NCBI RefSeq assembly: GCF_902459465.1
Contig: NC_047082.1
Span: 620,001-684,000 of the forward strand
DNA length: 64,000 bases
Direction: 5' to 3'
From: Asterias rubens
Lineage: Eukaryota
Positions within the stretch are counted from its first letter, which is position 1. Each line of letters starts with the position of its first letter. The notes below the pieces were generated by a model that searched no databases, had not been told where the DNA came from, and saw only the letters and a program-made list of their open reading frames with translations. The position numbers and the translations under genes are program-made. Positions 1 to 64,000 of the stretch are shown one piece after another.

Positions 1-2341
1 GACCACGCTTTCTGCTGCAAATCCTCATTTCTTGGGTTACAAATGGCCTGGAAAAGACAAAAAACACAACCTTTATATTAAGGTTCATGTATCATGATAA
101 AGTACATACTTACAAAACAGAAACCTGGAAATGCTTAACCAAGTATACCCTTGTAATTCATGTTTACGTTACATTGTTATATATCTAGAAATGAACTTTT
201 TTTTCCATCAATGTTTTATACCATCAACCTCTCCCCATTACTCGTCACCAAGAAAGGTTTTATGCTAATAATTATTTTGAGTAATGACCAATAGTGTCCA
301 CTGCCTTTAATGGCATCTGCTACTCACTGATCTGATGGATTCTCCAGCTCCTCCATACTTCTGTAAGTCTAGTAGAATCCCATCAGCTTCAATTAAGACA
401 TTATCTACTGTGTTATAAACCTCCTCTTCATCCTGGGTAGGACTTGCATCTGAGAAACAAATCACAAAAAACATACAATACATTTTGGATACCGGAGCAG
501 GATTCAATGGTTTGCAAAAGTGCATGGGTCGTGGATTACAATCTCATCAGTGGAATATTTATTTGAAACTAAATGTGTGGAATGATGTACCCCCTTCTAT
601 TGTGTCTTCATTGAAATCTCAAGAATTCTTACGAGGCTTGTAGGGGAGGGGGGTATTTCTGTACAAGGGGAAAAAATGTGTTTTATTTGAAGTACACAGT
701 ATGGAACCTTTTTTGGGGGGGAGAGCCTATGCCAGGCCTGATACTTCACGGAGGCAACGGAGGCGATTGCCTCCATTGCCCCTTGCCATTGCCTTGGTGT
801 CCTTGAAATGCTCCAGTAGAAATTTACAATTTCCTCATAGGGTGCCCTTTGCCAAAGAGAAAATGCCTTGGTGCCATTGGCCTTTCAAAAACGAAGCATA
901 CAGCCCTGCTATGCCATATATCTTTATCCTGTAACCTTTGATTGGCAATTCAATGGCAAATCAACTTTCATTGACTGTAGTGTACATTATCAAATGACTT
1001 TCTTTACTTGTGAAAAGCACATTGTTTGTTCATTTAAGTAAAGTGATTGGAACCAGTGCATAGAAAATAGGGAATAGCGGAAAAAACTAAAGGTTATAAA
1101 TACAAATTGGAAAAATGTCCTTTTGACCTGTAAAATTATCCTTTAATGCACTTTTTTCAAAATTTTAAGGTTCAAGTTGCAAATTTATTAGGGAAAAACT
1201 CTTGCCCCTTAATAATAGAATCCTTTTTGTCTCTTTCTTCATGTTTTATCACTGTCACTAACACAACGGTTTCACTTTGAACAATTTTAACAAATTGACT
1301 GTTTACATGTAGGTGTGTGTACATTGTGTATTGACACATTCACGTGACTGTATACATGTGCAAACATACACATTTTACATTGTATACATGAATTCACCAG
1401 GTCACATACATGCATTAGTCGTTGCTTCATCGATTGAAAATATTTCATTTTCCATTTCCTCAAGTAATCAAGAGTTGTTTCAGGTACACTCTACCAGACC
1501 AGGAAGACATTCTAAATGACTCAACATGAATTCAATGAATGAAAGGCAGTGGACACTATTGGTAATTACTCAAAATAATTATTAGCATTAAACCTTTCTT
1601 GGTGACGAGTAATGGGGAGAGGTTGGTGGTATAAAACATTGTGAGAAACGGCTCCCTCTGAAGTGCCATAGTTTTGGAGAAAGAAGTAATTTTCCACGAA
1701 TTTGATTTCAAGACCTAGAACTTGAGGTCTCAACTTTGATGACCGATTGAGCCCAAATTTTCACAGGTTAGTTATTGTATGCATATGTTGAGATACACCA
1801 ACTGTAAAGGCTAGTCTTTGACAATTACCAATAGTGTCCACTGCCTTTAAAAGTAGTTTACTAATATCAATGTGACTCTGACACTACACTCCGCTCACGC
1901 TACTCTTGGAATCTGAGATATTACATAACTAAAATTGGTGGAGACAGTTCAAAGGAAGAAGGGGAAAACCTTGAGGGTACTAGATTCAATAGAGCTGGAT
2001 TAGGCAAACTATAGATCATGTAACCTGTGACTTGTTTACAAAGGAGCATCAGAGTTTACTTCCTGCAGACGCAGACAGAATTTGTACATGGCTCAAGGAA
2101 AGAAACTTAAAATCTTAGATTTTGTGGAGAATACACTATGTGATTTTTATCAAATTTTGTAAATGTAGAAATGGGCATGTCTCAAAGTTTATTCAGTTGT
2201 TACTTTCATAACTCTTGAATAAATGTGGAGCTGGATAAATGATGCAAAAAATTTCTTTTGCAACAACTTACTTTCAAAATCAATGAATATCTGAGGGTCG
2301 TCATCCTGTGGACCCCGCAGCTTTAACAGCAAGTTGCCCAT
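1..2341 (-). CDS. CYRI: CYFIP-related Rac1 interactor (CYRI/FAM49), 5' coding exons; gene continues off the left edge
   Basis: Exons 2341-2272, 449-328 and 47-1 have GT-AG boundaries and join in frame to MGNLLLKLRGPQDDDPQIFIDFENASPTQDEEEVYNTVDNVLIEADGILLDLQKYGGAGESIRSAICNPRNEDLQQKAW. This aligns with human FAM49B as recalled (MGNLLKVL...[21 protein letters not shown]...GAGHEIREAIQHP...LQEKAW). Confidence 0.95.
190..310 (-). mobile_element. Truncated TTAA (Kolobok-type) MITE, family A
   Basis: Ends in CCAATAGTGTCCACTGCCTTTAA and is the reverse complement of the left end of the copies at 1542, 10461, 44601 and 49601. Confidence 0.8.
733..908 (+). mobile_element. Short non-autonomous DNA element with CAGGCCTG/CAGCCCTG termini (hAT-like MITE)
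   Basis: Related copies at 20562-20705 (+) and ~11990-12189 (-). Superfamily inferred only from the CAG termini; no clean 8-bp TSD. Confidence 0.65.
1542..1850 (+). mobile_element. TTAA (Kolobok-type) MITE, family A, internally deleted
   Basis: TIR AAAGGCAGTGGACACTATTGGTAATT...AATTACCAATAGTGTCCACTGCCTTT. Five copies in the window. A TTAA target with purine termini is characteristic of Kolobok. Confidence 0.85.
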
Positions 2342-2922
2342 GGCAACCAAAAACCTGCAAGTAAGAACAAACAAAGATAAGTTTGATCATCATCAGAATA
2401 CTTTTTTTATAATCATATTTTAACCAGTGTGACCCATTCAGTATGTATCACGCATTGCAAGGTTTAAAAGCCAATCTTGTTTACCAACATGCAATGCATC
2501 GTACAGTGCACTGTACTATTACAAAGATGTGAACTCAAACTGTGCTTTACATATTTTTACAGGAAAAGTGTGGAACAAATATCACCTCATTTTATATTAG
2601 ACTGACTATGTACACATAATGTGTGATTTAGGTCTAAATGTGGCAGAGCTGCCAATATTTGCATCTTGCAACCAAGGAGATTTTGTACAATAAGTAGGAA
2701 GATGATTACATTCAATATCAAAGGGAGAAAGTTTCCATTATCTGGGAGTTTTTCGAATTTGGACATTTGAACATGAAAAAGATTAGTTAAATTTCAGGGA
2801 ACTTTGAGTAGAATCAGGAAGAGTTGGCAGCCCAGATGTGGGTGTAACTATTTGAGACAGCAATATGTACAATGCACGAACATCTTCGAGAAAGACTCTG
2901 CTAAGGGCGAAACGTCAGGCCA

Positions 2923-3269
2923 TTAAAGGGACACGTTGCCTTGGATCGGGCGAGTTGGTTTTTCAAAAGCATTTGAAATCGTTTGTTATGAAATGCATAT
3001 TGGTAAGATAAATAATTTATGAGTAGAATATAATGATCCACACAAACATGCCTCATAATTGCATGGTTTTCCCTTTACGTCATGAACTAACACGGTCGGC
3101 CATTTTATGGAGTCAAAATGTTGACTTCACAAAATGGCGGACCTTATAAGGAAAACCGTGCAATTTCGAGGCTTGTTTGTGTGGATCATTAAATTCTACT
3201 TTTAAATTATCTACATAACAACAATTTCAAAGACCAACTTGACCGATCCAAGGCAGCGTGTTCCTTTAA
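2923..3269 (+). mobile_element. TTAA (Kolobok-type) MITE, family B
   Basis: TTAA|AGGGACACGTTGCCTTGGATCGG ... CCGATCCAAGGCAGCGTGTTCCT|TTAA. Confidence 0.8.
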
Positions 3270-6200
3270 CTATTTTTCGCCATCGGTCCTATTGGTTGAG
3301 AAGTTGTTTGCAACAGCTGTTCTGTTTTTCAACATTGCTGCACATTACATTCTAGATATATGTACAATCTACAGGTTAGTCCTTGTTTCTCTCTTTTCCT
3401 TTTTGGAAGGGGAGGGGCCAGTAGATTTAAGCTTGAAGGAAGTGAAGCCTTTGTTTCAAGAAGTTAGAAATATAGGATGTATCAATGTATAATGTGACAT
3501 GGCACAGTTTCTTGCACTTTACTTGATAAGGGAAATGAAAAATTATAGCTCTGTTGAAATATTTGTGCTAGACCCAGTTATATATAATTGGGTTAAGGAA
3601 ACTAGATCCACAAGGGACGCCACACGTATTGACGCTGTCAATCAGGTTGAATCAAACGGGTGGTTAAATTTGGGTAAGTAGAAATTTAAAGGTTTCTTCA
3701 ACATTGACCTTGGTGGGAAAGAAGTTGAATATGAATCACAATCAAGTCCAACATTATAAAGATAATTGATTTTGTTGTCAAAGTTGTTGCACTTGCTTCT
3801 TATTTAATTAAGTCCAAGTTACAATTTTCCACCATACGTAAATTTGCATTTTATTGCCTGGTCATCAATTGTCTTTCCTGCCAACACGGATCAAGGTCCA
3901 TCCATTCTTGAGATGCAAATATTTATCTCAACGTAAAGCGTGGCATTCCCTTCTTCCAGAATCGCTGACTATTTGCTTACGAAAGCAGAGCCATGAAGTT
4001 AGGCCCAGTACACAGCATATGTGTGCAGATGTGCACGTTACAGGAGGAGGGGGATAGGTGCACTTAATGAACTCGATCAGTCATTAAAAGCTTGATTACT
4101 TATTAGCTGTCAAATCTAATGACTATAGTACACAGTAGACACAACACAGTAATTGGGAATGGAATTTTGAAATTATAATTTCACGCCATTCAGAATACAT
4201 TGTAGGTTACCAGTGTATGTATGTATGCCCATGGTATGCCGAAGGCCTATGCATCAAGTGTATGGTAATGCCAGGGCAAACAATTCACACTGGACCTCAG
4301 GCCCAAGTCTGGAGATTTTACTGTTGGGCCAGTCATGCCCGGACAAGTACGGTGATTTTTGTGTTTTTCAATTCACTGTGTACTATCATTTATTTAAAAA
4401 CATTGTGTTCAAATGTTGACTTTGAACCCGATAAACACCTACATACTGATGTATACTTCAATTTTAACAAAATTGAAAATACTCATTAAACAATGAGATA
4501 AATTTATCTCTTTGCTTGCACAGCATTAAGTGGATATTGCGCAATATAAACATTCCCTATTATTATTATTATTTACTAGGATCCTTTTTCACTCCCTACA
4601 AAATCTAATAAGTCAAAAATAGCATCATGGTCCAACTAATCAAACAAAGTATTCCAATTAATTTTGATGCGTTGGGGTTATTTATTGTAAAAAAAAAAAA
4701 AAAAAACTATTCAGCTTTTTTTACAAGGCAAAACTGTCAAATGGACAGTTCTGATTCTCTTTCTTCCCATAGGCACAGACACAAATGGGAACGAAACACC
4801 GACCTTCCACAAAATGTTTATTATGTTTGTGCATTGTAGGTCTACATTTATGTTACCTTGAAACACATTGAAGGCTACAGGTACATGGTGTATGTTTGTA
4901 CATTGTGTACAATGGATTGAAGTTTTGAACAACAAATGTACACAAGTGACATACTATGAACAGCAACACTAGATCAGTTTGTTGGACTCAACTGTTAAAA
5001 CTTGTGGAGTTAGAATAATGTAAAAAATGAATGGAACTCCTGACTTGGTTCACCTTCCTTGTACATTTGTACAGTACAACGGTACAGACATACATGTAGT
5101 ACAGTACACAATTGTACACAATTGATGTACGTACTGCTCAGTTCATGTTTTAACTCATGTTTTTACTGTACAGTGAAATGAATGTAGGCCTACTGTAAAT
5201 ATGGATATGCACCTCTCTGTGATTTGATCAACATGCACTTTATCATAGCCTATTACAGGCCTAATGTACATTCATGACAGTTTACACACGAAACGCTATT
5301 CATTGTACATGATTGTATTGTACCAGGGCTTACCCTAAAACACTTAGCCTAGTGTAGTATGTAAATCATCATCTAGTAAAACTGCTACGATGGGCTTCTC
5401 AACTTGGCCCTGCGAGCTACAATGTACAGGTACTACAAACTGTGCCACATACTTGTTTGTAATGCTCATTATTTTCTCCCTTTTCAGATGTGAATAAACA
5501 TGTATGAACAATTTGTTTAAATGTGTTAGTTTTGATTGTGTGAATGTATTGTAACTTCATTTGACCATCTGGTTCCAATAATACATCAGAAAGATGCAAA
5601 TACAAAACATGCTTCAAATCTGGGCTACTAAAACCTCCTGGGGGTAAGTAAAATGAACAGCAGCAGTTCAGTAGTCCGGTGGGCAACTATACAAAAAGCA
5701 ACGCATACTTTGAACATTTTGTACAATCTGTACACGTAATGTACACGGTATACACTGTACATTGTACTTCAGTACACCGTGTACAAGTACACATACACGT
5801 AGGTCTATTTGTTTGAGTGCAAAGCATGCACAGCAGGATGGTAAGGCAGCGACCAAAAGGCCAACCAAGTCACAAGAACACTTAGACCTATGGACAGGAT
5901 ATCCTATACCACATTGGGTGGTTCCTCTTTCAACAGCAACTCAACTGCTGATGTTTTTAATAGGCTTTTTACACAAACAATACTCGTCCCTCATTGATAA
6001 TATGCATACAGTATACTGTTTCATGTACAAGTCCCCCAAAAAAGCCTTGCTCTTCAAAAAGTCATAGTTTTCAATGTTTAGAGTGGAGTTTTGTTTCACT
6101 TCTTGTTTAAATCCCAGTCTTGTAAAAAAAACATCCAGAATGTACATTTATTTGGTTCATGCATGGAGGAATAAATTAAAATTAATTTATTCCTCCATGG

Positions 6201-6643
6201 TTCATGTATGAAGTAGAGTCGTCATACTCAATACCGCACCCTACTACACAGGTACGTGCCTCTAGTGTGGTATGACCCCGTTCAACCACAACAAATGTTG
6301 ACTTCTAAGTTCTTTTGTATTGACTAGACACCCATGCAAGCCACAACAAACAAGGATACAGGACAAAAAGAAATTCACTGCCAGCAAATGTTCAATATGC
6401 CATTTGTACACTACCAAGTAACATAGAACAGTACACTGAAAGTTCAAATAGTGAATTCAATTGTACAATGGGTTCATTGGTGCTTGCAGCAGAGAATAAT
6501 TAAAACCAGAGCTGCCAACTTTTGCAATAGCAATCGAATCAGGGAGATCTTCATTTATACAACAATATATATATATTCAACAACACAAATCAAAAGCCGA
6601 TTATTCTAATTTTGTTCACCCATGTCTCCAGTTGTTGGCGGTG

Positions 6644-6798
6644 TACGCCTTTCTTAATATTTATGCATGAGGTACGTGACAATGCTAATCCAAAACGAGG
6701 CAATGGGCACAACCACTGCAAGTGATGGGGGACGTACGCCCATAGCCTCATTTTGGGTAAGAATTATGACGTCATGCATAAATATTAAGAGAGGCGTA
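6644..6798. mobile_element. Hairpin MITE
   Basis: TACGCCTTTCTTAATATTTATGCATGA ... TCATGCATAAATATTAAGAGAGGCGTA, a ~27-bp inverted repeat with one mismatch. Confidence 0.65.
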
Positions 6799-9700
6799 TA
6801 GATAACCCATCCAGAAGATGCACGATGCACTGAGGCCATAATAACCCTAGAGCCATTAGCGGGCAAAACCCATCTATTTTTGGTACTTGATATTGATACT
6901 GGATCTTGCAAGAAGTCCATTTCAGCTTGTCATCAACTATATTGATTACAATATCTGGCCATCAAAACATTACCATGCTGGTTTCTGAATCTCAAGGTGT
7001 GTACATACACTGTACATCTGAACACCCCCCCCCCCCACAAACAAACAAAATAATAATAAGAAGAACAAGAAGAGATGAAGAAATTTTTCGTTAGAAACTG
7101 CACAATATACAACTGTACTTATCAATGAAAATAAAACAAAATATTCTAAAACAAACAGATACAACAGACTGGTTTTTACAAATCTGTTTTTTATTGCAAT
7201 TGTACATTGACAACATGTAGCACAATGAAGCGAATTTGTGACTGAAACCCCAATATGCTAGTACTTCATCGTCAAGACTAAAAACACAATATGGTGTATG
7301 AGTGAAGATCGTCTCTCTAGCGAGGACAGATGATGCTGCCGGTACAGTGACTCAATGTGGTGATTAGCCAGCAGTGACTGCCCTTGCCCTCAGGTTAGAA
7401 TTTCCATTGAACATGATCTAATAAAAGCAGGACATTAACTGAGAATTAATAAATGGAAACAGGCAAGTCTGGAATGGAAGGAAATGGATCCAGTGACACT
7501 GGCTTAAGAGAAAACTGACCAAGCCCTACATGTGCATGTATGGACAAAATGAATGGAATAAAAATTGTTAATGCTTTTACTCTTAGGAAAATACTTTTAC
7601 TTTTTACTATACACTTCCTAGGCTCATTTATAAATGTACTACAGGGAACAATTTCATCCAGCACTTTATCATTTGCATAGCAAAATATTTTGACAGAACA
7701 GACTATGTGCACACACAGAATCCTAATTCATATGAATCGCAAACAATGATTTTTGAGTAACATTTTGCTCTGCTATGCAAGGGAAATCATTATTAGTTTT
7801 ACCCAAATGTAATGTATAGTCTAAATGCTGTGCATTTAAGTACTGTGTGTAAATAAATTTGGTAATGAAACTGGGGGTGGAAATTTCTTTAGGAATTTAG
7901 AATTTGTCAAGACACGATATTGACTTGATCATCAATCTAAATGGCAATGGCATACCGATGATATTACACATGGAATAGATGCAGTTTGGCATGAAAGAAA
8001 TTACAATACATGGCCTTGTAACTCGCCAAAACTAGATCCATTTTAATTTCCAGAGTTGTATGTATTGTAAGTTACTCTGCTTCTCCAACACGGAATAAAT
8101 TACACACCTCTGATGAAACCAGTGTTCCAGAAGAGATACTGGCTCCTTAGTTACTTTGTACTACACTGGCCTAATTTATAAAGGTTGGCTGTCTGCTCTA
8201 GGACAAATTAAGCACAAGTCTAGGATGTACATGTAGTCCTTATGGCCACTGAACCTGAACCAAATAATATTTATAAGTACCCGTACTACAGGTACTAATA
8301 TTTAATTGACAAAACAAAAAATTCACACATGATGTACAATTTAAAAGACAGTGGGATGACTAGGAGACAGTGGGATGACTAGGAGAGTAAACAGTTTTAA
8401 AATATAACTGTCGCCATAAGGTGTCTTCCAAATTAAGATGGTTCGATCTTTTATTAATTGTGTAGTGTACATATATACATGTACATGTACTATATGCCTA
8501 CATTGTACGTACATGTCACATACAGTGTTTTAAAATATTTTTCTAATTTTTGAAAGCTTTTTTTACAGTTTTCAAAAATACCAGTTGTTTGTTTTCGGCC
8601 TCGACATTACTTGCATGAAATTTATTTTAGATTCAAAGATAATGTATGTTCCTGTTTTCAAAGTAGAAAAATATTATCACAAACTCAGTTATTAGGCCTA
8701 TTGCTACATCAATCAAATTTCCTGAAACGTTCAAAGCCACGAGATAAACACTGCAAACATGGCCAACAGTGACAGCAGTGCACGCATTACAAACCCAAAC
8801 AGGCACCATTAGCAATGCTAATTAAACACTGCATCACAATTTCTTGGGAGCTAGTCTTGCAAGACTTGACATACACCATGTATATTCATACCCCATAGGG
8901 CCCGAGGACTTGGGATGACATGCAAGAAAGCAGCAGCAACAAGGACGAACTCCAAGTCCATGTAAATTTAACATTATGGTTAAAGTGGTTCTTGTTACAA
9001 AAAAGCAATGTGGCATAGAACATGGGTACAATGTTACACGTAGACACCGCAGGCAGAGTTTTATCAAAGCACTTCCTCCATTTTTTTACAAACTGATTTT
9101 TCCATTATTAATACTTGAAATTCTTTCTAGTCAATGCACCTGACATGGAACCGAATCTGAAACTGTCAATTAAAAACATCTTTTTGGGGTACCTACTTTA
9201 GAATAACCTATGTACTGTGTAATTTTTTAACACAATTGTATATTTTAACCATGTGGACAAAAAAACAAAAAAATTGCATTCAAAGTGGACTCGGGTGGCC
9301 AATGTGTGCAAACAAACTCTGTATACTGATTATTGAATCCAACTCCCCTTCAAAGGTGTTACCCAATAACAAGGAAGTTGAATTTTTAAAAAGAAGAAGA
9401 TAGTCCACAGAATAAAGGTTCATTATAACACTGTAAGTAAGGAAACAAAACATATCTCTGTCCACTGAGTGATTCAGACAATAACTATGTTTTGTAGCAA
9501 CCTTTGATTATTCCGAGGAACACGACTTCCTCTTGGACAGTTGTCAGGGTTCTTTTGTCAGTGGACAGTGCCCAAGATGTAAGAACACCAGTATTGAAGA
9601 ACACCATGGACTCAGTGACTCTACACACTCAGACCCTACCTCAGGAATTACGACTAATCTAATAACAGGAAGTTAATGGGTAATACTAAAGTGATGATCT

Positions 9701-9980
9701 TCAGTGTCTGAGGAAAGTAAATTAGTGACTGTCTTTATGTCTTGTAACCTCGATAAAGTATGACCATAGACTCTGTCCTTACTCTATGGTATGACCATGG
9801 AGGTACAATGTACATGTAATTGTGGAGGTCCAGCTAGCATACAGTATGCATGGTAAATGCCCTCATAAGCTTATTGCCCTCAATGTACTGGCGGTAGGCC
9901 TACTTGTTTATGATCAAACAGTACAAAAATGTACTGTTCAGTGACTTACAGAATTGTACTACAGTACTACAATAATGTGC

Positions 9981-10068
9981 ACTGGACTCAAGTATTGATG
10001 TTGATGTTTCTGACCAGCAGAGTGTGGGTTCGAGTTCTGGTCTTGACACTTGTGTCCCGTACATGTAC
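9981..10068 (+). mobile_element. tRNA-derived SINE head fragment
   Basis: CAGCAGAGTGTGGGTTCGAGT...GACACTTGTGTCC carries a B-box and matches the SINE at 55461-55824. Confidence 0.65.
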
Positions 10069-10460
10069 ACTTGTGTCCCGTGTGTTGTGTGATGCAAGGT
10101 ACACTTTAAGAGGTTTGCCCCAGTGTTTAGGGGTATATTTCAAGCAGAAGTTATGCAGCTCCACATTCCTTGGTAATAAGCATTTGAGATGCCCTAAGTT
10201 ACCTCAGGTGTGATAAAGCAATATTATAAGAACTGTGAATTATAAATTATTATCGCAAAAATTAAGAAATTTATGCTACACATAGCCTCCAGTTGGACAA
10301 GATTACTATTTATATTTGTTGAAAAAAAAGGAGTGGAATGTTTTATGCATTGCATGCAGTTCCCCCTTCCCTTTGAAAGAGAAAAAAATGTAGTGAATAT
10401 GAGAGAAGAGAAGTTGCTATACACTACATGTGTAGATAACAACATCAAAGTCCAAGATGC

Positions 10461-10846
10461 TTAAAGGCAGTGGACACTATTGGTAATTACTCAAAATAAT
10501 TATTGGCATAAAACCTTACTTGGTAACGAGTAATTGGGGGAGGTTGATGGTATAAAACATTGTGAGAAACGGCTCCCTCTGAAGTGACGTAGTTTTCGAG
10601 AAAGAAGTAATTTTCCATGAATTTGATTTCGATACCTCAAGTTTAGAACTTGAGGTCTCGAAATCAACCATCTAAACGCACACAACTTCGTGTGACAAGA
10701 GTTATTTTTCTGTCATTATTATCTCGCAACTTCGATGACCGATTGAGCTCAAATTTTCACATGTTTGTTATTTTATGCGTATGTTGAGATACACCAACTG
10801 TGAAGGCTAGTCTTGGACAATTACCAATAGTGTCCACTGCCTTTAA
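10461..10846 (+). mobile_element. TTAA (Kolobok-type) MITE, family A, full length
   Basis: Both TIRs and both TTAA flanks are present; ~385 bp. Confidence 0.9.
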
Positions 10847-11989
10847 AACGTCATAGTCATACGGTCTACAGTAAATATACAATTTCAGTTATCCTAAAAA
10901 AAATTGGGTATAAAATCTACTGTACACAACACATGTACATGAATGAAATAACAAAAATTCCTGAGTGGCACGATAGCTGGGCAACGAGATTAATTTCCCT
11001 AGAACAAAATTCCTTTGAACTTTAATGTCATTGGAGGATGCAAATTTACAGATGGTAGTGATAAATTCATTATCTTTGTCTTCCATGAACCAGCTACTCA
11101 AATCTCAATCAGACCATTCAGCATCTGCAGCTAGGATTTGACCTTCAGGGTTGAAATAATGCAGTAATGCATTTACCAGGCATTGTACAATATTACTATG
11201 CAAACTGTACAATGACACTGAATGTGAATTATTAAAGCAAATACCCACATTGAAGCAAGTAAAACTCAATAGCAAATAGTTTGTTATGCAATTTAACCTT
11301 CATACATAACAAATTTAATTTATACATTAAATACTATTACCATTTAGCATTTAATAATAATATATTAGTATGCTACATGTATGCACACTGTATGTACTAA
11401 GTACTACACTGTGTTTTATTTTATGAACACAAATAATCTAATTTCAACTGCATCCCCCCTAATATGGGTAAAAATGGTACACTGAAAGAATTAAATGATA
11501 TTTATGGGATATTTTGTTACAAGTGCAACAACAACAACAACAGGTACACATGTGTACATGTGTACACTGTACACACAGTTTACAATGTACAAATACATTG
11601 TATTATGTACAACATTATTGAATGTCTTTTTTTTTTACTTTGATCGATACAAATGTAGGTGAACATTTGACAACAAATTGTCAGCTATAAATGTGATTGG
11701 AATACCGTTTTGAACTGAAGTGAATGAAAAAAATGTAGCTTCACTTTAGACCCTTTGCTTTGACCTTGGTTCCCAAATTATGTTGAAAATCATTCTTTGT
11801 AGGAGTGTACATTGTAGCAGATTGTCTTATTCCAATAATGGCATGCACAACCCCTTGTCTTGGAGCGAAGGGCTACTACACATATCGCAACCTATTCCAA
11901 ACCAAATATACAGCTCAAGTTTGGCTTGATGTACTGTTCATTTTTATTATTATTAACCAATTCCTGGAATTTCATCTTTGAAAGGGCCA

Positions 11990-12189
11990 AGCCAATGTAA
12001 TTTTCATTTGGCAAAGTGCAATTCCATTGGAAAATCTTAAAGTCAATGCCAAAATGTGGAACTTTTGAAGGGGCACCAAGGAAAGGCAAGACCAGGGGCA
12101 CCAAGAAAAGGCAAGACCAGGGGCAGTGGTGACCAGGGGCAACAGAGGCCATGACCTCCGTGGCTTGCGTGTATTAAATTTCAGGCCTG
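11990..12189 (-). mobile_element. CAGGCCTG-family MITE (reverse copy of 733-908)
   Basis: Reverse-complement similarity to 733-908. Contains an internal duplication of GGGGCACCAAG(G/A)AAAGGCAAGACCA. Confidence 0.6.
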
Positions 12190-13785
12190 AATTTCAGGCT
12201 TGAAATTAATATATCAAATAAACAAGTTGCCATTGAATTGATACAATTATTACAAATTATGTCAGCGAGGCAGGGGAGTTGGTAGTTGGCATGGTTGGAG
12301 TTAAACATTCACATTTAATGGGTATATGTACAAATAAACAGCAGCTGCCGAGCAACGCAGTGTGAATGTATGCCTTAATGTTTATCGCAAATAGCAAGAT
12401 ATCAAGAGAGGGCGCTGTTGAACCCACACAAAGATATAGGCGATGCGTGCGCGAGTCGTGCATGACAACCCACACCGCAGTAGCCTTTAGTCAAGGCGCA
12501 CGCGGCACACCGGATGACAAACACAACCCCAAAAATAAAATGCACGAAAAAAGAGTATCACCGCGAGCGGCGAAGCCGCGAAGCGCCTTTACCAACTCGT
12601 TTTGGGGCCTTATGTTTTTCTTTACATTTGCCAACGATTTTGGTGGGAGAAGAATGTAATGCAAAATGCATTAGCGTGGTGAGTTGCTGGCCAATAAGAA
12701 GCCACATTTACTTGCATGACGTCACAAGGATTCAGCCACAATATTTATTCTAGCTAGTCATTGTGAAAATCAGAGTTTAGATGGGGTGGGGGATTCGCAC
12801 TCACAACAATGTGATTGCAAGTCCTGCAGTCTAACGAACCACGGTTTTATATTTGTTCGAGATTTATGTTCAGGGAATGTTATTTATTGTTTAGTGAGTG
12901 TGACTGTGTGATGTGATTGTGATACTTGTGAACCAATTTTCTTACCAATTCAGTTGACCAAAATCCAAATGACAAACATGACAAAAGTATTTATTAATAT
13001 TATCTTGATTAATTAAATTAAACTTTAAGTTTAAACAGTTAAACTAAAGTGAGTCAATTTTAATAATTATTGACAAAATAAAAATGACATTGTTGAAATT
13101 TTGTCTCATTCTATTCTTTACTTTAGACCTAAGGCTTAGTTTGTCAACCCTAGCAATTAAAAAACAGTATCCCTCATCAGTTATCACGTCGTGCACGTAG
13201 ATCACTACTACTAGCACTACTACTAGTACTACGGTAACCATTTCATTATCAGATTATTAGATGTACGATACGAGACCGAGGGTGACACTTGTCACACTGT
13301 GTGACACTGGAGTCGAGTGGTGGTAATAGTATTGAATAGAACAGATAGTGACTGTCTGACCATGGTCTGACCACACAGTCGGATGTCAACATAATATTTG
13401 TATGTCAAAAAGTATGCATGCAGTTTTGGTTTGCACTTTTCAAAATGTTCAATTCAATCAGATCAAGCCTTCAATTCAACAACAACTTAAACAAGGCCCC
13501 CTTTTTTGCCCAACATTTAGCAGTGTTGCAGTTCGTTTGAACAACTCACCTTGATCCCTTTTTATGGGCAAGAATTCAGACGGTTCTTTTCCTCTTCTAC
13601 ACCCTCCTCAAAATGAAGTACTTTCCTCGTTTGGGTAAAATGTCTTCTTAAATGCAAGGTTTTAATCCCACGCCGACCAGTTTACAAGCACTATTTCCGG
13701 GTTCTAACATCGGCGCCACACAAAATCAATGTGGCTGCGTTTGCGCAGAGAGTTTACCGTCCGTTCCGTTGCGCCCGTTATCATC

Positions 13786-14251
13786 TAGTCTTAGCACAAG
13801 ACGGAACTGCTCCATGTTGGATAGTGTACTAGCTACGCTTAGTTGTAAATTGCTAAAGCGCACCCTCTTAATACGGAATGATTTAATGGTGAGCTTGAAA
13901 TCTAGACTATACTGGGTTGCTCGCATTGCTCCATTACACTGACAGTATAATGGAGTTCAATGGTTTCTCGGCAGTATAGTCTAGATTTCAAGCTCGCCAG
14001 TAAATTATACCGTAAGAGGGCGCGCTATTAGCGATTTACATAGACCTTATCGCAAATACCAATGCGCAAGCGCAGACTGTTGAATGAGGTGCATTGTGGG
14101 ATATATATGGATCAAATTTGGATACCAGCTAGACCACAATGCACCTAATTCCAAGCTTTACGCGCGCGCCCCTGTATTTGCGAAAAGGTCTATGTGAGCG
14201 TAAGCTAGTGCACTATCCAATATCGAGCACTTTCGTCTTGGGCCAAGACTA
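13786..14251. mobile_element. Foldback/MITE with long inverted arms, interrupted by a second MITE
   Basis: Arms 13786-13838 / 14198-14251 and 13844-13914 / 13972-14040 are reverse complements; the inner 24 bp match perfectly. Confidence 0.75.
14041..14192. mobile_element. TAGACC-terminal MITE nested in the foldback element
   Basis: TAGACCTTATCGCAAATAC ... GTATTTGCGAAAAGGTCTA, with internal IR AGGTGCATTGTGG/CCACAATGCACCT. Confidence 0.75.
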
Positions 14252-14337
14252 AAAATCATCACACGCAGTGCATGGGAGTTTACATAGACTGGCTGTGCGC
14301 CCTGTGCGCTAACGCAATATGAGCGTGGGAGAATCTC

Positions 14338-14862
14338 GAGTCTGTTGCCAGACTTATGTCCTCTGTCATATAAGCTATAATTTAAAGCCAAATCTAAACA
14401 AAATACAATTATTTAAAGAAATTAAACGAACATTTTATAAATTTTAAAGATTTTGTACAATAACTTTTGTCAGAAATTGTAATAATAGTGAAAAATATTG
14501 TATTTAAAAAAGTTTTATGTTTTTGAAGCAGACGTGAGTTTCTTATTTTTGCAGACGACATGGTTTTTAAAACAAAAGTCGAAGACTGGTCAACACACTT
14601 GTGCGCAAAGGCAAAATGGATTTTGAGTCTGTTGCCAGACTTGTGTCCTTGGTCAAATAAGCTATTACTTGAGAGCCAAATCTATACAAAATAAAACTAT
14701 TTTTTAGAAATTAAAGTAACATTTTAATAATTTTAGAACAATTTATACATTAATTTTGATCAGAATTTTTAATAAAAGTGAAAAGAATGGTGTTTAAAAA
14801 AGTTTTAGATTTTTGATGTAGACGTACAGTGGAGAGGGGTTTTTTACTTTTTGCAGACGACA
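14338..14862. repeat. Diverged tandem duplication (~287-bp period, 2 copies)
   Basis: Both units start GAGTCTGTTGCCAGACTT (14338, 14625) and end TTTTTGCAGACGACA. Confidence 0.8.
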
Positions 14863-15406
14863 TTCAAGACAAACGTCGGCTCGAAGACTTGCTCACCACT
14901 CAAGAACTCAGCGAGAAGACTTCTTCAAAAAATCAAAGTAAGTTTTCAAAACACAATATTTATTAATCAAAGTTGAAGTTAGAGTGACTTGTAATTGTAT
15001 TGTATTAGAAGCGACATGGACGAAAAATCAAATCCAACTTCAAAATAAATAAAAGAAGTCCAACACCAACAATATTATCATATATCACTATATAATATAG
15101 ATCAGACATGACCATCCATGTTGTTGCAAAACATGACCAACCATTACTTTTAACCAAAAGCAAGTTTGTTTGTTTGGGGGGGGGGGGTTGTATAAAAGCG
15201 AGGCATAAAAGTTCAAACTTCAAAGAGTGTCCATTTCATGTTGTCTGCTCAGCAAACAATACGTTAATTAAACATGCTTTAAAAAACGTTAAACATGCTT
15301 TGATAGTTTAATAGATTAGTTATAAATTTTTAAATAAAATAAATTAGAACTTAGATTAGAATTTTAGAAGCAGTGACTGCCCAGCTGTCAGGCTGTCCAT
15401 TAATTA

Positions 15407-15597
15407 ATAAGGTTTATCGCGATTCAGAGCCGCAATGCTTTGTTGGAAGGCATATGGGACAGTTTGCTATACCGTACGATGTACATGATGATGTATGTTG
15501 TCATGCACGACTTGCGCACGCTTCGCCTATATCTTTTTGTTGGTTCAACTTCAACAGCGCCTTCTTTTGATATTTTGCTATTGGCGATAAACCTTAT
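15407..15597. mobile_element. MITE with 14-bp perfect TIR ATAAGGTTTATCGC
   Basis: TIRs at 15407-15420 and 15584-15597. Its right half is similar to 12375-12475 in the opposite orientation. Confidence 0.7.
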
Positions 15598-16881
15598 CAA
15601 TGTGATGTCATGGCTGTCCCCTGGTCCCTGGACCTTGCTTCTTCTGACATGACAAGTTGCAAAAATAATATTAAAATATTATTATTAGGCCTAGGCCTAA
15701 ATATAATGTGTAATAAAGAAGAAACGGCTACGACTCGAGTTTTAGTTTTTACTAACCTGCTAAACATGCTAAATCTGTTCTTTTTCTTATTTAATCTCAA
15801 ATCAGCTAATTAAATAATCAAATAATGATTTAAAATTGACAAATTCATAACATAAACTTAATAATTCGTTTAGTTATTTGGCCTACATTTTCAATGAGTC
15901 AGGCTGTGAATTACTTACAATTTTTGTGGTGTGTCATGCATGGTTATTTTTAGAAATGGAAAGGGAGAAAGTGTTTGTAAGCAGAAACTAAACAAAGGTG
16001 TTCAAACCCATTGTCTCACCCCACCCTTTCAATTCTTTCAGTTCATAAACTGTTGAAATCCTTGAGATTACAGTCTTTCGTTTCAAAAGATCGGCCGCCA
16101 TTTACTGAATACATTGGTACTGTATTCACGGCATGCATGCACCGTCATATGTTTTCGATCCTTCCAATGAGAGGCAGTTTTTTCTCAACTTAAGACAGAC
16201 GAACGACGTGCAAATTGTCTCAAAAAGGTAGAAGTTTAATGTCTGTAATGATGTATGAATAAATTTCTAATTATTTTTTCAGAATATCTGTATTAAATCC
16301 TTTCCTCTCTTATGGTTGGTGGATCAAAAATACATGTCAATTGAAAAAAAAAAAAGACAGTTCACAAAGTATATCAAAACATAAGTTAAACAGATTCTAG
16401 GCCTAAGCTTAATTTTGAACTTGATACATTTTTAAAATGTAAATTTTTGCTAGTGTCATCCCTTCCTATCTTTGTATATTGCTACTGTTAGTGTGACTTA
16501 TATGCCTATATAGGCTCTAAGTTTATCTTATTACTTGAGGTAACATTGGGAATTGCATTAATGTTTTATTTAGCTTCATTTACTTGCTTTTTTGTTTTTG
16601 TTGGCTTTCTTGTTGGTTGTTTTTTTATGTTGTTGGTTTTATTGAGTATTTTTTTTTTTTTTAAGAAGACAGTCAACATTAATATCAAAACACTTCTACT
16701 ACATTACAGTTAATACATAAAACAGATTCTATGCCTAAGCTTAAATCTGAACTTGATACTCTTTGAGGCTTATATATGCTTCCTTTGGGTCTTAACCTCT
16801 ACTTACTTATTCTTACTTTTATTTCAGGAATTTACTTATAGAAACTACCAAGCAGCAGGCACTACAAAATCAAGAAAAAGG

Positions 16882-19800
16882 ATGGATTGGAATCTTGACA
16901 CTTACACCTTCATAAAGAGCACACAAAGAAGTTCTATAGAAGAAGAAGTGTGTCTTGCAGTAACGGATATGCTTGCAGAGCTGTTCCAGACAGCATCTGA
17001 TGCCGCCATTAATTGTAAATTTGAACAGAATTTCTTGAGCAATGAGGCTCCCTGTGCTAAAAGGGAACAGATTTTGGCTTCAGTCAGGGAACTTATCGAT
17101 GAGTTATTCATAAAAGCATCTCGTAATTATGATTGGGATCTGGCACCCAAATGTTCATCAGAAGAACACAAGAGCAGAGATGTAAACAAGAACTGCACCC
17201 CAACACCTATGACCGCTTTTATAGACAATAATGAAGAGGGACTTGCTGATACAAAAAGATCAGAAATATCCAAGGAATGTCAAACAGCGACATCAGCAGC
17301 AGAGACTCCCAGAGATATCAGCGATATTGAAGACATCATACCAGAACATCCACTATATGAAAGTGAATTATCAGATGGTCAAATCCCAGATCAAAATTTG
17401 ATCATAATCAATGAAAAGTCTTGTTCTGACTTGCAAGAAAGTGAATCTCAACATAACACCAAATGTGATATTTCCAAGATAAGAGAGGATATGCAAAAAG
17501 AATATTTTGTGTATCTTCAAGATTCGGTTGATTCAGAAAAAATAAGTCAGACAGCAACTGACCAAGAAGAGGCTCAAAAAGACAATAGTGATGAAGTTCT
17601 GCAGGGAGGCAACAAGTCTCCTATACACGTGCCATTTTTATCTCTCAGAGATGAAGAACTAGAGGTTCCACCATGCAAGATAGCAAAACTTGATGAACAC
17701 CCATTTGGATACAGCGCTGACTTTGAATTAAACCTCTTAAATGGCGTCAAGATGTTGTTAATGCAAACTGTAGACTGTGTTAGTGAAAGTAATGAGGAAA
17801 TCCCAGTTTGCTTGGAAGACATCACCCCATCTCAAGTCAAGACCCATGAATCATCTGATGAAGATCTATTGGTTTCTGTTGAGAGTAAGACTCACACTTC
17901 CCTGTCAGCAGAGAGTGTTGATGTTACACTAAAGCAAACACTTATCACAGGTGAGGACACAAGGACGCCACAGCCCACGCTTCAAGGATGTGATTGTGAT
18001 AACAACGACACGATAAACTCAAACCATGATGATGTCAGGGATCTCAAGACACTGGAGAAGATTACAAAAGATGATGTGGGGCAATATTTGCACCTCCTTG
18101 AGAACAAAGAAGGTGTTAAGCTGCCATCGGGGGAGTGTCACACTCTCAGAAATTCAGATGTGGAGTTTGATGTATCATCTCTTCACATAGATGATAGCAT
18201 CTCTTCAAAACCATCCGACGAGAAGTGTGAATGTGATGTTACAGATGAAGTGAGGGATCACCAAGAGAAGATTACACATGATGATCTGGGGCAAGATTTG
18301 CAGCTTCTTAAAAAGCCACACGAAGATAAGCTGCCATCAGGCAAATGTCACACATTGGAAGATGAAGATATGGAGGAACATGCATCATCTTCCAAGGCTA
18401 TCATCTCATCAGAACAACAAGATGAAGACAAATATACATCTGATGTTGCAGATAGCAACCAAGAGAAAAAAATTGAAAAGGTCAATAGAAGAAATGAACA
18501 AGAGGCAACTGAAATACAAGAGGACTTAATGCAAAGTTTAAATGCTCATACTGGGGAAGATAGAGGTAACGATACTGACACACAAACCATCAATGATCAG
18601 ATGGTACCAAGCTTTCAGAGGGAGGAGGATTCTTGTTACCATGGAGATGACGAATTGTATGCAAATGATGAAGGTAAGTTGTGATTATTACTTATTGAAG
18701 AAGTTTACACCTGTTTCCATGATAGGTGTGCACATGAATGATGACATTTTACATTGCCTTGTTTGGTTTTTACTTGTATTTTTTTTAGTTTATAAAAAAA
18801 CAATCAGTGTGTTATTTGCATTAACATTATTTTACATATGAACATGTAGTAACTGCACATGGACATGGCCTTATGTAGGATGCATGGATATTTGTAAAAA
18901 CGATCTACAGTTTTTTCCCCGGATCATTAGCCTTTAAACAAATTAGCTTCACATTTTGCATACAAAGATGAACAAAGACTGCCATCTTAAAGTGTGAAAT
19001 ATTGATGGATTATAAGCTAGTTTGTGTAAAGCCAACACAGAAATGCAAGGCAGATTTGATGGCTAAATTTTTACTATACTAAATATTTGTAAAAACAACA
19101 TTGTAAAAATCTTCTTATTATTTTACTGTTTAACTTTTATTTGATCAATGTATATACTGTGACCCATGAGAGACTCCTGGTTACCATTGAATGGGTCACC
19201 CAGTTGGAATCATGAATAAATAAATACAGATAAACTACAGATAATTATTTTGAAATGCTTTCTTTATATCTCAGAACCAAAAGATGTGAAGAGGAGGAGA
19301 CTTGGCAATGACACCAAAGAGATTACTCCACAAACAAGCCCTGATCTCAGAGAATTAAAGGATCTACAGTTGACCAGTGAGGGAGCAGGGCTTGTACCCG
19401 AGTACAGCACTGCAGACAGATCGAATATGGGTAAGTAGATGACAAACCCTTTTAGAGATAAGATTTTAAGGGGTAAAGTGATACCTTGAAGAATGAATCC
19501 CAGTAAAAGCACTCGCAAGCTTTGTGGCAATTACCTTTGCTTTCAACACTCTCAGAGCAATATATTTACACTGTTCCTTAAGAAGGATTGATGAATATTT
19601 CAAGATGTGCCAAACTTATTCCTGTTATTCATAAGTAGGTCCTTGACTGCCAATGCTAGAAGGTCTGGTCAGGGCTTGAATTTCAGGGGAAGAAAATCCA
19701 CTTGATCTCAAGTAGAGTGTATGAACATGTACCTCTGGACTTTCAGTTGATGAGCCATTAACAAAAAGTTTAGAATGTACATTTCAGTGGAATTTTTTGC

Positions 19801-20924
19801 TTTTAAATAGAAACATCTGCGATTAATCATTCAATTATGAAATGTCATGTTGAAACCGAAACCTGCTTGATTGATTGGTGAGTTTTATGTCATGGCAATT
19901 AAATCAAAGCAACTTCTCAGCAGCTGAGCCGATTTCCTCTTTTTCTTGAGTTTTTGTGCTATTGAAGATCATGACAAAAACCACTGTGCCGTTTTTGTGT
20001 CAAAGGCAGTTTCCTCTTTTGGGGGGTAATTACACATTGCATTTCTGATATAAGATATATATATGAGCATTATGGGTGTGGACAATATTGTGTGAAATTG
20101 AGATATTTTTTGATACAAACAGTTGTAAGTTTATTCCCTAATATTTTCATTTCAAATTCAATAATTATTTTACTTTACCAGTTCCTGACTTGCTTTGGCT
20201 ATAATTGTACTTAATGTGTTTATTATTCTCTGTTTTTCACCAATATGGAAATGGTCATCGATTGAATTGAATTTAAATTGAATGTATATGGCTCTCTGTT
20301 CAGTTTCAGAGAGTGTCTCTCCACGAGCGACTGGCAGTGTGGTTCAGGTTGTTCCACAGAATAGCAGCACTGGAATGTTCCACTGGAGGCAAGACATAAC
20401 TTTCCAGAGTCAACTCAATAAAACAGGTGACAGTACAAAACCCAATTGTAAGTTTATTCACATAGCAAAATCTGTTACCTTGTTAAAAAAAAATCTCAGC
20501 ATTTTTGTTGGGAGTGAACAACATGCAACTGCTGTTGGCCAAACTTAATTAAATAAATAAACAGGCCTCATACTTCACTGAGGCAATGAAGGCGATTGCC
20601 TCGTTGCCCCCTGGTCACTGCCTTGGTGCCCTTGCAATGCTCCGATTGAAATTTACACCTCTTAGGGTGCCCATGAAAATGCCTTAGTGTCCTTGCCCTT
20701 TCATGACACAGATAATGATCAGTTTTGTGTTACTTTTTTAAAACACAGATCCACAAGGAGCAACAGTAGGCCCATCCCAGCAGAGACCACAACCCTTGCC
20801 TTCATGCAATCGGAAGAGAAGAGTTGGCCTCTCAAGGAGGCAGAGATTAAGCCATCTTCATAGTGTGAGCCGCCCTCCTTGTCATCAAGTAAAGATGGAG
20901 CCATCTAAGAAGCATGAAGACTGA
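16882..20924 (+). CDS. ~748-aa acidic low-complexity protein with C-terminal RAD51-interacting-like motif (RAD51AP1/RAD51AP2-like)
   Basis: Exons 16882-18673 (acceptor at 16827; further upstream coding exons possible), 19275-19430, 20304(or 20310)-20426 and 20749-20924. All are GT-AG and phase-1 compatible, totalling 2247 nt. The last exon encodes RKRRVGLSRRQRLSHLH. Confidence 0.7.
20562..20705 (+). mobile_element. CAGGCC-family MITE in last intron of the RAD51AP-like gene
   Basis: Similar to 733-908. Confidence 0.65.
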
Positions 20925-21202
20925 CTTGGAACTAAGAACAATTACAAGCAGAGTTAATTGTGAAACCAGTGATGTTCTCTGAGTCATCAGCAGGATCATC
21001 CAATATAATACTCCAAGAGGACCACAGAGTAGTGAAGTTTATAAATCGTTGTTTGTGTTTTCTCCTTTGCATTATGTTCAGATTAATAGGTAAAGATGTG
21101 CAAAAGTTATAAAAGTTCCTAAATTAAAGATGCATCCTTCTAAAGAAGCATGAATAGTAACTTGAGGACTCAGTGGTCAGACTCTACTTAATTTGTGAAA
21201 CC

Positions 21203-21331
21203 TGTGCCCAATTTCATAAAGCCTGTTAGCACAAAAACTGTTTAAGCAAAAACTGTTTATGGCTCAATTTTTGCTTAGCAAAAACAATTCCAAGCAGTGG
21301 TTTCTGGGTAACAGTTTTATGAATTTGGGCC
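21203..21331. mobile_element. Small MITE (GCCCAATTTCATAAAG-type TIR) in the 3' UTR region
   Basis: GTGCCCAATTTCATAAAGC ... GTTTTATGAATTTGGGCCC. Confidence 0.55.
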
Positions 21332-23837
21332 CCTTTATGTTATCCATGTCACCCACTGGATCTATTATGAAATTCCATGAGGGCTACAGAGCATTTAAAT
21401 CAAACAAACTTAACTTTGTCCTTTGCATTATGTTCAGATATGCAAAGATGTGCGTACATTATAGAGGTATAAAAGTCACTAAATACAGTGTTTGTTTGGT
21501 GTTTGTTTAAGTTGGCTTTGTATAATTATAAAGCAGATAATATGTTAATAACCTTTTACATTGTTTTTAAATTTGTATTTTTAATGCTAAAATTAATAAA
21601 AAATAAAATACAAGTGTGTGTATAGGGCCTGAATAAGCCATTCGAAGGGAACATGTTCAAAACTCTTATTTCATAAGAGAAAAAGAATCAATAATTTCAT
21701 GTGTTCGCTTTTTCAATTATTACTCTTTCAACTTGTCACAAAATAAGTAATATAAAAAGTGGAGATTTCCCTTTTGTTTACCCTGGATTCATCCAAGCAT
21801 AATCAGGGATAAGAACTTTCAGACTTTGTAAAGTCTGGTAAACAAATCCAGATCAAATAAGTCTTGATCTTTGATCTACTTCTCTAGCACTGGGATACTG
21901 TTCCCAAGAGCTCATTGGAATAATATAACTCCATCCCAGGGGCTATCAAAAGGTGCAAATATCCCCTTTCAAATTGCCTCCTCCTAAAGTTATGTTCTAA
22001 CTTTCAAACTTTTTTTGTCAACAATGACTCTCGCCCTTGCATGATGTAACCTGATTATATCCCCCAAAAACTTAGAACAGGAAATGTTTGGGCTCATCTT
22101 GTTTAATTGTTTTTTGTTCACACCAGACTGATTTGTTTTTGTTGGATAAATCTGAACAGGAAAGACATGTTCAAAACGGAAAGGAATTGTTTTTATTGTA
22201 TAAAGTGAATAATATAAGTGTTTTTGTTACCAGTATTTATCAAGAACAAGTTTCCCTAAAACAAGGAACAGTTGTGACACAGTTATTACATTTTGTGCTA
22301 TTTATTGTTGTGTTTTAAAATGTTTGTTTTACAAATTAAAACATTCAAAATTAATTTAATATTTTAACTGTAAATAAAAGAAGTGTCCTTGTCATTTAAG
22401 TTATAAAATAAAAGTGTTTTAAAAGTTAGAATTGTTCATTCTCTGAAAATTGTATAGTGTTTTTTCTCTCTCCACCCGTATCACTTTTTGACTTTTCGAG
22501 TGAATGGTATGTCTGAAAGGTTTTTGCATAACCTTTAATATGAGTCTGGGCGGTTTTTGTAATGTTTTGTAAAAATCTGAATTGGAAAATGGTAGTTACA
22601 ATCTCTCAAAACTCGGAGCCAGCAATGAAATTACTTTTGATTGTTTATGTTTAAGTCTATGCAAATGAAATGCTAAGAATCCAAAGTTTCGGGAACTTGA
22701 AGAAACTACACTTTGTTGCCACATGTGCAGACCATAAATCGCTTTTCTTTTATGGTCAGGGTAGAGATTGTTCGGACTTGAATCCAGACTTTGTGACACG
22801 TCTACCCGTGAACAAGACTTAAATTTTTCTCCAAGTTAAATAAGTCATGGTCTTTGATCTATTGTGCATTATTTTTGACCTATACCACCGCGGGCCCACA
22901 CTGATGGTGCGCCTTGAAAAAGTTCCAAGAGAACTATTGATTTTTCTATACTTCAATACACTTTTCCAATAGACAACTCCTCTCGTGTGTTCCTCCTCTA
23001 TTCACTGACCCATGATTGACCGTACCCGACCCGTCTTGTCCAACCCTTACATCTTTGTATGGATGTGCAGTATACTGTTAATAATGAAAAGCAATATCGC
23101 CGCTTGTCTGGGCTTACAGTCCCAATAAGAGCAAAACATCGTTTTTGTAATGAAATATTCATCGCCCGCGGATCTGTTTCACTAAACAGACGACATACAA
23201 GTACTTAGCAACGCCTGCTCAATATTGATAATTTATTCATGTCTAAAGGCATGCAGACTGTGTTAGGAGACTGTTTTATGAATAAATTATCAGAGAACAT
23301 ACTTCCATTTCAGTTTCGTCTTCGTTATTCTTCAGTGTGGACATGTTTTATTCATGTTTCAGCAAGTGGTGACAGAAGGCTGTAATCGAAAAACGTTATG
23401 AACGATTTTTAAAAGTGAAATCATAAAATTTAAAACATTTTAAAATAAAAGCCCAATGAAACGAAAGTTTGTGTATTAGAGGCTAGGCTACCCTAAATCA
23501 TAAACTCGTGTCATCATAAATATTATTGTGTAGCTCTCAATTATTGAAGTACGTATAGTCAACAGAGGGCGGTCGTCTCATTCACAAACGCACACTCTCT
23601 GTACGTGTTCATCACCATACATAACAGCAACGTGTCAATCGTATACTACTAACAACTATGTGCGACGTGTGAACTTGTGAAGTTTTGCGATTTAAATAAC
23701 TAAGTTGTCAATAATTTAAGGTTCTTTCTCCAATCAAAGGAGTTCATGGATTGTGGACGGAATTCTTTGCCCCTCAAAATGTTATTCAACTTTTTACATT
23801 AAGTTTTTTTTTAAACAAAATCGTCATGGCAAGTCAG

Positions 23838-24722
23838 TCACGATGCGTTACTTGTCTTATCATTAACAAATGGCGTAATTGGTGTATTTGTAATCTCCTT
23901 GGGAGGAGACGCTTCATTTTCCGCGAGTCTTTCTTTCTTCTTGTTGACTTTCCTCAGTCTAAAATTCATATCAGCCGAAATGTACGGACTCCGTCCATTT
24001 TCGGCGTAGAGCCACTTGACGATGTACCGTTCTCTGACGCTCGGTGTCGGCGTTTGAATCTCAGGGAGCTTGAACTCAGCCGTGGACTTCGTCGGCGACT
24101 CTGTCATCTGCGCTCTGTGCATATCCCTCTGCTGCTGCTGGAATCTTCTCACATCATCATCGCAAAGAATGTGTTGGTATAACGGTGCCCCGATGGCGCC
24201 AGCGGGCTCCGTATGAGGTCGCCTGCGCCTCACCGACGGACGATGAGCTCTGGGAGTCTCGCTAGTGAGAAACTTATGCTTGGCAAAGAGTTGGCACTGA
24301 TTCGCACTTAGCTCAGGAAAGATGGGTAGCTCTCTGCTGTTTTTAGACGGCTTGTAGACCTGCATCACGGGTGGGAAGCTCGCCCTACTCGACGTATACC
24401 TTCTGGACTGGCGATACAAGATGGCTGCGGAGTTTGCATGTGAGCGATGCCACATATTGTTCTGAGCGGGTGTTTTGGATGCACCTGGTTGGTAAGGAGG
24501 ATCTCGGGCTGACTGTGCAGCAACCATGGCTTGTCTTGACATCTCCCGCATCCCTGAGATCCTAAGATCTCTCATCAGGTCTTCAGTGATGACGATGCGG
24601 TTACGGATGTCGTCAAATTTGAGTCCATGATCGATTCGTTGGGAGAGGTCTATCAAGGCTGCCATGGTAGACGGGCTGACCAGATCTTGATCCAGTGATA
24701 GTTCACGCATACGTTTCAACAT
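23838..24722 (-). CDS. Uncharacterised 294-aa basic protein, single coding exon
   Basis: 885-nt open frame, GC-richer than its flanks. An AG acceptor (TTTAGACAG) lies immediately before the ATG. No family recognised. Confidence 0.65.
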   Translation of the reverse strand: MLKRMRELSLDQDLVSPSTMAALIDLSQRIDHGLKFDDIRNRIVITEDLMRDLRISGMREMSRQAMVAAQSARDPPYQPGASKTPAQNNMWHRSHANSAAILYRQSRRYTSSRASFPPVMQVYKPSKNSRELPIFPELSANQCQLFAKHKFLTSETPRAHRPSVRRRRPHTEPAGAIGAPLYQHILCDDDVRRFQQQQRDMHRAQMTESPTKSTAEFKLPEIQTPTPSVRERYIVKWLYAENGRSPYISADMNFRLRKVNKKKERLAENEASPPKEITNTPITPFVNDKTSNAS

Positions 24723-27700
24723 CTGTCTAAACTCAGTTTTCTTAACTCAGGTTTCTACATTGTCTCATCAGTGTCACTGGACGCAAAATGAAGGGTTTTC
24801 CGGGCTTGATTTACTTTAATTCCACTGTTTTCTTCACTTGTTTTTAATTCTTCATTCGAGATTATTCTTGTGTATCACTGTGACGGAGGTTCTTTAAGTT
24901 ACTATCAACAATGGAGACTTCAGTTTCCAAAATGGTTCACGCTGTTTTTGTAAACAAAATGTTTTTCAGTAACTAGTTTACAATTTCATAGTTCTTTATT
25001 TACCTTGTCGCATAACGTAGTGGAGGTCTCACAATCGGTTTCAGGAGATACTCCTTTTACTCGGCAATAAAGTATATATCTTGACGCGGTGGCGTCAACA
25101 TTTGAAGAAATGAAACAAACGTTCCATCAGAAAGTTCAATTAAACAATGTAGATATCACATTCAAAAACACAACATCCAGGATTGTGTTTGCATTGCTCC
25201 AGGGTATGTGTCAAACAACAATGAAACGTTCTCTCAGCGGACTTGTTACATGTTCTCTAGCTGGAATCTGAGGTTGCTGCAACACGTCTATCTTAGGCGA
25301 AACACCGATTAATCCAAGATCAAGACTTCACAACAAAACACTGAATTATCCATCCCGTTTTGTCCTGTAAGGTATTTACCAAGTCATCGAGAGAACGAGA
25401 AGTGACTATTTGCAAGTTATGCGTCAGCCGTGCCGTTTCTCATGTCGTCAAGAGAAGTTTTCGCCGTAGTTACATAGTATGAATAAATGATAATATTGAT
25501 GGAAAAAGAAACCCGCGCTCAACTTCTTGATGTGTACCAAAATGTCTGTATAGTCACGTGGTCGGCAATCGATGGCGTTGCTGGCAGTTGCTCATGATTT
25601 CTTAATAGAGTTTTGGCGCTGTGTTGGGGAAAGTTTCATCCAATCAGGGATATTAAATGATGCACGTGATGAATAATTTCAGACTAAGTGACATGATGAA
25701 TGGGTCATTGGTCGGCGATACTCTATGTAGTGGTTTAAAAATAAGCATTTTCTTGGTGTGTGGTGTGCAACATATTGAATAATAAATGCAACTAAATAAT
25801 GTAGGCCTATGCACACAATAATAGAAGGCGAAGGTTTGATTGCAGAGTGCACGGGTGTAGTGTTTCATTTTGCATGCTTGTAAAAAGTAACAAGTACTTT
25901 ATGTATATACATGTACATAAGTCTGTAATGCCAAGAAATGTTGGTCCACATAGATCAAGGTCTAGTCATTGCTCTATGGCCCAATTTATTCCAAAAACAT
26001 TATTTGTTAAGGCATACTCATATTTTCAACAGATTTTAAAACCTTCTCAAATGTCAAAAGTATTCATTTGATGCCAGCTCAGATATTGTTCATGCAATAT
26101 CAATGATGCATCCGAATAGCATCAAAATTAATCGACAGATATGGAAACAAGTTTAAGTTTAGAGTTTATGAACAAACTCGTCTCATTGCACTGACGTCAT
26201 AGCTGTAGTGTCAAACATTTTTTGAAAGTCAGCCATATACTGGGAATATGCATTCATGGCTCAACACGGGAGGCTCAACCAAAATGTATTGTGGGAGTGA
26301 TGACGTCAGATGAATTGTGTCAACATTGAACCTTGAACTTAAAAAGAACTTACTATCTATAGGGTGTTAAAAAAGGGTGCCATGCCGATCTGGTGGCTGA
26401 TATATTTTAGGAGCTTGTAGCTGGATCGATGATTTGAGTGTACTCGAAATGAACCCGTCAATGGTTTGGGGTTACATGTACATGGGGGTTTAATCTTGGT
26501 TTAAATCCTTTGAGTGGGATTAGAAAAAAGAACACTTGCATGTTTGAAAGGAATCAGGTTTATGCAGTTTCGGTATTCATGACACTGTTGTAATGGCAAA
26601 CCATAAGCTTGTTGCTTTATTTGAAGCCTAATCAAGCAGTCTTGTGGGTTCTTGTTACTCATTGGACTCATTACTTTGTATAGACATAACGGCAAGGACG
26701 GTTGTAGCCTATCCGATCGTAGGACCATTGCTATTGTGAGACCATGGAGGTAGAAAGTTCTACCTACCTCCGTGGTGAGACTACTAATCTATTCCGAAGA
26801 CTTAATTCTGCTAAGTAAGAGCTTATACCTGCTTAGTAGGCCTACGTATGTACCGATAAGAGAATACAAAATGCCCAACATATTTAGCATATGGAATTAA
26901 TGCTTAGCAAATCAACCTCTGGCCAATAATTGTTACAACTTTGGTCGATATGTCCACAGCTTATAAAAATCTCATAAGTGTAAATAATACAACTGGTCAC
27001 GATACAACAAACTATTGTGTCCAATCCAAAACACCTATTGTCCCGGTGTTTACACCGGGGGCACTCAGCCCTTTGTACGGCGTCAACTCCAGCGTTGGGA
27101 TTGCCTCGCAACTTTTGTTCCTCGATGGATCGATCGGCCGTGAAGGGCCTCGGAGAAGTGGATTAATGTGGTGATAATAGCAATAAATGACGGTAGATGA
27201 GTACAGCCACCCTCCACATTAGTCCGAGGATACGCAGCAAATTGTTAAAAAGTCGCCATTATTATTACGAGACTGAGAGGAAGCTGTATAGGTTCTCGGC
27301 AGCCATGAGTCTTCAACCTCGAATTGGTTTATGCATGGTTTATGGCAGCCAGCTATGGGATCTCGAATTTATCGTATCGGAATTCATCGTATCGTAGCGA
27401 TAGGAAGCTGGGAATGCAGTATTCACTGATTTAGTTTGCATAATCGTCCGTGTGATGATCAACCTCCATGGTATGATAAAACTGAATTGGATTTACGTGG
27501 ACAACAACTACCGTGTGGAAACCGATGTGTAAATTCAGCCATGAGTTTTCCCTTTTGACCCAGTTTGAAATTACTCGATGAAAAGGAAATTCAATGACAG
27601 TATCACCATGGTATCACCAATTATTATGATAGCAAATTATTGAAACAACATTTTGTATGTGTTCATGCTGATGTTATCCCTGTCGAAATAAAACTGCGAA

Positions 27701-28989
27701 GTTAAGTCAATAGGACCTCCCGGAACTCTCCCAAGTGCGGATTAAGATAAGATAAAGAGACTCATCAGGATAACAATTATCTGGATCTGTTTCAACAACA
27801 ATAATCCTTCACCATAACCATGAAGGTGCTATTTTAGGTAAGTTAAATGAGTTTCTACAATCATGTTTTGTAATTGTATATACATAGGAAGAGAACTGTC
27901 ATTCCACTCGTATTGGGGTTGGTTGTTTGGCTGTTGGTGTAATACACTACCTCAAATTAAAGTAGTATTTTAAAGACGGAAACAAATCAAATTCTTTTCA
28001 AAAACTTCATCATTGGTTGTAAAAAATATTATTGGTAATTTATTGCCATCTGACTTATAATTCGTTCGTTAAGTAGTTCTCATTTTTTTTACAAAAGCAA
28101 ATTATGAACGGATGGTACAGTATTGGTTGCTGGAGTAGATTCAAATCTAGCGAGGTTTTAAGTAGTAAAAAGAAAAGAGCACAACAAATTGGAAAAGTCC
28201 AATCACACATTTTCAAAAAAATTATTTCACAAACACCATAGGCCTAATCATCTTTATATTTTACAAGTTTGATTTCTGCTTGTGTGTTTGATTTATGATT
28301 AAGTTAGGATTGGGCAGTCAATAAGGTGTCCACTCTAACACAAAGATAACGTATTTATAAAACCTGTCAATATCTGGTTTTATATGTTCTGAATCTACAC
28401 GTCTAGTGTGTACATAGAAATTACATGAAGCACCGATATGGTCTTTTGTAGGCGAGGTATTGCAAAAAAATGGCATCATAATCGAACTTTGCTCGCAACT
28501 GAGCCGTGTGTCCATTGCTGAAGGCTACGGTGTTGAGCTGTGGCTAACAATTGCACGTTTTTCGGGCTCAAGTTTTGCTTTGGGGGGGGGGGGGGGGTAG
28601 TATGTTTACTTGCTGAAATCGGAGAGACGGCTTGCCCGAAATCGTAATGGAGACACGTTTCTAAGGTAATCCAACACTAAACCCATTGTGTACTAATGCA
28701 AATTTGAGCTTGGATTGGTGATGTTTGATTGTTTTGGGTTTTTTCTGTTTACAGGCTGGTATGGCGATATTTGAAACGACACTTGTGTGGTTGGACTTGA
28801 CTCGGAGCAGACAGCTATGAACGAATTTTCGGAGATTTAACTGATTGTAATTGCATTATTCAACGTAATTAGTTATCACATTGGATGGATCCTTACGTCA
28901 ATGTGATAAGTTTTGGATTGATATGTCACGAAACAAATGCTTGATTTTCGACGAGGTATCACAAGCTGACCAAAGGTGACTAAAACAAA

Positions 28990-30291
28990 ATGTCTTCCAA
29001 CAACAAAGGCACACAATATGACCCACCGGGAGACTCAACAAGTACCCAAGACTCAACCAATAAGAAGCTGAAATCTAACAATGCTACCCGAGCTACGCAA
29101 GACGGCAGGATGTCGAGGGAGAACAGGGTTGTTCGTGATTTGACGGAAGTGTCTTGCGAGGAGGATGAACCTGAGATTCTACCCCCAAGAGTAACAATCA
29201 CGCCACGTAAAGCATCACGTCGGATCACGAAAGTAAGTCCGAGAAGTTGCGGTGCTCGACCTCCTGAAAAAGTGACTGGCGAGAACCATTCGGGAGATAC
29301 CGAAGAGAAGTCGGGCAACTCCGAAAACCTTTCGGTAGGATCCGGTAAACATTCGGAGAAAGACGGGGTGAGTTCGGGTAAAGGGGATACTATTGTTTGG
29401 TCCACGGAGTATCGCAACAAATTACGCAAACAGGATAAAATAATGACGTCACACATCACAGCCGATAACACACACCCAGAGTGTTTTAAGCCACCTACAG
29501 CAGCCACACTTTCACGGAATCTTACTCTTGGGAAATACCGACCCAATACATCAACGATTCAGTTCGTCGTCAAGAATGAGATCAAATTCTGGCCTTCGGG
29601 AACAATTCGAGGAACGACGACAGTTGGCGATGTTGACCGAGTGACGTATTCGCGACACGCAACTCGAGGGACTGGTCGACACTCGGCACGGTTGAGGTCC
29701 GACGAAGAGCTACTCGGGTCACCTCGGACTTCGTTAACTGCCCGAAAGGGTCAAATCGTCACTAATAGATTACCACTAATCTCAAAATCCAACACTAACT
29801 CCTTAAAGTTCACCCCTGAACCCACCTTCGTCCACCGTCTCGCTACCTCCCTTCCAGGGGTCAAACTAGTCAAATTTAAAAACATTTCCCTGGAAGATCT
29901 TAACAAGCCAATCGAACGCGTGAGGAAAGCCAATCGAGGCCAGCAGTCGCCCCCCGCTTCCGATTCGTCTGATCCGACACCATCTGAGTACGAGGAGGCA
30001 ACCGGGAAGGTCCGGGCGTGGAACATACATCGAGATCGCGTAGGATCATCAGCTCAGAGTAACCCTGTGAAGAGACAAACCAGAACTGAAAGAGGACTTT
30101 GGGATTTTGGAATGAGCCCAATGCGAAGGGATATGATCAAACCATTACGGCGAGCACATCCTTTGGTTAGAGCAACCATCACCGTGGGGAACTTTATGAC
30201 GGATGGTACGGCGAGTAGAAGTGCAGCAGCTCGCATTTCCCCCCGGTGTGCTGGCGGTGTTGCCAGGAGACAAATCACTGTTCCATTTTAA
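28990..30291 (+). CDS. Uncharacterised 433-aa Ser/Thr/Arg-rich protein, single coding exon
   Basis: 1302-nt open frame with elevated GC. Probable upstream UTR acceptor TTTACAG at ~28753. No family recognised. Confidence 0.7.
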   Translation: MSSNNKGTQYDPPGDSTSTQDSTNKKLKSNNATRATQDGRMSRENRVVRDLTEVSCEEDEPEILPPRVTITPRKASRRITKVSPRSCGARPPEKVTGENHSGDTEEKSGNSENLSVGSGKHSEKDGVSSGKGDTIVWSTEYRNKLRKQDKIMTSHITADNTHPECFKPPTAATLSRNLTLGKYRPNTSTIQFVVKNEIKFWPSGTIRGTTTVGDVDRVTYSRHATRGTGRHSARLRSDEELLGSPRTSLTARKGQIVTNRLPLISKSNTNSLKFTPEPTFVHRLATSLPGVKLVKFKNISLEDLNKPIERVRKANRGQQSPPASDSSDPTPSEYEEATGKVRAWNIHRDRVGSSAQSNPVKRQTRTERGLWDFGMSPMRRDMIKPLRRAHPLVRATITVGNFMTDGTASRSAAARISPRCAGGVARRQITVPF

Positions 30292-30298
30292 AAGACAA

Positions 30299-30451
30299 TA
30301 GACCTTATGCACATGACGTCATTTCAGTACGGCGCCCCCGCATTGAGGTCAAAAGGAGATTGTTCATTGGTCAATCTATGTGCGTTTTGATTGTTTCGTC
30401 ACCGTTTGACCTCAAAGATGGCGGCTGGATGACGTCAATGCATAAGGTCTA
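30299..30451 (+). mobile_element. TAGACCTTATGCA-type MITE immediately after the 433-aa ORF stop
   Basis: TAGACCTTATGCACATGACGTCA ... TGACGTCAATGCATAAGGTCTA. Same family as 59697-60401. Confidence 0.8.
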
Positions 30452-31271
30452 TACATTGTGTGTCCATGACGAATGGAAACAAACACTTTCATTTTGCATC
30501 TTTAAGATAAATCTTTACTGCAAACTGAAAGATTCATTCGGGAAATCTAACTCCACCATCCCACATCTGTCCGACATTCAGTGCTTGAGGTCTCTGGGCT
30601 CAGTTTCAAAGCACACTTTATAAAGCGTTTTAACAAACTTGCTAGCTCAGAAAACATGTCAGATGAGAGAAGGCAGGTTCATTTGAGAAGGCTGCTTATG
30701 GATAAGGTTGTGTAACTTATTCTTGTTAGTAATGTTCACTTTCAATGATACACCGACCCTACGATTCAGTGTAAAAATTAGTTAACAGGGTTATGTATGA
30801 TGGTGTGTTTTTTCTAGAATTCTATTACCGACTCACTCTAGTTTATTTTACTATATTTTCTGAAAAATGTGTTTATTTAGAAATCTTGGTCTCTTTATTT
30901 TGTGCAATCCCAACAGGGTTAAGTTGCCATATTATGAGTTTAAACCCGTCACGTTTGCTCTTTTTCAAATGGAGAGCTTGGGGCACCACGTGCTCGTTAC
31001 TCCGTGTCAAGAAATGAAATTTTTTTACTGTGTTTATGTAAAACGTAACTGATGTGCATAACTACTTTTTGGCTCATTGTGTTTGTCACCCTGCCACTAA
31101 GTTTTTTTGTGCGAACAGTCTGTTTGCGACACGTTGCCATGAATTTTTATAATAAAACAAACTATAATTGCCTATACTTGATCATCTCAGCGATTAGATT
31201 TGTTTACATCTGCTTAATATGTTCAAAATGAATTTCGTTTATAACATGAATTGCTAATAATAGTTAATATA

Positions 31272-31366
31272 GGCCCTTTTCGAAACCACCACGGCTTAGG
31301 CCCCAGATTCGGCTCAGGCTAGCTTAAGCCGAATCCAAAGCCGAAGCCGTGGTTCCGAAAAGGGCC
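31272..31366. mobile_element. GGCCCTTTTCGAAAC-type hairpin MITE (short copy)
   Basis: Same termini as 45941-46107. Confidence 0.7.
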
Positions 31367-33342
31367 ATTGTCTGTTAAGTTGAGTGTCGAATGAACAAGT
31401 GAGCCCTCTGTTGTTAAAAAATAGTAAGTTTTAACAATAAAGAACCGTCGCTTGGCACCACTGGTCTCATTCAAGACCGCTGGGATGGGCTGATGAGCTT
31501 TTGTACAACGTCTCGTAAGATGCATGAATGATAGTGAAGTCGATTAGTTGGCCCTCTCCATTTTGAGAGTTTTTTTAAAGTGTTATTTGGATCGAGCCAT
31601 ATTTTCATTACAATGCAAATAATTAGTAATCATTTCAGTAGTTATTATTCTTCTATTATTGATCGAGGTCGAATCTTGTGTAAACATGGTGAGGGTTATT
31701 GGGATTGTGTGTGTGGGGGGTGTGGGGGGGGGGGTTGTCCAATGGGCCAAGCGCATTGTATGCATATATAGCTCTATCATTGTATGTCAGCCCATCCCTC
31801 CCATCAAAATGCGCTGGTACCGGGCAAAATGGAGGATCCTCAGCAGCTTCATAACTCATGGGACAGACCATAGATGTGCAAAATTTGAGCAAATTTAGCT
31901 GGACATGCTGTGACAGCTGGCCGAGTTGCCATATGACCGTGATCTGCCCATGGATGTAGAAATCTCCATGATCTGCCGAAGGCAAAGCCGTCATACCACA
32001 AGTCCATATGATACCTATGTAGAACAATGATACAAGTTATTGTGGCTTCAGGGATAATTTTTTTTGGAAAGGCGCCCTCTTCCGCTTATTATCAAGGCTG
32101 TTGTCAGGAAGGACTCCCGGATTGCTAGCCTGAACATCTAACGTCACACTCCGAGGCTCGTGAATCCTTGCGGATAGAGAGGGGCTACAGGATTGCCTCC
32201 TCGCTGTATTGTGCATGAAACATTTTGCACAAAAAGTATATTATGCCTTTACCTGTGACTTATTATGCGTACAAAGTCAATAGACAATCTGATGAAATGT
32301 TATTTTTGTTTATCATATAAAACAGCCACACCCACATTCCACCTCTACACTCCTTAGGATTGCTTTGGCAGTTAATAATTTCAATAGCGACTATAACCAA
32401 CGCCAGTAAATTCTCTGGTCGCAACTACTATTGTCTTCACATATATAAACAATAAAGGGAAAATATTTTCTCACATTCAATTTGGTTACATTAATTTGAT
32501 TGGAGAAAGAAATAAAGAAGAAGAAGAAAAGATGGCTGACAAAATGAAACCCCAATACCAGTCGACTCTCTTGAAATGCAAATAGATATACAACTGAAAT
32601 AAAAATCTCGACAAACTGTGTTCATAATCCCTTAAAATGTATTTGTTGACTAATTCAGCCTCCTCTTGAAACTGATATCCCCATCTGAGTAGCAAAATGA
32701 ATTCATTACTTTATTTGGTTAAGACTACACTACCACGTGACGACGATCCGCCAATCATTGCAATCTCTTAACCAAATTAAAGCCGACTGTCCTACGTAAG
32801 GAAAATAACGTATCAAATCCCATTAAGATTTCAGCACTTAAAAGAAGCACTACTAATACCATTTATGACGGCAAGTTGGAACCTTAATTGAGAAACCGGA
32901 ATATCCAATTACTCTAATAATACAAGGTTATAGGAAACATGGCATATGCTGGTAATATAGACACATGCTTAATGGTACATGTATAACAACATGGCAAATC
33001 TGGACTTGGACAAAATTAAAAGCTACGGAAGAATTCCAATGACAGGAGTTTACGATAAATGAATACACATTATTATTACAAGTTATATGTAAACGTCGTT
33101 TATACGAAAGAGAAAATGGTCGGGAACTCGTTTTTTATTTTTCAGCAGTGAGATTTCTTTTATGTGATCTGAAAGTGAAGATTTGTAATTTTAATATATT
33201 AAATATCAAAGTTGTCAATAAATTGTATACGAAAGCGTGGGGCTACCATATTACACATACACATACATATTATGCGAAAATAAGACAGTTTGCCCCCAAG
33301 ATAGTAACGTACTATATAATAATTCGCAAGTATAGGTCTACA

Positions 33343-33555
33343 AGATAATAAGTCGTACGACGAGATAATAAGCCTCGTACGTACGAGATAATAAGTCGTA
33401 CGTACATTACAAGTCGTATGTACGAGTGCGAGATTATACATCGTATACAAGACACGTCAATGATCAGCCGTATGTCGACATAGGTCGACCGAATCCCGCG
33501 TACGACAACTCGTACCACCGTTTTGTCGTTTGTACGACTTATAATCTTGTACCAT
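33343..33555. repeat. Degenerate CpG-rich tandem motif (ATAAGTCGTACG / TACGAG)
   Basis: Repeated AAGTCGTACG(T)ACGAGATA-like units, with an inverted copy (GTACGACTTATAAT) at the right end. Confidence 0.6.
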
Positions 33556-36500
33556 ACGACATTTAAAAAAATACATGTATGTATTGTGTTTGTATACAAG
33601 TTTTATGCTTCTGTGTGTATCTTATGCAATTGTGTATCGTCTGTGGGAAAAATACAATTGTTCTTGTTTCATGTTAACACATACACAATGTATACGCAAA
33701 CAAATATTATAATGTTTATGCCGATGTGATAAACCAAAACAGTTTAATCCTTGAAAATGAGTTGTCCGAGGGAGGGAGTTTCACATCCACAGTTCCGATT
33801 AAGCTTCCACACCGGACCCACCATAATCACATTACCACCGTGTCATATTCACTCATTTTCCTTATCTCTTGATTCGCCTTATTTGGGCTTATTTGTGGCG
33901 TTCCCATTGGGGAAAATGGAAATGTTTCAATTCAGAAGGAATTTTATAGCTCAGTATCTCTGATGATTTATCCCCACCCTCCATGATTGTTATTCAATCA
34001 ATTACTCACAAATCATAGATAATGTTTTTTTCCAATTTATAGTTATCTTTGTTCATATTTGGTCAACAAATTAAGCAATTATGACTCATAAATTGACCCG
34101 AGGAGGATATACCGTTTAATGATTTTAACGTGTGTCTTTGTTTTACTAATGGTTTAACAAGTTTTACGATCCAATAATTGTTGTCAGTTTGTAAAGCTCC
34201 AAATCCTACTCAGAATTCTACTTAGTAAGCACATCTGTTCAACTCATTACTGAGACGCCTTCAACTTAGCTTATACACTTTGAGGTTCCTTCGTCCGTTT
34301 TATATATTCATACTTAACATGTATACGTACTCAACACCATGTAAAAGCTATATGATAATTTATACATGAAATACAATAACAAAATGCTTAAAGAGCTTTA
34401 CTTAAATCTTAAATTGTGAAAAGTGCATCAATCCAAACTCTAAACTTCTGTGACCTTGTACTATTGTTGCTGTTTCTGTGAGATTCACATATTCTGTAAG
34501 TGACAACGAACGTTATTTTCTTCACCCATTGGCGGGTACCAGTCTATCAACCCTCCCAGCCTCGGTCTGGTTACATAATAGAGCGTGGGTTACATTGGTC
34601 ATGCTCGAGCGAGGGACTAAAGTTTACCATTGGGCGATTTTGTCTGGTACCCGGGATGTATTGCATGTATATAGGTAGTCGTGCATGGGACATTGACTAG
34701 TGATTGACATAATGGTCGCTGCTCAAGACGGTTGGCTTTTATCATGGAGAATTCATCTTGTTTTTCTTCCATTCAAAGCAGTGTAACCAAACTGAGACTG
34801 GAAGAGGACATAGTCTGGTTCCTCTTTATCGTTTAAAAATAGCTATCAGTGTTATTGTATATACAGAGTATCTGACAAAGATGGCTTAACAGTCAAACGT
34901 ATTGCTTTATGAATACAATAGCTGGTATAATCAAATAAACAAGTGATATGTAACTTCCCGGACTCCGTCTAAAACAAAGAGTATAGATTGAGAAAAAAAT
35001 TACATAAAAAGTATACTTTTAATTTGGTGTCAGATATCTAAGAAGTCTTCACAATAGCACGAATACATATAACCATACAACGACGAATTTGGTTGATAAA
35101 ACATTGCCAAATCTATAAATTAAAAAGCTGTATCAAATTTAAATATTTCTTTTCGGTTTAAATTGGCAAACATTGACATAGCATTGTTAATGCCCTCTCG
35201 ACAAGGAGATCGGTGAAAAGTGCACAAAAGAATGGTTCGATACATTAGCCCCACCCACTGTCAAATTTTGTCGCCCTCGCTTGCCCCCCCCCCCCCCCAC
35301 CCCAGTGAAATTGTCTGGTTACCATGGAACTGATGATGGTAATATGGTCCATTAGTTGACGATGCGGTGTTTTGTTTCATATTCCCCTTCATTACAACTA
35401 AAATAAGTAATTGATGGAGCTGACAACTCAAGATGGCGCAGCAATAAATCAGTATGAGCATTTTGATGCCCACGTAACGCCTTTAAAAACCATTGTGTGT
35501 TCATTTTAAAACCTAATGAACAAATTGTTGACATAAACAATTAGCTGTCAGATGGGCGATTGTTTTGAGTTGAGTTACTACTTCCGACTACAAAATAAAT
35601 AATATATCACTTGATAACAATTCCTCCAGATAAAAACTTGTTGCTTGTTACTCATTCAAACCATGCCAAATTGCGTTCACTTTACTATTATTTCAACTAA
35701 TTTTATTGTTTTAATAATCTTCATAAAGATCACACAGTTGTTATAAATTATTTATGAATATCCATTTAAACAATTTGTAACAATAGCATTTCCCTATAAA
35801 TTATCTCAATATAATTTATGTTGTACGATTTCCTGAAACTCTTTTAATTGTTTTTTCCCCCTTTTTTTCCTTTCAATTTTAAGGTATACAAGAGACGAGC
35901 TGGTGAGCTGTTCTTTTTACGGTAAGCACGCCTCATCTGCTTAGCAAATTTATATTGTTTTAAGCTTTGAAATTGGGTTTGTTGTGAAGTTTACAGTTGT
36001 CCCTAGTGTTCAAATGCTGAGATGACCAAAGCCAATTTGTGGAATCTTACTCCCACCGCGTCACTGATTTATTTTAACGGCATCAAAACAGTTTGCACGT
36101 CATCATCAGCTGTTAAGACCCATCTATAATGTACACGATACAAAATAAATTCACACTTAAGAAATAAAACTGTAGGCCCTGTGTGTGTAAAACAAGGCAA
36201 TTTTATACATTTACAAGTGGTAAATATTTAGCGTGTGAACGAAGTGCGTCAGTAAGTAAAACAAAGGATGCTAAATAACATTATTAGTTATTGCCTCGGA
36301 TAACAAAGCCAAATACCAATTATAATTTGAGCTCATTATATAAACTTTTGTATGGTAATTTCTACAAGTGCTTGGTAGTATATTTGTGTTCACAAGCTTT
36401 ATAATGCTTCCAGGTTTTTAAAATGGTTGTTTTTAAACTCTTCACAAATTAAATTAGCAAATTCTTAAACTGATACAAATGCCGTCGCTAGACCATAGCC

Positions 36501-37689
36501 AAATTCTCATAGAACTGCCTAAAATCGTAAAAAGTAGCTAAGCACAAAACAATTTTGCTTACCGGATATATTTAGATTACCAGCCAAAGTGTCATTCCAA
36601 CCATTACGTTTTTGACTGGTGTGCTTCGTTTTGCTGAGCAGACATAAGGAACGTTTTGTGCTTAGATTATCAGCTCTATACGAAATTGGGCATAGTTTCT
36701 CACAACTAAACTATGGGCATTCGCATATTATTATGTTATAATTTCTAACATGGGAAAAAATACAATCGACAAATATGACTACTTATATCTTTAAATCTGG
36801 TATGGACAGGGACAAATTGGAATGAGTATTAAGGTAGTTTGGTCATGAAAATGGAAATATTAATTAATATCACTAAAAATAAATTAAGAAATAAATATAC
36901 ATTGTATATACAATTTAATTTGAAATTCAAGCCAATTGAGTTGAAAACAAAATGACCAAAATGTATTTGTTCACTATACTGTCTCATTTTGCGAATCAAG
37001 TTTTAAAAACTGAACATTGGAAGTTTTTACTTTATACACTTACTTCATTAACAACATACTTAAATGTAATATACACGATTGGCAAGGCTAAACACATAAC
37101 TGTTTAATTTTAGTCTCAAAGCGTCTTGATCATAAAGCTCACTACCATTTTTCTGTGAACTTTTCTTTCTGAAATAAAGTTGTATTCGAGAGAACCGTTC
37201 TGAAAACCATAACTTTTCGTTTCGTTTGTTAAAACCGAAATGTTTTAAAAACTGTGCATGTTTTTTATACTATTTTCTCCCGTCTCGTATACAAAACCAA
37301 TCCAGCCCAAACTTTCTCAGGTTTATTTCATGTATTATGGTTGATCACATGAAAAATTTACACTGTGTGCGACTATTAATTTGACAGTTCTATCAATCAT
37401 TTCATACTTTTAAACTCAGTCTTTGCTTAACGTTTTTACATTCGTACGGATTTGTAGTGATGTAAAGGTCAGAACATTATTGGACTGCCTTTGTCAAAAC
37501 AAAGCTTCTGAGTTAATGTCACGGTATATGCAAGAGTATACAAGGTGTATATTATTGTTGATTTTGTAGACATCCCACTCAATTAATATTTCAACCTGAA
37601 AACTGATTTGTTTGGTTTGGTTTGTAAAAGCCATCAGGCTGTTTCTATACCGATGATTGTAATGTTTGGATTTGCAGTTTCTCTTTGGG

Positions 37690-37852
37690 GGATTTGGGTA
37701 CTTTTTTACATGCTAAAATAATTTTCGTCTCATGATCACTGAGACGAAAATTATTTTCATGACATTGTTCTACTAATTTCTCAAAAACTACAGCACCTCA
37801 GCAAGTAATATTTTGTGTTTTTTAGTCCCGCAAAAAGTACCCAGACCCTTTT
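37690..37852. mobile_element. Deleted MITE (GGGTACTTTTT...AAAAAGTACCCAGACCCTTT) with internal 18-bp perfect hairpin
   Basis: Terminal IR plus AAAATAATTTTCGTCTCA/TGAGACGAAAATTATTTT at 37715-37757. Confidence 0.55.
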
Positions 37853-37935
37853 ATTAAGTGCGCATTATTATGTCCATCTCATAGTTCCTTCGTGCTTTTG
37901 TAAATGAGGTCATATCATCCCGTCTCCGGAATAAC

Positions 37936-38139
37936 TACACTTCAAAAACTGGGGGTGTTAAAACTGGCACCATGGGTGTTTTCACATTATATATACCGAA
38001 CAGAGAATACAAATTGACATCTCTAGGGTGTTAAAAACAACACCAATGTACACGGTGTACATTTTGATTCATGTGTTAGTATCTATATGTGAAAACACCC
38101 AGCATGGTGTTAGTTTAACACCTCAGTTTTTGCAGTGTA
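37936..38139. mobile_element. TACACT-terminal (CACTA/EnSpm-like) MITE 3' of the Ig gene
   Basis: TACACTTCAAAAACTGGGGGTGTTAAA ... TTTAACACCTCAGTTTTTGCAGTGTA. Confidence 0.65.
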
Positions 38140-38192
38140 CTGACTGTGTTAAATTACAATGCTTTACTTTGTCACACCGGAATCCGCTTTGA

Positions 38193-40538
38193 TCAGACAC
38201 ACGTAGTGATCTCACAGCTCTCGTACTCGTGGTCGTCAGAGTCATCAGAATCCCTGCCGAACGTTGCCGTTGACGGGCTGGAGTTCATCCCGCTAAAGTC
38301 CAGTGAATCCTTGGAGATTGAACTCGTCAACGAGTCGACTTGAGACTCAGAGCTCGGTACCCTCTGCAAGCCGACTCTCTGCTGTGGGGTTGCCCGTTGT
38401 GGTGAGGAGTCCACCCTGGGCTGCGGGTCCACTCTCTGCGGACCTACCCTCTGTACGGGCATAGCTACTTGCAAGATGGGTAGTTCGATTGGGGGTCTGT
38501 TATAGGTGGCATTAGACTGCTGTTGGCACTGCCTCATACTCGATAGGGGTACCTCGGGAGGAACCTGGTCTCGATTCCCACATTGTGGGTTAATTGTCTC
38601 ATAGATAGGGGTGCTGATTTGAACTCGGCTGGTGGTACCACCTGTCTTGTTGTACCTGTTGTAACCTTTCGCGCAGCTGTACAAGAGGAGGAGCATGGAG
38701 CAAAAGAAGATACCGAGGATAGTGCCGACTCCCCCGGCAGCCAGAGCGCTCGGGAGACGCCATTCAGTGGAGCGGGTCTCGGGCTGCTTGACCTCCCCAA
38801 TTGAAATAGATTGATACTCCGGAGAATGAACAACCAAGAGGCCGGTTGCTGATGCAGTAAGTCCGGAGAGCATGGAGACCGAACATGTTATATCACACTG
38901 TGTGGCATGGTTCAGTGTGCTCAGCGTGATGGTCTGGCTGCCAGACTCGGACCAGAAGTCCTCTGGAGCCTGTTGGTCCGGCAGACAGTTGACCATCCAC
39001 ACAAATGTTGAGTTTTGAGGAGCAACCGGTTCAGTTGCACATCTGAAGTTGGCCTCACCACCAACGGATGTCTCAAAAACCTTAGGTGTTATATTCACGG
39101 TAATGTGTGTGTCTCTCTGAGATATCAAGATGCCAGAATCAGTTGCTTTGATTCCAGTTGTAGTAGCGACGTCACAAGTGATCATGACGTCATTGTCAAA
39201 CATCAAGGCTCGTTCCTTTGAAATCAGCAAAGTTGACCCTAAGTGACCTATGTTTTTTATTCCAAATGGATGATTCTCGGAGGTGGTGTTAGTAAAAATT
39301 TGCAAACTGTCAACATACCAGGTGTAAAACAATTGCTGACTGTCTTCCGTTTCAGCAAAACAGGTGAATGTGTAAATGTCTGAATCTTTAAATACACGGA
39401 GACGCTTTGGTGATATAGCAACCGAGAGTGGAAGGCTTTCTCTCAAGAGAATCCAGGCCGAGGCATTGCTAGATAGTCCAGAAGGAAGGCTTACCCCACA
39501 GGTAACCCTTGTGTTGTTTGAAGAGCGTTTTAAGTTTGGCAACCTCAAAGTTGAACCTTCCGAACCGACGTAAGATATTTCCGGAGTGTTTGTCCCATCT
39601 GTGTTGGAATGACTGAATGAGCTTTCACCTACGAACCAGGTGTATTTTACTATGTATGGAATTCCGCTTCCGAGGCATTTGAACACTGCACTTGATCCCA
39701 CCGCTGACACTGAATTCTCCTTCGTTATAACACCATTTGGTGGTTCGTTTAAAGGCAAAACTGAGCACTTACGCGGAGTCACCAAACTCGGGTGCGTCAC
39801 AAGACAAACAAATTCCCGTCCATTATCCTGTTCTTTCAACGAATATCGGTACAAGTTCGCGTTGCCAGTTGTTGAGAATAACTCTTTGTCTCCTGTGACC
39901 CAGGTTAAAGTTGGTAAAGGATTGGAAGCAATCGAGGAGATGCAAGAAAGCTCTACCAGAGCGCCTCCAAACGTCGGGTCAGCGGTGGCGATTTGAGACA
40001 CGCCGCATGACGGCACGTCTCCCTCGGGCGGCGTAACCACCGTCAGCTGCGCCTGATTGTTTTGTCCCGTTGCATAAATATTACGGATAGAGTCACCCAC
40101 TTTATATACGCAGTGAAATTTCCCTTGATCTTCATCTTGGGTGTTGTCGATTTGAAGCAAGCAGAGGTCCACATGGGACCCGTTTGAAGTGCTTACCTGC
40201 CGGTGCACCGTGGAGTACCGGCCATGGTCCCCGAGGGTTGCAACGGGGATGGTCGTCGTCAGTGCCGTACCACGGAATAAATATTCATGATTTGTGGTCC
40301 TCTCAGCTGGGAGATAGTACCACTTTAAGAGTGAGCCATCGTCCCATTTTATAGCCCAGTATAATTCCTCATCGGACGTTTTATCTGCTGCTGTACAGTT
40401 GAACTCAGCTCTTCCTCCCTCGATAGCTGTGAAGCTGGATGGCAGCCGCAAAGCGCGAATTCCAGAGGTTATGGTGAAACATTGGCACAAAATAAAAAAA
40501 ACAAGTTTGAAAATCTGAAGATAAGTGATTGTCTCCAT
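38193..40538 (-). CDS. Intronless Ig-superfamily type I membrane protein (5 Ig domains, TM, Tyr-containing tail)
   Basis: 781-aa ORF. Hydrophobic N-terminus. V-type domain (EFNC...W...EDQGKFHC) plus four further Cys/Trp Ig domains (ELSC..TW..FVC, VFKC..TW..VTC, TFTC..TW..ITC, NFRC..VW..ITC). TM segment ALAAGGVGTILGIFFCSMLLLLY. Tail ends in TTCV. Confidence 0.9.
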   Translation of the reverse strand: METITYLQIFKLVFFILCQCFTITSGIRALRLPSSFTAIEGGRAEFNCTAADKTSDEELYWAIKWDDGSLLKWYYLPAERTTNHEYLFRGTALTTTIPVATLGDHGRYSTVHRQVSTSNGSHVDLCLLQIDNTQDEDQGKFHCVYKVGDSIRNIYATGQNNQAQLTVVTPPEGDVPSCGVSQIATADPTFGGALVELSCISSIASNPLPTLTWVTGDKELFSTTGNANLYRYSLKEQDNGREFVCLVTHPSLVTPRKCSVLPLNEPPNGVITKENSVSAVGSSAVFKCLGSGIPYIVKYTWFVGESSFSHSNTDGTNTPEISYVGSEGSTLRLPNLKRSSNNTRVTCGVSLPSGLSSNASAWILLRESLPLSVAISPKRLRVFKDSDIYTFTCFAETEDSQQLFYTWYVDSLQIFTNTTSENHPFGIKNIGHLGSTLLISKERALMFDNDVMITCDVATTTGIKATDSGILISQRDTHITVNITPKVFETSVGGEANFRCATEPVAPQNSTFVWMVNCLPDQQAPEDFWSESGSQTITLSTLNHATQCDITCSVSMLSGLTASATGLLVVHSPEYQSISIGEVKQPETRSTEWRLPSALAAGGVGTILGIFFCSMLLLLYSCAKGYNRYNKTGGTTSRVQISTPIYETINPQCGNRDQVPPEVPLSSMRQCQQQSNATYNRPPIELPILQVAMPVQRVGPQRVDPQPRVDSSPQRATPQQRVGLQRVPSSESQVDSLTSSISKDSLDFSGMNSSPSTATFGRDSDDSDDHEYESCEITTCV

Positions 40539-43500
40539 TGGGAATTTTAAAGTGGGAAACAGAGCAGGAGAATAAAAAATGTGTTATGAATTACTAGGCT
40601 GAGAAATTCTCATACACAGTTCGATCTTGCGGTAATTCGTTGCGACGTTCAGTTATCATTACTAATCCCAATCAACCAATGATCACGCGCCAAACATAAC
40701 GAGAGGCAACTTGGAGTATAAGAAGTTAAACATTGACATCGAACCGTCTGTTCGTCAAATAAAAATTAAAACATCTCAAAGAATTAGTGAAGTTCACCCT
40801 CCCATCGGGTGCAGTCAGCCGAGCGATTCCCTACCGTGTTCCGAATTAATTTCTCCCGGTAAAATTTGTTTGCCGCAGACCACCACCGAGGGACCTACTT
40901 CAACGTGTGTGCAGTTAACTCCATCGTCCATCTGCTCCCCATCGAAATCAATTTCGAAAAAGCTGAATGTTTGTACATCAGAGGTATTTAATCAGCAAGT
41001 ACTTGCGCTTTTACCGTGCTTCAAGTGTTCCGCGATGCCCTCATGAAATCATGATAAATCGGGTCAGGTGTAGTCATACCAGCAGTTTGTTTTTCCTTCT
41101 CTCGTTTCCAGCAATTTTTCCCCACCAGGAAGTAAAGTGTTCCACACTGCGGTAGCTTGATCCTGTAATCGCAGAAGAATTAAATTGACGGGCAGTGATG
41201 ATGTTGAATGGTAAACAATTCATTGAATGTGGCCATGCACACACTCATGTCGATCTCTCCTTGGTAAACTATGCGGGTGCTAAAATCATCCCCCACACCA
41301 GCAACATTTTACTCATTCTACTTCTCCAAGTGAGTCAATTATCGCTGTGTGTCAATCAAATTGTTTTTTTTTCTTTTTGCAAATTAAAATCCTCACACAG
41401 CTTGACGTCGGGTCCAAGGAAAATGATACCGGTCATTTATCTATAATCGAAAGTACTGTATCTCAACATAGAAAAGGGCAGGTCGAGTTGACGTCACCAG
41501 CATAATTACATCCGGCTACTCATCAGCGAGCAAAGTCGTCCATTTGCCCAGATGACTCGTCACGCCCCAAGTTTATTTGTTAATTTGTGTGGGGAGTCTG
41601 GTGTCCAATCAACTCAAACAATGAAGACAAAAATCCACCGTCGAGTTCTGAAGCCGATTGTTAAATGCAATAATGTCAATCAGTCAAAAGTTCCATCGAT
41701 ATTTTATTTGCGGTTGCAAAGTCGATCCGATCCAACACGAAGAAAGTTCGTGGAAACTGTTTAAATTATTTATTCAGTTGCTGAAACATTACCACAAATT
41801 GAAACACTCAAATTGTATAAACTCTCTCGGACTTATAGTTCGAGGAAAGTTTCTCGTGCTGAGATGAGCATTATCCTCCACCCATCACGCCATACTGACA
41901 AATCGACACCTTTGTGGCACAGATTGAACACTGTATAAATCCACCCAAGCCTCACACATCCAATAAAAACCAAACAGACACGATGTAACACTAACATACC
42001 ACGGACACTTTAAAGAAAGGTAGATGGATCCGCTAAAAGGAACGCTGGCAATTAAGTTTGGCATCTTCCAATCTCATTTGGAATTATGTCTCTAGCCATC
42101 CTTCACAAGACGGGCCGCTCCAAAATGCGTCTTAAGCCGATTCCCATCTGTGTAGTGTAAACACGTTCCAGAGATCTAGGCATGCGTGTATTGTGTTTAT
42201 ATATTGTATTTCTTTTTTGAATGATATTATTAATGGCGGCACGTGTCTCGTGTGACACACGTGGTGCGGTTAGGTTTGGACAACTGGTCTGCCCGTGATG
42301 ATAAGGTCAACACCCCGGGGTGGGCATTATTTGGGGTGATGGATACCAAGACGAGCGGCCGGAGTGTCCAGAGCGGGCATCCAATGTCAAAATAATTAAT
42401 GGCAATCAACAATCATGTTTGCAAACTTCTTCCGTGGGAAGTTTTTTATCATCTTTTTTCCCTTGTGGGTTTGGATATGATGGCCAATAAAAATTCTCAG
42501 TGGCGCCTTGTGGGAACTCGTCCAGAATAATATTTACAACTGTTGTCAAAAGTTTACGATTCTTTTTTATTTAAGTTCCTGCGTGAGAATATGTTGGTGA
42601 AAAGTAGACACATAATAAAGTGAGTTCTTGTTTTGGTGAGAGAGAAAAAATAAGGTTAATGCCTCGTATGGTAGACTCAGAGGGTGTGTGCGAAAATCAT
42701 TCAAGTTTGACAGAACACACTTAATTAAATTTTCAAGGCTTGTTTTATGTTATCGAGCGGATCTTTGCATGTTAGCGTTCCTGGGTCTTTACAAAAATAT
42801 GGTTTCACTACAAAGTTCTCCTGTCATGCATGACCAAACATACTGCCTTACAATCTTGATCCGGTGAACATTATTATTGATAATGCAAGCCTCATTCCTT
42901 GATATCTCCACAGGCTCGCCTTGGATCGCCTGGCATACCAGCATATGTTTTTCAAATTCATCCATGGCTTGAGCAAATAATGAATTTACGAAGACTGTAT
43001 TTGGTCTGCATCTCATGCTTATCGTGTACCCGGTCAAGCGTGCTAAGATTTATATTAACGGTCAAATAAACTGAGCTGATGGACGTTATAAGGTAAATAT
43101 ATGACGAATGGATCTAATTTTGTTGTTACAAGAATAGTTTGAATTAAAATCTTTGGCTGTTTATTTTTATCGGTAAAACAGACAGAATTAAGTAAAATTG
43201 GAGACCATTTTGACCCTCTGCGTTTTTACAATCTCATTGTTTCAAAGTTATATAAAAATTGAATTAAAAAAGTGTTTACTTAAAATTGCTTTGGGAAACA
43301 CAAATACCTCATTTGATTGTGACTTAGAAATTTCAAGATTCTATAAACTAAATTAAAGTATGACACGTGATGCGTGTTCCACCAATCAAATTACAAGGAA
43401 TAAGAAACTGCGGTTTGTGTATACATTAGTCCAACCTAACAATGCCTCATATGCACTCTTGAATTAAAATCAAGGTGATGCACCGATGTAGCGTTGCTTT

Positions 43501-44600
43501 GCAATATTGCATAAATTAATCCTGTTCATTTTAATACAATGAGGCAGGGGTCGAAAATTAGGGTCTACATGTATTTGTAACTTAGGCCATCAGCTGTACC
43601 TTCTCCAGAAAACTGGAAGTACATTTTCATTACTGTTCATCTCTGTTATAAATCAGCCAGTCATAAACTAATAATATTATATAATGACCGTATAGTGCTT
43701 TGTGTACTCTAGTACGCGGAAGGTATAATTGAAAGGAGAGAGTAATAGTACATTAGTGAGCACATTGACCAGTCCTGTCATTTATAGGAGTACTTAATAT
43801 CAATGGCTGAGCCAACAACTCGTCAGACCTATGTCATGGATGGTCAAACCATTTCAATGGCATTTTTGCAATCGCTGCAACACTGCAGTATGTGTAGCTC
43901 TTTTATGTTTACACTTCCTTAAGTTATGATGGTCTAGAATGTTAATTGCAAAGTGAAAAAAAGTACTCCAAAAGAAGGTCCTGCAAAACTCATTATGTAC
44001 TGTCAAAAGGGATGGAACAAGTCCCAAGCTTGGAATTTAAAGTGCTGTTCCTATCACTGATTGAAAAGTCCTTCTAATAATGTTGCTTAAATCCATTAAT
44101 GTTCTGTGAAACTCATTGTGGAGTTCAAGACCGGAAAATGTGTTTTCCTTTTACGTTGTCTCGATTTTTAACGACACTTTGTTTCCCCCTATTCCAATAA
44201 CAAAGTAAAGACACTCACAGTACTTTCCGTATCGAAATGCAATTTCTCTGTTTACAGGAGAGAAGATAGTTACTAGTTACGTATGTCACTGAAAGTGCGT
44301 CTTTCTTACAAATCTTTGTTCAGATTGGAAACCCTTCTGCTTGATCACTTTTCCATTCCGCTTAGAAGTTTGTTTGTGAAGTTGTTGGTAGATATCAGAA
44401 CCATAGTCTTTATAATCAAATATGTATCCAGTCTCATCCTTTGGTTTTTAATTGTACTGTATTTTATTTTATCCCGAAACTGGAACAGACCCCATAACCC
44501 TGAGAGGGTAACATCAGTATAATCATAAATACTAGTAAGTAAAGCTAGGAGTGTTATCTTAGAACATTGGTTAAGCGTAATCACACAGTTTGATTTTCTG

Positions 44601-44985
44601 TTAAAGGCAGTGGACACTATTGTTAATTACTCAAAATAATTGTTAGCATAAAAACTCACTTGGTAACGAGTAATGGGGAGAGGTTGATGGTATAAAACAT
44701 TGTTAGAAACGGCTCCCTCTGATGTAACATAGTTGTCGAGAAAGAAGTAATTTTCTACGAATTTGATTTCGAGACATCAAGTTAAGAATTTGAGGTCTCG
44801 AAATCAACCATCTAAATGCACACAACTTCGTGAGACAAGTTTTTTTTTCTTCCATTATTATCTTGCAAGTTCGATGACCGATTGAGCTCAAATTTTCACA
44901 GGTTTGTAATTTTATTTGTGTGTTGAGATTCACCAACTGTGAAGGCTAGTCTTTGACAATTACCAATAGTGTCCACTGCCTTTAA
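44601..44985 (+). mobile_element. TTAA (Kolobok-type) MITE, family A
   Basis: Both TIRs and TTAA flanks present. Confidence 0.9.
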
Positions 44986-45940
44986 GCATAATCACACAGT
45001 TTGATTTTCTTTTAAAACGGTAAATAAAAAGACATAATATTTGGCAACACAATTAATTATAAACACGATACACAAAGCCATCTCATGGAGTGATTTCGTC
45101 CAGCAATTTTGCATAGCAAAATATTTAGACTCAACTTTTTTGTTCACACTGAATGCTAATGTAGCAAACCATGATTTTTAAATAGCAACTGATATATTTT
45201 GTGTAGCATTTTGCTCTGCTTTACAAGGGAAATTATTCACTGCCTCTCCAAAGATAGTAAGTTCTGAGTGGATTCTCGAATGAGAGGCTATAAATCTCCT
45301 TGACTGGTCTCAGCTGTTACATTATGATAGTCTGTTGGGCAGATCTGTAATGTTCCTGATGGAAATTCTTTATTACGAGAGAGCGTTTAACAGATGGTAT
45401 AATGACAACTGCCTAAATTTAAAATAATATAGTATTTTTAGATAAATATTACAAAAATAGTCCACATAAACTCTACAGGCGCCCTACACTCTGAAAATTT
45501 CTGAGAAATACTTCCATTAAAACCTCGATATTATGTTGTTATAACCGAAGTGTGATTATAATTCCAAGTTACCTATGGACATGCCCCGTCACAAACAGAC
45601 ACCCCATCAATCAAAAAAGCAACTAAAATTAACCACTATCAAAGTATATAACTAAGACCAAACAAATGACAAACTATCTAACAAACTATAACTAACTATC
45701 TGACGAATTAATTATCTAACTATTTTAGTAACTCTAAACTAAGTAAATTTTCCAACTAATTATTCTATAAAAATTGACTAAACAACTTTCGATCTAACTA
45801 ATCAAATCAACCCATTAATAAGCCTATACTAGGCTTAAACTGACCAACACAGCAATCCGCAAGTTTTCTGACTTTCCAGGCTATCCATTAATTATTACTT
45901 GTAACTTGTACACACCCATCAGCAGTGAGATGGAACAGTA

Positions 45941-46107
45941 AGGCCCTTTTCGAAACGACGGCTTCGGCTCTGGATTAGGCTCGGGGTTCCGCTTCTCGTA
46001 TGAAGCCCTGAGTGCGTATGTGCAAAGCACGCGCATATAACTCACTGCCGGGGCCAAGCTAGTCTGAGCCGGATCCAAAGCCGAAGCCGTCGTTTCGAAA
46101 AGGGCCT
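45941..46107. mobile_element. GGCCCTTTTCGAAACGACGGCTTCGGCT hairpin MITE
   Basis: ~40-bp near-perfect terminal inverted repeats. Confidence 0.8.
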
Positions 46108-47736
46108 ATGACATACAGACCCCACGGCATATTAAACGATCGATCATTGCATAATGGTTTACATGCACTGTATATAAACAGTAATTTCACTCAATGTCAA
46201 ATACCAACCAACCATAACCCAAACATGAACAGCCCATGGTTATTATGATACCATGTTCAGTCAGTCATTTATCACACCTAAACCAACATGTACTTGCGAC
46301 AATGTACATCTTCACATTTTATAAAAAACATATAAAAACAAAAAAGAAATTCATTAAGAATAGAATCTCCCTTTTACTCTTGCACTCTGTGGTTTAGGGA
46401 TTATTTTATTGAATGTACTAAACCACTCATTTGTGATTTGTTTTCCAATCGCACTTGGGGAAGTGTAAGGGGTGGGGTATGTGAGCGGGGAGCTACAGTC
46501 CCCCCCCCCCCCCCCCCCCCTCTGGTGGCAGGAGATTCCCCTACCCCCCCCCCCCAATTAGGCCAACTGTGCACAAACTTCTTCTGATAGATAGCGCCCT
46601 CTTTCAGCCTATGTTAATTTCCCATGGCGATGGAGCGAATGTGGTTAGGCCTATCTGAGAACTCTCAGGAAATTCAAATGTTTTTGTTTGTTTTTTTAAA
46701 TTAGAATTGAAAGTCTTGTATTACATAGCAGTATTCACACTATGACGCGAGGCCGCAAAGTCTCTGCCACTCCCCTTCATTAGAGCAAGCCCCGCCCCAA
46801 AAGAAATGGTATAATGAAGAGAAGACTTGGGGAAGTTGAACAAAGTTAGGTTTTCTTCGGATACGAGTACACGCGCACATGACACTACGGCCGCGGTATG
46901 TGTTCAAATGCTGACCACAAAGGAATTGTAAGTTTTTGTCATAAAAAGCTATATTTAACCGAATAATGAAGACAAATAGATTTGTGGAATTGATGAGGTA
47001 TATTATAATCGAATAAAACTGTTTTTAGTCTCATATTTAGAGGGACTGGAATGCTAAGTCATTTTGAACGGGTCATTGAGTTGTCCGGAAATTGGGCAAA
47101 GTGTTATCTGTCTATCTTCTCGCACAAAACTTGTCACTGGCCCGGCTGGCTTACAGTTTTTTACCTTTACTTTACATGTATTATACAAAAGCGTTGGGCA
47201 AAACATGAACATAACTTGCAACTTGACTTGACTCAGGGAAAAACTATTTTTGAGTCAATTTGAGTCAAGGGGGGGCCAAGTTCTTTATGATTTATTTATT
47301 TATGAGAATGAGATTGAATCATGAACTGAATGAGACTTGAGAGTAATTTAAATTTGACTTGACTTGGAATTTGATTCATTTGAATTTTATTTTACAAATG
47401 CAATTATTTGTATTTGTTTATTGTTTTAACAAAAATGAAAAAATTGAATCTTCGGTAACGATGCAGCCCAACAATTTTGAATTGAGTGCATGCTTTTGTC
47501 ACCTTTTTTTCAATGCCGAATGTTGTTAAATGTGCACTACTCTTCTTATTTTATTCATGGAATTAGAAAAACTACTTGTGACTTGACTGACTTGATCACT
47601 TGACTTGAGTTTCGAGTCAGAAATTACTTATGACACTGTTTGCTGCTCTTTATTTAGATTAGAGTTAGATCCTGCCCCAACAACATTGAGACTTGATCAT
47701 CTTTTTGATTGAGTGGTCGTCTCTAAGGTTGTGACA

Positions 47737-50700
47737 ATGGCATCAACATCACCACTCGACGCTCAGCTGCAGGAAATCCTCAATGATGCGCTGGTGAGTG
47801 CAAACAAAAGAGTAGGCCTGGAATTCTACAGAGGACACGGTGGGCATGGCGTCTGTTGCCCTGGTCTTGGCATTGGTTTAAATTCCTATATTATAGCAGG
47901 AGGTACCCCACCGGTTTAAGATGAGATAAGAATAAGATAAAAGAAGATCAAGAATATTATTTGTGTTTTACCCATACACTGATCTGTGTTAAGCCGCTAG
48001 TGATGGGTGTTTGAATAATGTCTGGTATACACAATGATTTGCTCAGTCACAAGTGACTGCTTAAATTGGAATCCCTTAACAGTTGCTATTGTTATTTTTT
48101 ATTTTTGCAGAGAACTACATCAATAGAGGAAGCATTTTGTGGGTAAGACTATTTTATATTTTTTTTAAATCTTGTCTCAGTTCCAAACTAGCTTATTTTG
48201 GGATTTCATATTTGGTGAACGGTTTAATGCATCTTCTCGATACATAATTAGCCAACACAACCTGTGCACTGGGATGGCTACAAATGGTTGGTCAACTCTC
48301 TCAAAAATGGTACCAAGTGTAAGAGGGTTAAACTGATGATTGTCTTGTGTTTCCCGCTTTCATCGATAGCTTCATCCTTCACTCCCCTGAAGATGACAGG
48401 AACAAGGTTATGTGCTGCATCGACTCCTTCAACCGATTCTGGAAATCTCTTGCTGCTGTAAGTTCTACTCTTAGGCCGTATCGGAATTAGCGGCTACAGC
48501 TATGGCTACAAGGACGTCCTATACTTCAATGCATGATGAGGCCATAGCCATAGCCACCAATTCTATCCCACTAAATCCGTGACATTATCTTCTTCCTGCT
48601 AAATACTGAACAAGGGCTAATTTCACATCGCCGCTTTAATATCCAAAGCAAATTCTTGTGCGGACTATAGCAGATACGTAAGCGTATTTCCCACCACAAA
48701 GAAAATCGTAAAATGTCCGATGACGGACCCTAATTTCATGATCTGGATTGTGAATGTCAACGTGCATGCTATTTTTTTAGTGGAAAAGAATAAAGATATG
48801 ACCTGTTCCCCAAGCTGAGTTACAACCTTGTCGAACTGACTATAAAGGATTGTTTTTATTTTTAGGAGTCACATGAGCTTGTCTTGGGGTTCTACGTGAC
48901 CCACATACATCGTCAAAAGTCTCACCAACGGTTAAAGCTCCTGTGTGATATGCTACTGATGTCAGCAGATCAACATGGCATCCCAGCAAGGTAAGAATTA
49001 GGATGTCAATTATTGCTATCTTTTAATAACGTGAAATTCAGGTTTCAAAACAGTTTCAGCTACAGCACATTTTCAGCTACAAAACAATCCATCCACAAAA
49101 TGAGGAGGGTGAAGTCTCTTGTTATTAACCACTCTTTTCTTGTTCACATTTTCCCCCTCTTTTTCCAGAATGCTTTGTGAAGCTCTCTTGTCCAACCCTA
49201 GTCTTGATTATAAGTCATCTGAACCATGGTGTAAGACGTTTCAGCTCGTAGACAGGATTATTGTCAACGTGGACTACAAGGTTTGCAATCAGTTTCATCG
49301 TTCTCTAGAATTTCCTGTGAAAATACCGTGATGATTTTTGTTGCTTTCTCAGCAAGTAGACACTGTATTCAGCTGAAACTTTCACATATTACTCCTTCTT
49401 TGTATCTTTTTTTTTCTCCTTATAAATAAGTATTAATTTGATAAAAACCAATCTATGACTCTACCTTTTGTGCAAAAAATAGTTATTGGCCTGGCATATT
49501 GACCCCAGCAGAGTCTTTCTCAAACGCTTAATGACAGCCCAACAAATATGAACCTTTGTTAGGTTTTTAGATTAATGGATAAAGTTATACACTCATGCCT
49601 TTAAAGGCAGTGGACACTATTGGTAATCAGTCAATATAATTATTAGCATAAAACCATACTTGGTAATGAGTAATGGGGAAAGGTTGATAGTATCACATGG
49701 TGCGAGAATTGGCTCCCTCTGAACCGACGTAGTTTTCGAGAAAGAAGTTATTTTCCACGAATTTGATTTCGAGACCTCGGATTTAGAATTTGAGGTCACG
49801 AAATCAAGCATCTGAATGCACCCAACATCGTGTGACATGGGTGTTTTTTCTTTCATAATTATCTCACAACTTCGACGACCAATTGAGCTCAAATTTTCAC
49901 AGTTTTAGTATTTTATGCATGTGTTGAGATACACCAAGTGAGGAGACTGGTCTTTGACAATTACCAATAGTGTCCATTGTCTTTAATGACAGCATAACAA
50001 ATATGAACCTGATAAGTGTAACATAAGCAGTGAAGTGGAAATACATGCATAGAGACAGAGAGAGAGAATCAGAAAGCATACTCTACCTTTAAAGCAGATT
50101 CCAGCCAACGCTTTATGATTGTCTGTTGTTTTGTGAATATCTAGGGATGCAGAGATCTCCTGAGGGTGATCTTAGAGAAGATAGAGCTGATTCCAGTCAC
50201 GGTCAACGTCTCTGCCTCGAAGCAGCTTGATGCTGCCGTTAAGGTTCTCACCCACATCCTAGACAGGAATGCTTTCCTACTGCCGAGCTACTTCGCTGTC
50301 AATGAACTCAAAAAGCTGTTCCCAGATGACAATCCAAACACTCATTGGGTAGGAATCTATGTTGCTTTAATGATTGTTTTATTTTTTTGTATTATTATTT
50401 TTTTTTATACAAGCCGCCAGACACACAAGACCTTAAGGCTTCTTCAAGGTGTAGCCTACAGATCAACTATTTTTCCAGGGGCCGTTGCTACCTACTCCTG
50501 GGGCTGAAACAGGGTTACCCCCGTAACAGTCCATACGCACTACCTCCCCAACTTTACAAAGCAATCATGGTTAAGTGTCTTGCTTAAAGACACAAGTGTT
50601 ACTACCGGGACTCAAACCCACATTCTGCTGATCAGAAACACCAGAGCTTGAATCCACTGCTCTTAATTGCTAGGGCGCGATGGCAAATGTATTTATAATT

Positions 50701-53700
50701 GATATTCCTTGTTTTACTACAGACTGTTGGAGAGTTGGTTACCAACTTCATTGACTCATTCAGGCCTACTGCTCGAATGGTATCCATCACCGGTAGGCCG
50801 TGCCTCTTGCCGGTCGTTGGTCACTTCAACGCCACTCATAACTCTTGGAAGTTGGACCCTATCACGTTGATGTTCCCACTTAAAGGACTGCTTCCTTATG
50901 ACAAGGTAAGCTTCTTAAAGATTCTCTGATCATTTGCCATACCATTTTTTACGTACTTTTGCGGCAAAATGATTGGAATATCAAACCCTTTCGTTTGTTG
51001 TGACCCTTTTTGTTGTTGTTGGTTATAGGAGCAGACCCAGCGCCAGACTAAATTACTACGCTATGTTTTGGAACAGCCTTACTCAAGAGATATGGTGCGG
51101 ATGATACTGGGGTTGAACATCCAGGTGAATCTTAGTTAATCGTTTATTATGATACTCTAGGATTTTCGTTTTTTATTTTCATTTATTATTTTCCTTGACC
51201 AGTTCTTGAATGTCTTTGACTTATACAATTGTATTTTATCATTCTCCTTTTTTTTTCACCAATATGGAAATAAATGTTGATTGGATTTAATTGAATTGAA
51301 CTATTAATTTTAGATTTTGAATGTAGATGATTTATTGCTTCTTCACTTCAATTAACAATCAAAATGGTAGTTTACACTCAAACCCAGGAGACTCCTGGAA
51401 GATCTGTGAGATTTAGAATCACTAGAAATCTTCCATTCTCTAACCCCTTCTCCCATGTGTTTTTTCACCTATTAAAGCAAAAGCAACGGTGTCTAGTCCT
51501 GGAAGAGATGTTAGCAGACCTAGTGGTCGTTGCCATGGAACGTACGGAGCAGACTGATGGGTCATTTGAGCTTGGCTGCCCCACGAATGCCCTCTGGCAG
51601 CACCTGTCAAGTCAACTCATCTTCTTTTTGCTTTTTAATTTTGCCAGCTTCCCACACATGGTGATGTCACTTAATGAAAAGGTAAACCTCACAACCTTTG
51701 TACATGTATCTGTCATCAGAAGTTAATGACAAAACAGTTCTAACCGTAAACCAAACTTGAAAATGATTCCTTTAATTTGTGTTTCTTTGGAGCATTTAGC
51801 CTAGAGCTGAAACTTCATACAAAGCACTGCTTGGTTTAAATGATCTACTTTAATGATTTGAGTACTTTTTGTAACACAAAACGCAAATTCCACAGTTTTT
51901 CATTTAACCTAATACGTGTACCTGGTTTGGAGATAATGATGGTAGAAAGCTTCCCTTCAAACATTACTTGCGGAGGTTCTGTAGTTTTTGAGAAATGAGT
52001 AAAACAATTGCACAAAAATAATTTTCTTAGCACATACAACAAATTTAAGCTTCTCTCCTTAAAACATTGTTCTGTGAAGTTCACTTTTTTTTCTCAAAAA
52101 AATTGATGACTAATGAAGCTAAAAACTTCCATAGATAAATTACATAGAGTTTCATACACAGTGAGTAGGGATTCTTGTCATCAAAACCATTTAAAAGAAA
52201 CGAGGTAAAAGAACAATCTCCTGACGATGACTAGAGCAAGCTAGTCAAAACGTTGGGACCAATTTAAGAACTGACTCTGCGGCAGTACAGTTAATTACGA
52301 TCCTGTAAGCTAAAGTAGTAGTCCCAGCCTATTTTATGTACCATCTGCCCGGGTAATAGTTAAAAAAAGGACAGTTCTTTTCAGAACTAAGAAGTCTCCC
52401 GAACCCCCGAACATCTACCTCGCGGTAGTAGAATAAAGCAAGACAGTTCTCTAAGAACAAACTCTACCTGGCAAGTAGATACACACATGGTGTTACCGCA
52501 AACCAAATATATAAGAACAGGCAATTTGTTTCTCCATTTTCTTAGCTGTGTAATCGTCGTCTGACCAAGGGACGTGATCATCTGATGTGGCTTCTGCTCC
52601 AGTTCATCTCTGGTAGTATTAAGAAGAATCCACTCAGTGATTTCTTTCCAGTCTTGAAGCTCTTTGATATATTCTTCCCAGAAAAAGAGGTATGGGATTT
52701 TCTTAAGCCACTTGACTGATCTAAGAAGGTTTAACTTTTCATAATTGAGTTTTTACAGCATTACGTTTTGATATCAATAGACCTTGTAATTTCTGCTTCT
52801 TCTCACCATACACTCTTGATTTGTTGAGATATGTAGAACATCACCATTCCAACAGCTTTATTCCACGTACTGCATCTCTTTGGAACTCTTTGCCTCGTGC
52901 ATGTTTCCCTCCATCCTACAATCTACACTGTTTCTAGATTAATATCAATTCCTGAATTCACATTAAATAATTTTTCTACTTGTAGCCCCATACCGAGAGT
53001 GGCTTTTAGTCTTGTTTGGGGCCAACTTGCATGAAAAAAGTCTTGGGCCTAATTGAAACTTTTTTCTTTGACTTTATTCTCTCTCGTTGTAGCCTCTACC
53101 TGTCCCAGACATAAGTCATCCACAGTGTACACATAGCCTGGCCATGGCTTGTATCTGGATTCATCTGACACGTAAAGCACAGAGTGATAAGGTGTCATTA
53201 CAGAGACCTGCACTCCCATCTCTCAAGCTGCATCTAGAGTAAGTGCATCGGTCAATAGTTCACTATGGCCCTGTAGCCTGATCTCTATTGACCTTTGTCT
53301 ACTAATGCCCCTGCTAATCACTGCATAAATATGCACTTCCATCTCTCTCTGCATCTAGAGTGAGTACAATCTCAAGGTAGTCAATATGTCACTAGGGCCC
53401 TGGTATATCTAAACATGGCCCTGTAGAACTAAAACAAGTGTGTCGGCCTGATCTCTAATGCCCTTTTGTCTACTAATGCCCCTGTTAATCACTGCATAAA
53501 TATGCACTTCCATCTCTCTCTGCATCTAGAGTGAGTACAATCTCAAGGTAGTCAATATGTCACTAGGGCCCTGGTATATCTAAACATGGCCCTGTAGAAC
53601 TAAATCAAGTGTGTCGGCCTAAACTCTTATGCCCTTTTGTCTACTAATGCCCCTGCTAATGCCTACTCAAAACAAAAAAAAGTCCAAACAAATGATGATG

Positions 53701-56700
53701 ATTTCAATGGTAATTTGCATGGTGTTCATGATGAAATATGCCACAAAATGAAACTCTCTATCTCCTTTCTGTGCAGGTTCCTACAACAGAGTTACAACTG
53801 TACCAACCTTCCATTGACTGACTATCGTATTGCCATGCTATGCAATGCATGTAAGTTAAATTCAGTATAATGTTGTGATGAGATGACCAATGATTTGTAA
53901 ATTTATTATACCAAACAGGAATGAGTGATTATTAAGCTTCGAATGGGTACCACTATGATAAGCCTGTGCGTATGTTGTCTCTGTCCGTTTGTTTACTTCT
54001 AATGTGCAGACCTTGAAATAGCTTTTGCTGTGGCGCCCTTTGCAATGTTCCAATACAAATTGTTCATTTCCTCATAGAAGTGTCCCATTACTTGAGGAAA
54101 ATTGCTGTTCCCCTTCATGAATGAAATTCAACGCCTGAATGTGTGATCAAGGGTCCCCATTTAGCTGGCATGCGTGCCTGTTCGGGGTTTCCCCTTTTGT
54201 ATTTTGATGTTTTGTACAAAAAAAAGTATAAACTTAACTAGAAATGTTAAATATTATTATTATTAACATTTACCGAATGCTGTGTGTAATGGTCTATTGA
54301 TTTTTGATGGTTGTAGACAGTACAAGTACCGATATGTTCCCTCGCCCCATGGCTGTTCTGGTTGAGAGTACATACAGCTCTGGGAAGACCACTGTCTCCA
54401 TGCCAGGTCCTGGGATGTGTGTTGCGTCTGGACCCACCACACCTCTCTCAATGAGCTTATTGGATTCACTCACTGTACATGCCAAAATGAGGTCAGTATA
54501 ACATGCTGTTTATAAGTAGGATTCAAAACTTTGCATGGTGGAAGTACAACCAAGAAAGGTTTGTAATAACACCATGTGACTATCTCTCTTGATTAGTGTT
54601 GGTTCTGGTTCTGAAACGAACCGGTGGTTAACGACTCATAAAAACGACTCTTAACGACTCTGAGAAGAGCCACCGAAACCAGAACCAACTCCAATCAAGA
54701 GAGATATTCACAAGGTGTCACCGCAAACCTCTCTTACATTAGTTTTGCTGTATACACTATGAGAATACATTGGGTGTCATGGCCGAGCGGATAAGAACAC
54801 TGTACTCGAGCTCCGGTGTTTCTGTTTAGCAGAGTGTTGGTTCGAGTCCCGATCATGACACCTGTTTCCAAATTGCTGAACCTGTTTTTTCCCGATAGTG
54901 ACATCATTTATTCTCTCTCCCCTTAGTCTGATTCATCACATTGTCAACAAGAACATCATGACCGCTATCCACCATCAGGCCACAGCTGTGGCTCTATCTC
55001 CAGCTCTGGTTGAAACCTACAGTAGACTCTTAGTCTATACTGAGATCGAGACTCTCGGCATCAAGGGATTCATCTGTAAGTCTTTACTGACACCCACTCT
55101 CTTCCTCATCCCCTTCTCTCTTCCCTAACCCTAACCCAAACCTACAGTAGACTCTTAGTCTATACTGAGATCCAGACTCTCGGCATCAAGGGATTCATCT
55201 GTAAGTCTTTACTGACACCCACTCTCTTCCTCATCCCCTTCTCTCTTCCCTAACCCTAACCCAAACCTACAGTAGACTCTTAGTCTATACTGAGATCGAG
55301 ACTCTCGGCATCAAGGGATTCATCTGTAAGTCTTTACTGACGCCCACTCTCTTCCTCATCCCCTTCTCTCTTCCCTAACCCTAACCCAAACCTACAGTAG
55401 ACTCTTAGTCTATACTGAGATCGAAACTCTCGGCATCAAGGGATTCATCTGTAAGTCTTTTTTTTTAATTTTTTTAATTTTTTTTTATGACAAATTCTTA
55501 TATAGCGCATTTCACAATAAACCGTATCAATGCGCTTTACATTAGTCCCCTGGTCATTGGGCCAATAAACATCCCTTTAATCTTTCTCAGCTCCTATTAG
55601 GGAGTATACAGCCCCGAGCTGCCGTGGCGCTCCGAAAGCTTTTCATTCACAATATCAACCTCTACCCTCGCAGGTACCCGTTTATACCCCTGGGTGAAGA
55701 GAAGCAATTATAGTAAAGTATCTTGCTCAAGGACACAAGTGTCACGACCGGGATTCGAACCCACACTCCGGGGAATTAGCACCAGAACTTGAATTCGATG
55801 CTCTTAACCACTCGGCCGTGACACTCTACAGTCTTTACTGACGCCCACTCTCTTCCTCATATCCTTCTAGATTTATGCTGCGGTTGAGATGTCCATCTAT
55901 GACCCCTCCACCCCTCACATGGTACTTCCTGTGCCTTTGGTGTTCCCACTACCCCTCCTAGAGTCCACCTCAAGTCCACCTCAACTCCACCTGTGCCCTC
56001 TGTCAACCACTCCTATGGTGTCCCCTTAACCCCTCCCACAGTGTCTTCTCTCAAAATCATACCTGTTGACCCCTCCCATGTTGTCCCTTCTGCCCCTCCT
56101 CATCCCATGGTGTACTCTCTGCCTGTCTAATGGTTCACCCTCTGCTCCTACCCCCATGGTGCCCCTTCTCTTTTGACGTTGTTAAACTGAAATAAATTAG
56201 TGACTGTCATCCATCCCATGTTGAGCCATGCATGACGTCACCAATCTAATTACTGACTCTCCTTAACATGAACATGTACATGTATATCAGCTTTTCTCTC
56301 ATTTGACTGTTGTATTTTTCATGTGTTTTAGCTAAAGTTCTCCCCAGTGTCTGTGAAGCCAAGGCGTGGGGTATGCTACACACACTACTGGAGTTATTCA
56401 GCTTCCGTTTACAGCACATACAGCCACAGTACATCGTCCAGCTATTGTGTAATCTACACTCACTCAGCAAGATCCCACTAGCCAATCAGAATCAACTGTA
56501 TCAATGGTAAGGGTCGAAGGTCAATATGGAGAGACTAAGGCTGGTTTCTAATTTGGCCGTTATGGCTATGCCCACGGCATATCGCTGCGCCATCATGCGT
56601 TGAAATATACAACTTCCTTTGTACTCCAGTTAACATTTGCATGGCTTCTGACTGGCACCTCTGAACAAAGATATTGATAAAATAGGGAGACCGCCAGCAT

Positions 56701-59519
56701 TAGGGTTAGGCAGCTCAGTTGTTAAAACCTGGGCACGTTAATTTGGAGGTCGCAAGTTCAAGTCTCGATCAAGTAAATTTGTGTTTGTTCCACCCCAACA
56801 TTTTTGAAATCTTTGTTTACGTTTAGTATTGAGAGTACAGCATTACGCATCATCACTGGGCTAGGGAGTGCAGATGTTCAGCCCCAGCTGTCACGTTTTC
56901 TCACAGAGCCCAACAACCTTCTCTCAGCTGACTCGGAGGAGTTGAACCGTGCTTTAGTTCTCACTCTAGCAAGGGCCATGCATGTCACTGGTAAGAAGTA
57001 GATCCTAGTGGTTTTTATATCAAGCAAAGATTTTTTGCAAACGCCATTTTTTCGGAGAGCGTTCTCTTGCAGATCTTGCTTTTTTCAGGGCACTTGAGTC
57101 GTGAGAGATGAATTTAGCTCTTGAGTTTTCCTCTTTAACGAATTCCGGTTTAGAAACTAGAAACTCGGAAAGAGTTGATGTAAACAATTCGTTCAGCAGA
57201 GGTGCTGATTATTAATATTATTATTATTTGTTTCGGATCATCTCAGGCTGTTCTCCATGGTCATTATACATGTTATAAGGGTTGATTTGGTTGGATACCA
57301 AAGGGTGCCCTTGCTTGCCAGCAGCTCAAACACATAGCCAGGTTGTCATGGTTGTTTTTTATATAGCTTCTGAGCTTGCGAGTAAGTGAGGATAAGCCTT
57401 CCAAAATATTTTTATTGTGACCCTTGGAATAAATGCGGGCTGAAGCGGCAAAATGACTCTGATGTGTGAAGACAACACAAACACGTCAGTACCGGTCTTC
57501 GGCTGGCCCAAAACTTAATCAATTATTTTTCATTGTTATTATAATAAACTATTTGCCTTTCTTTAGGTTCAGAGACGCTCTCAGGTTCCTGGTGTAAAGA
57601 CATCTTAGCTACCCTGTTTGCCAACACTCCTCATAACTGGGCCTCCCACACCTTGAAGTGTTTCCCTACTGCCCTCCAAGAATTCTTTGAGGCTAACCCC
57701 GCCATTCAGGAAGACCGCTCCCTTCTCAAGAAGACCGTCGAGGATGAGCATCGAAAATGGAAAGGTAAAGACAATAAAATAATAACCGCAGGCGACTTTA
57801 GTCATAACAGAGTTTGTAAAAATGGCCTTTGAATAAAAGCTTTTTTTGTGTAAGAATGTGTGTTTCAAGCTTGAATGGTCAAACAATGGGGTCTACAGCG
57901 GTTCTTAATGTTAAATGAATTCGGGATCAAAAGGGTTTTTACGATTTATCGATTTGATGCATTGGTAATAATTTAAATTTTAGTTAATGAGGTTTATTTT
58001 CCCGGACAGCAATGACCAACGAAGCAGAGATTCTAAACCGGTTTGCCAGCCAAGGGACACAGTCGTTATTCCTCTGGTAAGATTTTATTTGATTGCCCTC
58101 TCTTGTCGTATCAACAGATATGAGTTTTCAAACAGTCGTGTAGGCATTTCATGTAATTTTTGTATTGAAATTTTTTTTTTGGGGGGGGACAGTATGTAAA
58201 CTTAATGTATGACTTTAAGTGCCATGACTGGGATTCGAATGACACACTTGATTCAGAAGTTGATTCGATGCCCTTGACTACTTGGCCACGACATCAAATT
58301 ATTTTGTTCTTTCCCCGTCAGCTTGATTTGGAAGATGCTTCTAGAGAACGAGCCAAGTCATATCAATCCAGTCGCGGTCAAAGTCATTGAGCGTATTGGT
58401 CCGAGGGCGCTCTCCAAACACATCAGAACCTTTGCAGATTTCCTGGTGTTTGAATTCTCGACCTCTGCAGGGGGTCAACATGTCAATAAGGTCAGTATGT
58501 TAAAATATTCACTGTTGTTATCTTATTCACATTTTTATTTTACATTTCTTAAACTCATGGTACATATCATGAAAACAACCCTTGTTGCACAAATTTGTGT
58601 GCTTTCAGATGCCTCAAGAAGGCTTCAGGCCTGAAGTCTTTCAATATTTGAGTGGATAGGATTTGAAACTTTGCATGGTGGAAATACGATATAGAAAGGT
58701 TTGCGAAACACCATGTAATGACTATCTCTAATGAGTTTGGGTGGTTCTGAAAGAGCTTTCTCCAGAAGACGATCAGAGCATACTGATCGAAACGTCGGGT
58801 TGAAACAAGGGTTCTTTTCAGAACCACCCAAACTCATTAGAGATAGTCATTACATGGTGTTACCGCAAACCTTTCTATATAACATTTGAGTGAGAAATAA
58901 CCTCTTTCTCTAAGCCTATAAGTTATTCCAGAGGGAGCCGTTTCTCACAATGTTTTATATCAATTGAGATCTCCATTACTCATTATCAAGTAAGTATTTA
59001 TGCAATTATTTTTGAGTACATGTAGGCACCAATAGTGGCCAGTGCGTTTAAGACACTCCAACAGGTTCCTCCCCATGCTTACCCCAAACCCTACTTTAAT
59101 GGACGCCCTCTTCGTCAATCATTAATCATTGCAGGAGATCAAAGGGGTAGAAAATGGTTACTTAATAACATTATAGTGGACGACCTGTTGATTTGTGGAT
59201 GTTTTCTTGTTACAGTGTGTTGAGACGTTGAATGACATGGTGTGGAAACTCAACATCATCAGCTTGGACAGACTCATACTCAACTTGGTAAGTTTTTTAT
59301 TATTATTATGGTTTATTTATTAACTGCACTGGCGGCCAAGCAGGCCGAAAAATTACATTTACAACAAGTTCCTTGTGGTATTCAAACCTTCTCTCACTCA
59401 TCATCATTCAGGACCAGTGCTTTAGGTAGTTCTGTAAAACATTATGTTCCTGTTGCTAAACTTTTGTTTGCAAGTATTGTTTCTGTACTTTGTGAACTTA
59501 CGGAATAACTAATAATAAT

Positions 59520-59580
<61 letters not shown>

Positions 59581-62500
59581 GCTGGTGTCAAGTTCATAGA
59601 GCTTCAATGTGTACACATGTTATTTGCTTAGCCATGAAATCATTAGTAGTAACAATAAAAGCACACTTGTAAGGGCCACTTAAAACATGCTAACGGATTG
59701 ACGTCATCCAGCCGCCATCTCGGAGGAAAAAGCTATTGACGTCATCCAGCCGCCATCTCAGAGGAAAAACGCTATTGATGTCATCCAGCCGCCATCTCGG
59801 AGGAAAAACGCTATTGATGTCATCCAGCCGCCATCTCAGAGGAAAAACGCTATTGATGTCATCCAGCCGCCATCTCAGAGGAAAAACGCTATTGATGTCA
59901 TCCAGCCGCCATCTCGGAGGAAAAACGGTATTGATGTCATCCAGCCGCCATCTCGGAGGAAAAACGCTATTGATGTCATCCAGCCGCCATCTCAGAGGAA
60001 AAAGCTATTGATGTCGTCCAGCCGCCATCTCGGAGGAAAAACGCTATTGATGTCATCCAGCCGCCATCTCGGAGGAAAAACGCTATTGATGTCATCCAGC
60101 CGCCATCTCGGAGGAAAAACGCTATTGATGTCATCCAGCCGCCATCTCGAAGGAAAAACGCTATTGATGTCATCCAGCCGCCATCTCGGAGGAAAAACGC
60201 TATTGATGTCATCCAGCTGCCATCTCGGAGGAAAAACGCTATTGATGTCATCCAGCTGCCATCTCGGAGGGAAAAACGGAAATGAAACAATCAAGACGCA
60301 CAGATTTGTACGCGCGGCGCACAGTATTGGCCAATGAACACCCTCCTTTTGACCTCTAGGTGAGGCGCCCTACTGAAATGACGTCATTTGCATGAGGTCT
60401 ATCGAAGGACTAGACTTATAAGGCCTGATGTTGAGATAAAAATTGTGCATATTTTACTTCCGATCCTAAAACTGATCCTTTATACATTTACTTGATTAAA
60501 ACCAGGCTCTGCGTAACCATGAAGGCAGCGAGGCTCAGGTGTGTTTCTTCATCATTCAGCTTCTACTCCTCAAACCCAGTGAATTCAGGAACCGTGTCAA
60601 CGATTTCATTAAAGACAACTCCCCTGAACACTGGCTGCAGTCTGACTGGCACACCAAACACATGAACTACCATAGAGTAAGTCAAATCCGTTTCTCTATG
60701 TTCCTGGTTTGATTGGCTGCATATTGCGCCACAGCACCTTGTAAACCATTACATTGTGCTATATGATACAGTAGGTCTCATAATTCAGATGTAGTCCCAC
60801 GTACCTTGCAGGAAAATACTGTACAGCACCTTGAGCGTCACTGAGTGGCGGGTATGTATAATGCCTTGCTTTTTGTATTTTCATTTTGTCTTAAATTTCA
60901 TATTTGTATGTGCATTTTCCTTTATATTCTTGTACCCCCTCTTCTGTCCCACCCTATTTAATATGTATATTAGCAGACTGAACCATCTGGTTTATGTATT
61001 TTCATATCGATTATAAATTTCATATTTGTATGTGCATTTTCCTTTATTCGCTTATACCACCTTCTTCTGCCACCCCATTGATGTAATTAGCAGACTGAAC
61101 CATATATTGATTATTGTATTTTCATATTTTAATAAATTTCATATTTCTCTGTGAATTTTTCCTTTATTCTTGAATGCCCCCTTCTTCTGCCCCCACCCTA
61201 TTTAATATGTTTATTGGCAAATTCAACTATTTGGTTATTCTGCCTGGTCCTGCATATATTTGTTTTCCTTGTGAAGTCTGATGTGTAAATATTGTATGGA
61301 AGTTTTCAACAAAAGCAGGTTTTAATAATAATTTTGTTTTGCTGTGTAGAAATATCCAGAGAGATATTACTACGAAGGTATGTTGGAGTTGACAGGAACG
61401 ACCATGAGTACACCCTGTCAGAATCTCCCTGTGTACTTCAGTAACGTGTGTCTCCGCTTCATACCGGTAAGAACCAGTTCAATCCAGTTCAATCCAGTTC
61501 AATCCAGTTCAATCCAGTTCAATCCGGTTCAATCCAGTTCAATCCAGTTTCAAACTGAATTTTAAAAAATCTGTCTTGCCTTAAAGTAAATTTGTTGATT
61601 ACAAATTCAGCATCAAGAGATTTTCTGATGATTGCAAAATACTGGTGAAAATATGCAGTTTCTTATACAGTGCTATAATTTACTAAACCTTCCTTCCTTG
61701 TCTTCTCTCTATGGGTTCTTGGCTAGTACAGTGATTAAGTTCAGTTTTCTGAGAGTCCTAGGCTGCACAACCAGATTAAATGAGATCAATTGAAGTGAAA
61801 TACTTTTCTATTTCCTTCATATCAGGTGTTTGATATTCTCATCCATCGTTTCTTAGAGCTTCCTCCCGCCTCTAAGTCACTTGAGATTCTCCTAGACCAC
61901 CTTGGAGGACTCTATAAATTCCATGGTAAGATATTGACTCTAGATTAAAAAAGGAAATGGTCTTATTTTTGAGACTTGATTTTTATTAATTTCTGAATCT
62001 TTGTCCCCCCAGATCATCCTGTGACGTATCTGTTTAACACTCTTCATTACTATGAGAAGAAACTCCGAGATCGTCCCCAGCTGAAGCGTAAACTCATCGG
62101 AGCAATCATCCTGGCCCAGAAGTCCATCAAACCAGCCGGCTGGTGAGTAAAACTAAATCAGTTCTTTAATTGAATGCATACATTTGGTTATTATTGTTAA
62201 AACTAAGGGCAATCAAAACTTTGTATCTTATCTTTGCATTGTATTCCTTTTATATATTGCTTCTACTGTGGCATATAAAGTGTCTTATGAATCATCATTT
62301 TGAGGAGCTACTTACATGTATTCCCTTGGGAATTGTGATTCAACACTTGAGAATTTGATTGAATTATTTTCCCATAAATCTTAATGACTGACTTTGTACT
62401 GTATGATTTCATTCAAACGTTTGTACTTTCTTCCTTTTTACATGTTGTTTATAATGTAATGTGCCATGACTCATTGAAGCTTGAAAAAGGCTTTTATAAG

Positions 62501-63759
62501 ATCATTTTATTCTTAGTTGTTACTGTTTCATTTTATTACAGCATGCAAACGAGAGATCACATTTTTTCTTTGCGCCGATAACTTGACTCCTAGAGTCAGG
62601 TTACGCCCCATCGGCTTACATCTCAAGGGTCTTTCGCAGGATCCTCACTTTTATAATTATTATTATTAATTGCTGTGTGATTATTATTTGATATTTTACC
62701 ATGTACAATGTAAATGGTTTCTTGCCAATGGTCGTATTTTTATTGTGTACATTTTGTTTACACTTTTAGCTCTGAATTCATTGACATTTTTCCAGTGTCT
62801 CTTCCAAAAGTGAAGCTCAATACAAAACTTTATTTCTTCCTGTTATTTAAGAACATGTTTACTTTCTCATTTATTGTTTTACAATTCTTTTCATAGGAGG
62901 TGGCCAGTTGATGTAGGTCTTATAGATTTGTGGTAATCATTGGACCATCTTGTGTTAATATATTCAACATTGTTATTACATTTCATTTGAATATTTGAAT
63001 ATGTATGTGACTGTTTCTTGTGACCCCCGTCCATCCCGTAGGTGTCTGACTCCTCCATACTTGGAGTACATCAACAAACCTGGGGAAGATGTCACATGGG
63101 ATCCAGACCATGACTATTACTGCAAGCTGATTGGACGATTGGTTGACAATATCCTTGAAAATCTTATATTAAACCTATTCGTGTATTTAACCTATGCATT
63201 ACACAACACACAGGACCAACAGTTTTATGTCCCGAAGGACAAAGCAATAATTATTTTCTTGCTTAAGGACACAAGTGTCATTACCAGGACTTGAATCCAC
63301 ACTCTACTGATCAGAAACATGAAAGCTTGGTGTGCTTAACCGCTCCACCACGAGCCTCTTCCTCTCATTCATGAAATAAAGTAAAGCAACAATCGCACAA
63401 ATTCCTTCCAAAATTTAATAATTTGTTTAATGATTTGTCAAGATGGTCTGGGGGTTGTCCATGAGTGTCGGGGTTATGTACCTTTACGTGTTTATGTACC
63501 TTTTATTGTAAATGTAATATATTTCATCTTCTCCATTTGTTGAGCTTTTGTTAACATATCAACTTGTAAGTTCCTTAACTCCTTGGTCATTACCAGTGTC
63601 AGGCAAGGCCCAACCTCAGTTCCTGAATATGGATTGGCGTTTTAGTGAGTTTCCTAATCTAGCAGCCCATGCTCTTCATGTAACGTGTGTTGAGCTGATG
63701 GCCCTTCCTGGTCAGGGTAAAGTGGTAGGCAACGCTCTACTGGCAGTCATCTCTAAGAA
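47737..63759 (+). CDS. MED23: Mediator of RNA polymerase II transcription subunit 23 (partial; continues off the right edge)
   Basis: In-frame exons: 47737-47793, 48111-48142, 48370-48457, 48866-48990, 49169-49280, 50145-50348, 50723-50905, 51029-51124, 51478-51681, 52546-52689, 53093-53238, 53777-53850, 54317-54491, 54927-55075, 56332-56506, 56827-56990, 57567-57764, 58010-58076, 58322-58490, 59216-59287, 60506-60676, 61350-61466, 61826-61925, 62013-62142, 63042-63148, 63594-63759. Peptides such as LLRYVLEQPYSRDMV, LWQHLSSQLIFF, KGRDHLMW, ESTALRIITGLG and DWRFSEFPNLAAHALHVTCVELMAL match recalled human MED23. Confidence 0.98.
49601..49986 (+). mobile_element. TTAA (Kolobok-type) MITE, family A, in MED23 intron
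   Basis: Both TIRs (right one slightly diverged) and TTAA flanks. Confidence 0.88.
50400..50680 (-). mobile_element. tRNA-derived SINE in MED23 intron
   Basis: The reverse strand has the head ...CAGCAGAATGTGGGTTTGAGTCCCGG...ACACTTGTGTC and an A-rich tail toward 50400. Confidence 0.7.
52200..52505 (+). mobile_element. Short retroelement-like repeat with a degenerate hammerhead ribozyme (Penelope-like remnant)
   Basis: CTGACGA-T-GACTAG-agcaag-CTAGTC-AAAACGTT at 52221-52254. Shares the end CATGGTGTTACCGCAAACC with the 54.7k and 58.9k elements. Confidence 0.55.
53200..53660 (+). repeat. 171-bp tandem repeat (~2.2 copies) derived from the MED23 exon 11 end and adjacent intron
   Basis: TTTGTCTACTAATGCCCCTG recurs at 171-bp spacing. 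Each unit carries TGCATCTAGA|GTGAGT, echoing the true donor TGCATCTAGA|GTAAGT at 53238. Confidence 0.85.
54530..54735. mobile_element. Hairpin element of the same family as 58689-58880
   Basis: Shares the lead-in AAAACTTTGCATGGTGGAA and the arms AGGTTTG..AACACCATGT / ACAAGGTGTCACCGCAAACCT. Confidence 0.65.
54772..54870 (+). mobile_element. tRNA-derived SINE head
   Basis: GGGTGTCATGGCCGAGCGGATAAG (A-box) ... GGTTCGAGTCCC (B-box). Confidence 0.75.
55013..55460 (+). repeat. 125-bp tandem repeat (~3.6 copies) containing the 3' 63 nt of MED23 exon 14 and its donor site
   Basis: CCTACAGTAGACTC starts at 55016, 55141, 55266 and 55391. GTAAGT donors at 55076, 55201, 55326 and 55451. Confidence 0.95.
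55461..55824 (-). mobile_element. Full-length tRNA-derived SINE inserted into the last 125-bp unit
   Basis: Reverse strand: GTGTCACGGCCGAGTGGTTAAG (A-box), GGTTCGAATCC (B-box), central GTGTCCTTGAGCAAGATACTTTAC...CACCCAGGGGTATAAACGGGTAC and an A-rich tail. AGTCTTT is duplicated on both sides. Confidence 0.85.
56700..56790 (+). mobile_element. Degenerate tRNA-derived SINE head (different family)
   Basis: GGCAGCTCAGTTGTTAAA ... GGAGGTCGCAAGTTCAAGTC, with A-box- and B-box-like motifs. Confidence 0.45.
58689..58880. mobile_element. Long hairpin element enclosing a near-intact minimal hammerhead ribozyme motif (Penelope-like)
   Basis: ~63-bp near-perfect arms (ATATAGAAAGGTTTGCG...GTGGTTCTGAAA / TTTCAGAACCAC...CGCAAACCTTTCTATAT). 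The loop has CAGAAGA-C-GATCAG-agcata-CTGATC-GAAACGTC. Confidence 0.7.
59511..59578. repeat. (AAT)n microsatellite
   Basis: ~22 AAT units with one interruption. Confidence 0.95.
59697..60401 (-). repeat. 39-bp minisatellite (~15 copies) inside a TAGACC-family MITE
   Basis: Unit GTCATCCAGCCGCCATCTCGGAGGAAAAACGCTATTGAT spans 59697-~60270. Sequence 60271-60401 is the reverse complement of the body and end of the MITE at 30299-30451. Confidence 0.9.
60894..61250. repeat. Diverged ~120-bp tandem triplication
   Basis: AAATTTCATATTT...TTTTCCTTTAT...CTTCTG...AGCAGACTGAACCAT starts near 60894, 61015 and 61134. Confidence 0.8.
61474..61550. repeat. (CCAGTTCAAT)n 10-bp tandem repeat next to the exon 22 donor
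   Basis: ~7.7 copies. Confidence 0.95.
63149..63593 (+). other. MED23: U12-type (minor spliceosome) AT-AC intron of MED23
   Basis: 5' end ATATCCTT, branch site TTCCTTAAC at 63571-63579, 3' end ...TCATTAC. Splicing gives RLVD-T-VSGK, matching human RLVDTMAGK. Confidence 0.93.
63190..63350 (-). mobile_element. Degenerate SINE inside the U12 intron
   Basis: CTTGCTTAAGGACACAAGTGTCAT...GGACTTGAATCCACACTCTACTGATCAGAAAC is the reverse complement of the SINE head. Confidence 0.7.
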
Positions 63760-64000
63760 GTAAGTATCCTGTACCACTGTTCCTTGATAATTTGATATGT
63801 TGAGTAATGCAGAGTTGCAGCTTTTCATGTCTGTTTCTTAAATAGTATTTGCATCTTTGGTACTATCGTATTGGTATTACAACAGTAGAGACTTGAACAT
63901 CGGGGGATGGGGGACAAGTGAAATCACAACACTTATTTGTATCCCAAATTATCTTGAATATTGCATTGAGTTTTTCTGTATTCTTCTTCTTTCTAATAGT

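What the first reader, a model, noticed from the sequence alone, without database searches (positions are those of the whole stretch)
16882..20924. Hidden RAD51AP1/RAD51AP2-type RAD51-binding motif at the end of an otherwise unrecognisable 748-aa gene
Seen: the 643-aa ORF is only the large exon. Three more phase-1 exons lead to RKRRVGLSRRQRLSHLH (20811-20861), in a frame not shown in the ORF track. Known: vertebrate RAD51AP1 (RLGLSRLARVKPLH) and meiotic RAD51AP2 (RIGLSRKARIKQLH) end in an R-[LIV]-G-L-S-R-x-x-R-[VIL]-x-x-L-H RAD51-interaction motif, as recalled. Inference: this may be an invertebrate deuterostome RAD51 accessory factor with RAD51AP2-like architecture (large acidic exon, short terminal motif). 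That would extend the family beyond vertebrates, and homology pipelines could easily miss it.
Basis: partly seen in the sequence, partly recalled or inferred. Interest (0 to 1): 0.75.

Follow-up and report, generated by a model that had tools for sequence, protein, structure and literature searches.

The report
Sea-star gene ending in RAD51-binding motif
A fast-evolving, unnamed sea-star gene ends in a short, strictly conserved peptide that matches the piece vertebrate RAD51AP1 and RAD51AP2 use to grip the DNA-repair enzyme RAD51, so it is a good but unproven candidate for an invertebrate RAD51 partner.

Summary
A four-exon, + strand gene (16882-18673, 19275-19430, 20304-20447, 20749-20924) has GT-AG introns that are all phase 1. 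It encodes 755 aa, not 748, and ends in ...CNRKRRVGLSRRQRLSHLH plus a 20-aa tail.

NCBI models in Asterias amurensis, Acanthaster planci and Patiria miniata, all named "uncharacterized", share the same four-exon, phase-1 structure. This supports the splicing.

- **Conservation:** the proteins are only about 38% identical between sea-star orders, yet the 23-residue C-terminal block is invariant at 20 positions, with many synonymous codon changes. Exon 4 shows 0/176 nucleotide differences from A. amurensis, against 7-10% in its flanks.
- **Match to the vertebrate motif:** the block keeps all four residues shown by mutagenesis to be needed for RAD51 binding in human RAD51AP1, with the same spacing. 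It sits in a short terminal exon, as in both vertebrate genes.
- **Pfam:** RAD51_interact (PF15696) is the only family hit by the motif peptides, but at 14.8-16.7 bits, below the 25-bit cut-off.

No other similarity to RAD51AP1 or RAD51AP2 was found, and there is no WVPP site.

Verdict: probably (about 0.6) a RAD51-docking protein with RAD51AP2-like architecture. Orthology to RAD51AP2 is unproven. The claim that it "extends the family beyond vertebrates" is weakened by a sea-cucumber genome paper that already reports a gene annotated RAD51AP1.

The parts
16882..18673 (+). Coding exon 1: 597 codons plus 1 base, acidic (pI 4.3), predicted mostly disordered. The start ATG at 16882 is the same start as in the A. 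amurensis model. A likely acceptor at 16826/16827 suggests a 5' UTR intron upstream.
   Evidence: dN/dS against A. amurensis is 0.48. The ESM Atlas model of P0001 has pLDDT 0.36.
16942..17136 (+). Two conserved N-terminal amphipathic helices. They are an old internal duplication, and each holds an invariant F-x-x-A.
   Evidence: Invariant columns F37/A40/S41 and L78/F79/A82. AF2 predicts helices 21-47 and 61-93, with block-mean pLDDT up to about 74. F..A scan.
19275..19430 (+). Coding exon 2: 156 nt, phase 1, with a basic KRRR patch.
20304..20447 (+). Coding exon 3: 144 nt, phase 1.
   Evidence: The acceptor at 20304 is fixed by the A. amurensis protein.
20345..20407 (+). Conserved island Q-x-V-P-Q-x-S-S-T-x-x-F-x-W-R about 45 residues upstream of the terminal motif. 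Its function is unknown.
   Evidence: A chance-level nidogen-1 match, E 0.19.
20749..20924 (+). Terminal coding exon: 176 nt, phase 1, stop at 20922-20924. It encodes the whole motif plus a 20-aa tail.
   Evidence: There are 0/176 nucleotide differences from A. amurensis, inside a 205-nt perfect run 20732-20936.
20793..20861 (+). Most conserved block of the protein, PLP-x-CNRKRR-[VL]-GLSRRQR-[LV]-SHLH.
   Evidence: In codon comparisons of the block, 7-12 codons differ synonymously and 2-3 non-synonymously between sea-star orders. The only Pfam hit is PF15696.
20820..20837 (+). RVGLSR, the counterpart of human RAD51AP1 Site-M (R333-L-G-L336-S-R338).
   Evidence: compared with PMC12704761 and PMC1636435.
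20856..20861 (+). LH, the counterpart of RAD51AP1 Site-C (L345/H346). It lies 9 residues after the Site-M leucine, as in RAD51AP1 and RAD51AP2.
   Evidence: Spacing taken.

Best explanation
The window carries a real sea-star (Asterias-type) protein-coding gene for a 755-aa, largely disordered, acidic nuclear protein. Its only strictly conserved module is a basic C-terminal peptide encoded by a short last exon. I infer that this peptide docks on RAD51 in the way shown for human RAD51AP1. The R-V/L-G-L part would insert into the pocket between the RAD51 N-terminal domain and the neighbouring protomer (Site-M). The L-H pair nine residues on would anchor on the ATPase-domain surface (Site-C). This would tether the rest of the protein to RAD51 filaments, stabilising or modulating them during recombination. 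Shown here: the gene, its splicing pattern across three genera, purifying selection focused on the motif, and the residue-by-residue and spacing match to the experimentally defined vertebrate motif. Inferred: the binding itself, any effect on RAD51, and a meiotic role by analogy with RAD51AP2.
For: The gene and splicing are supported by four GT-AG exons with three phase-1 introns. The same structure is found in A. amurensis, Acanthaster planci and Patiria miniata, and a downstream neighbour is syntenic in all of them. Selection is focused on the motif. Overall identity between orders is about 38%, but the 23-residue block is invariant at 20 positions, with 7-12 synonymous against 2-3 non-synonymous codon differences. 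Exon 4 has 0/176 differences from A. amurensis, while introns and the 3' flank are 7-10% diverged and exons 1-3 have dN/dS of 0.5-1.4. The match to the known motif is close. R316, L319, L328 and H329 of human RAD51AP1 isoform 2 (R333, L336, L345, H346 of isoform 1) are the residues whose mutation cuts RAD51 binding. CryoEM shows Site-M LRLGLSR and Site-C L345/H346 on RAD51. All four residues are present and invariant in the sea stars, and the Leu-to-Leu spacing of 9 equals that in RAD51AP1 (336 to 345) and RAD51AP2 (1134 to 1143). Positions that tolerate mutation in human (L322, K326) are among those that differ. PF15696 RAD51_interact is the only Pfam family hit by each of the four motif peptides, with E 0.0096-0.034. 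The literature-derived pattern is expected about 0.003 times per proteome by chance. As in both vertebrate genes, a short terminal exon encodes the whole motif.
Against: The Pfam score (14.8-16.7 bits) is below the 25-bit gathering cut-off, and full-length P0004 gave no hit. Profile and single-sequence searches of PDB chains found no RAD51AP1. Word-based searches from the C terminus found no vertebrate relative. ESM Atlas neighbours were generic disordered nuclear proteins. A RAD51_interact cluster appeared only at rank 29 for one query and was not listed for the second. There is no WVPP/FxPP site. The block is very basic and could serve as a nuclear or nucleolar targeting signal or a nucleic-acid-binding tail instead. 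No expression or splice evidence from reads was obtained. No binding test is possible with these tools.
Confidence: 0.6

Rival explanations
1. The conserved basic C terminus is a different short linear motif, for example a nuclear or nucleolar localisation signal, a DNA/RNA-binding tail or a kinase or adaptor docking site. On this reading its resemblance to the RAD51AP motif is coincidental and the protein has nothing to do with RAD51.
For: The Pfam hit is sub-threshold. No reciprocal hit to RAD51AP1/2 came from any sequence search. RKRR is a classical basic-cluster NLS pattern (established knowledge), and a second KRRR patch lies in exon 2. Atlas embeddings are uninformative.
Against: An NLS would not need invariant G, L, S and a distal LH. 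The match covers all four residues proven critical in human RAD51AP1, at identical spacing. The chance expectation of the pattern is about 0.003 per proteome. It sits in a terminal short exon, as in both vertebrate genes.
Confidence: 0.28
2. It binds RAD51 through this motif and is also the true orthologue of vertebrate RAD51AP2, so the family dates back at least to the deuterostome ancestor. This is a stronger form of the main explanation, not an alternative, so its 0.25 lies within the main explanation's 0.6.
For: The layouts are alike. Human RAD51AP2 has one very large exon (1083 aa), then 27-aa and 49-aa exons with the last holding the motif. Here the exons encode 597, 52, 48 and 58 aa. 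In both, the large exon evolves fast and has no recognised domain.
Against: No detectable similarity outside the motif. The exon number differs. HMMER over 1.84 billion representatives found relatives only in sea stars. Short motifs can be gained independently or moved by exon shuffling.
Confidence: 0.25
3. The locus is not a functional gene, or the last exons belong to another transcript.
For: One database ORF (P0002) runs through the first donor, but it comes from a 2.3-kb assembled contig.
Against: Intact reading frames with conserved phase-1 introns are present in four species from two orders. Selection acts at the protein level on the terminal block. NCBI gene models exist in three species.
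Confidence: 0.03

Closest known systems
RAD51AP2 (vertebrate, meiosis-specific RAD51 partner; Kovalenko et al. 2006, PMC1636435; PMC8754306)
   Same: One very large, domain-less first coding exon is followed by short exons, and the last short exon encodes the whole RAD51-binding motif a few residues from the C terminus. The critical Leu, Leu and His have the same 9-residue spacing. The body of the protein diverges fast.
   Different: No sequence similarity outside the motif. Four coding exons instead of three. 755 aa against 976-1159 aa. Expression pattern unknown. No shared synteny seen.
RAD51AP1 / PIR51 (vertebrate RAD51 and DMC1 accessory factor; cryoEM in PMC12704761)
   Same: The bipartite Site-M (R-L/V-G-L-S-R) plus Site-C (L-H) module is present; in Acanthaster the RLGLSR hexamer is identical to the human one. 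It lies in a short terminal exon. PF15696 is the only Pfam hit.
   Different: No WVPP Site-N/DMC1 site. An acidic 755-aa protein rather than a 335-352-aa protein with DNA-binding regions (the latter from background knowledge, not from a paper read here). No similarity to the RAD51AP1/NUCKS1 body. The HMM score is below the curated cut-off.
Other carriers of short RAD51-binding motifs (BRCA2 BRC FxxA and FxPP, FIGNL1; PMC11229353)
   Same: The concept is the same: a long disordered protein that contacts the recombinase through short conserved peptides. Two invariant F-x-x-A motifs exist in the N-terminal region.
   Different: The F-x-x-A motifs lie inside predicted helices, unlike BRC-type motifs, which as far as I know bind RAD51 in an extended form. 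There is no FxPP motif.

Membership tests
Pfam PF15696 RAD51_interact (RAD51AP1/RAD51AP2 C-terminal motif) | HMM score at or above the curated gathering cut-off (25 bits) | tested here: not met
   16.7 bits, E 0.0085, for the last-exon peptide. 14.8-16.7 bits for the motif peptides of four species. It is the only family hit by those peptides.
Pfam PF15696 RAD51_interact (RAD51AP1/RAD51AP2 C-terminal motif) | Site-M core with the Arg and the second Leu that are needed for binding (human R333, L336) | tested here: met
   RVGLSR in Asterias and Patiria, RLGLSR in Acanthaster. R, G, L, S and R are invariant. Critical residues taken.
Pfam PF15696 RAD51_interact (RAD51AP1/RAD51AP2 C-terminal motif) | Site-C Leu-His pair 9 residues after the Site-M Leu | tested here: met
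   GL-SRRQRLSH-LH. The spacing of 9 matches 336 to 345 in RAD51AP1 and 1134 to 1143 in RAD51AP2.
Pfam PF15696 RAD51_interact (RAD51AP1/RAD51AP2 C-terminal motif) | Motif wholly encoded by a short C-terminal exon | tested here: met
   The last exon is 170-176 nt in all four sea-star genes. The vertebrate situation is described.
Pfam PF15696 RAD51_interact (RAD51AP1/RAD51AP2 C-terminal motif) | Physical, mutation-sensitive binding to RAD51 | not testable with these tools
   Only single-chain structure prediction is offered, and there is no experiment.
RAD51AP1 proper | WVPP (Site-N, DMC1-binding) motif upstream of the RAD51 motif | tested here: not met
   No [FWY]-x-P-P in any of the four proteins.
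RAD51AP1 proper | Sequence similarity over the body of the protein (shared with NUCKS1) | tested here: not met
   HMMER over 1.84 billion representatives returned only sea-star proteins and a repeat artefact. There was no other Pfam hit.
RAD51AP2 proper | One very large first coding exon followed by short exons, the last holding the motif | tested here: met
   Exons of 1792, 156, 144 and 176 nt. Human: 1083, 27 and 49 aa. The exon number differs by one.
RAD51AP2 proper | Sequence similarity in the large exon | tested here: inconclusive
   Nothing was found outside sea stars. However, the exon is only about 38% identical even between sea-star orders, so a single-sequence search could not be expected to reach vertebrates.
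RAD51AP2 proper | Meiosis- or gonad-restricted expression | not tested
The run lists alone cannot show splicing or tissue.
BRC-type A-motif (FxxA) RAD51 binders | Conserved F-x-x-A in an accessible, non-helical segment | tested here: inconclusive
   There are two invariant F-x-x-A motifs, but both lie inside predicted helices. The pattern is too short to be specific.

The most novel reading that the evidence does not exclude
The gene is the echinoderm counterpart of vertebrate RAD51AP2. On this reading the RAD51AP-type Site-M/Site-C docking module predates vertebrates and was already attached to a fast-evolving, germline-type disordered protein in the deuterostome ancestor. Its N-terminal F-x-x-A helices, amplified to three copies of the first unit in A. 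amurensis, could be a second recombinase contact.
Probability: 0.25. Interest if true: 0.7.

Novelty: new member of a known kind. Interest (0 to 1): 0.55.

Why it matters
The primary literature read here describes RAD51AP1 and RAD51AP2 as vertebrate-specific (PMC1636435). A sea-star protein with the same docking module would show that this way of binding RAD51 is older than vertebrates, or that it evolved twice. It would also name a family of genes that three genome annotations leave as "uncharacterized". Sea-star oocytes are, as far as I know, a long-used system for studying meiosis, so this would give that system a testable candidate regulator of recombination. The case also illustrates how a 14-residue functional motif at the end of a fast-evolving disordered protein escapes domain pipelines.

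Tried and rejected
Local scripts did read the whole window, for amino-acid composition and as a tblastn subject.

2. Run lists. X3 holds intron 2 as well as the exons, so it looks like DNA. Runs X4-X8 hold 22-33% of the locus and were not among the listed intron holders. That fits RNA but proves nothing.

3. Reaching vertebrate RAD51AP1/2 from the sea-star C terminus with the word-indexed search gave nothing. One attempt was rejected because its E-value limit was too high.

4. PDB sequence searches used the peptide and two profiles. They returned no RAD51AP1 chain, only chance-level nidogen-1 hits on the exon-3 island.

5. ESM Atlas. The neighbours were generic disordered nuclear proteins. The RAD51_interact cluster at rank 29 for P0001 was not listed for P0003, and the bare 57-aa peptide gave noise.

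6. P0006, a kinesin-like protein with a long tandem repeat, is an artefact of the repeated A. amurensis N terminus.

7. I considered the F-x-x-A motifs as BRC-like sites and set the idea aside as unproven, because they lie in predicted helices.

8. Literature. No paper in the library describes an invertebrate RAD51AP-type protein in its own right. One broad search was uninformative. The table behind the sea-cucumber RAD51AP1 statement is not held.

9. Pfam found nothing for the neighbouring ORFs except Ig domains at 38196-40538.
Full report
**What is in the sequence**

The 643-aa ORF at 16753-18684 is real. Its first ATG is at 16882, and a consensus donor (AAG|gtaagt) follows 18673.

Three further exons have canonical acceptors and donors: 19275-19430, 20304-20447 and 20749-20924. 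Each keeps phase 1. The joined CDS is 2268 nt and has one stop, at 20922-20924.

The large exon is acidic (pI 4.3) and the three small exons are basic (pI 10.0).

The last exon reads ...PLPSCNRKRRVGLSRRQRLSHLH followed by 20 more residues.

**Is it a gene, and is it spliced this way?**

The lists of runs are not conclusive. The support for splicing is therefore comparative.

- The large exon finds an NCBI protein of Asterias amurensis (P0001, 840 aa, 88% identical, "uncharacterized protein"). That model joins exactly the same four exons and has an identical last exon.
- An exhaustive HMMER search of 1.84 billion representatives with P0001 found two more distant relatives: P0003 and P0004.
- These are Acanthaster planci LOC110980930 (680 aa) and Patiria miniata LOC119727107 (671 aa). 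Both are named "uncharacterized" and neither carries a precomputed Pfam domain.
- Mapping each protein on its locus shows four coding exons and three phase-1 introns at homologous positions in all species. The last exon is 170-176 nt.
- A 433-aa intronless neighbour about 8 kb downstream is syntenic in all of them.

The window comes from an Asterias-like sea star, about 92% identical in DNA to A. amurensis.

**Where selection acts**

Between the forcipulatid Asterias and the valvatids Acanthaster and Patiria the proteins are only about 38% identical over the matched parts. The alignment has a few conserved islands.

- Two N-terminal helices.
- P-x-CK-x-x-KL.
- D-V-G-Q-x-L-Q-L.
- NDQMVPS...ELY.
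- Q-x-VPQ-x-SST-x-x-F-x-WR in exon 3.
- The C-terminal block PLP-x-CNRKRR-[VL]-GLSRRQR-[LV]-SHLH, by far the strongest, with 20 of 23 positions invariant.

Inside that block the codons differ synonymously at 7-12 positions and non-synonymously at 2-3 between orders. The constraint is therefore on the peptide.

Against A. amurensis, exon 4 has 0 differences in 176 nt and sits in a 205-nt perfect run. Introns 1 and 2 and the 3' flank are 6-10% diverged (intron 3 aligns poorly). Exons 1-3 have dN/dS of 0.5-1.4. This is the signature of a fast-evolving disordered protein carrying one essential short motif. The ESM Atlas models of P0001 and P0003 have pLDDT 0.36-0.38.

**Comparison with the vertebrate motif**

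This comparison uses papers rather than memory.

- In human RAD51AP1 isoform 2, R316A, L319Q, L328A and H329A reduce RAD51 binding, whereas R321A, L322S and K326A do not. In RAD51AP2, L1134Q, L1143A and H1144A do the same (PMC1636435).
- The 2025 cryoEM work numbers these residues R333, L336, L345 and H346. It defines Site-M (332-LRLGLSR-338), which inserts into a pocket formed with the RAD51 N-terminal domain. It also defines Site-C (L345/H346), which sits on the ATPase surface. Mutating RLGL abolishes all activity (PMC12704761).
- The sea-star block has R-V/L-G-L-S-R, then six residues, then L-H. All four critical residues are present and invariant.
- The Leu-to-Leu spacing is 9, as in both vertebrate proteins. 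Acanthaster has the identical RLGLSR.
- The positions that differ from human include those shown to be dispensable.
- As in both vertebrate genes, a short terminal exon encodes the whole module. The layout of one huge exon followed by small ones is that of RAD51AP2 (1083, 27 and 49 aa).

**Statistics**

Pfam RAD51_interact (PF15696) is the only family hit by the last-exon peptide, at E 0.0085 and 16.7 bits. It is also the only family hit by each of the four motif peptides, at E 0.0096-0.034. These scores are below the 25-bit gathering cut-off. In the full-length proteins the hit fades, and for P0004 it disappears.

I took the pattern R-[LIVM]-G-L-S-R-x6-L-H from the human protein alone. It occurs once in the six-frame translation of the window, against about 1e-4 expected. 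It would be expected about 0.003 times in a whole proteome of this composition. Chance is therefore unlikely. Convergence, or exon transfer of a short motif, cannot be excluded.

**What does not fit, or could not be shown**

- No search from the sea-star side reached RAD51AP1 or RAD51AP2.
- The protein-language-model neighbours were generic. A single RAD51_interact cluster appeared at rank 29 and was not listed for a second query.
- There is no WVPP/FxPP site.
- Nothing outside the motif resembles either vertebrate protein.
- I saw no synteny with the vertebrate loci.
- The block is strongly basic and may also, or instead, act as a nuclear targeting signal.

**Novelty**

The papers read here still treat RAD51AP1 and RAD51AP2 as vertebrate proteins. 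However, a genome paper on a hadal sea cucumber reports that "RAD51AP1 was positively selected" (PMC9700323). Some echinoderm gene is therefore already auto-annotated as RAD51AP1. Its identity could not be checked because no supplement is held.

The present family is unnamed in three annotated sea-star genomes. I rate it a new member of a known kind: a third type of protein carrying the RAD51AP-type docking module, with RAD51AP2-like gene architecture.

**Verdict**

I put the probability that the C terminus binds RAD51 at about 0.6. Strict orthology to RAD51AP2 is about 0.25, and an unrelated basic motif about 0.28. The decisive tests are complex prediction or pull-down with sea-star RAD51, gonad RNA-seq, and a profile search through other deuterostome invertebrates.

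Noticed in passing
L001:10067-10452 (A. amurensis), equivalent to about window 16951-17073: A 123-nt (41-aa) in-frame unit holding the first N-terminal helix and its F-x-x-A motif is present in 3.1 tandem copies at 98% identity in A. amurensis. The window has one copy. This is either a recent amplification or an assembly artefact.
   Followed up: partly
window 16984-16995 and 17107-17118: Two F-x-x-A motifs (FQTA, FIKA) are invariant in F and A across four sea-star proteins. The first reads F-x-T-A-S in Asterias, like the BRC core printed in PMC11229353. Both lie in AF2-predicted helices, so they may simply be a hydrophobic helix face.
   Followed up: partly
window about 18040-18140 and 18260-18375: An internal duplication within the large exon of Asterias: KIT-x-DD-x-GQ-x-L-x-LL ... 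KLPSG-x-CHTL occurs twice. The valvatid orthologues have a single D-V-G/R-Q-x-L-Q-L island.
   Followed up: no
window 20345-20407: The conserved exon-3 island (...F-H-W-R-Q-D-I-T-F-Q) matches a strand of the nidogen-1 G2 domain (Y-Q-W-R-Q-T-I-T-F-Q) at E 0.19 in a PDB profile search. This is probably chance. The island lies about 45 residues upstream of the terminal motif, roughly where RAD51AP1 has its second (WVPP) site.
   Followed up: no
window 28990-30288 (+): An intronless 433-aa ORF with no Pfam family. It is 95% identical to an A. amurensis gene and 44-46% identical to genes at the same downstream position in Acanthaster and Patiria, so synteny is conserved.
   Followed up: partly
window 38196-40538 (-): A single 781-aa ORF with several immunoglobulin domains (Ig_3 at E 1.6e-17, also ig, I-set and C2-set).
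   Followed up: no
window 23841-24722 (-): A 294-aa ORF with no Pfam match. I did not look at it further.
   Followed up: no
I worked beside it afterwards.
   Followed up: no
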